29,150 bases of DNA from an uncultured Chloroflexia bacterium (lineage in GTDB: Bacteria > Chloroflexota > Limnocylindria > Limnocylindrales > CSP1-4), in assembly GCA_963734535.1 (NCBI GenBank), contig CAVTHS010000012.1, positions 1 to 29,150 of the forward strand, in the 5' to 3' direction. Of this stretch, positions 1 to 29,150 are shown piece by piece. How positions within the stretch are numbered: the first letter of the stretch is position 1; every line of letters starts with the position of its first letter. The position numbers and the translations under genes are program-made. Under the pieces are notes generated by a model. That model did not search any database. It worked only from the letters and a program-made list of their open reading frames with translations, and was not told the DNA's origin.

Positions 1-37
1 GGGACCCTCGTTGGCCCCGCGCGCTATCGTGCCGGGC

Positions 38-679
38 ATGCAGACCGTCCGGGGCGCCCCGATCGTCGTCCTCGGCCACGGGGCATCCGGGTCGGCAGCG
101 ACGATGGCGCCGCACGTCGCGGGCCTCCGTGCCCGCGGGATCGACGCCCGCGCGATCGATCTCCCGAAAGGGCGCGCCGAACGCGCCGTCCCGCTGTTCG
201 CAGCGCTCATGGCCCGCGGCCGCGCGGGTGCCGGACGGGGGCACGCGGCAGGCGAGCGAGAGGTTGCCGCCGGGCCTCGGCCCGCGGCGGGGGCTCCAGT
301 CGCGGCGGGGCCGGAGATCGCCGTCGGCGGCCACTCGTTCGGCGGGCGTGTCGCGAGCCTCGCGGCCGCGGATGCGTGCGACGCGGGCCGGCCACCCCTC
401 GGGCTGGTCCTGCTCTCCTACCCGCTCCACCCTCCGGGACGCCCGGACGACTGGGACGCACGGACGGCGCACTGGCCCCGGCTCACCTGCCCGGTCATCC
501 TGCTGTCCGGGACATCGGACCCGTTCGCCCAGCCAGCTCTGCTCCAGCGGGCGATGGCCGAGCGGCTCCCGCACGCGGAGCTCGTCACGTACCCGCGCCA
601 GGGCCACGGGCTGGCCGCGGTCCTCGACGACGTGCTGGACCGGGTCGCGGCGTTCCTGCTCAGCGCCGCCACGTCATGA
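38..679 (+). CDS. Alpha/beta-hydrolase (KANL3/Tex30-like family)
   Basis: Motifs HGASG, nucleophile elbow GHSFGG, SYPLHPPG, GTSDPF and terminal GHGL. The ATG at 38 lies 7 nt after TATCGT, so a leaderless start is preferred over the TTG at 11. Confidence 0.85.
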   Translation: MQTVRGAPIVVLGHGASGSAATMAPHVAGLRARGIDARAIDLPKGRAERAVPLFAALMARGRAGAGRGHAAGEREVAAGPRPAAGAPVAAGPEIAVGGHSFGGRVASLAAADACDAGRPPLGLVLLSYPLHPPGRPDDWDARTAHWPRLTCPVILLSGTSDPFAQPALLQRAMAERLPHAELVTYPRQGHGLAAVLDDVLDRVAAFLLSAATS

Positions 680-753
680 GAGGCGGTTCGCGGTAGGGTC
701 TCCGAGGGCCAGTGCACCGCTGATGTCGCCTCGAACCAAGAGGTACACCCCGC

Positions 754-1224
754 ATGTCCGATCCGTTTCTGCCAGCAGATATCCAGGCCTCGCTCCACGA
801 GGGCCATGACGTCATGCGGGCGCTGGTGACGGGGCTCCCGGCTGCCGCGGTCGACTGGAAGCCGGGCGCGGGGACGAACTCGATCGCGGCGCTTGTCACG
901 CACACCCTCGATGCCGAACGGCACCTGACGGCGGCCGTCGCCGATCTCTCATTGCCACGGGACCGCGAGGCGGCATTCCGCGTTGAAGGGCTGACGGGCG
1001 ACGACCTGGTGGCCATGATCGACGCTACTGAGCTGGACGTGGATCGTCAGCTGGGACTGGTCACCCCGGATCGACTCCGGGCCACGATCGTGCGCCCGAA
1101 CCGCACCGAGACGGGCACGCGCTGGCTCATCCGCGTGGCTGCCCACAGCCGCGAGCACATCGGCCACGCGAGCCTGACACGCCAGCTCGCCGAGCAGGCG
1201 GGCGTGGACGACCACGATGGCTGA
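754..1224 (+). CDS. DinB/DUF664-like four-helix-bundle protein
   Basis: 156 aa with NSIAALVTH and C-terminal HSREHIGH, the His pattern of the DinB/YfiT superfamily. Confidence 0.75.
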   Translation: MSDPFLPADIQASLHEGHDVMRALVTGLPAAAVDWKPGAGTNSIAALVTHTLDAERHLTAAVADLSLPRDREAAFRVEGLTGDDLVAMIDATELDVDRQLGLVTPDRLRATIVRPNRTETGTRWLIRVAAHSREHIGHASLTRQLAEQAGVDDHDG

Positions 1225-1236
1225 GGGACGAAGCAC

Positions 1237-1311
1237 TGGTGAGCCCGCTGGGATTCGAACCCAGGACGCAGGGATTAAAAGTCCCTCGCTCTGCCGCTGA
1301 GCTACGGGCCC
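1237..1311 (-). tRNA. tRNA-Lys (anticodon UUU), CCA encoded
   Basis: The reverse complement is GGGCCCGTAGCTCAGCGGCAGAGCGAGGGA-CTTTTAA-TCCCTGCGTCCTGGGTTCGAATCCCAGCGGGCTCACCA. It forms a cloverleaf with a GTTCGAATC T-loop and a TTT anticodon. Confidence 0.97.
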
Positions 1312-1400
1312 ACGCGGCGTAGACGATACCCGGCCACGGCCGACCGGTGTGCCGACCGTCAGCGCCCGCCGTGCCGGGGAGAGGCGGCGAGGACAAATGG

Positions 1401-1430
1401 TTGCGCGGATCGGCCGGGACAGGGTATGGT
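1401..1430 (+). promoter_or_regulatory. Sigma70-type promoter of the dap operon leader
   Basis: TTGCGC (1401-1406), an 18-nt spacer, then TATGGT (1425-1430). An ATG follows 7 nt later. Confidence 0.6.
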
Positions 1431-1437
1431 CCGCGCC

Positions 1438-1515
1438 ATGCGCTGGCATCTTGTCTCGAACGAGGCGAAGAAGCCCTGGCGGCCCTGCCGGGAGGCACGG
1501 GCCCTGGGGCTCTGA
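1438..1515 (+). CDS. Putative leaderless leader peptide with tandem Lys codons (MRWHLVSNEAKKPWRPCREARALGL)
   Basis: Translated by hand. AAG AAG lies at 1468-1473. The ORF sits between the promoter and a terminator upstream of dapB. Confidence 0.6.
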   Translation: MRWHLVSNEAKKPWRPCREARALGL

Positions 1516-1563
1516 CGGCGCGCGACGACGACCGGGGGTCTCCAGGGAACGGAGGCTCCGAGG

Positions 1564-1595
1564 GCCGCGGACACCGATGGTGACCGCGGCTTTTT
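1564..1595 (+). terminator. Intrinsic terminator/attenuator hairpin upstream of dapB
   Basis: GCCGCGG-ACACC-GAT-GGTGA-CCGCGGC followed by TTTTT. Confidence 0.7.
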
Positions 1596-1673
1596 GATTC
1601 GCCCAGCGGCGAACCGGTCCTCCTCCTCCCCGGCTGATCCCGCGTGATGGCAACAGACGCGGAGGACACCACG

Positions 1674-2435
1674 ATGCAGGCACTGATCCTGGGCGATGGC
1701 CCGTTCGGACGGGCGGTCGCCGATGCTCTCGGGGCGCGCGGCATGGACGCGCGGCTCGCGGGTCGCCCGTCGGCGGGTGGCCACGACCCCGCCGCCTTCG
1801 CGGGAGTGGACATCGTGGTCGACGCGTCGCGCGGCGAATTGGTGCTCGGCAACGTTGCCGCCGCCGTCGAGGGTGGCGTCCGCAGGTTCACGATTGCCAC
1901 CACGGCCTGGGAAACCGACCGGCGCGCCGTCGCGGAGCTGCTGCGTGCGCGCGGCGCGGCGGCGGTGGCCGCGTCCAACTTCAGCCCCGGCGCGCTCGTC
2001 TTCGCTCAGCTCGCGGAGATGGCCGCACGGCTCACCGCGCGACTCCCTGGCTACGAGCCGTACATCGTGGAGTGGCACCGCCACGGGAAGGCCGACCGTC
2101 CATCCGGCACCGCTCGCGACCTGGCCCGGCGCATCCTCGCGGTCGACCCCGCGCGCGATCGCGTCTCCACACCGGCCGAGGGTCCCGCCGAGGCCGGGAC
2201 GCTGGAGGTCGTCGGGGTGCGGGCCGGCACGAACCCCGGCCGGCATCTCGTGGGCTTCGACGGCCCCGGCGAGACGATCGAATTGAGCCTGACCGCCCGG
2301 GACCGGGGAGCGTGCGCGTCGGGCGTCGCTGCTGCCGTCGAGTGGCTCCTCGCCGAGCCGCGACCGGCGGGCCTCCACCCCTTCGAGGCAGTCCTCGGCG
2401 CCGACGACCGGACGGAGGTGCGGGCTGCCAGCTGA
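1674..2435 (+). CDS. dapB: 4-hydroxy-tetrahydrodipicolinate reductase
   Basis: N-terminal LILGDGPFG Rossmann motif, ASNFS and EWHRHGKADRPSGTA. GGAGG RBS at 1661 precedes ATG 1674. Confidence 0.9.
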   Translation: MQALILGDGPFGRAVADALGARGMDARLAGRPSAGGHDPAAFAGVDIVVDASRGELVLGNVAAAVEGGVRRFTIATTAWETDRRAVAELLRARGAAAVAASNFSPGALVFAQLAEMAARLTARLPGYEPYIVEWHRHGKADRPSGTARDLARRILAVDPARDRVSTPAEGPAEAGTLEVVGVRAGTNPGRHLVGFDGPGETIELSLTARDRGACASGVAAAVEWLLAEPRPAGLHPFEAVLGADDRTEVRAAS

Positions 2436-2510
2436 CGCCGCCACGCCGATCGACCCCGATCGACCCGACCGCGCCACGCCCCTCCCTCGAACTTCGAAAG
2501 GAATCCACCG

Positions 2511-3500
2511 ATGACGCCGATCAGCCGCTCACCGAACCGTCCGCGCCCGGCCCTCCGTGGCGCGTTCACCGCTCTCGTCACGCCGTTCACATCGGACGGC
2601 GCGCTCGACGAGGATGCCTTCCGGCGCCTCGTCAGCTGGCAGCTGCTCTCCGGGATCGACGGCCTCGTCCCGTGCGGGACCACCGGCGAGGCCCCGACCC
2701 TGAGCCAGGCGGAACGCGAGCGGCTGGTCGCGATCACCGTCGAGGTGGCGGCCTCACGCCCGTCGCGCCGCCGCGTGACGATCGTCGCCGGCACCGGAAC
2801 GAACGACACGGACGCGACGATCGGCGCGACCCGGCGGGCAGCCGAGCTCGGCGCTGACGCGGCCCTCGTCGTCGCCCCGTACTACAACCGGCCGGACCAG
2901 CGGATGCTCGAGAGCCATTTCCGGGCCGTCGCCGACGAGAGCGGGCTGCCCGTGGTGGTCTACAACGTCCCGTCGCGGACCGGCACCAACGTGGAGGCCG
3001 ACACGTTCCTCCGGCTCGCTGAGCATCCGCGGATCGTCGCGGTCAAGGAAGCATCCGGGAACCTCGAGCAGATCGCCCGCATCTGCCGCGAGCGGCCGCC
3101 CGATGTCGCCGTGCTGGCCGGCGACGACGCCTGGACCCTGCCGATCCTCGCGCTTGGCGGGAACGGCGTCATCTCCGTCGCCTCGAACGAGATCCCCGGC
3201 GAGATGGTCGCGCTCTGCGCGGCCGCCGGCGCGGGCGACTGGGAGCACGCCCGAAGGATCCACGAGCGATGGCTGCCGCTCATGCTCGCCAACTTCCGGG
3301 GCGCCCCGAACCCGGTCCCGGTCAAGGCCGCGCTGGCCCTCATGGGGCTCGCCACCGACGCGGTGCGCCGGCCGCTCCTTTCGCTCGACGATGACGCGCG
3401 TGAGCGACTGACGCATCTTCTCCGCTCCCTCGGCCTCCTGGAGCTCCCAGGTGGCCGGGCCGTGCCGGAGGCCGTGATGGCGGTCGAGGGGGCGGCGTGA
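2511..3500 (+). CDS. dapA: 4-hydroxy-tetrahydrodipicolinate synthase
   Basis: Motifs ALVTPF, GTTGE, PYYNRP, YNVPSRTG, KEASG (Schiff-base Lys) and PNPVPVK. Confidence 0.95.
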   Translation: MTPISRSPNRPRPALRGAFTALVTPFTSDGALDEDAFRRLVSWQLLSGIDGLVPCGTTGEAPTLSQAERERLVAITVEVAASRPSRRRVTIVAGTGTNDTDATIGATRRAAELGADAALVVAPYYNRPDQRMLESHFRAVADESGLPVVVYNVPSRTGTNVEADTFLRLAEHPRIVAVKEASGNLEQIARICRERPPDVAVLAGDDAWTLPILALGGNGVISVASNEIPGEMVALCAAAGAGDWEHARRIHERWLPLMLANFRGAPNPVPVKAALALMGLATDAVRRPLLSLDDDARERLTHLLRSLGLLELPGGRAVPEAVMAVEGAA

Positions 3501-4363
3501 ACACGGGGAGCCGTGCCGCGGACGCTCCGCCCACGGCGAGCGCGGGGGCAACGGCCGGCATGCTATCGCCGGGGGCGATCCTCGACGCCCTGGAATCGGG
3601 CCGCCTCCGGGCGGCCGCCCCGGATCCCGGGGCGGCGGGCGGCTGGAGGCTCGACCCCGGCGCGCGTGGCGCCATCCTCTCGCTCTTCGCAGACCGCGTC
3701 ACCCGGCCGTGGTCCGCCGACGAGACGTTCGGGTTCGTGGACCGGGTCGGCCTGCCTCCGAAGGACGTCATGGGCTCCGCAGACGCGCGCGCGGCGGCAA
3801 CGGCCGGCCGCCCGTGGAGGATCGTCCCCGGTGGGACGGCGATCCGGGCGGGCGCCCACCTCGAGCCCGGCGTCGTCGTGATGCCGCCGTCGTACGTGAA
3901 CGTCGGCGCCTGGATCGGGACCGACACGATGGTGGACTCGCACGTGCTCGTCGGTTCGTGCGCACAGGTCGGAGCGCGCGTCCATCTCTCGGCGGGGGTC
4001 ATGCTGGGCGGCGTCCTGGAGCCGGCCGGTGCGCGACCCGTGATCATCGAGGACGATGCGTTCGTCGGGGCCGGCTGCCTGCTGCTCGACGGCGTGCTGG
4101 TCGGGCGGGGCGCGGTCCTGGCCGCGGGGGTCACCCTCACGGGGACGTCGCGCCTGTACGACCTCGTCGGTGAACGAGTCCTGGCAGGGACGACCAACGC
4201 GCCGCTCTGCGTGCCGCCGGGAGCGGTGGTCGTGCCGGGGACGCGCTCGCTGCCCGGCGAGTTCGCGACGCAGCACGGGATCGGCGGGCAGGTCGCCCTG
4301 ATCGTGAAGCAGCGTGACGCCCGGACCGACGCGCGGGTCGCCCTCGAGGATGCGCTCCGATGA
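3497..4363 (+). CDS. dapD: Tetrahydrodipicolinate N-succinyltransferase (DapD-type, left-handed beta-helix)
   Basis: Motifs RIVPGG, MPPSYVNVGA, MVDSHVLVGSCAQVG, GGVLEP and a C-terminal LEDALR. GTGA overlap with dapA. Confidence 0.9.
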   Translation: MNTGSRAADAPPTASAGATAGMLSPGAILDALESGRLRAAAPDPGAAGGWRLDPGARGAILSLFADRVTRPWSADETFGFVDRVGLPPKDVMGSADARAAATAGRPWRIVPGGTAIRAGAHLEPGVVVMPPSYVNVGAWIGTDTMVDSHVLVGSCAQVGARVHLSAGVMLGGVLEPAGARPVIIEDDAFVGAGCLLLDGVLVGRGAVLAAGVTLTGTSRLYDLVGERVLAGTTNAPLCVPPGAVVVPGTRSLPGEFATQHGIGGQVALIVKQRDARTDARVALEDALR

Positions 4364-5691
4364 GGATGCCGACACCGGGCCTCGACCCGCCGCGACGCGG
4401 GCGGCCGCCGGCCCGCAACGAGATCCTGCGGGGCGACCGGCTGGGCGGCCTCGACCCCGCAGACCTCGCAGCTCGATACGGCACGCCGTTCCATGTCTAC
4501 GACCTCGACGTCATCGAGCGCCAGGTCGAGACGCTGCGGGCGGCCCTGCCGGCAGTCGTCGAGATCGCGTACGCCGTCAAGGCCAACCCAGCGCTCGCGA
4601 TCGTGGCCCACCTCGGCGCGCTCGGGCTGGGCGCCGATGTCGCATCCGGCGGCGAGCTCGCCACCGCCCGCCGGGCGGGCATCCCCGCGGACCGGATCGT
4701 GGTCACGGGCCCCGGCAAGCGCGACACGGAGCTGCGCGATGCCGTCGAAGCCGGCGTGCGCGCGATCACCGTCGAGTCGCTGGGCGAGCTCGATCGCCTC
4801 GAGGCGATCGCATCCCCCGCGGGCAGGCGCGTGCCCGTCCTCCTGCGGGCGTCCGTCGGGACGGCCGACGGCCTTGAGCGAGTCCGGCTCGTCGGCGACG
4901 ATGGGGCCGGGAAGTTCGGCATGGACGAGCCGGACCTGCGGGCCGCGGCGCGCACGGCCGCCCGATCGGCGCACCTGGAGCTCCTCGGGATCCACCGCTT
5001 CGGAGCGTCGAACGTCCTCGACGCGGGCCGCCTGGCGGCTCACGTCGCGGAGACCGTGGAGCTGGCACGGGCGATCGCCGGGCACGCCGGGGCGGACCTG
5101 CGCGTCGTGGATGCCGGCGGTGGCCTCGGGATCCCGTACGAGCCTCACGAGGAATCGCTCGACGTGGCCGGCTTCGGGAGGCGCTTGGCGTCGCTCGCGG
5201 ACGCCTGGGCGGCCACCCCGGGCCTGCGCGACGTCCGGCTGCTCCTGGAGCCCGGTCGCTGGCTGGTCGGGGCCGCGGGGGCCTACGTCGCGCGGGTCGT
5301 CGACCGCAAGCGTGTCGGCGAGGCCGAGGTCGCCGTCCTCGACGGTGGGGTCCACCACCTCGTCCGGCCGGCCCTCGTCGGGCAGGAGCATCGCGTCCGG
5401 GTCCTCGGCGCCGATCCGCGGACGGCTCGATCGTGGCCGGTCACGATCGCCGGGCCGCTCTGCTCCGGACTGGACGTCTTTGCGGCCAACGCACGGCTGC
5501 CCGCTCCTACGGTGGGCGACCTAATCGCCGTCCTCGACACGGGTGCGTACGGCTTCACCGAGTCGATGCCGCTCTTCCTGAGCCACCCGATCCCGGCCGA
5601 GGTCGCGATCCGCGGCGGACGCTCGGCGCTGATCCGGCCGCGCATGGAGCCGGCGGAGTGGCTGGACCGGCAGCTGCTCCCGGCCTGGTGA
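4360..5691 (+). CDS. lysA: PLP-dependent fold-III (group IV) decarboxylase in the lysA position; BtrK/SbnH-like motifs; probable diaminopimelate decarboxylase
   Basis: Motifs YAVKANP, DVASGGE, GPGK, KFG, GGGLG, EPGR, GPLC and GAYG. Last gene of the dap operon, with ATGA overlap. The gene symbol comes from context, since the substrate-specificity motifs are atypical. Confidence 0.65.
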   Translation: MRMPTPGLDPPRRGRPPARNEILRGDRLGGLDPADLAARYGTPFHVYDLDVIERQVETLRAALPAVVEIAYAVKANPALAIVAHLGALGLGADVASGGELATARRAGIPADRIVVTGPGKRDTELRDAVEAGVRAITVESLGELDRLEAIASPAGRRVPVLLRASVGTADGLERVRLVGDDGAGKFGMDEPDLRAAARTAARSAHLELLGIHRFGASNVLDAGRLAAHVAETVELARAIAGHAGADLRVVDAGGGLGIPYEPHEESLDVAGFGRRLASLADAWAATPGLRDVRLLLEPGRWLVGAAGAYVARVVDRKRVGEAEVAVLDGGVHHLVRPALVGQEHRVRVLGADPRTARSWPVTIAGPLCSGLDVFAANARLPAPTVGDLIAVLDTGAYGFTESMPLFLSHPIPAEVAIRGGRSALIRPRMEPAEWLDRQLLPAW

Positions 5692-5742
5692 CCGTCGGCT
5701 GCTCCCTGCCTGGTGAGCGGCATGTGCTCCCGGCCTGGTGAC
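5675..5742 (+). repeat. Three-copy direct repeat, 25-bp period, core TGCTCCC(G/T)GCCTGGTGA
   Basis: Copies start at 5675, 5700 and 5725. The first copy is the end of the decarboxylase gene, including its TGA. Confidence 0.85.
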
Positions 5743-5776
5743 GGGCCTTCAGGCGGTCTCCCGGTATCATCGTCGG

Positions 5777-6238
5777 GTGACGGACTTCTACGACATCGAC
5801 CGAGCGAACGCCCGCCTCCCCGAGGTCCGCGCCGTGCTCGAGCAGCTCCGCTCGGAGCGCCGCGAGCTGGTGGCGCTCCGCGATCGGCTCATCGTGGCAC
5901 GCCGAGGGGCTGAGGTGCCGAGCAACGGACGAACGCTGGTCGACGAGGCGCTCGGCGAGGCAGCCGACGGCACGCACGAATCGGTGACGTCCGACTCCCC
6001 CCGCGTCCTCGACGCGCGGATCCGCGCCGTGATCGACCAGATGCAGGCTGCCGTCGCTCGCCTCGACGAGTGGAGCGTGCAGCTCCGCGACATCGAGGAC
6101 GGCCTGGCGGACTTCCCGGCGCTCGTCAACGGACGCCAGGTGTGGCTCTGCTGGCAGCTCGGCGAGGACGAGATCCACTTCTGGCACGACCTCACCTCGG
6201 GCTTCGGGGGACGGCGACCGCTCATCGAGCTCACGTGA
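5777..6238 (+). CDS. DUF2203 family protein
   Basis: Motifs FYDIDRANARLP, RDIEDGLADFP, LCWQLGE, WHDLTSGFGGRRP. The GTG lies 6 nt after TATCAT (leaderless). Confidence 0.85.
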   Translation: MTDFYDIDRANARLPEVRAVLEQLRSERRELVALRDRLIVARRGAEVPSNGRTLVDEALGEAADGTHESVTSDSPRVLDARIRAVIDQMQAAVARLDEWSVQLRDIEDGLADFPALVNGRQVWLCWQLGEDEIHFWHDLTSGFGGRRPLIELT

Positions 6239-6873
6239 GCGGCCCGCGCGCGATCGCGGCCCCCGGGCGCGTCATGGAGCGAGGGCGCTCGAAGGCGCAT
6301 CGGCCGCTGCCGGCCGACCTCCGTCGGGCGGCCGTGGCGCGGGGGCTCGCCGCCTACGAGCGCGGCGCCTGGTACCTCGCCCACGAGGAGCTGGAGCCGG
6401 CGTGGATGGGGACCGCCGACCTGGCCGAGCGGGCGCTTCTGAGCGGCCTCATCAAGGTCGCGGCCGCCTACGTGCACGCGGAGCGTGGGAACCCGCTCGG
6501 CGTCCGGACCAACCTCCGGGGCGCCCGCGAGCGCCTGGCCGCAGCTGCCGTCACTGCTCCGGCCGCGGCCGGCGCGCGGACCGGCCCGGCGGCACCGACG
6601 CCCGGGTGGTCGGGAGCCACCGAGCGGATCGACCTGCCTGCGCTCCTCGACGCGGTGGACGACCGGCTGGCGCGAATCGACGTCATCTGCAACGGCCGGG
6701 AGGCGGCGCCGATCGCCAGCCGGGGCGCAGGCGTGGCCGCCGCGGGCGCGGTCCCCGCCGCGAGCGACGCGGGCCTGGTCGTGCCGCCGCACGATGTCGC
6801 CGGGCCGGCCGGCCGGTTCCGCGGGGCGCCCGTCGCAATCCCGCCGATCCCGATCCCCCGGACGCCGGCCTGA
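6235..6873 (+). CDS. DUF309 family protein
   Basis: Motif GLAAYERGAWYLAHEELEPAW...GLIKVAAAYVH. The GTG start overlaps the upstream stop (GTGA). Confidence 0.8.
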   Translation: MSGPRAIAAPGRVMERGRSKAHRPLPADLRRAAVARGLAAYERGAWYLAHEELEPAWMGTADLAERALLSGLIKVAAAYVHAERGNPLGVRTNLRGARERLAAAAVTAPAAAGARTGPAAPTPGWSGATERIDLPALLDAVDDRLARIDVICNGREAAPIASRGAGVAAAGAVPAASDAGLVVPPHDVAGPAGRFRGAPVAIPPIPIPRTPA

Positions 6874-7259
6874 TGCAGCCCCCGGTTCCGCTCCCGACCA
6901 TCAGCGCCGTCGACGCCGACGCGGCCCGCAGGGAGGACCTCGGGGCACCGGCAGGGCAGCCCGCGCCGATCCTGCTCGATGTGCGGGAGCGCCACGAGTT
7001 CGTCGCCGTCCGCGTCCCGGGCGCGCTCCTCTACCCGACCTCGACCTTCCTGGCCCGCTTCGAGGAGCTCCCCCGGGACCGTCCGCTCCATGTCATCTGT
7101 CACACCGGCAACCGCTCCGCGGCCGTGACCGCGTTCCTCGTCCGCAACGGCTGGGCCGACGCCTGGAACGTGGCCGGCGGCATGGACGCCTGGGAGCGGG
7201 CCGGGCTCGAGGTCCGGCGCGGGCCGCTCGCCCCTGGCGAGGGTGACCCGCGCGACTGA
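6873..7259 (+). CDS. Single-domain rhodanese/sulfurtransferase
   Basis: Motifs LLDVRE, active-site loop CHTGNRS and NVAGGMDAW. TGATG coupling to the upstream gene. Confidence 0.9.
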   Translation: MQPPVPLPTISAVDADAARREDLGAPAGQPAPILLDVRERHEFVAVRVPGALLYPTSTFLARFEELPRDRPLHVICHTGNRSAAVTAFLVRNGWADAWNVAGGMDAWERAGLEVRRGPLAPGEGDPRD

Positions 7260-7304
7260 CCCGGCGAGCGGGCGAGCGCGACCTCGGACGCGCGGTCGGG
7301 CGCG

Positions 7305-8810
7305 TCAGGCGGCCCGGCGCCGCCGGTTCCGCAGGTGATGGAGGAACGCCCGCGTCCGCTCTTTGTGGTTGAACGCATAGCCGATGAGCAACAGCAGCAC
7401 GAAGTCGGCCGTGCCGACACCCGCGGCCGCCAGGTAGGAGAGCTGCTGGCCGACCGGCCCCTGGATGCCCATCGCCGGGACGACGATGTAGAAGAGGCCC
7501 AGCTGGAAGAACGGCGCCTTCGGGGCGAGGTTCGCGCGGGCCGTCCCCGTCGTGGGACCCGAGCTCGTCTGCCCGCCGACAAGGAAGACGTGGGACCCGG
7601 AGACGACCGGGGCCGCATCGCGAAGGCCCAGGTCGGTCGGCAGGTCGCTGGCGGCGAGATGCTTCCAGCCGCCGATGTTGCCCGCGGTGTCGGGGATCGC
7701 CCAGACGATCTCGCCGTTGGAGCCCTCGCCCCCGCCGTAGTAGAGGTTCGAGTTGGCGACCCAGCCGAACGCGCCCTCGTGGGCGGCCGGGAGGTCCTGC
7801 TGCGCGGCCGACGCAACCGTCGGGCTGCCCCACCGGGTGACCTGGCCCAGCGTGGCCTTGTCGGTCGAGATGTCGCCCCGGAGGACCTGCGCCGTCGGAC
7901 CGGACGCGTCGTCGCCGCCCCACACGAAGAGATCCTGGCCCAGGATCGTGGCAGCCGCGTGCACGCGCGGCGCCGGCTTGGTCGCCCCGGCCGTGTCGAA
8001 CGCCGTGAGCGGTGCATCGGGCGCCCACGCGGTGAGCTTGCCGGTGGTCGCGTTGAGGGCCGCCCTCCAGACTGTATCGACGGGTCCCTTGCCGTCCGTG
8101 CCGCCGATCAGGAAGATCCCGTCGCCGGCCACGGCGACGGCGGCACCGGCGCGGGGAGCGGGCAGCTTCAGGTCCGCCGATTCGGTCCAGGCGGTGATCT
8201 TGCCGGACTCTGGATCGGGCGTGCCCGCCAGGACCGTATCCGTGGGCTGGCCGCTCGCGTCGAGGCCGCCGATGACGTAGGCGACGCCCGAGAAGAAGGC
8301 GGCAGCCGCCTGGGTGCGCGGTGCCGGCAGCGCCGCGCCCTGGCTCCACGCATCGAGATTGCCGTCCGGCCGGATGACCGTTGCGAAGACGCTGGACTGG
8401 GCCGCCTTCCCGTCCGTGCCGCCGACGACGAGCGTCTCGAGGCCAGCCGCCACGATCGCGGCGCCGGAGCGCGCGGCCGGCAGCGCGAGCTCGGCCGGGT
8501 TCGGCTCCCAGGGCAGGATCGTTCCCGGGGGCGCCGGGCAGGGCACCGTCTCGTTCGACGCGGGGCAGAAGCTGATCGGGGTCAGGTCGAGGGCTGGGTT
8601 GAACACTTTGAGCGAGACGCCCAGGTCGATCGTGTTCTGCACGGTGGCGTAGAGGGCCCGGTCCGGGAGGTAGGCCATCAGCATGATGATGAGGACGAAC
8701 CACACGGTTGCCTTGACACCCGCCCAGCCCCAGCCGTTGGCGTCGAGCAGGCCGAAGAATGCCCGCCTGCGCACCACCGTGCCCCCCGGACCGAGCGCCT
8801 GTTCCGCCAT
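7305..8810 (-). CDS. Membrane-anchored Kelch-repeat beta-propeller protein
   Basis: Repeated LPAPR...(V/I)GG...W blades, with hydrophobic helices near both termini. GGAGG RBS. Last gene of the respiratory operon. Confidence 0.8.
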   Translation of the reverse strand: MAEQALGPGGTVVRRRAFFGLLDANGWGWAGVKATVWFVLIIMLMAYLPDRALYATVQNTIDLGVSLKVFNPALDLTPISFCPASNETVPCPAPPGTILPWEPNPAELALPAARSGAAIVAAGLETLVVGGTDGKAAQSSVFATVIRPDGNLDAWSQGAALPAPRTQAAAAFFSGVAYVIGGLDASGQPTDTVLAGTPDPESGKITAWTESADLKLPAPRAGAAVAVAGDGIFLIGGTDGKGPVDTVWRAALNATTGKLTAWAPDAPLTAFDTAGATKPAPRVHAAATILGQDLFVWGGDDASGPTAQVLRGDISTDKATLGQVTRWGSPTVASAAQQDLPAAHEGAFGWVANSNLYYGGGEGSNGEIVWAIPDTAGNIGGWKHLAASDLPTDLGLRDAAPVVSGSHVFLVGGQTSSGPTTGTARANLAPKAPFFQLGLFYIVVPAMGIQGPVGQQLSYLAAAGVGTADFVLLLLIGYAFNHKERTRAFLHHLRNRRRRAA

Positions 8811-8865
8811 CTGTCCTCCCTGTCGAGCGGCCGCCGGGCCCCCGCCGGCCTGCCGCGCCTCCCCG

Positions 8866-9972
8866 CTACTTGACCGTGAGGGTCCCCGTCATGTTGGGGT
8901 GGACCACGCACGAGAAGCCGTAGGTCCCCGCGGGAAGCGCCGGGACGTCGTAGGTCCGGCTGTCGGTCCCGCTGAAGATCTCGCCCTGCCAGACGATCGC
9001 GCCCGTCGGCGAGTCCTTGTGGATCGCGACGTTATGGGGGATGCCCGCGTCGTTGTTGGTGAACTTGATCTGGAAGGCGACCCCGGCCGGGGCGGTCAGC
9101 TCGGTCTTGTCGAAGGCCACCCCGGATGCCGTGAGCTCGAGGACGGTGCCGGCCGCGCCGCCCGAGGCGGCAGGCGAGCCCGCGGGGGCACCCGAGGGTG
9201 CTGCGCTCGGGGCGCCGCTCCCGGCCGGGGCGCCGCTTCCTCCCGCGCTGGGAGCGGCGGGAGCCGCCGACTTGAACGCGTCCTTCCAGCAGTTGGGGAC
9301 CGGCGTGGCCCCTGCGGGCGCGACATAGGCCGGGTCGCGCCAGCCGGTCAGCGTGACCGTCTTGCCCGTCGCGGGATCCACGCCCTGGAACTGCACGGTG
9401 GACGGCGCGGTGATGAAGGCAATCAGCTCCTGGATGTTGCGATAGTTGAGCGGTCCCGGCGGGTTGCCCTGGTCGGACCAGATGGGCATCAGCGAGTTGG
9501 CATCCCCGCACACGTAGCGGCCGCCCACGGTGAGGACGCTCTGCAGGTAGCCCGGCGTGAGGTGGGTCAGGAGCTTGGCCTGCTCGTTGAGGACCGGCCC
9601 GATCCCGCCCTGGCCCTGGGCGCCGTGGCAGCGCGCGCAGTTGGCCTCGTAGAGGGCATAGCCCTGGGTGACGGCGTTGACTTGCTGGACCGCGACCTCG
9701 TTCGTGAGCCGGCTGGAGTTCGGCACCCCCGGTACGCCCAGGTCGTAGAAGTAGTAGACGATCACGAACAACGCCACGATCGTGACCGCGAGGAAGGCGA
9801 CCCAGCGCGCGCTGGCGCTCTGCGTGACGATCTTCGCGGCGCGCTCCGGGGAGAGGCCGACCGTGTGCGCCGTCGGGGGCGCCGTGAACCGGTCCGGTGG
9901 CGGGGCGACCTCGGAGGGTCCGCGCGGAACGGGCAGGCGCTCCTCCGGCGGTGTGCCGGGCCCGTCAGTCAT
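8866..9972 (-). CDS. Membrane-anchored monoheme cytochrome c fused to a C-terminal cupredoxin
   Basis: An N-terminal TM helix, CARCH heme motif, distal Met (LMP), Ala/Pro/Ser linker, then PHNV...CVVHPNM type-1 copper ligands. Confidence 0.9.
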   Translation of the reverse strand: MTDGPGTPPEERLPVPRGPSEVAPPPDRFTAPPTAHTVGLSPERAAKIVTQSASARWVAFLAVTIVALFVIVYYFYDLGVPGVPNSSRLTNEVAVQQVNAVTQGYALYEANCARCHGAQGQGGIGPVLNEQAKLLTHLTPGYLQSVLTVGGRYVCGDANSLMPIWSDQGNPPGPLNYRNIQELIAFITAPSTVQFQGVDPATGKTVTLTGWRDPAYVAPAGATPVPNCWKDAFKSAAPAAPSAGGSGAPAGSGAPSAAPSGAPAGSPAASGGAAGTVLELTASGVAFDKTELTAPAGVAFQIKFTNNDAGIPHNVAIHKDSPTGAIVWQGEIFSGTDSRTYDVPALPAGTYGFSCVVHPNMTGTLTVK

Positions 9973-10000
9973 CGAGCGGCTCGGGTCATCGTCATCCGTC

Positions 10001-10669
10001 TCAGATACAGCCGGTCGAGCTCTTCGACGGGATCAGGCCCGGCTGACCGAGCGCGACGGGCAGCGGGCCGAGCGTGAGCTTGCTCGTGTCGAGAGTCAGC
10101 TTCCCGTCGGCGCCAACGCTGACGGCGAACCGGTCGAGCGAACGCGGCGCGGGCCCCAGCTCCTTCACCTTGATCCCCAGGCGGTCGTAGCGCGAGCCGT
10201 GGCACGGACACTCGAACCAGTAGCTCTTGACGCAGAAGTTCGGCTTGCAGCCAAGGTGGGTGCAGCGCTGGTACAGGGCCCGGACGTTCACGGCGGTGCC
10301 GTCCCCCGTCGCGTCGTCGCCCGGCACGAACTCCTGGCGGGTGGAATCGACGAGCACGATGAACGACCGCGCGTCCTGGTAGTACGCGGGGTAGCCGTCC
10401 CCGAACGGGATCAGCGCGTTGGCATTCTTGATGTCGGTGAACGTGCCCAGGGGAACTTTGCCGCCGAAGCCACCTGAGAGGTTGGGCCACAGGAACCCGA
10501 GGGTGCCCGCCGACACCTCGAGGAGCCAGAGGCCGACGCTCGCGCCGAGGGAGGTCCGGAGGAGCTGCCGTCGCGAGAGGCCCTTCGGGGCCTCCGTGCG
10601 CATCGACTTGAGCGCCTCGCTCGTGAGGGCCTGGGGCTTGCTGGCGGGTTCGACGTGGTAGTTGCTCAT
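10001..10669 (-). CDS. Rieske [2Fe-2S] subunit of a Rieske/cytochrome b complex
   Basis: Tat-type LSRRQLL plus a TM helix, with CTHLGC and CPCHGSRY boxes. The start was moved to MSNYH (10669). Confidence 0.93.
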   Translation of the reverse strand: MSNYHVEPASKPQALTSEALKSMRTEAPKGLSRRQLLRTSLGASVGLWLLEVSAGTLGFLWPNLSGGFGGKVPLGTFTDIKNANALIPFGDGYPAYYQDARSFIVLVDSTRQEFVPGDDATGDGTAVNVRALYQRCTHLGCKPNFCVKSYWFECPCHGSRYDRLGIKVKELGPAPRSLDRFAVSVGADGKLTLDTSKLTLGPLPVALGQPGLIPSKSSTGCI

Positions 10670-10676
10670 GGGACGC

Positions 10677-11273
10677 TCACAGGCTGAAGTGGAATCCACT
10701 GATCCAGGGAAGCGTAAACGCATACCCGGGACCCCGGAAGAAGATACCCAGAAACGTCAGCACGAGCCCGAACCCGCAGAAGAGCGTGAAGAGCACGACG
10801 GCCGTCTTGCGATCCGACGGGCGATTGGCCCGGATATTCTCGCGATCGACGAACGGGATCAGCGCCGCGCCGACCAGCACGAAGAGCGGCACGAGCGCGC
10901 CCGCGACGGTCGGGTGGAAGTAGGCAAGCAGCTCCTGGAGCCCCAGGAAGTACCAGGGCGCCTTGGCCACCTCCGGCGTGACATTCGGGTTGGCCAGCTC
11001 CTCGAGGGGGGCGTTCACGAAGAGGCCCATGAACAGGATGAAGATGCTCATGAAGACGGCCGCGAGGAACTCGATCGAGAGCAGGTGCGGCCAGGTCATG
11101 ACCGTGTCGTCGGGCTCCTTCTGGACCCGAACCACGGCGTCCTGCTTGACGAGCGCGAGCAGGCGATAGGGGCGCGCCGACATCGGCACACGCTGCTTGT
11201 CGATCTCGGTCCGCCGGGTCGGATCGACCGGCAGGACAACCCGCCGCTCGGGCGGTGCCTTCTGGTCCGTCAT
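10677..11273 (-). CDS. Cytochrome b C-terminal subunit (subunit IV/PetD-like)
   Basis: Motifs TWPHLL, APLEELANPNVTP, KAPWYFLGLQELL (PEWY position) and IPFVDR, with three TM helices. Confidence 0.9.
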   Translation of the reverse strand: MTDQKAPPERRVVLPVDPTRRTEIDKQRVPMSARPYRLLALVKQDAVVRVQKEPDDTVMTWPHLLSIEFLAAVFMSIFILFMGLFVNAPLEELANPNVTPEVAKAPWYFLGLQELLAYFHPTVAGALVPLFVLVGAALIPFVDRENIRANRPSDRKTAVVLFTLFCGFGLVLTFLGIFFRGPGYAFTLPWISGFHFSL

Positions 11274-11395
11274 CGCTCGTACCTCGGGGACGCCAGGACG
11301 AGGTCAGCGCAGGGCGGAGCCGGGCACGCGAGGACGCGCACCCCGAGGTGCGTCAGCGAGTCGGCGGAGGCGACAACCACGCGATGGCCCGTCAT
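11270..11395 (-). other. 126-bp insert encoding a 41-aa ORF with ATGA overlaps at both ends
   Basis: Its ATG (11395) overlaps the cyt b stop and its TGA (11270) overlaps the subunit IV start. Peptide: MTGHRVVVASADSLTHLGVRVLACPAPPCADLVLASPRYER. Confidence 0.5.
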
Positions 11396-12120
11396 AGCGG
11401 CCCCGAGATGCCGCCGTCCTTGCGGATTCGCCAGAAGTGGACCGCAAGGAACACGGCTGCGACCAATGGGAAGACCATGATGTGGAGGACGTAGAAGCGG
11501 AGCAGGGTGTTGCCGCTGACCTCCAGTCCGGCCAGCAGCAGGGTCTTCGACGGGGTGTTGAGGAGCGGCGCGTAGCCGGCCATGTTGGAGCCGATCGTGA
11601 TGGCCCAGTAGGCGATCTGGTCCCACGGCAGCAGGTAGCCGGTGAAGCTCAGGAAGAGCGTCAGGAAGAGCAGGACGACGCCGACCACCCAGTTGAACTC
11701 GCGGGGCGGCTTGTAGGCGCCGTGGTAGAAGACCCGCATCATGTGGAGGAAGACGAAGAACACCATCAGGTGGGCGGCCCACCGGTGGATGTTCCGGGTC
11801 AGGAGCCCGAACGGCACCTCCGACTGGATCCGCAGGATGTCGGAGTAGGCCTGCGTCGCCGACGGAGCGTAGAAGAACATCAGGTAGACGCCGGTCACGG
11901 TCAGCACGAGGAAGAGGAAGAACGAGAGCCCGCCCAGGCAGAACGTGTAGGCGAACTTGACCGCGTGCTGGCGGACGCGGACCGGGTGCAGGTGCAGGAA
12001 GACGTTGTTCATCACCGCGTACGCCCGCGACCGCTCGTCGTTGGGGTACGGGTTCCGGAAGATGGACCGGAAGACGGGGCTCCGCCGGATCGACTGATCC
12101 ACCCGCTCCAGGAAGCTCAC
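11392..12120 (-). CDS. Cytochrome b N-terminal subunit (cyt b6/PetB-like)
   Basis: Motifs FCLGG (heme ci Cys position), HRWAAHLM...HMMRVF, TGYLLPWDQ, RFYVLH...HF and ISGPL. AGGAGG RBS, and the GTG at 12120 overlaps the upstream stop. Confidence 0.93.
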   Translation of the reverse strand: MSFLERVDQSIRRSPVFRSIFRNPYPNDERSRAYAVMNNVFLHLHPVRVRQHAVKFAYTFCLGGLSFFLFLVLTVTGVYLMFFYAPSATQAYSDILRIQSEVPFGLLTRNIHRWAAHLMVFFVFLHMMRVFYHGAYKPPREFNWVVGVVLLFLTLFLSFTGYLLPWDQIAYWAITIGSNMAGYAPLLNTPSKTLLLAGLEVSGNTLLRFYVLHIMVFPLVAAVFLAVHFWRIRKDGGISGPL

Positions 12121-13952
12121 CTGGCCCCTCCTGCGACGCCGGGCGAGCCGGCAAGCTGCGCGTCCCGGTACGACTCCTTGTAGAGCCGGCCGTCGGTCGA
12201 TATCTCCTGGAGCTCGAACCGCTCCATCGTAATGGCGTCGAACGGGCACCGCTTGACGCAGAGTGCGCAGCGGATGCAGCGCTCCTCGTCGAGGATCATG
12301 GCGGCGCCCTGATCCCAGCCGTACGCCTCCTCGAGCTCCGGCAGGAACCCCTCTGACTTCATCTGGTTCACGTCGATCATGTGGATGACGCCCTCCGGGC
12401 AGACGTCGGCGCAGGCACCGCACAGGACGCACCGGAAGGGGTCGAACCAGATGTTGTAGTTGCACATGAGACAGCGCGTGGACTCGGCGACGGCATGGGT
12501 CGCGCTGTAGCCGAGCTCCACCCCGGTCGTGAAGTTGACCTCGGGCTCGCGGGCCGCCATGCGCGCCTCCACCGGCAGCATCGGGATGTGCTGCCGCGGG
12601 AGCACGTCGTAGTACTCCGGCATGTCGTGGCGCCACGACGAGGTGATCTTCACGTTCGCGGCCACCGTCACGTCGGCGCGCCCGCCGAGGTAGCGGTCGA
12701 TGGCGTAGGCGCACTTCTTGCCGTGCCCGGCAGCCTCGATGAGCGTCGCCGGGCCCGTCACGAAGTCGCCCGCCGCGAACACGCCGCGCACGTTCGTGGC
12801 ATACGTCGCCGGGTCCACCTTGAGCCGGCCGCGGGCGACCTCGAAGGTTGCCTCCACGGGCAGGAACGTCAGGTCCGCCGCCTGCGAGACGGCCGGGATG
12901 ACGGTGTCCGCGGGGACGACGAACTCCGACCCCGGGATCGGGACCGGCGAGCGGCGGCCGGAGGCGTCGGGCTCGCCGAGCTTGTTGCGGATGAACCGGA
13001 CCCCGGTCAGCTTCCCATCCTCGCCGAGCAGCTCGATGGGGCTCACCAGGAACTCCATCCGGACGCCTTCGCGCTCGGTCTCGCCCAGCTCCTCCTCGTC
13101 GACGACCAGCTCCGAGCGCGTCCGGCGATACGCGATCGTCACGTTCTCGGCACCGTGGCGCAGGCTGGTCCGCGAGCAGTCCATGGCCGTGTAACCGCCG
13201 CCCACCACGACGACGTTGCGGCCCACCTCCAGCGGCTCGCCCAGGTTCGCCTTCTTCATGAAGTCGACGCCGTACTGCACGCCGGCGAGCTCCGCACCGG
13301 GGATGTCGAGCCCGACGGCGTCCATGGCGCCGGCGCAGATCGCGACGCCGTCGAAGTCGTGGAGGAGCGTCTCGAAGCTGATGTCCGGGCCGATCTTCGT
13401 GTTGTACCGGAAGGTGACCCCCAGCCGCTCCACGAGTCGAACGTCCATCTCGATCGCTTCACGCGGCAGCCGAAACGCAGGGACACCGATCAGCATCGTC
13501 CCGCCGGCGAATGGGAGGCTGTCGAAGACGGTGACGCGATATCCCTTCACCGCGAGCTCGCGGGCGACCGCGATCCCGGCCGGCCCCGCGCCGACCACGG
13601 CGACGCGCTCGTCGCGCGGCGTGATCTGCGGCATCACGTCCGGGATGCCCGACGCCTCGTGCCACTCGACCAGGAACCGCTTCATCGCCCGGATCGCGAG
13701 CGGCCGATCGATGTCACCCCGCCGGCAGGCGCGCTCGCACGGCGCCGAGCAGACGTAGGCGCACATGGCCGCAACCGGGTTCGGCTCGCGCGAGAGGAGG
13801 TAGCCCTCCTCGAAGCGGCCCTCCGCGGCCAGGTTGAGGTAGCCGCGGCAGTTCGTCCCGACCGGGCAGGCTTCCTGGCACTCGATGTTGCATTGGAGCC
13901 AGGACGCGTCCACCGGCTGGACGAGGAACTCCTGGTTGGGGTCGATGGCCAC
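12117..13952 (-). CDS. NfnB/SudA/GltD/DsrL-like FAD- and NAD(P)-binding oxidoreductase with a C-terminal 2[4Fe-4S] ferredoxin domain
   Basis: Motifs CQEACP, CAYVCSAPCERAC, GAGPAG, GGGYTAMD, YRR, AAGD, RCLMC, CVLCGACADVCP and CIRCALCVKRCP. The start is assigned to GTG 13952 after GAGG. Confidence 0.9.
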   Translation of the reverse strand: MAIDPNQEFLVQPVDASWLQCNIECQEACPVGTNCRGYLNLAAEGRFEEGYLLSREPNPVAAMCAYVCSAPCERACRRGDIDRPLAIRAMKRFLVEWHEASGIPDVMPQITPRDERVAVVGAGPAGIAVARELAVKGYRVTVFDSLPFAGGTMLIGVPAFRLPREAIEMDVRLVERLGVTFRYNTKIGPDISFETLLHDFDGVAICAGAMDAVGLDIPGAELAGVQYGVDFMKKANLGEPLEVGRNVVVVGGGYTAMDCSRTSLRHGAENVTIAYRRTRSELVVDEEELGETEREGVRMEFLVSPIELLGEDGKLTGVRFIRNKLGEPDASGRRSPVPIPGSEFVVPADTVIPAVSQAADLTFLPVEATFEVARGRLKVDPATYATNVRGVFAAGDFVTGPATLIEAAGHGKKCAYAIDRYLGGRADVTVAANVKITSSWRHDMPEYYDVLPRQHIPMLPVEARMAAREPEVNFTTGVELGYSATHAVAESTRCLMCNYNIWFDPFRCVLCGACADVCPEGVIHMIDVNQMKSEGFLPELEEAYGWDQGAAMILDEERCIRCALCVKRCPFDAITMERFELQEISTDGRLYKESYRDAQLAGSPGVAGGAR

Positions 13953-14223
13953 GATGCGGTCGCCTCGTTCGTACCTGCAGCTGCCGGGGCTCGAGAGCGC
14001 GGAAGCGGCGCGGCGCGCGCCGGCCGACGCCGGGGGGATCGACGGGCCGGAATCTACACGACGATGGTCGGGAGCGCACGCACGGGACCACGTGGCAGTC
14101 CGATGGCCCACGCCCCGACGGCCATGCGACGGGCACCGGGAGTGCCGGGGCTGCGGGTGCTTCGCCCCGCCTCCCGGCCGGAAGGCGCCTCGACGGGCGC
14201 CGGACACGGGCGTCCGGCTCTGA

Positions 14224-14252
14224 TTGACGGGTCGACGTGACGCAGCTACCCT
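14224..14252 (+). promoter_or_regulatory. Sigma70-type promoter
   Basis: TTGACG, a 17-nt spacer, then TACCCT. Confidence 0.55.
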
Positions 14253-14319
14253 CGATGCGCAGACGCGTCCCTCGTCGATCGTCACGCCGACCCACAAGGA
14301 TCAGCCCGAGGAACGTCCC

Positions 14320-15789
14320 GTGAGTCCCAGCGCGTTCGTCTTCATTGCCGGTGGCCTCACGCTCGGCGTGCTCCTCGGTGGCGCCCTCATCGAGATCAGC
14401 CGGGCACGCCGGGACGCCAGGCGCGACGTCCGCCTCCCAGGCTCCGCGGGTCTCTCCGGGGGTCGCGCCGCGACCCTGGCCACTCCGCTCCTGGCCTTCG
14501 AGATGGCGCGCGGGCAGGACGACGTCGTGCCCTCGGAGGGCCGCGGGCCAGAACGTCCGTTCGGGGCGGCCGGGGGTGGAGTCGCCGCGGCCCGGGCCCC
14601 CGGCCCGGCCGCCTCGTCCATGACGACCCGCTCGACCCTCGGAGATGGACCTGGCGCGGCCAGGGCCGAGGCAGTGGACCCGTGCGCGGCCCTGCGCGCG
14701 GCCGTCGACGAGGCGAATGCACACGCGGCACGGATGGCACCCGTCGCAGAGGCGGCCCTCGCCCGGCTGCGCGACGCACGACACACCTACGACGAGCACG
14801 CGGGACGCCGCGAGCGCGCGGCATCGACGGTCGATCCGCGCGCGATTCGCACCGCGAAGGACGAGGCCCAGGCGCAGTTCCGCCGGAGCCGGCTCGCGGC
14901 ACAGGACCGGGCGACGGTCGAGGCGGCGGCCGCTGCCTGGCTTCGCGAGATCAACCGGATCAACGCACGAACCCGCGAGGCGGCGCTCGTGATGGCGCGC
15001 GAGGCCGGCGCGGAGGCGGAGCTGCTCCGTGTCGTCGAGAAGGCGGGTCTCGACGCGGACGTCGCCCGGATCGGAAGCGAGCACGCGGCCGACGAAAGCC
15101 GGAGTGCGCTCATGGCGCTCGCGAGCTGCGAGGAGGCGGAGCGCCTGGGGTCCGCCCCGCCCGAGCTTGCCCCTCCCGCGGCCCCGCGCCGGCTGGCCGA
15201 GGAGGACGCCGGGATGGCGGACCTGCCCGCGGCCCCCGGAGAGGACGTCGCGATCCTGCGCCTCCTCCGCGGCGACCGCGCCACCATGCGCTCGATCGTG
15301 GAACGCCTCGGGGGAAGTGACCCGGATGAGCAGCGCCGATGGCAGCTCCTCGTCTCGGATCTCGTCGACGCGGTCGTGGCACGAGCGATCGACGCGTCGG
15401 CGCTCACGTTCCCGACCGACCACGTCTTCTGGGGACCGTACACCCAGGCCCAGTGCCGCGAGATCGCCTCGGCCATGGCCGCGCTCGGCTATCGCTTCGA
15501 CGGCCTGGGCGGCTTCGTCGATGGACGGACGCCCAGCCAGCGCGACCTCTCGCTCGCCCTCGGCTACGCCGGCGAGGACCCGATGCGGATCCGACGCTGG
15601 CCGAGCGAGGCAGAGATGCCCGCGATGTTCCGCGACGTGCGCGTCGACACGGGTCGCTACCTGGCCGATACCGCCGGTGGGCTGACGATGGGCGAGATGG
15701 TGGATCTGCTGGGGCGTCGCGCAGAGCCGCTGGCCGAGCTCTGGAATGCGTGGGGTCGCGTGCGACCGCTCCTCCTCGAGGTGCCCTGA
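14320..15789 (+). CDS. Hypothetical protein: N-terminal TM helix, Ala/Glu/Arg coiled coil, globular C-terminal domain
   Basis: Long ORF with GC3-biased codons and GAGG before GTG 14320. No family recognised. Confidence 0.7.
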   Translation: MSPSAFVFIAGGLTLGVLLGGALIEISRARRDARRDVRLPGSAGLSGGRAATLATPLLAFEMARGQDDVVPSEGRGPERPFGAAGGGVAAARAPGPAASSMTTRSTLGDGPGAARAEAVDPCAALRAAVDEANAHAARMAPVAEAALARLRDARHTYDEHAGRRERAASTVDPRAIRTAKDEAQAQFRRSRLAAQDRATVEAAAAAWLREINRINARTREAALVMAREAGAEAELLRVVEKAGLDADVARIGSEHAADESRSALMALASCEEAERLGSAPPELAPPAAPRRLAEEDAGMADLPAAPGEDVAILRLLRGDRATMRSIVERLGGSDPDEQRRWQLLVSDLVDAVVARAIDASALTFPTDHVFWGPYTQAQCREIASAMAALGYRFDGLGGFVDGRTPSQRDLSLALGYAGEDPMRIRRWPSEAEMPAMFRDVRVDTGRYLADTAGGLTMGEMVDLLGRRAEPLAELWNAWGRVRPLLLEVP

Positions 15790-15819
15790 AGCCCCGCTGT
15801 CCGGGACTCGGTCAGCGGG

Positions 15820-16620
15820 CTATTCGGCGGGCTCGGCGGGCTCCGCTCCGGGAGACTCGCCGGATTCCTCGTCGTCGTCGATGACGACCAGGCGGAAGGC
15901 CTCCGCCGACGCGACGCCGATCGCGCCGCCCTCCTCGGCAGCCCAGTCTCGCATCCGCTGCTCGAACGCGGCGTCGACGCTGAGCTGGCTTGCGTGGCAG
16001 CGCAGCGCGGCGATCTTTCGCTCGATCGCCGCGCCGACATCGACCCACGCCGTGGGCGCGCCCGGCCAGAACAGGTACAGCCGGCGGACCTTGTGCGCCG
16101 CGAACCCGGCCCGGGCCAGGCTCGGGAACGCCATCGGGTTGCGGGCTGCCGGGTAGACCGCGTCGACGGCCGCGATCCCGGCTGCGCGATGGTCCGTGTG
16201 GTTGACGCCGCTCCCCTGGTAGAACAGGACCTCGGGATCGTGCGTGAACACCGCGTCGGGCCGAAACTCGCGGATCTCCCGGACCAGCAGCTCCCGGAGC
16301 GGCAGCTCGTTGGCGAGGGCCCCGTCGGGCTGGTGGAGGAATCGCACCTCGTCGTAGCCCACCACGGCAGCCGCCTGGCGCTGCTCCGCCTCGCGCGTGG
16401 CCGCGAGCTCGAGCGGGTCGATCTCGGGATCCTCGCCGCCCTGGTCGCCGCTCGTGCAGCATACGAGGCGGCCCACGGAGCCGGCCTCGATCCAGCGCGA
16501 CGCCGTCGCCGCCGGGCCGAAGTCCGCATCGTCCGGATGCGCAACGATCACCATGAACCGGGCGGCTCGCCAGGCGTGCGGCGCAACGACGGCCCCTTCC
16601 GCGGGCTGCCCGGGCGTCAT
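15820..16620 (-). CDS. PIG-L/LmbE family Zn-dependent deacetylase
   Basis: Motifs AHPDDAD, TSGDQG, REAEQ, HTDH and HASQ. Confidence 0.9.
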   Translation of the reverse strand: MTPGQPAEGAVVAPHAWRAARFMVIVAHPDDADFGPAATASRWIEAGSVGRLVCCTSGDQGGEDPEIDPLELAATREAEQRQAAAVVGYDEVRFLHQPDGALANELPLRELLVREIREFRPDAVFTHDPEVLFYQGSGVNHTDHRAAGIAAVDAVYPAARNPMAFPSLARAGFAAHKVRRLYLFWPGAPTAWVDVGAAIERKIAALRCHASQLSVDAAFEQRMRDWAAEEGGAIGVASAEAFRLVVIDDDEESGESPGAEPAEPAE

Positions 16621-16703
16621 CGCCCGGCGCAGGCGGCCGCGGACGTGACGCGGCGACGGCGCCCCGTCGCCCGTGGGCGCGCTGGAGTCCTCTTCACCGG
16701 GGA

Positions 16704-17192
16704 TCAGCGTCCCACCCGTGCCTTCGCGGCGGCCAGGACCGCGCGGACGTCGGCGGCATGACCCTCCGGCTTGACCGCGGGCCAGGCGTGCGCGATGCGT
16801 CCGTCGGGTCCGACGAGGAACGTCGACCTGACGGTGCGCATGGTTGTCCGGCCTTCCTTCGTCCGCTCGGCCCAGGCGCCGTACGCGCTGGTCACCGCCG
16901 CGCCCTCGTCGGAGAGGAGCGTGAACGGAAGCTCGAGCTTGGCCCGGAATCTCGCGTGGCTGCCGGCATCGTCGGGGCTGATCCCCCAGACCTCGGCGCC
17001 GTCGGCGCGCAGGCTCGCGAAGCTGTCGCGGAACTCGCAGGCCTCGGTCGTGCAGCCCGGCGTGTCGTCCTCCGGGTAGAAGTAGACGACGGTCCACGCG
17101 CCGGCCCGGTCGGCGAGGCGATGGAGCGTGCCCGATTCGTCGGGGAGCGCGATCGGGGGAGCCGGATCGCCGGCCGCTGGCATCTGCGACAT
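16704..17192 (-). CDS. bcp: Peroxiredoxin BCP/PrxQ
   Basis: Motifs YFYPEDDTPGCTTEAC, GISPD and RSTFLV. The ATG lies 6 nt after TATCCT. Confidence 0.93.
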   Translation of the reverse strand: MSQMPAAGDPAPPIALPDESGTLHRLADRAGAWTVVYFYPEDDTPGCTTEACEFRDSFASLRADGAEVWGISPDDAGSHARFRAKLELPFTLLSDEGAAVTSAYGAWAERTKEGRTTMRTVRSTFLVGPDGRIAHAWPAVKPEGHAADVRAVLAAAKARVGR

Positions 17193-17306
17193 GGTCGGAG
17201 GATAGCCCGGACGCCGCCCGAACGCCCTCGCGGCGTCCGCGACGGGCTGGGCCGCCCGCCGGCCGCGATCCTGCCATCCCGTATACTGCCGACCGAAACT
17301 GAAGAT

Positions 17307-17397
17307 CGCCTCCGGGGAGCGCACAGCGCTGAGAGTGTGGCACCAGCCACAGACCCGCCGAACCTGATCTGGCTCATACCAGCGAAGGAAGCAGGCC
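17307..17397 (+). ncRNA. TPP riboswitch (THI element)
   Basis: Conserved blocks GGGGAGC...GCTGAGA...ACCC...GAACCTGATCTGGCTCATACCAGCGAAGGAA, lying upstream of the thi genes. TATACT -10 box at 17282. Confidence 0.95.
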
Positions 17398-17465
17398 TCA
17401 CCTGACTCGATGCCCGCCCGTTCCTCCACGGACGGCATCTCGATTGTCAGGAGGCGCAGGATCCC

Positions 17466-18299
17466 GTGGCGGCGACGAATGACGTGATCGGAGCAGCCGG
17501 CCGTCCGCGGCCGCGAGCGCTCACGATCGCCGGGTCCGATTCGGGCGGGGGAGCCGGAATCCAGGCCGACCTCAAGACGTTCGCTGCGCTCGGGGCGTAC
17601 GGCGCCTCGGCGGTCACCGCGATCACCGCCCAGAACACGACAGGCGTTCGGATGATCCACGAGGTCCCGGCGGACGTGGTGGCGGCCCAGGTCGACGCCG
17701 TGCTCTCCGACATCGGCGCCGACGCGGTCAAGACGGGGATGCTCTTCAGCACGGCGATCGTCGAGGCGGTGGCCGGCTGCCTTCGCGCCCACGGCGTCAC
17801 GCGGCTCGTCGTCGACCCCGTGATGGTGGCGAAGGGCGGCGACCGGCTCCTGCGCGAGGATGCGATCGCGGCGCTCCGGGACCTGCTCCTTCCGATCGCC
17901 GCGGTCGTCACGCCAAATGCCCCGGAGGCCTCCGTGCTCGCCGGCCTGGACGTCGTCGACGCGCGGACCGCGCGCGAGGCCGCCCGCCGGATCCATGCGC
18001 TCGGGCCGCGCCTCGTCATCGTCAAGGGCGGCCACCTCGGCGGCGAACGCTCCGAGGACACCGCGTTCGACGGGACGACGTTCGAGGTGCTCTCGGCTCC
18101 GCGGATCGACACGCCCCACACGCACGGGACCGGCTGCACCTTCTCGGCGGCGATCGCAGCCTGCCTCGCAGGCGGAGCGTCGCCGCTCGACGCGGCGCGG
18201 GCGGCGAAGGCCTTCCTGCAGGGCGCGATCGAGCACGCCGAGCCGCTCGGGGCGGGCCGCGGCCCGGTGAATCACCTGTGGAGGTATCGCGATGCGTGA
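17466..18299 (+). CDS. thiD: HMP/HMP-P kinase
   Basis: Motifs [33 protein letters not shown] and HGTGC. Confidence 0.97.
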
Positions 18300-19116
18300 G
18301 CTCGACCTCGGGGCCGTCACGGCCGATGCCCTCGCCGAGATCCGGGACCGTCACCCGCTGATCCACCAGATCACCAACTACGTCGTCATGAACGACACGG
18401 CCAATGTCACCCTCCACATCGGTGCCTCGCCGGTCATGGCCCACGCGATCGGCGAGGTCCGCGAGATGGTCCGCCACGCCGGCGCCCTCGTGCTCAACAT
18501 CGGGACGCTGGACCCGGCCTGGATCGAGGCGATGCTCGCCGCCGGTAGCGAAGCGAATGAGCGCGGCGTGCCGGTGGTGCTGGACCCGGTGGGGGTCGGC
18601 GCGACCACGCTGCGGACCGATGCCGTGGAGGCGATCCTGGCCGCGGTGCGCGTCGACGTTGTCCGCGGCAATGCAGCCGAGCTGTCGGCCATCGCTGGGC
18701 TTGCGGCGGAGATCCGGGGCGTCGACTCCGTCTCGGCGGACGCGCCAGACGCCGCGGCGCGGATCGTCGCCCGGCGGACGGGCGGCGCCGCGGTTGCCAG
18801 CGGCCCGATCGATCATGTCGCCGACGCGACGCGCGCCGCCCGGGTGGAGAACGGCCATCCGCTGATGGGGGCCATCACGGGGTCGGGCTGCATGGCGACC
18901 GCGCTCGTGGGCGCCTTCCGGGCGGTCCAGCCCGACCCGTTCCTGGCTGCCACGGCCGCGATGATCGCGTTCGGGATCGCCGGCGAGATCGCGGCGGAGC
19001 GAAGCGCCGGTCCTGGCACGTTCCGCCAGCACCTCATGGATGCCGTGTACGGGCTTGGCCCCGAGGTGATCCGGGCGAGGGCGCGGGCGACGATTGCACC
19101 GGTGATGCCGGCATGA
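18292..19116 (+). CDS. thiM: Hydroxyethylthiazole kinase
   Basis: Motifs ITNYVVMN, GASPVMAH, NIGTL, DPVGVGA, RGNAAE and TGSGC. Confidence 0.96.
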   Translation: MRELDLGAVTADALAEIRDRHPLIHQITNYVVMNDTANVTLHIGASPVMAHAIGEVREMVRHAGALVLNIGTLDPAWIEAMLAAGSEANERGVPVVLDPVGVGATTLRTDAVEAILAAVRVDVVRGNAAELSAIAGLAAEIRGVDSVSADAPDAAARIVARRTGGAAVASGPIDHVADATRAARVENGHPLMGAITGSGCMATALVGAFRAVQPDPFLAATAAMIAFGIAGEIAAERSAGPGTFRQHLMDAVYGLGPEVIRARARATIAPVMPA

Positions 19117-19811
19117 CCGGGCCCCCTGACGGTCGCCTGCGCCACCGGGAACAGCTCCGGGCCGCCGGCGTCTACCTCGTGACCGAGGAGGCGCTCAGCG
19201 CCGGGCGGACGTCGGTGGAGATCGTGGCGAAGGCGATCGCGGCCGGGATCGGGATCGTCCAGGTCCGCGAGAAGCTGGGGACTGCCCGGCGCGCCCTGGA
19301 GATCGCGGTGGCACTCCGCAGCGCCACCCGCGAGCAGGGAGGGCTCCTCCTCGTCAACGATCGTCTCGACCTTGCCCTGGCGGCACACGCGGATGGGGTC
19401 CACCTCGGCCAGGACGACGTGCCGGTCGCGACCGCCCGCGCGATCCTCGGACCCGACGCCCTGATCGGGCTCTCGATCACCGATCCTGGGCAGCTCGAGC
19501 TGCCCGACGTCCGCGACGCCGACTACCTCGGGGTGGGCGCGGTCTTCCCGACCGACTCGAAGGCGGACGCGCGGTACACGGGGCTCGACTTGCTGGCCGC
19601 GGCCCGTGCGGGGGTTGACCTGCCCATCGTCGCCATCGGCGGGATCACCCCGGAGAACGCGGCCGCGGCCGTCCGGGCCGGCGCGGACGTGGTGGCGGTG
19701 ATCGGCGCGATCGCCGGCGCCGCCGATCCTGCATCCGCGGCGCGGCACCTGCTCGAGGTCGTCGCGGTCACCCGGCGCGCGCGGCCCGACGCAACCGGGG
19801 GGCGGCGGTGA
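19113..19811 (+). CDS. thiE: Thiamine-phosphate synthase
   Basis: Motifs QVREK, VNDR, GVHLGQDD, FPTDSK and AIGGI. Confidence 0.96.
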   Translation: MTGPPDGRLRHREQLRAAGVYLVTEEALSAGRTSVEIVAKAIAAGIGIVQVREKLGTARRALEIAVALRSATREQGGLLLVNDRLDLALAAHADGVHLGQDDVPVATARAILGPDALIGLSITDPGQLELPDVRDADYLGVGAVFPTDSKADARYTGLDLLAAARAGVDLPIVAIGGITPENAAAAVRAGADVVAVIGAIAGAADPASAARHLLEVVAVTRRARPDATGGRR

Positions 19812-20788
19812 CCGAGGGTCCGGGCGAGTTCGCGCTCATCGCCGAGCTCGCGGCGCTGTTCGGGAACCCGCCCGACGGTCTCGGGATCGGCGACGATGCG
19901 GCCACCTGGCCGGCGCCTGCCGGCACCGTCGCCGTGGCCACCACCGACATGCTCGTCGAGGGCATCCACTTCCGGCTGGACTGGACCAGCCCAATGGATC
20001 TCGGCTGGAAGGTCCTTGCGGCCAACCTTTCCGACCTCGCAGCGATGGGCGCCACGCCGGGTCGCGCCCTGTTGTCAATCGCGATTGACCCTGCCCGCCG
20101 CGAGCTGGTCCTCGACGTCGCCCGCGGGCTGCAGTCCCTGGCGGTGCTGACGGGCACCTGGATCGTCGGCGGCGACACGGTCCGCTCCCCTGGTCCGCTC
20201 GTGATCAACGTCGCCCTCGTCGGCCAGGCAGATCCGTCCCGCCTGCTTCGCCGCGACGCGGCACGGGCGGGCGATCTCGTCGGGGTCACCGGCATCCTCG
20301 GCGCATCGGCGGCGGCGCTGACGCTGCTCTCGGAAGGCGCCGGATCGATGGATCCCGCCGCAGCGCCGCTCCTCGCCGCGCACCACCGGCCGCACCCGCG
20401 GCTGGTCGCCGGGCAGGTGCTCGCGTCCCACGGGGTCCGGTGCGCGATCGACATCAGCGACGGCCTCGCCAGCGAGGCGCTGCACGTTGCCCACGCCAGC
20501 GGGGTCGGCATCAAGATCGACGTCGGCCGAGTGCCGGTCGCGCCGGCGGCCGTGGAGCTGCTCGGCGATCGCCGCAGCCGCGAGCTGGCACTGACGGGCG
20601 GGGAGGACTACGAGCTCCTGTTCACCTTCGACCCGCGGCTCCGGGCAGAGCTCGCGGCGGACCTCCAGGTTGACGGGGGCCTGACGGTCCTCGGCGAGGT
20701 GAGCGATCACGTGCCTCCCGGCGACGCCCGGTTCGTGGCGAACGGTCAGCCGATCGAGCCGGCCCAGCGGGGATACGTGGCGTTCTGA
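19808..20788 (+). CDS. thiL: Thiamine-monophosphate kinase
   Basis: Motifs EFALI, GIGDDAA, NLSDLAAMG, GGDT, DISDGL and GGEDYEL. Confidence 0.96.
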   Translation: MTEGPGEFALIAELAALFGNPPDGLGIGDDAATWPAPAGTVAVATTDMLVEGIHFRLDWTSPMDLGWKVLAANLSDLAAMGATPGRALLSIAIDPARRELVLDVARGLQSLAVLTGTWIVGGDTVRSPGPLVINVALVGQADPSRLLRRDAARAGDLVGVTGILGASAAALTLLSEGAGSMDPAAAPLLAAHHRPHPRLVAGQVLASHGVRCAIDISDGLASEALHVAHASGVGIKIDVGRVPVAPAAVELLGDRRSRELALTGGEDYELLFTFDPRLRAELAADLQVDGGLTVLGEVSDHVPPGDARFVANGQPIEPAQRGYVAF

Positions 20789-22116
20789 TGACTGCCCCGG
20801 CCCGGCTGCCCGACGCCCCGCGGGACGACCTGGCCGCCGCCCAGCTCGGGATCGAGCCGGTTCCCCGGCGCCATCGCGTGCTGGGCTTCCTCGACTTCTT
20901 CGTCCTGTGGGCCGACTTCGGCGTCGGGCTCCTGGTGCTGCTGGCGGGGACGCTCCTGGTGCCCGGGCTGGGCTTCTGGCCCGCGATGGCGGCGATCGCT
21001 CTGGGGACACTCGCCGGCGTGCTCCTCCTCGGGCTCGCTGGAGTCGTCGGGTCCGACCTCGCGGTCCCCTCGATGGTCGGCCTCCGCCCAAGCTTCGGGA
21101 TCCGCGGGAGCTACCTGCCCAGCCTCGTCAACGTCATCCAGCTCGTCGGGTTCGGCGCCTTCGAGGTCATCATCATGGCCCAGGCCTCGGCCCGACTCGC
21201 GGCGCCGATCGTCGGCCCGGGTTCCTACCCGGCCTGGGCCGTCGCGTGGAGCGCGGTGGTGATCCTCATGGGCCTGGGCGGCCCCCTGGTCGTCGTTCGC
21301 CAGTGGCTGGAGAAGGCCGGCATCTGGATCGTCCTCGCGACCGCGGCCTGGATGACCGCCTACGTCGTCACCCACTTCGACCTTGGCGCCGCGGTCGCCC
21401 GACCCGGCGACGGGAGCCTGACGTTCGCGCAGGCCATCGACCTCGTGGTGGTCATGCCGATCAGCTGGCTGCCGCTCGTCGCCGACTACAACCGGTTCGC
21501 GCGCGACACGCGTTCCGCGTTCTGGGGCACGGTCGCGGGCTTCGCGGTCGCGAACGTTGGCTTCTACGCGCTCGGCGTGCTGCTCATCCTGGTCCTGCCG
21601 GGCAGCGACCTGGTCGGCTCGATCCTCTCGATCGCGTTCGGGGCGGCCGGCCTCGCGCTCCTCCTCGGCGACGAGGCAGACAACGCGTTCGCGGACATCT
21701 ACTCGGCAGCGATCTCCGTGCGCAACGTTCGACCCGGCTGGTCGACGCGCTGGCTCGTGGTTGGCATCGGGGCGATCGTTCTCGGGATCGCCCTGGCGGT
21801 GGACCTCACCCAGTACCAGAATTTCCTGTTCCTCGTCGGCTCTCTGTTCACGCCGCTGTTCGGGGTCCTGTTCGCCGACTACTTCCTCCTGGGGAGGCGC
21901 GGCTACGCGACGGCGGAGCTCTACCCGACGAGCCGCGGGGCCGAGAGACCGCTGGGGATCAACCCGGTGGCGCTCCTCGCCTGGGCCGCGGGCATCGGGA
22001 GCTACCTGGTGGTCATCAACACCGCCCCTTGGCTCGGGGGCACCCTCCCGTCTCTCGGCGTGAGTCTCGGCGTCTACGTGGCCCTGACGAAGCTGCGGCG
22101 GGCGCTCGCGCGGTGA
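20788..22116 (+). CDS. cytX: NCS1-family permease, putative hydroxymethylpyrimidine transporter
   Basis: About 12 TM helices, with MPISWLPLVADYNRF and FADIYSAA motifs. Part of the thi operon. Confidence 0.85.
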   Translation: MTAPARLPDAPRDDLAAAQLGIEPVPRRHRVLGFLDFFVLWADFGVGLLVLLAGTLLVPGLGFWPAMAAIALGTLAGVLLLGLAGVVGSDLAVPSMVGLRPSFGIRGSYLPSLVNVIQLVGFGAFEVIIMAQASARLAAPIVGPGSYPAWAVAWSAVVILMGLGGPLVVVRQWLEKAGIWIVLATAAWMTAYVVTHFDLGAAVARPGDGSLTFAQAIDLVVVMPISWLPLVADYNRFARDTRSAFWGTVAGFAVANVGFYALGVLLILVLPGSDLVGSILSIAFGAAGLALLLGDEADNAFADIYSAAISVRNVRPGWSTRWLVVGIGAIVLGIALAVDLTQYQNFLFLVGSLFTPLFGVLFADYFLLGRRGYATAELYPTSRGAERPLGINPVALLAWAAGIGSYLVVINTAPWLGGTLPSLGVSLGVYVALTKLRRALAR

Positions 22117-22150
22117 CGGGGGATTCGTCCTGCCGTTCGGGCAGGTTCGC

Positions 22151-22786
22151 TCAGCCGAGCAGGCCGTCAACCCAGGCGGCGACGGAGCCCCACACCTCGC
22201 CGGCGCCCGCGTCGCGAAGCTCGATCTCGGTCGCGAGCTCCGTCCGGATCCCGACGCCGCGCGCCCCGGCGGCGACCGCCATCCGCATGTCGTCGAGCGC
22301 GTCGCCCACGTAGACAGCCTCGGCCGCGCGCCCGGCCATGCCAAGCGTCTCGAGCGCATGGTGGAGTCCCGCCGGACCCGGCTTCGGCTCGAACGGGTCG
22401 TCGCCGTAGACCCGAGCCGGCAGGAGCGCGGCCAGGCCGTGGCGCTCGAGCTGGGGCTCCACGCTGTCGCGACGGCCGGCGGTGACGATTCCGAGCGCGA
22501 GCCCTGCGCGGGCCAGGCGAAGGAGGGCTGCGGCGGCCCCGGGGAGCAGGACGGCCTCGTCATGACCACGGTAGAGCGCCCACCAGCGGTCGCCGACCGA
22601 TTCGATGGCGTCCTCCGGTAGGAGGAACCGGCGGTAGAGGAGCCGCCAGTCGGGCGTGAAATGGCGCCGGTAGTCGTCCCACGTGATGGGCGTCCCGTAC
22701 TCCGCCATGACGAGCTGGGTCGCGGCGTACATGAACGGGAGCGTGTCGACGAGGGTTCCATCCCAGTCGAAGAGGACGGCGCGCAC
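22151..22786 (-). CDS. HAD-family phosphatase
   Basis: Motifs FDWDGTLVD, IVT, KP and YVGD..DD. The GTG at 22786 lies 7 nt after TACGAT. Confidence 0.9.
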   Translation of the reverse strand: MRAVLFDWDGTLVDTLPFMYAATQLVMAEYGTPITWDDYRRHFTPDWRLLYRRFLLPEDAIESVGDRWWALYRGHDEAVLLPGAAAALLRLARAGLALGIVTAGRRDSVEPQLERHGLAALLPARVYGDDPFEPKPGPAGLHHALETLGMAGRAAEAVYVGDALDDMRMAVAAGARGVGIRTELATEIELRDAGAGEVWGSVAAWVDGLLG

Positions 22787-22904
22787 GGCCACGATCGTAG
22801 CCGGTCGGCGGCGGCAGCGACCGATGCGACGAGACGCTGCCGGCTGCCGCGATTGGCAGACGCGACGGACGGACGCGCCCGCGGCCGATGCTAGACTCGC
22901 GGCC

Positions 22905-23480
22905 GTGCCCGAACCTCCCGATCCACGACCGCCCGCCGAGGGTGCCGCGAGCGACCCCGCCGTTCGTCGCGTGATCGATGCGGCCGCCAGGCGCGGCGTC
23001 CGGCTCGATGTCCACGAGCTCGCCGATACGACGCACACGGCCGAGGACGCTGCCCGGGCGCTCGGGGTCCTACAGGCGCAGATCGTGAAGTCCCTCGTGT
23101 TCGTGGCGCCCCGCGACGAAGGTCTCCCGGAACCGATCATCTGCCTGGTCGCGGGCACCAACCGGGTGAGCCTTGTGCTCCTGGCGGCCGTCACCGGCGA
23201 GGCGGGCGTCCGGCGCGCGACCGCACGGGAGGCCCGCGAGCTGACGGGCTTCTCGATCGGCGGAATCCCGCCCATCGGCCACCCGCGGCCGGTGCGGGTC
23301 GTCATGGACCCGGACCTGGGCAGCTACGCCGAGGTCTGGGCTGCGGCAGGTCAGGATCGCTCCGTCTTTCCCATCTCGCCGGCCGGGCTCCGGGCGCTCA
23401 CCAACGCGATCGTCGCGGAGATTGCCGAGGGTCTCTCGGCGGAGTCCCCGGCGACGGGGCCGGGAGCACACGGGTCGTGA
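22905..23480 (+). CDS. YbaK/EbsC aminoacyl-tRNA deacylase family protein
   Basis: Motifs TAEDAA, QIVKSLVF, TGFSIGGIPPIGH and WAAAG. The GTG lies 7 nt after TGcTAGACT. Confidence 0.92.
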   Translation: MPEPPDPRPPAEGAASDPAVRRVIDAAARRGVRLDVHELADTTHTAEDAARALGVLQAQIVKSLVFVAPRDEGLPEPIICLVAGTNRVSLVLLAAVTGEAGVRRATAREARELTGFSIGGIPPIGHPRPVRVVMDPDLGSYAEVWAAAGQDRSVFPISPAGLRALTNAIVAEIAEGLSAESPATGPGAHGS

Positions 23481-24049
23481 AGGCCGAGCCGCGCCAGGCG
23501 AGCGTCGGGTACCCCGGCGGCCTCCGGGTCCGCTACCGCTGGGCGGGCACCGGGGGCGGCGACGCCATGTTCGCCCTCACCGAGGCCGGCGGTGAGCTCT
23601 TCGAGTACGGCGACCGCGCGGGAGTCGGCTTCGAGCGGCTCTGCCGCGCCGAGATCCGCGTCGAGACTCCGGCCGGAGCATGGGCTGCGCGCCTGGCCTC
23701 CGCGATCTTCGACGCTCCCGCCGGCGCCGCGTGGGATTCGGCAGGCCTGCTCGTCGTGAAGTACGGGTTCATCACCTATGGCCTGGTCGCCCGGACTGGC
23801 GAGCTACGCTGGTCGCACCGGTCGGGATCGCCGGTCCAGGCCGTCATCGGCTCGTCCCGCCTGTCGCACGTCCTCGTCCAGGCCGAGATCGAGACCTTTG
23901 CGCTCGAGGAGGACGGCGAGGTGCGCTGGCGCGTCGGCCACTCCGACGTCGTCGCCGACGCCGAGCTGGTCGGCGGCCGCCTGGTCCTCACGAGCTACGC
24001 GGGCCTGGTCTCGGCGCTCGACCCGGCAACGGGACGCGCGCTGCCCTGA
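23477..24049 (+). CDS. Hypothetical protein with PQQ-type propeller-blade-like repeats
   Basis: Motifs TGELRW, DGEVRW and ALDPATG. GTGA overlap with the ybaK-like gene. Confidence 0.7.
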   Translation: MKAEPRQASVGYPGGLRVRYRWAGTGGGDAMFALTEAGGELFEYGDRAGVGFERLCRAEIRVETPAGAWAARLASAIFDAPAGAAWDSAGLLVVKYGFITYGLVARTGELRWSHRSGSPVQAVIGSSRLSHVLVQAEIETFALEEDGEVRWRVGHSDVVADAELVGGRLVLTSYAGLVSALDPATGRALP

Positions 24050-24110
24050 CCAGCCGGGGTGACGCGCCGGACCCCGGCTCGCCCTGACCGCGCCCCGGTT
24101 GCGCTCCGAC

Positions 24111-24161
24111 TGTGGACGGAGTGTGGACAATCGGCGTCCGCCTCGGAACATTCGTGGACAA
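24111..24161. promoter_or_regulatory. Cluster of DnaA-box-like motifs
   Basis: TGTGGACGG (24111), TGTGGACAA (24122, the reverse complement of TTGTCCACA) and CGTGGACAA (24153). Confidence 0.45.
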
Positions 24162-24167
24162 CGGCTG

Positions 24168-24196
24168 TTGTCCGTGCCGATCGGGACGGGTAGCGT
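24168..24196 (+). promoter_or_regulatory. Sigma70-type promoter for the candidate ncRNA
   Basis: TTGTCC, a 17-nt spacer, then TAGCGT. The expected +1 is about 24203. Confidence 0.55.
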
Positions 24197-24202
24197 TGCT
24201 GT

Positions 24203-24283
24203 CGACCCGGAGGGGTCATGAGCTCGCTAACGGCGGAGGCTTCACGGCCGAGGCCCACGCGATGCGGAGGTTCCTCCGGGTCG
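24203..24283 (+). ncRNA. Candidate structured small RNA of unknown family
   Basis: The 5' CGACCCGGAGG pairs perfectly with the 3' CCTCCGGGTCG (extendable by G-U pairs) and closes a region with several short hairpins. It starts at the predicted +1. Confidence 0.5.
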
Positions 24284-24404
24284 CTTCGCGCTCTGGGGCC
24301 GCCACGGCCGGCGCTCCGGCGGTCGCGGCGGCGACCATGGCCGTGGGGCGACGGTGGCCGTGGGGCGACAGCGACCCGTCCGCGGGCTGCTACCATCCCC
24401 GCCC

Positions 24405-25124
24405 GTGACACCCCTCCTCGTGATCGCCGCCGGGATCGTCGCGCTCGCGATCGGCTCCCTCCTCCTTCGCTCGTACGGGCCACGGGTCCGGGTCGGGCGC
24501 CTCCTTGCCGTGACGCCGAGCGTGAGCATCGCGGCGGCCCGGAGCCTGGCCTCGAACGGGGCACGGCGTTACGTGCGGGTCGACGGGCGCCTGGACGCGG
24601 ACGAGGTCTTCCCGGACGAGCACGACCGCCCGCTCGTCTTTCGTCGCAGGCGCGTCGAGGCCCGCCTCCGGGGCGGCTGGCGGGTGCTCGACGAGCAGCG
24701 GAAATCGGTCGCCTTCCAGCTTCGCGAGGGTGCCGACGAGATCGGCGTGGACGCCGAGGCGATCGACGAGGGCCTCGTGACCCTGGTCCGGGAGTCGGTC
24801 GGGACTGCCGCGGAGGTCACGGGTCCGCTCACCTCGAGGCTTGCACCGGACACCAGCATCCGCCTGCGGATCGAGCAGCTCTCGTCCGTCGAGCACGCGG
24901 CGGTCCTGGGCGTGCCGCTCGCGGACGCCGAGGGAAGGTGCCGGATGACGCGCGGGACGGGCCGGCCGCTCGTCGTCTGCACGCTCGAGCAGGAGGAGGC
25001 GATGCGCGTCCTGGCGGACGGGGCGCGGGCCCGACCCGTCGCGGCTGCCGTCAGCCTCGCGGGCGGCCTGGCCCTCCTCGTGGTCGGGATCGGATGGGCG
25101 CTGCTGGCCGGTACGGCCGGATGA
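24405..25124 (+). CDS. Hypothetical membrane protein (TM - beta-rich soluble domain - TM)
   Basis: Hydrophobic helices at both ends. The GTG lies 8 nt after TGcTACCAT. Confidence 0.75.
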   Translation: MTPLLVIAAGIVALAIGSLLLRSYGPRVRVGRLLAVTPSVSIAAARSLASNGARRYVRVDGRLDADEVFPDEHDRPLVFRRRRVEARLRGGWRVLDEQRKSVAFQLREGADEIGVDAEAIDEGLVTLVRESVGTAAEVTGPLTSRLAPDTSIRLRIEQLSSVEHAAVLGVPLADAEGRCRMTRGTGRPLVVCTLEQEEAMRVLADGARARPVAAAVSLAGGLALLVVGIGWALLAGTAG

Positions 25125-25387
25125 GGCCCATCCTGGCCGCGCCTCGCCGCTGCCTCGGCGCAGCGGGATGGCTTCTCGTCTTGCTTCTCGTCATGCTCCT
25201 CGTCGCGGCGGCCCCCGTGCTCGCCGCAGACCCGACGGCGACCCCCGCGACCGGCGACGTGCGCAGCAGCTCGACCGCGCCCGGGCTCGTGGGTGATCCG
25301 CTGTTCGCGCTCGCCGGGGTGGTCGCGATCGGGCTCATCGCGGTTGGCGCGACGCTGCTCTACGTTCGGCTGACCTCGCGCCCCTGA
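25121..25387 (+). CDS. 88-aa exported/membrane protein (signal peptide, short linker, C-terminal TM)
   Basis: ATGA overlap with the upstream gene. Sequence MRPILAAPRR...LVAAAPVLA|ADPTATPATGDVRS...LFALAGVVAIGLIAVGATLLYVRLTSRP. Confidence 0.7.
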   Translation: MRPILAAPRRCLGAAGWLLVLLLVMLLVAAAPVLAADPTATPATGDVRSSSTAPGLVGDPLFALAGVVAIGLIAVGATLLYVRLTSRP

Positions 25388-25493
25388 ACCGCCGGGCGCC
25401 GACACGATCCGCCGCCCCCCGGCCGGCTCCACCGGGCCCCAGGCAGGATCCATCGGGCGATCCGGCCGCGGTGAGCGCCAATCTGACGGCACG

Positions 25494-25541
25494 GCCCGTG
25501 ACGTTTGTCCTATTGGCAAGATTTGGCAGGTCGGACAGACT
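25494..25541 (+). promoter_or_regulatory. Promoter overlapped by degenerate 9-bp-period direct repeats
   Basis: Repeats GCCCGTGAC/GTTTGTCCT/ATTGGCAAG/ATTTGGCAG/GTCGGACAG. Promoter TTGGCA (25513), 17-nt spacer, CAGACT (25536). Confidence 0.45.
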
Positions 25542-25587
25542 CCCGTTCACTTCACGAATCCTCCATCGAAGGTCGCGACCAGACGTC

Positions 25588-28545
25588 ATGACAACGATCA
25601 GGCGCCCCGTGGACACCACGCTCTCGGTCACCAAGGCGGCACGCCTCCTGGGCGTGCACCCGAACACGATCCGGGCGTGGAGCGACCAGGGGCGACTCTC
25701 GTTCCTGCGCATCAACGAGCGCGGCGACCGCCGCTACCGGCTCGCTGACCTCCAGCGCTTCCTCGCGGAGGCGGAGACGAAACGCGAGCCCGTCCGCGGC
25801 CGCCGCGGCTTCGGCCGGAGCTCTGCCGCGCCCGTCGCCCCGTCGATCGGCGCCGACACGGTCGAACAGCGAACGCGGCCTTCGCCGCGCGCATCCGCCG
25901 ACCCGGCGACCGCCGTCCGGATCGCGTCCGCGCACGCCGGCTACCGGACCGCGGCGCGAACCCGCCCCGACGTCGCGATCCTCGCCCGGCTCGCCGACCT
26001 CGTCGTCGCAGACGCGGATGCGGATGTCGCGATGCGGGCCGCGGTGGACGACCTGCACGACCGCGCAGGACACGGGCTGGTCGCGATCCTCGAGCACCGG
26101 GACGGGCGGCTCGTGACGCGGACTGCGCGTGGGGCCGGCGTGGACCGACTCGGGTCGCTCTCGGATGCACACGGCCTGACCGCCCGCGCCCTGCGGGGCG
26201 AGAGCCCCGTCGCCGAGACCGGTAACGCGGGCCCGGACTGGCTCGGAGGATCAGCGAGCCTTCTGCGTTCCCGCGTGGCGGGGCCGATCCGCGATGCGGA
26301 CGACCATACCTGGGGCGTCCTGCTCGTGGCCGACGAAGGCACGGCGGTCCCCCCGGAACGAATTGCGTTCGTGTCCGCGGTTGCCCGCTCGCTCGGCATC
26401 GCGATCCATGCGGAACGGCTGCGCGGCGACGCGGCGCTCCGGCTCCACCGCGTCGAGGCGCTTCGCCGCATCGCGATCGACCTCGGCGGGACGCTCGACA
26501 TCGGCGAGATCCTCGCAGGCGTCGTCGACCACGCCCGCATCCTGTTCGGGGCCGAGCGCGCGGCGGCCTCGCTCCTTGGCGCTGACGGCCGGATGACCGC
26601 CGAGGCAAGCCACGGCTTCTCGGCCGGCTACCTCGCCGCCACGCGCGACCTTCCACTTCCGGCGCTCCCCGCGGAGGTGGTTGCCGAGCAGCGGCCGCTC
26701 TTCTCGGAACGATACCGGGACGACCCGCGGGCGCAGCCGGTCCGGGCAGCGGTGGTCCAGGAGGGATTCGAGACGCTCTGCGCCGCGCCACTCCAGGGCA
26801 CCGGGGGCGCACTGGGACTCGTCACCATCTGCCACGACCGACCGCACCGCTGGGATCCGGAGGAGCTCGAGGCCCTTGCCGGCTTCGCGGCGCACGCAAC
26901 CACCGCGGTGAAGAACGCGCAGCGGTTCGCGCGCATGGCGACGTGGACGGCGCAGCTGCAGTCGATCCAGCAGCTCGGCACGAAGCTCTCGCGCCTGACC
27001 ACGGAGAAGGAGATCGGCGACGCCATCTCGAACGAGCTCGAGGCGCTCATCGCCTTCCACAACGTCCGTGTCTATCGCCTGCGCGAGGATGGCTGGCTCG
27101 CTCCCGTGGCGATGCGCGGTCTCGTCGGCGAGTTCAAGGACGAGACGCCGGACCTGCTCCGCATCCGGATCGGCGAGGGGATCACCGGCTGGGTCGCTCG
27201 CAACAACATGCCGCAGAACCTGGGGGACGCCGCCAACGACGATCGGGCCCAGACGATCGCGGGCACGCAAGACGACCTCGAGGAGTCGATGCTGCTGGCG
27301 CCGATGGTCTACGAGGACGAGGTCCTCGGCGTGATCGTCCTCTCCAAGCTGGGCCTCCACCAGTTCTCCGATGACGACCTGCGCCTCCTCGTCATCTACG
27401 CCAGCCTCGCCGCGCAGGCGATCGCGAACGCCGACACGAGCGAGCACCTGCGGGCGCAGTCGACGCGACTGGAGCGACGGCTGGCCAGCCAGCGAGCGCT
27501 CCTGGCGACCACCGAATCGATCCTCGGAACGCTCGAGACGCGGCAGATCCTCGAGCAGGTCGTCGACCGCCTCAGCGCGGTCGTCCGGCTCGACACGATC
27601 TCGATCGAGCTGCTCGACCCCGGGTCCCGGATCCTGCGGCCCGTCCTGGCGCGGGGCGTGCACGCGGCTGCCTACCTCGAGCCGTGGGAGCCGGGCGAGG
27701 AAGGGCTTGCGACCTGGGTCGTTGCCCACGGCGAGCCCCAGCTCGTCCGCGATGAGCTTCTCGACTCCAGGGTGCGCCAGTTTCCCACGACGGGGCCGCT
27801 CGAGGGCAGCCTCATCTGCGTCCCGCTGCGCGGCCCGGACGGCGCGTTGGGAGTCGTCTCGATGGAGCGACTCGGGTCGGAGGAGCGGTTCGACGAGGAT
27901 GACTTCGAGCTCGTCCAGCTCTTCGCCGGCCAGGTCTCCATCGCCCTCCGCAACGCGGCTGCCTTCCGCGTCAAGGAGATCGAAGCCCAGACCGACCAGG
28001 TGACCGGGCTTCTCAACGCCGGCACGTTCCGGACCTGGCTCCAGGAGCCGGCGATGCCGGACGAGCGATTCGGGCTCCTCATGCTCGACCTGGACCACTT
28101 CAAGGAGATCAACGAGACGATGGGCCACGAGGCCGGCACCGAGCTCCTGCGGCAGATCGCCCGGGCGATCTCGGATGCCGGCCGCGACTCGGACCGCGTC
28201 TTCCGGTATGGCGGTGACGAGTTCGCCGTGATCGTGGCGGCCCCCGAGCCGACGGCCGCAATGGCCGTCGCGCGCCGGATCCGCCAGGTGCTCCGGGAGC
28301 TTCCCCACCGGCTTGCGGGGCTCGATTGCGGCCCCGTGGTGAGCGCCTCGATCGGCGTCGCGACCTATCCGTCCGACGGGACGACGCATGCCGAGATCCT
28401 GCTGGCGGCCGACCGGGCGTGCTTCGTGGCTAAGCGACGTGGGCGCGACCTGATCGCCACGGCCGCAGAGGGCCTGGCGCTGGCGGCGGACTTCACGTTG
28501 TCGGAGCCGACGCCGATGGATCCGGTGACACCGGGCCCGGGCTGA
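25588..28545 (+). CDS. BldC/excisionase-like (MerR-type) HTH + ~4 GAF domains + GGDEF dinucleotide cyclase
   Basis: HTH LSVTKAARLLGVHPNTIRAWSDQGRL...GDRRY; GAF motifs GEGITGW, APM, VPL and FSDDD; GGDEF domain DLDHFKEINETMGH, RDSD I-site, RYGGDEF, SIGVA and ADRA. The start could also be GTG 25609. Confidence 0.9.
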   Translation: MTTIRRPVDTTLSVTKAARLLGVHPNTIRAWSDQGRLSFLRINERGDRRYRLADLQRFLAEAETKREPVRGRRGFGRSSAAPVAPSIGADTVEQRTRPSPRASADPATAVRIASAHAGYRTAARTRPDVAILARLADLVVADADADVAMRAAVDDLHDRAGHGLVAILEHRDGRLVTRTARGAGVDRLGSLSDAHGLTARALRGESPVAETGNAGPDWLGGSASLLRSRVAGPIRDADDHTWGVLLVADEGTAVPPERIAFVSAVARSLGIAIHAERLRGDAALRLHRVEALRRIAIDLGGTLDIGEILAGVVDHARILFGAERAAASLLGADGRMTAEASHGFSAGYLAATRDLPLPALPAEVVAEQRPLFSERYRDDPRAQPVRAAVVQEGFETLCAAPLQGTGGALGLVTICHDRPHRWDPEELEALAGFAAHATTAVKNAQRFARMATWTAQLQSIQQLGTKLSRLTTEKEIGDAISNELEALIAFHNVRVYRLREDGWLAPVAMRGLVGEFKDETPDLLRIRIGEGITGWVARNNMPQNLGDAANDDRAQTIAGTQDDLEESMLLAPMVYEDEVLGVIVLSKLGLHQFSDDDLRLLVIYASLAAQAIANADTSEHLRAQSTRLERRLASQRALLATTESILGTLETRQILEQVVDRLSAVVRLDTISIELLDPGSRILRPVLARGVHAAAYLEPWEPGEEGLATWVVAHGEPQLVRDELLDSRVRQFPTTGPLEGSLICVPLRGPDGALGVVSMERLGSEERFDEDDFELVQLFAGQVSIALRNAAAFRVKEIEAQTDQVTGLLNAGTFRTWLQEPAMPDERFGLLMLDLDHFKEINETMGHEAGTELLRQIARAISDAGRDSDRVFRYGGDEFAVIVAAPEPTAAMAVARRIRQVLRELPHRLAGLDCGPVVSASIGVATYPSDGTTHAEILLAADRACFVAKRRGRDLIATAAEGLALAADFTLSEPTPMDPVTPGPG

Positions 28546-28576
28546 GGGACCCCCGAGGCGGGCGTACCATCGGGTG

Positions 28577-29150
28577 ATGCCGGGTCGCCGACCTCGCGCC
28601 GCCGCACGGCCGACAGCGGTGCTCGCCGCCGTCGCGATCGTGCTGACGGGCTGCGCGGCGCCCGTGGCCTCGACCCCGATCGCCCCACCCGGGTCGGCCG
28701 CCGCCTCGGCGGCGCCGTCCGGATCGCCGGCACCAGGTGCAAACCGGCCGTACCGGCCCACGCCGGCCCCGGCGCCGACGCTCACCGCATACGTCGTGCG
28801 GGCCGGCGACACGCTTGCCGCGCTCGCCGACCGCTTCGGCACGACCGTCGAAAGCCTCGCGTACTGGAACCGGGCCCGCTACCCGACGCTCGACCCCGAG
28901 TCCCGCGCCTACGCGCCGAACCGGATCGAGACCGGCTGGCGGCTCGACTACGAGCCGGGCCAGGTTGTCGACCCGGAGAACCCGCCACCTGCCGCAATCC
29001 CGTCCGTGCCCGTGGGCAGCCTGGAGCCGTTCCCGGTGCTCCCGGCCGATGGGAGCGCGATCCTCGTGGCCCACGCGCCCCGCGGCAGCGATACCGTGGC
29101 GCTGACATTCGAGTATTTCGGTGGACCGGGCGCGGGCGCGACGACTGCGA
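28577..29150 (+). CDS. Lipoprotein with LysM domain and the start of a NodB-like domain (truncated by the window edge)
   Basis: Translated by hand: LTGC lipobox, Pro/Ala linker, YVVRAGDTLAALADRFGTTVESLAYWN (LysM), then VALTFEY. The ATG lies 6 nt after TACCAT. Confidence 0.8.
   Translation, partial: MPGRRPRAAARPTAVLAAVAIVLTGCAAPVASTPIAPPGSAAASAAPSGSPAPGANRPYRPTPAPAPTLTAYVVRAGDTLAALADRFGTTVESLAYWNRARYPTLDPESRAYAPNRIETGWRLDYEPGQVVDPENPPPAAIPSVPVGSLEPFPVLPADGSAILVAHAPRGSDTVALTFEYFGGPGAGATTA

Follow-up and report, generated by a model that had tools for sequence, protein, structure and literature searches.

The leader upstream of dapB in the window, by which we mean the whole stretch of 29,150 nucleotides from an uncultured Chloroflexia bacterium that was analysed here, reads best as a transcription attenuator, in which a short ORF with Lys codons would sense charged tRNA-Lys and control the genes dapB-dapA-dapD-lysA. 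We put the probability of this reading at roughly 75%. Observed were the sequence features and their conservation, a signature of translation at the level of codons, and two alternative folds with which the sequences of a whole family of related loci are compatible; we infer where transcription would start, that ribosomes would stall on the Lys codons, which antiterminator pairing would form, and that the operon would respond to lysine. A first-pass annotation of this DNA had already suggested that a diaminopimelate (DAP) pathway operon is controlled by an attenuator that senses ribosomes on the Lys codons of a leaderless transcript, and conservation in relatives, negative Rfam comparisons, and folding in the presence of a ribosome mask support that suggestion.

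Layout of the leader and of the downstream operon

The genes that the element would control form a block at 1674..5691 (+), consisting of dapB (1674-2435), dapA (2511-3500), dapD of the succinyltransferase type (3497-4363), and lysA (4360-5691), all on the + strand. Each of them was recognised by Pfam; the NCBIfam scores of dapA and dapD lay above the cut-off, that of dapB lay below it, and lysA scored 292.6 versus a cut-off of 297.9. The DapB relatives are annotated as 4-hydroxy-tetrahydrodipicolinate reductase in their source records. They share the downstream gene order, with DapA found in 79, DapD in 73, and LysA in 68 of 80 related loci, many of which end early. In the window, dapB starts with the ATG at 1674 (+) and is preceded by GGAGGA at 1660-1665.

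Further upstream on the + strand, a -35-like hexamer TTGCGC (1401..1406), which matches only 3 of the 6 consensus positions and whose TTG is conserved in relatives, is followed after an 18-nt spacer by a -10-like hexamer TATGGT (1425..1430). This hexamer lies 7 nt before the ATG at 1438 of the leader ORF MRWHLVSNEAKKPWRPCREARALGL (1438..1515, +), delimited from the sequence and from relatives, which comprises 25 codons and a TGA stop. This short ORF with a usable start lies downstream of the promoter and ahead of the first structural gene, and it is enriched in Lys, the amino acid that is made by dapB-dapA-dapD-lysA; Lys accounts for 1.42% of the 4936 codons of the window genes. Two Lys codons, AAG AAG at 1468..1473 (+), are the proposed sensing site on the basis of codon conservation. 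The ORF is predicted to be translated and is of a kind that is overlooked by gene callers. Between the leader ORF and dapB lies an intrinsic terminator (1564..1595, +), a GC-rich hairpin at 1564-1590 that is built from 1564-1570/1584-1590 and 1572-1575/1579-1582, with an internal A/A mismatch, and that runs into TTTTT at 1591-1595. We called the promoter and the terminator from the fold and from conservation in relatives, because a simple consensus scanner called neither (0 promoters and 0 terminators over 1200-1800). The promoter, the ATG at 1438, the 25-aa ORF, AAG AAG, and the U-tailed terminator had all been listed in the first-pass annotation, and all were found where it had placed them.

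The RNA between these landmarks is strongly structured. RNA 1438-1600 folds with -90.7 kcal/mol versus -72.5 +/- 4.2 kcal/mol in 200 dinucleotide shuffles (z -4.36), and 0 of the shuffles were as stable as the native sequence. Hairpin A (1472..1511, +), which was defined by folding and alignment, has an outer helix 1472-1479/1504-1511 and an inner helix 1481-1489/1494-1503 that closes a GGGA loop at 1490-1493, and its 5' strand starts within the last Lys codon. In constrained folds, its 3' outer strand (1502..1513, +) has an alternative partner at 1535-1547, the pairing referred to as helix B. A small linker hairpin (1516..1534, +) was predicted by folding; its sequence and length vary among relatives, visible as alignment gaps. 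Hairpin C (1535..1559, +; 1535-1543/1551-1559) belongs to the terminating fold, and both of its strands are re-used in the alternative fold. Whether a CCUCC might mask the dapB Shine-Dalgarno (SD) sequence was considered for 1596-1690, and the fold of that segment was no better than that of shuffles (z +0.47).

Conservation and reading frame of the leader

The related loci are 80 Limnocylindria loci with DapB relatives among the matches listed, with 99 further confirmed DapB relatives left out. The element was present upstream of dapB in 79 of these 80 loci, a count that does not equal independent events because the relatives are without exception metagenome-assembled genomes from a single class. 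The DapB proteins of the relatives are 50-92% identical, and the sole exception (L056) has only 48 nt of upstream sequence. The same 79 of 80 loci keep the features whose conservation the attenuator reading calls for, namely the ATG and its frame, the Lys codons, both hairpins (A and C), and the terminator. The core pattern occurred exactly once per locus in 75 of the 80, invariably at the place upstream of dapB, and a second copy of the element was found neither in the window nor elsewhere in the related loci. An exact pattern match at 26336 was considered as a second copy and rejected, as it sits within a long ORF; when one mismatch was allowed, matches in the window numbered 7 versus 2.4 expected.

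The reading frame was analysed in 78 loci. In the frame of the Lys codons, the start is ATG in 75 and GTG in 3 of them, and the other two frames contain an ATG in only 1 and 3 loci, respectively. Over the stretch from 45 to 15 nt upstream of the last Lys codon, ATG triplets numbered 90 in its frame versus 1 and 3 in the other two. The leaders are 18-26 codons long and all 78 carry 2-3 Lys codons, arranged as KK (6 loci), KKK (33), KxK (19), or KxKxK (20), with varying codons in between, and in the alignment the last AAG constantly lies 5 nt upstream of an invariant GCGG. Altogether, 62 distinct leader peptides were found, the N-terminal halves of which are variable. An automated rule placed the end of a -10-like NANNNT hexamer 5-10 nt upstream of the in-frame start in 74 of the 78 loci, against a background of 12.7% of positions; the remaining 4 are artefacts of this rule, which chose an ATG inside the hexamer. 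TTG was present in the -35 window of 72 of the 74 loci having a hexamer placed in this way, and an SD-like motif within 15 nt upstream of the leader start was found in 0 of 78 loci. The distance from the -10 hexamer to the ATG, 6-10 nt, agrees with a leaderless start. Judging from these sequences, the leader ORF probably starts at the 5' end of the transcript or within a few bases of it (<=3 nt), and would thus be leaderless. The sensing codons themselves are few, only 2-3 Lys, and this small number counts against the attenuator reading; the classic his and leu leaders carry more.

These data bear on the alternative that the leader is a metabolite- or protein-binding RNA switch acting on the same terminator, such as a riboswitch of a new type for lysine or DAP or a site recognised by an RNA-binding regulator, with an incidental short ORF. 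In its favour, nucleotide conservation from the Lys codons to the terminator is very high even where DapB identity is 50-59%, the leader RNA has the marked fold stability reported above, the organism possesses a riboswitch elsewhere (the TPP riboswitch at 17303-17408), and a protein could in principle bind the AAG repeats as triplets. However, such a switch leaves unexplained the in-frame start, the fixed spacing between the -10 hexamer and the ATG, and the retention of 2-3 Lys codons whose arrangement takes four forms, with variable codons in between. AAG triplets differ in their distance, being adjacent in KK and 3 nt apart in KxK, and the leader, in the window as in 20 relatives, matches no Rfam family. 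Almost all of the conserved bases fall in strands that two alternative helices share, so the high conservation can be explained without a ligand. We consider an RNA switch of this kind unlikely.

It is also conceivable that the nascent peptide is itself the sensor or a functional small protein, for instance a K-x-K/WRP arrest peptide, or that the terminated leader acts as a small RNA. The C-terminal half of the peptide, (L/R)WRPCREARA, is nearly invariant in most loci, and K-x-K resembles the +X+ arrest motif described for macrolide-dependent stalling (PMC12583479). The conserved half of the peptide is, however, encoded by the strands of hairpin A, and in two loci (L020 and L024) the peptide is altered (..KEKPGRSWLEAWTPGR) while hairpin A is retained via paired changes. 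The stop codon occurs at three positions, +33, +42, and +54 nt relative to the last Lys codon, and the element constantly precedes lysine-synthesis genes. As judged from the alignment, it is the RNA rather than the peptide that is conserved downstream of the Lys codons, and we regard a function of the peptide or of the terminated leader as very unlikely.

Alternative folds and the effect of a ribosome mask

As to the secondary structure in the family, the outer helix of hairpin A was paired in 86.9% and the inner helix in 95.1% of alignment cells, the latter with changes on both sides in 4 of 9 pairs. In the terminator, 85.2% of cells were paired and two-sided changes affected 5 of 11 pairs; its hairpin has a median energy of -19.8 kcal/mol, and at least 4 T are found within 9 nt after the hairpin in 77 of 79 loci. 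For hairpin C, 78.8% of cells were paired, in a region where the MAFFT alignment is poor for one subgroup. Hairpins A and C and the terminator, as drawn in the first-pass annotation, are therefore present and conserved in relatives, and helix B (1502-1513/1535-1547; 79.7% of cells paired, 1 of 11 pairs changed on both sides) holds as part of the alternative fold. The antiterminator of that annotation, helix D (1554-1558/1562-1566), did not survive the comparison. It was paired in 91.1% of cells with 0 two-sided changes, hence no covariation, and it was rejected as the main antiterminator because the changes in L038 and L079 break D yet compensate in 1479-1486/1561-1568. Another candidate, a 5' hairpin at 1449-1471 that joins the Lys codons to an upstream CUU, is not a feature of the family because only 34-50% of its cells were paired.

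We propose instead that the antiterminator partner is the pairing 1479-1486/1561-1568, here called AT2, a choice that is suggested by the alignment. Its 5' strand GCGGCCCU (1479..1486, +) overlaps the 5' strand of hairpin A, and its 3' strand AGGGCCGC (1561..1568, +) takes in 5 of the 7 pairs at the base of the terminator 5' arm. This helix was paired in 98.1% of cells versus 38-53% when the partner was slid, and 4 of its 8 pairs are invariant across the family. At one pair, two independent compensatory changes were found, from C-G to A-U in L038 and to U-A in L079. The whole alternative fold was paired in 87.1% of cells versus 39-55% when slid, and its covariation was not above that of column shuffles (0.096 versus 0.097, a value reached by 289 of 500 shuffles); what argues for it in the sequences is its conservation together with the two compensatory cells at one pair. 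A classical 2:3 pairing, 1504-1512/1562-1570, was paired in 92.0% of cells and contains one column pair that is CG in 43, UA in 19, and UG in 11 loci. It was kept only as a fallback, because in two subgroups the U of this column pair is part of the TAG stop codon and the A falls in an internal loop of the terminator. It was the predicted partner when the window was folded with a mask extending to P+15.

In the attenuator that we envisage, transcription would begin at the ATG at 1438 or within a few bases of it, giving a leaderless transcript onto which 70S ribosomes would load directly. When lysine is plentiful, or in the absence of translation, the three local hairpins A, C, and the terminator would form, and the polymerase would stop at 1591-1595. 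When Lys-tRNA is scarce, a ribosome would wait on the AAG codons at 1468-1473 and its leading edge would keep the outer helix of hairpin A open, upon which hairpin C would be split between two new partners, its 5' strand pairing with the freed segment 1502-1513 and its 3' strand with the loop region of hairpin A. GCGGCCCU, which starts 5 nt past the last Lys codon, would then pair with AGGGCCGC, and AT2 would capture the 5' arm of the terminator before the 3' arm is transcribed, so that the polymerase would read into dapB. More tentatively, the antiterminator may be one nested hairpin of ~90 nt, the basal 5' strand of which begins exactly 5 nt past the last Lys codon, at the leading edge of a ribosome that waits for Lys-tRNA; the ribosome might then act as a wedge by which three terminating hairpins are exchanged for one antiterminating structure, precise to a single codon.

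The two folds were compared in 78 loci by means of the energy of the antiterminator fold minus that of the terminator fold, with a ribosome mask on the leader. The median gap was +6.0 kcal/mol for free RNA, -0.3 kcal/mol when the last Lys codon occupied the A site, and +3.6 kcal/mol with the ribosome at the stop codon, and the antiterminator was equal or better in 5, 46, and 16 of the 78 loci, respectively. A Lys stall narrowed the gap in 74 of 78 loci. When the A site was moved codon by codon, the gap dropped steadily from +7.3 kcal/mol to a minimum at the last Lys codon; one codon past it, the mask overlies the antiterminator strand. The shift was still seen when the mask was lengthened, with medians of +1.2 to +1.6 for masks to P+13 and of +0.3 for a mask to P+15 at the first Lys codon. 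The outcome nevertheless varies with the assumed ribosome footprint: when the last Lys codon occupied the A site, the P+15 mask left fewer than 4 AT2 pairs uncovered in 78 of 78 loci. A mask on the Lys codons thus moves the predicted balance away from the terminator, in agreement with the earlier claim that a ribosome on these codons would favour antitermination.

In the full-length RNA of the window with a ribosome on the Lys codons, the terminator was still part of the minimum-energy fold (-71.8 versus -67.0 kcal/mol), it was retained in the window in equilibrium folding with the mask to P+15, and no more than 15 of 78 loci had a predicted terminator probability under 0.5 with a ribosome mask. 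Because the terminator stays favoured at equilibrium despite a Lys stall, the switch would have to be kinetic. A ribosome at the stop codon narrows the gap as well, in one subgroup as strongly as the Lys stall, and for this reason the model requires fast release at the stop codon. That the terminator of the window is predicted to form at equilibrium under nearly all conditions would also suit a constitutive terminator or a transcript-stabilising structure that is no switch, in front of which the ORF would have arisen by chance in GC-rich DNA. A constitutive terminator between a conserved promoter and its operon would, however, silence essential lysine genes, no second promoter was noticed at 1596-1673, and the statistics of the ORF and of its Lys codons are far from chance, so that we hold this explanation to be highly improbable.

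Relation to known control elements

At gathering score, the only Rfam matches in the window were tRNA and the TPP riboswitch, both elsewhere, with no lysine riboswitch or T-box. At E<=10, the segment 1300-1720 gave three chance-level matches, again without a lysine riboswitch or T-box; the best, sX11, scored 16.8 bits versus a gathering score of 70 and was confined to the terminator hairpin. Neither family was detected in 20 related loci, which leaves the annotated attenuator unchallenged by these two classes in the window and the 20 relatives alike. A T-box-like element would sense uncharged tRNA-Lys with AAG as the specifier codon. AAG is indeed conserved, the UGG that follows it (CUCUGGCGG) could resemble an acceptor-end binding site, and a tRNA-Lys gene adjoins in the window. 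However, even E<=10 returned no T-box match, the UGG varies to UUG, GGG, CGG, or GUG in several loci, a tRNA-Lys neighbour was present in only 10 of 60 loci scanned, all of them closest relatives, and a T-box specifier needs no start codon, reading frame, or multiple Lys codons, which makes a T-box extremely improbable. With neighbours confined to the closest relatives, the tRNA-Lys gene was also rejected as a component of the device.

Riboswitches are the textbook regulators of lysine and diaminopimelate genes; in many bacteria, DAP-pathway and lysine genes are controlled via a terminator by the lysine riboswitch (L-box, Rfam RF00168). The Chloroflexota element shares these targets and the terminator, but has a candidate translated ORF and not a ligand-binding aptamer. 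To our knowledge, the only Lys-codon attenuator described is the leader of Thermus thermophilus, where lysine is made by the aminoadipate pathway; Tsubouchi et al. are said to have reported this leader-peptide attenuator of the lysine (alpha-aminoadipate) cluster in J Biol Chem in 2005. The Chloroflexota element has in common with it a short Lys-codon ORF before lysine-biosynthesis genes, alternative hairpins, and a terminator, whereas the Thermus leader belongs to the aminoadipate pathway and to Deinococcota, and the Chloroflexota element to the diaminopimelate pathway. The two Lys leaders are probably of independent origin.

Enterobacterial attenuators, known for trp, his, leu, thr, ilv, and pheA, follow the same logic of cognate codons, a stalled ribosome that chooses between exclusive folds, and a terminator before the first gene. 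The his leader is a relay of three hairpins (A:B, C:D, E:F) versus two (B:C, D:E), and its three local off-state hairpins resemble those of the Chloroflexota element. The enterobacterial leaders are SD-led, whereas the Chloroflexota element is predicted to be leaderless and has only 2-3 sensing codons. Moreover, they use plain 2:3 pairing, in contrast to the nested hairpin that we infer for Chloroflexota, with a basal helix formed by the distal part of region 1, right ahead of the stalled ribosome.

Leaderless leader peptides, with transcripts that start at the A of the ATG, have been predicted in Deinococcus deserti, as short ORFs rich in cognate residues before amino-acid biosynthesis or tRNA-synthetase genes (PMC4007540). 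The 14 listed there comprise Tyr, Thr, Trp, Met, Asp, Leu, Cys, and Phe ligase genes, as well as trpEGD, leuC, leuA, ilvBH, asd, and DAHP synthase (PMC4007540). They are alike in being cognate-rich leaderless ORFs, but belong to another phylum, and none of the 14 listed precedes dapB or lysine-specific genes. In mycobacteria, ribosomes stalled on leaderless polycysteine short ORFs are reported to remodel the downstream RNA in response to amino-acid supply (bioRxiv 10.1101/834739). These ORFs sense Cys and unmask a ribosome-binding site, thereby acting on translation, whereas the Chloroflexota element would sense Lys and act on an intrinsic terminator.

A literature search on Lys/dapB leader peptides, Chloroflexi attenuation, and Limnocylindria riboswitches, found no such element, a result that argues only weakly for its being unpublished because most subscription-journal papers fell outside the search coverage. 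The principle of control is not new, the device being a classic one of which this would be a new instance, on the DAP pathway and in Chloroflexota. More tentatively, and with less than even odds, it may be the first example of a so far undescribed 'Lys leader' common to the class Limnocylindria, where it would stand in for the lysine riboswitch as the lysine sensor of the DAP pathway, possibly with an unusual wedge geometry. If the attenuator is real, an uncultured and abundant Chloroflexota class would use the ribosome as a lysine sensor for the same control problem, and leaderless sensory ORFs would reach a third phylum after Deinococcota and Actinomycetota. The 79 sequences would then form a compact family in which the geometry of stalled ribosome and antiterminator is readable from the sequence.

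The leader upstream of dapB and its conservation

The 360-nt intergenic region between a tRNA-Lys(UUU) gene (1237-1311, minus strand) and dapB contains a candidate Lys-codon attenuator, and every feature described for it in a first-pass annotation was recovered from the sequence and its predicted fold. These are a -35-like TTGCGC at 1401, a -10-like TATGGT at 1425, an ATG at 1438 that opens a leader ORF of 25 codons with AAG AAG at 1468-1473, hairpin A (1472-1511, GGGA loop), hairpin C (1535-1559), and a terminator formed by a GC-rich hairpin (1564-1590) and TTTTT. Neither the promoter nor the terminator was called by a simple consensus scanner. The predicted folding energy of the 1438-1600 RNA is -90.7 kcal/mol, which is 4.36 SD better than 200 dinucleotide shuffles. 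Rfam gave no lysine riboswitch or T-box match even at E≤10, and among 20 related loci no family was matched besides tRNA. The window does contain a TPP riboswitch (17303-17408, plus strand, 67.3 bits against a gathering score of 54.3) in the ordinary arrangement directly upstream of a gene group (17466-22116) of thiD, thiM, thiE, a thiL-like gene and a cytosine/purine/thiamine-family permease gene, thus the organism employs riboswitches too.

The G+C content of the window is 72.8%. The tRNA gene is preceded by plus-strand genes for an alpha/beta hydrolase and a DinB-family member, and the leader is followed by dapB (1674-2435), dapA (2511-3500), a succinyltransferase-type dapD (3497-4363), lysA (4360-5691) and a DUF2203 gene. 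The NCBIfam scores of dapA and dapD were above the cut-off, that of lysA was just below (292.6 versus 297.9), and that of dapB was below (88.7 versus 122), the latter being so named by the sources of its relatives, which are called Candidatus Limnocylindrales/Limnocylindria, a Chloroflexota class. The window DapB has no Pfam match for the N-terminal DapB domain. Despite this and the sub-cut-off score, the place of dapB at the head of the operon is conserved in all relatives, and the protein belongs to a divergent subfamily of reductases that is typical of the class.

To collect related loci, an alignment of the window DapB and 20 homologues was used as query against representative genomes, yielding 227 candidate stretches, 179 of which had a DapB relative. 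The best 80 of these 179 (L001-L080) were used; all are Chloroflexota MAGs with a DapB identity of 50-92%, and since they belong to one class, locus counts do not represent independent events. On the same strand downstream of dapB, dapA was found in 79, dapD in 73 and lysA in 68 of the 80 loci, many of which stop short of lysA. An in-frame ATG, Lys codons and hairpins recur upstream of the dapB genes of the relatives, and the leader was recognisable in 79 of these best 80 loci; L056, with just 48 nt of upstream sequence, could not be judged, and L017 is cut inside the leader. The core pattern AAG-N5-GCGGYCC-NNSC has a single occurrence in each of 75/80 loci, always at the leader position; of the five loci without an exact match, four have a single-base variant and the fifth is L056.

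The tRNA-Lys(UUU) gene is divergent from the leader, at approximately 125 nt from the leader ATG. It neighbours the leader in 10 of the 60 loci scanned (L001-L003, L005-L010 and L012, at a distance of ~1.7 kb in L007), all within the 12 closest relatives. The location of a Lys-tRNA gene beside a Lys-codon sensor may be a coincidence or clade-specific synteny.

Probable translation of the leader and constraint on its RNA

Several independent signs in the sequence point to translation of the leader ORF. In the 78 loci with sufficient upstream sequence, ATG triplets located 15-45 nt upstream of the last Lys codon are in its frame 90 times, versus 1 and 3 times in the other frames; 75 loci have an in-frame ATG, and GTG is found in L004, L029 and L046. 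The deduced peptides comprise 62 distinct sequences with freely variable N-terminal halves, and every leader carries two or three Lys codons directly upstream of the conserved RNA, arranged as KK (6 loci, including the window), KKK (33), KxK (19) or KxKxK (20), with x codons that vary at all three positions (S, A, R, E, H, Q, P, T). In twelve genes of the window, Lys accounts for 70 of 4936 codons (1.42%).

A hexamer NANNNT, containing the two key -10 bases, ends 5-10 nt upstream of the start codon in 74/78 loci, against a background of 12.7% of positions. In the remaining four, including the window, the automated rule chose an ATG inside the hexamer, and these loci have TATGGT, TAGGAT or TACCAT 7 nt upstream of the next in-frame ATG. 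TTG was present within the -35 interval in 72 of the 74 loci, and a Shine-Dalgarno-like motif upstream of the leader start was found in 0/78. Taken together, these signs indicate that the 5' end of the transcript would be the leader start codon itself or up to about 3 nt earlier.

The peptide stretch that follows the Lys residues, (L/R)WRPCREARA, hardly varies, yet it is coded by both strands of hairpin A. In L020 and L024 the hairpin is kept by paired substitutions (e.g. C-G to U-A) and the peptide becomes PGRSWLEAWTPGR, and relative to the last Lys codon the stop codon lies at +33, +42 or +54 nt, depending on the subgroup; thus, the constraint is on RNA structure.

Predicted terminating and alternative folds

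Helices were examined in a MAFFT alignment of 79 leader sequences. The inner helix of A was paired in 95.1% of cells (4/9 pairs changed on both sides), its outer helix in 86.9% (2/8), hairpin C, which is poorly aligned in one subgroup, in 78.8% (1/9), and the terminator in 85.2% (5/11). For the whole terminating fold 77.8% of cells were paired, versus 35-50% with slid partners, and its covariation score of 0.116, versus 0.092 for shuffles, was reached by 0/500, while the 19 double-change pairs are unexceptional (reached by 110/500 shuffles). The median energy of the terminator hairpin is -19.8 kcal/mol, and the 9 nt behind it contain at least four T in 77/79 loci; L062 has a poor T tail. In L032 (2880-2970), hairpins A and C are retained along with the ORF and the terminator 5' arm, and different sequence stands in place of the 3' arm and U tract; rearrangement or decay of the attenuator, or faulty assembly, may be the cause.

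Two alternative helices had been proposed before. Helix B (1502-1513/1535-1547; 79.7% of cells paired) was indeed predicted whenever the 5' strand of A was masked. Helix D (1554-1558/1562-1566) did not hold up as the main antiterminator: 91.1% of its cells are paired, but no pair changed on both sides and it is broken in L038 and L079. A better-fitting pairing is that of GCGGCCCU (1479-1486) with AGGGCCGC (1561-1568), which overlaps five of the seven bottom terminator pairs and is paired in 98.1% of cells, versus 38-53% when slid, half of its pairs being invariant and therefore uninformative either way. One of its pairs changes from C-G to A-U in L038 and to U-A in L079, and these changes disrupt D and weaken hairpin A to A/G or U/G. 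With the Lys codons masked, this antiterminator helix, a short helix between the A loop and the 3' strand of C, and B are predicted to stack into one long hairpin. The whole alternative fold is paired in 87.1% of cells, versus 39-55% when slid; its covariation is not above that of shuffles, thus its support comes from conservation and the L038 and L079 changes. The plain 2:3 pairing 1504-1512/1562-1570 (92.0% paired) was kept as a fallback.

The effect of a ribosome was modelled by masking P-12 to P+10, the 3' limit being based on the position of the ribosomal helicase reportedly established by Takyar et al. in 2005. For transcripts ending at the terminator stem, the best folds with the antiterminator helix and with the terminator were set against each other. 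The median energy difference, antiterminator minus terminator, was +6.0 kcal/mol for free RNA (antiterminator equal or better in 5/78 loci), -0.3 kcal/mol with the A site on the last Lys codon (46/78) and +3.6 kcal/mol with it on the stop codon (16/78). When the A site was scanned along the ORF, the median gap was +7.3 at six codons ahead of the last Lys codon and fell to its minimum at this codon. From one codon further, and for about nine codons, the mask overlies the 5' strand of the antiterminator. This agrees with the invariant distance of 5 nt from the last AAG to GCGG. A longer mask did not abolish the effect: extending it to P+13 gave medians of +1.2 and +1.6 with the first and last Lys codon in the A site, respectively. 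With a mask to P+15 the median was +0.3 for the first Lys codon, and for the last fewer than four antiterminator-helix pairs were free in 78/78 loci.

Constrained folding predicts that stalling on the Lys codons shifts the balance, the gap being narrower in 74/78 loci. The full-length window RNA keeps the terminator as best equilibrium fold, both with the Lys-codon mask (-71.8 versus -67.0) and when free (-90.7 versus -80.0). The predicted terminator probability was below 0.5 in 15/78 loci on the stall, in 2 when free and in 4 at the stop codon. These model values count against a simple equilibrium switch. In transcripts lacking the 3' arm of the terminator, the minimum-energy fold contains the antiterminator helix in 65/78 loci on the Lys stall, 26/78 when free and 60/78 at the stop codon. 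Since the antiterminator strands are made before this arm, the switch would be kinetic, like classical attenuators, and the ribosome would need to exit quickly from the stop codon.

The analysis shows the sequence features, their conservation and the coding signature, and from these we infer a transcription start, a stalling event, a choice of antiterminator and a response to lysine that would combine as follows. When Lys-tRNA is plentiful, or in the absence of translation, A, C and the terminator would form and transcription would end at 1591-1595. When Lys-tRNA is scarce, a ribosome waiting on 1468-1473 would prevent the outer helix of A from closing, so that the alternative hairpin would arise ahead of this ribosome and capture the 5' arm of the terminator, and the polymerase would continue into dapB.

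Known attenuators and further elements near the leader

The working principle of this leader would be that of the trp, his and leu attenuators, and its three-hairpin off state most resembles that of his. To our knowledge, Lys-codon attenuation has been described only for the aminoadipate-pathway cluster of Thermus thermophilus. A literature search returned no Lys/dapB leader peptide, Chloroflexi attenuation or Limnocylindria riboswitch, and because most subscription journals were outside this search, the silence is weak evidence of novelty. The leader probably represents a ribosome-sensing, non-riboswitch control of a DAP lysine operon, of which none seems to have been described in this phylum. 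For Deinococcus deserti, fourteen predicted leader peptides on leaderless transcripts are listed, none of them for dap or lys genes (PMC4007540). In mycobacteria, leaderless sensory ORFs have been shown for cysteine, which reportedly act on translation (10.1101/834739).

Downstream of the terminator, within 1620-1665, a CCUCCUCCUCC run lying ~35 nt upstream of the dapB Shine-Dalgarno sequence GGAGGA could mask the latter, and many relatives show comparable CCUCC...GGAGG pairs; folding of 1596-1690 gave a result no better than shuffles (z +0.47). L038 (~750-940) and L065 (~1830-1945) carry a short tandem-like repeat insertion of GGCCACTCGGCCC-type units between terminator and dapB. Spanning and preceding the -35 hexamer in the KK/KKK subgroup, a conserved motif AAATGGTTGC (or AAATGTTTGC) is found at 1391-1406 and at the corresponding site in L001-L012, L019, L025, L027-L029, L033, L036, L042, L067, L070, L075 and L078, kept even at a DapB identity of only ~55%; an extended promoter element and a site for a regulator are both possible readings. 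In the promoter region of the KxKxK subgroup (L021, L026, L030, L032, L035, L037, L041, L052, L059, L066, L068, L076, L077 and L079), three or four TGCATA / TATGCA-like boxes were seen by eye at ~20-120 nt on the 5' side of the leader ATG; one of these boxes overlaps the -10 (GTGCATAAT). They may form a putative transcription-factor site array, and if a transcription factor binds them, this would add a second layer of control.

What the first reader, a model, noticed from the sequence alone, without database searches (positions are those of the whole stretch)
7305..13952. Rieske/cytochrome b complex co-encoded with an NfnB-like flavo-Fe-S subunit, a cyt c-cupredoxin fusion and a Kelch propeller
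Seen: six co-oriented, tightly spaced genes. The flavoprotein stop overlaps the cyt b start (GTGA at 12117-12120), implying translational coupling. Known: standard bc1/b6f complexes have no NAD(P)-binding subunit, but anammox Rieske/cyt b complexes carry one and have been proposed to link quinol oxidation to NAD(P)+ or ferredoxin reduction. NfnB-family proteins can bifurcate electrons at a flavin. Inference: this is a non-canonical complex III in which a cytoplasmic NAD(P)H/ferredoxin module exchanges electrons at the heme ci/Qi side, for reverse electron flow or NADPH input, while the high-potential branch runs Rieske to heme c to tethered copper. I do not know this six-subunit combination as a described system.
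Basis: partly seen in the sequence, partly recalled or inferred. Interest (0 to 1): 0.85.

Follow-up and report, generated by a model that had tools for sequence, protein, structure and literature searches.

The report
Complex III with built-in NADPH port
A little-studied group of soil and freshwater bacteria (Limnocylindria) encodes a respiratory cytochrome b6-type complex that probably carries its own NADPH-handling subunit inside the cell and a copper wire outside; this kind of complex is already known from anammox bacteria, but what it does is still untested.

Summary
The six genes and the GTGA overlap are real. They form an APWY/subfamily-G Rieske/cytochrome b6 operon of Limnocylindria (Chloroflexota). 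The flavoprotein gene adjoins cyt b in 91 of 93 class loci, and all six genes occur in 52 of 54 close loci, including 1.0-1.4 Mb genomes.

The flavoprotein is not NfnB-like in mechanism. It has the lysine cluster ligand of non-bifurcating StnC, an NADP(H) YRR motif and no NfnA gene in the operon. It looks like a GltD module inserted into a ferredoxin that stands alone before cyt b in actinobacteria. The Kelch protein is a propeller inserted into a small membrane subunit.

In streamlined genomes this is the only complex III found, beside one aa3-type oxidase. The complex therefore most likely runs forward (quinol, Rieske, haem c, tethered copper, oxidase), with NADPH most likely entering at haem ci. 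Anammox-style NADP+ reduction is the main rival. Binding is inferred. Against specificity: 0 of 34 loci from other Chloroflexota classes have the flavoprotein adjacent.

Pairing of such oxidoreductases with this cyt b clade is published, and this scan reported the operon at least eight times on other genomes. New variant of a known kind.

The parts
12117..13952 (-). NADP(H)-type flavo-Fe-S subunit, 611 aa: a GltD/StnC-like module inserted into a 2x[4Fe-4S] ferredoxin
   Evidence: Pfam. Best PDB relatives are NfnABC/StnABC large subunits, E 1e-108 to 1e-94. K91, R161 and YRR 275-277 are invariant in 57 of 57 rows.
13893..13952 (-). N-terminal peptide (residues 1-20) homologous to the N-terminus of the stand-alone actinobacterial ferredoxin
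   Evidence: BLASTP 8/18 identities, E 0.023. An HMM of the ferredoxin N-terminus hits residues 9-20 of 8 operon flavoproteins at iE 3e-4 to 0.017, and no complex I, Hdr or Hox paralogue in the set.
12462..13892 (-). Inserted GltD-like module (residues about 21-497): two [4Fe-4S] clusters, FAD, NADP(H) site; StnC-type Lys91 cluster ligand
   Evidence: Alignments to 8OH5_C, 9N5U_A, 4YLF_B and 5JCA_L; StnC K170/R239 from PMC10482914; YRR from PMC7596348.
12213..12461 (-). C-terminal dicluster ferredoxin domain (residues about 498-580), the presumed dock onto cyt b
   Evidence: 36% identity to the stand-alone ferredoxin L129, E 3e-15. Docking itself is inferred.
11392..12120 (-). Four-helix cytochrome b6-type subunit: CxGG Cys61 (haem ci); His112/126/213/228; subfamily-G His43 and C-terminal Arg233/Lys234
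   Evidence: Passes the NCBIfam ExtP cut-off, 294.9 vs 290. His43 is kept in 108 of 112 representatives covering that position.
10677..11273 (-). Subunit IV with APWY Qo motif (105-108), and invariant His63/Glu68 at or next to the b6f Phe40 position
10001..10669 (-). Rieske protein with twin-arginine anchor and the high-potential Ser/Tyr signature (S159/Y161)
   Evidence: The two best PDB hits are 9RK3 and 9RK4, E 5e-16 and 7e-15; I take these to be the anammox Rieske proteins of PMC12954380 from their names, which was not checked further.
8866..9972 (-). Membrane-anchored monohaem cytochrome c (C112/C115/H116, probable Met162 ligand), flexible linker and type-1 cupredoxin (H313, C355, H358, M361)
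   Evidence: It is the only class I cytochrome c found in 5 of 5 genomes. Its cupredoxin is 64-76% identical to those fused to oxidase subunits in G000.
7305..8810 (-). Small membrane subunit with an extracytoplasmic Kelch propeller inserted between two membrane helices; conserved C82/C91, no conserved metal-binding His
   Evidence: AF2 model pLDDT 76 and Foldseek Kelch folds. Anchor HMMs hit the small membrane protein after cyt c in other Limnocylindria. Conservation.

Best explanation
This is the cell's forward quinol:copper oxidoreductase (complex III) of the APWY/subfamily-G b6 type, with a hard-wired N-side NADP(H) port. Shown from sequence: the parts, their cofactor motifs and their conserved order. 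Inferred, P side: quinol (menaquinol in this genome) is oxidised at Qo, and one electron goes Rieske to haem c to the tethered type-1 copper and on to the aa3-type oxidase, whose subunits carry related cupredoxin tethers; no separate cytochrome c was found. Inferred, N side: the ferredoxin domain docks on the cyt b dimer, possibly through a His43-ligated interface haem as modelled for anammox. A linear, non-bifurcating FAD/4x[4Fe-4S] wire links NADP(H) to haems bH/ci. Most likely direction: NADPH supplies the second electron for quinone reduction at Qi, as in Mitchell's original Q cycle or the FNR-b6f route, giving an NADPH sink and Q-cycle priming. The Kelch protein is a structural membrane subunit. 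I put about 0.75 on a physical, forward, non-bifurcating complex; the confidence given is for the whole statement, including direction.
For: Synteny: the flavoprotein adjoins cyt b in 72 of 74 close and 19 of 19 distant class loci, and all six genes occur in 52 of 54. Operon flavoproteins form one clade (SH-aLRT 99, quick tree). The subunit is 82-83% identical between this genome and 1.0-1.4 Mb genomes, more than Rieske (64-67%) or cyt c (51-56%). The stand-alone ferredoxin form precedes cyt b in 62 of 62 metagenome loci with room. Streamlined genomes have one full-length cyt b in 16 of 16, COX1 in 15 of 16, no bd oxidase or NrfD in 3 of 3 and only this cytochrome c in 3 of 3, so forward flow is needed. 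NADPH sources PntB and G6PD are present in 5 of 5. Qi-side Cys61, His63 and Glu68 are invariant. A rough energy budget with assumed potentials gives -280 to +40 meV for NADP+ reduction against 180 mV pmf. K91 matches non-bifurcating StnC.
Against: The same cyt b clade, with His43, CxGG, APWY and a Ser/Tyr Rieske, occurs in 34 of 34 loci from other Chloroflexota classes with no adjacent flavoprotein, and 12 of those 34 genomes gave no flavoprotein match at E<=1e-60. The core therefore works without it, and His43 is a clade marker, not proof of a dock. NADPH-to-quinone at Qi bypasses complex I, which in these genomes has its own YRR-bearing GltD module; PMC12954380 uses that waste argument against input in anammox. 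MenD was not found in 3 of 3 streamlined genomes, so their quinone is not established.
Confidence: 0.42

Rival explanations
1. Anammox-style output: same physical forward complex, but the low-potential electron from Qo bifurcation leaves through bH/ci or the interface haem and reduces NADP+. The NADPH is used for biosynthesis or re-enters through the NADPH module of complex I.
For: A high-potential Ser/Tyr Rieske (signature rule in PMC4122944) paired with menaquinone synthesis (MenD in G000 and G007). The closest solved Rieske proteins are 9RK3/9RK4; the anammox Rieske proteins measure +303 and +335 mV and were argued to fit NAD(P)H production (PMC12954380). The His43-to-Arg233 spacing of 190 plus the 14-15 residue insertion seen in 4 representatives gives the 204 spacing of the anammox residues.
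Against: Ser/Tyr Rieske and APWY also occur in lineages with no flavoprotein found. The energy budget is marginal to negative at full pmf (assumed values). These genomes have other NADPH sources.
Confidence: 0.3
2. The flavoprotein is co-transcribed but is a soluble or loosely attached NADPH:ferredoxin-type oxidoreductase; the membrane complex runs an ordinary modified Q cycle.
For: Full-length orthologues are encoded away from cyt b, among unrelated genes, in 10 of 34 genomes of other classes, plus 2 cut by contig ends. Genomes with the cyt b clade but no flavoprotein found exist.
Against: Conserved -4 overlap (61 of 73); the ferredoxin-only form precedes cyt b in 62 of 62 loci; very high conservation; co-migration is reported for the anammox complexes (PMC12954380 discussion).
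Confidence: 0.2
3. One reading: flavin-based bifurcation at the FAD (NfnB-like), or a complex that mainly runs the Q cycle in reverse.
For: The NfnB fold and the Arg near FAD (R161) are kept. APWY was proposed to mark reverse operation (PMC4122944).
Against: Lys91 replaces the NfnB Glu, as in StnC, whose FAD does not bifurcate and which also keeps that Arg. No NfnA gene is in the operon. It is the only link found between the quinone pool and the only oxidase found in streamlined genomes.
Confidence: 0.08

Closest known systems
Anammox Rieske/cytochrome b complexes Kuste4569-4574 and Kustd1480-1485 (Kuenenia stuttgartiensis; PMC12954380)
   Same: Split b6/subunit IV, haem cN cysteine, high-potential Rieske, co-encoded NAD(P) oxidoreductase with FAD and four Fe-S clusters, Glu and His near haem cN, probable equivalent of the interface-haem His.
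   Different: Aerobic host; three-helix rather than five-helix subunit IV; monohaem cyt c with a cupredoxin tether instead of hexa/octahaem cytochromes; Kelch membrane subunit; only complex III found in streamlined genomes. The Kuenenia cyt b and flavoprotein sequences were not in hand, so orthology was not tested.
APWY clade (PMC4122944) / subfamily G (PMC5600118) of cytochrome b, including Ktedonobacter, Ilumatobacter and Geobacter ExtP
   Same: APWY Qo motif, CxGG, short cyt b, Ser/Tyr Rieske; NCBIfam ExtP cut-off passed; the oxidoreductase neighbour was already noted for this subfamily.
   Different: Those papers do not list Limnocylindria in the passages and supplementary text I saw; no cupredoxin or Kelch family appears in the Fig. 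S1 legend of PMC5600118.
StnC / NfnABC large subunit GltD module (PDB 8OH5, 9BOV, 9N5U)
   Same: Best structural-sequence relatives; Lys cluster ligand; permuted GltD module inserted into an Fe-S wire; NADP(H) site.
   Different: No NuoG/FdhF domains; no StnAB bifurcating module in the operon; the wire ends in a dicluster ferredoxin next to cyt b.
Cytochrome b6f with FNR/ferredoxin (PMC7908018)
   Same: Haem ci and a proposed N-side NADPH/ferredoxin electron input at Qi.
   Different: PEWY versus APWY; FNR is loosely bound and of another fold, whereas here the port is a co-encoded GltD-ferredoxin; cyt f and free plastocyanin are replaced by a class I haem c with tethered cupredoxin.
DsrL-2 (PMC7596348)
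   Same: Same domain order and the YRR motif.
   Different: No dsrA found in G000; different partner.

Membership tests
Rieske/cyt b complex, b6 type | Four-helix cyt b with four haem b His, separate subunit IV, Rieske Cys/His motifs | tested here: met
   H112/H126/H213/H228 invariant in 61 of 61
Rieske/cyt b complex, b6 type | CxGG cysteine for haem ci | tested here: met
   C61 in 61 of 61; haem attachment itself not testable
APWY clade / subfamily G | APWY Qo motif and mid-to-high potential Rieske signature | tested here: met
   APWY in 59 of 59; S159/Y161; definitions
APWY clade / subfamily G | Placement in a cyt b tree with named members | not tested
   No named reference sequences in hand; NCBIfam ExtP cut-off passed
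Anammox-type NAD(P)-linked Rieske/cyt b complex | Co-encoded FAD/Fe-S NAD(P) oxidoreductase | tested here: met
Anammox-type NAD(P)-linked Rieske/cyt b complex | Interface-haem His and C-terminal Arg/Lys on cyt b; Glu and His by haem cN | tested here: inconclusive
   H43, R233/K234, H63 and E68 are invariant, but equivalence rests on spacing, and H43 is also kept without a flavoprotein
Anammox-type NAD(P)-linked Rieske/cyt b complex | Multihaem cytochromes c and five-helix subunit IV | tested here: not met
   One CxxCH; three hydrophobic helices
Anammox-type NAD(P)-linked Rieske/cyt b complex | Flavoprotein co-migrates with the membrane complex | not testable with these tools
   Needs purification
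NfnB (bifurcating) | Glu-ligated proximal cluster | tested here: not met
   Lys91 in 57 of 57; Glu/Lys rule
NfnB (bifurcating) | NfnA partner encoded alongside | tested here: not met
   None among the six genes or their neighbours; genome-wide pairing not tested
StnC-like non-bifurcating NADP(H) module | Lys ligand, Arg by FAD, YRR NADP(H) site | tested here: met
   K91=K170 and R161=R239 by alignment; YRR
DsrL | Organism carries dsrAB | tested here: not met
   0 of 1 genome, 90% complete
Galactose-oxidase-like copper radical oxidase (Kelch) | Conserved His/Tyr copper ligands (recalled feature) | tested here: not met
   No His among positions conserved at 93% or more in 54 rows

The most novel reading that the evidence does not exclude
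Limnocylindria run an NADP(H)-centred respiratory loop in which complex III and complex I each carry an inserted GltD module. Complex III sends the low-potential electron of Qo bifurcation to NADP+ through an interface haem, and complex I re-oxidises that NADPH, so excess driving force of a menaquinol/high-potential Rieske pair is converted into extra pumping. All P-side carriers are tethered coppers. This would be a Q cycle whose N-side half runs through the cytoplasmic nucleotide pool in an aerobe, kept even in 1.1 Mb genomes.
Probability: 0.15. Interest if true: 0.88.

Novelty: new variant of a known kind. Interest (0 to 1): 0.52.

Why it matters
What haem ci and the N side of b6-type complexes do is a long-standing question, in photosynthetic cyclic electron flow and in anammox NAD(P)H supply. 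Here nature offers a graded series on one cyt b clade: no port found (several Chloroflexota families), ferredoxin-only port (actinobacteria), unlinked flavoprotein, and fused NADP(H) port (Limnocylindria). The series sits in aerobes with a minimal respiratory chain. Comparing these by purification and titration would directly test electron direction at haem ci and the predicted interface haem. The class of complex is already described, I know of no cultured Limnocylindria host (recalled, not searched), and no function was shown here.

Tried and rejected
Complex prediction of the flavoprotein ferredoxin domain (residues 488-611) with cyt b and subunit IV dimers returned 'no answer' (score 0.01, partner fold uncertain). 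It is not evidence either way.

The AF2 model of the flavoprotein was low confidence (pLDDT 56) and was not used.

RNA: 16 RNA runs held small shares of the stretch. In 4 laid runs, relatives' contigs (many only 85-95% alike) covered all six genes, and listed pieces bridged cyt c/Rieske and Rieske/subunit IV. No listed piece bridged flavoprotein/cyt b, with 969 pieces not shown. Contigs cannot show a transcript, so co-transcription is untested.

The promoter/terminator scan found nothing above shuffles.

The idea that the flavoprotein replaces a missing complex I input module was rejected: NuoF and NuoH families were found in 40 of 41 genomes. The idea that it is needed because NADPH sources are missing was rejected. 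One search found two Iso_dh-family matches in 5 of 5 genomes but cannot tell their cofactor or substrate.

The futalosine route was not found, 0 of 5.

The 41-codon ORF between cyt b and subunit IV was rejected as a subunit: frame coupled at both ends in only 20 of 35 loci with a gap, gap under 40 bp in 38 of 73 loci, and no unusual fold.

The careful tree did not finish; only the quick tree is cited, and it left out 3 partial rows. No cyt b tree against named anammox sequences was built.

Literature: searches returned nothing; one search gave 11 papers; one search listed 40 papers with no mention of Limnocylindria; one search gave 4. Dibrova 2013 was not held. ten Brink 2013, Kartal 2013 and de Almeida 2016 were not read; they or their supplements may already show such operons outside anammox.


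Full report
Observation. The six minus-strand ORFs, their families and the GTGA overlap are as described. Gaps are -4, 118, 7, 28 and 55 bp, and the flanking genes are on the other strand. Record titles of the closest relatives name Limnocylindrales, Limnocylindrus and Aquidulcis, placing the window in class Limnocylindria, Chloroflexota. The window contig duplicates part of contig C11 at 88-98% identity, so it is probably a co-binned sister-strain contig. The C11 copy has frame breaks in the flavoprotein and Kelch genes.

Conservation. I examined 97 loci (L031-L127; a few are duplicates, e.g. L032 and L051, and kin are not independent). The flavoprotein adjoins cyt b in 72 of 74 close loci (cyt b at least 80% identical) and 19 of 19 more distant loci with upstream room. 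All six genes occur in 52 of 54 close loci with room, and in 0 of 13 distant ones, which lack the Kelch propeller and cupredoxin. The two misses (L093, L099) are orphan cyt b paralogues behind a PadR gene. All 16 streamlined 1.0-1.4 Mb genomes keep cyt b and the flavoprotein. Genus g5 of the same family gave no cyt b match in 6 of 6 genomes, and G001 lacks both the operon and COX1.

Beyond the class. A profile search of 401 Chloroflexota genomes found cyt b at E<=1e-40 in 248. I fetched 40 loci chosen from the best 150 listed. The flavoprotein was adjacent in 5 of 6 loci within the class and in 0 of 34 outside it (32 with at least 5 kb upstream), although His43, CxGG, APWY and the Rieske Ser were generally kept. 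Of those 34 genomes, 10 have a full-length unlinked orthologue and 2 a contig-cut one, among unrelated genes; 12 have no match at E<=1e-60. Haem c-cupredoxin fusions also occur outside the class (Pfam-confirmed in L151 and L155; motif-level in others). So the flavoprotein linkage is class-wide, the copper tether is wider, and the Kelch insertion is restricted to the close group.

Membrane core. Cyt b has the b6-type His spacing and Cys61 for haem ci, and passes the ExtP model cut-off. Subunit IV has APWY and invariant His63/Glu68. HMMER aligns position 69 to b6f Phe40, so Glu68 lies at or next to that position. The Rieske protein has the Ser/Tyr signature, which PMC4122944 classes as above 260 mV (passages). 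PMC12954380 (abstract, passages, sections 3.3 and 4 read) models an extra haem at the anammox cyt b dimer interface, bound by His43/His62 with Arg247/Arg266. The window has His43 and Arg233. The spacing is 190, and 204 with the 14-15 residue insertion seen in four representatives. This equivalence is inferred. His43 is kept in 108 of 112 representatives covering it (of 150 listed), including lineages without a flavoprotein.

Flavoprotein. Its best solved relatives are the NfnABC/StnABC large subunits, ahead of NfnB and GltD. Lys91 aligns with StnC Lys170 where NfnB has Glu, and Arg161 aligns with Arg239. PMC10482914 (passages) reports that the StnC FAD does not bifurcate. YRR indicates NADP(H) (PMC7596348, passages). 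In three actinobacterial loci a 134-149 aa ferredoxin sits before cyt b. The L129 protein aligns with flavoprotein residues 3-20 and then 500-579, so the GltD module reads as an insertion into that ferredoxin; loss of the module from a fused ancestor would look the same, and I did not root this. In 80 metagenome loci of that ferredoxin, cyt b follows within 400 bp in 62 of 62 with room, and none shows a GltD part. The three actinobacterial genomes gave no flavoprotein match at E<=1e-20 (completeness unknown). The constant element next to cyt b is thus the dicluster ferredoxin, which is the best argument that it is the docking module.

P side. Haem c and type-1 copper ligands are conserved in at least 93% of 54 rows. 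This protein is the only class I cytochrome c found in 5 of 5 genomes. The aa3-type oxidase operon carries related cupredoxins: two in G000 (64% and 76% identical, with frame breaks in that operon) and one in streamlined G028 (49% to its own). A cupredoxin is also fused to oxidase subunit II in L129. The Kelch protein models as two membrane helices around a propeller, and its Atlas neighbours are Chloroflexota clusters. HMMs of its two anchor regions, run on 6730 ORFs from 60 loci, rank the roughly 190-aa membrane protein after cyt c in other Limnocylindria on top (best E 9e-7 for the first helix, 1e-3 for the second), in adjacent positions. The propeller is therefore an insertion into an existing small membrane subunit, which argues for a structural subunit rather than a passenger. 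A match to the actinobacterial small protein (L129) was not significant (E 1).

Physiological frame. Streamlined genomes have complex I (16 of 16), one full-length cyt b (16 of 16) and COX1 (15 of 16). No bd oxidase or NrfD was found in 3 of 3. They keep exactly two GltD-like loci: this one and one beside NuoF in 15 of 16, the latter also with YRR. PntB and G6PD are present in 5 of 5. MenD passes its cut-off in G000 and G007 only. Forward quinol oxidation is therefore required. A rough budget with assumed potentials makes NADP+ reduction marginal at full pmf, while NADPH to quinone is downhill. I favour NADPH input (0.42) over anammox-style output (0.30), a non-bound flavoprotein (0.20), and flavin bifurcation or reverse operation (0.08). 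Direction and binding are inferred.

Relation to what is known. PMC5600118 (section 9, passages, Fig. S1 text) states that subfamily-G cyt b co-occurs with NAD(P)-binding Fe-S oxidoreductases in anammox and 'many other cases'; the drawn gene neighbourhoods were not visible to me. PMC4122944 (passages and supplement passages, one file not searchable) lists Ktedonobacter and Ilumatobacter in the APWY clade. PMC7908018 (passages) describes the N-side-donor Q cycle. Two Limnocylindria genomics papers (passages only) do not discuss this complex in the passages seen. My searches found no description of the six-gene form, but subscription papers are mostly missing. Earlier notes of this scan report the same operon on at least eight other genomes and the ferredoxin-only operon on eight; these are not independent support.

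Verdict. Real, strongly conserved, and a new variant of a known but functionally untested kind. Interest 0.52.

Noticed in passing
L134:4368-8405 (G000:C14) and L141:8178-10781 (G028:C3): The complex I operon carries a GltD-like, YRR-bearing module joined to NuoI-like ferredoxin domains. In G000 it reads as one 1345-aa frame with NuoF; in G028 NuoF is separate.
   Followed up: partly
L131:9577-13831 (G000:C7); L142:8138-8983; L129:2084-3106: The aa3-type oxidase subunits carry C-terminal type-1 cupredoxins related to the cyt c tether; the G000 copies have frame breaks.
   Followed up: partly
L093:8001-8729, L099:8001-8729, L190:6107-6835: Orphan cyt b paralogues (83-87% identical, intact motifs) with no subunit IV or Rieske nearby, close to PadR and in two cases hemerythrin-domain genes.
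   Followed up: partly
L144-L150: A second Rieske/cyt b operon in several genus members: Rieske, fused cyt b, multihaem cytochrome, in most of these loci preceded by a ~730-aa gene that is an NADH:flavin oxidoreductase in the two scanned (L144, L145).
   Followed up: no
window 11274-11391: A 118-bp spacer between cyt b and subunit IV holds a 41-codon frame overlapping both neighbours; the DNA is loosely conserved but the frame is not.
   Followed up: yes
window 1-29150 versus G000:C11:170812-206492: The whole window duplicates another contig at 88-98% identity; probably a co-binned sister strain.
   Followed up: yes
L201:2388-7085: A more distant GltD-ferredoxin homologue sits directly before 2-oxoacid:ferredoxin oxidoreductase alpha/beta genes in family f8.
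   Followed up: no
L138:4319-10803; L135:5925-12174: Further GltD fusions in G000: a HoxF-GltD NiFe hydrogenase and an HdrL-like cluster.
   Followed up: no
window 14224-15789 (+): A 521-aa divergently oriented ORF upstream of the operon with no Pfam or NCBIfam match; its DNA is syntenic in genus relatives.
   Followed up: no
window 25471-28545 (+): A 1024-aa HTH + four GAF + GGDEF protein.
   Followed up: no
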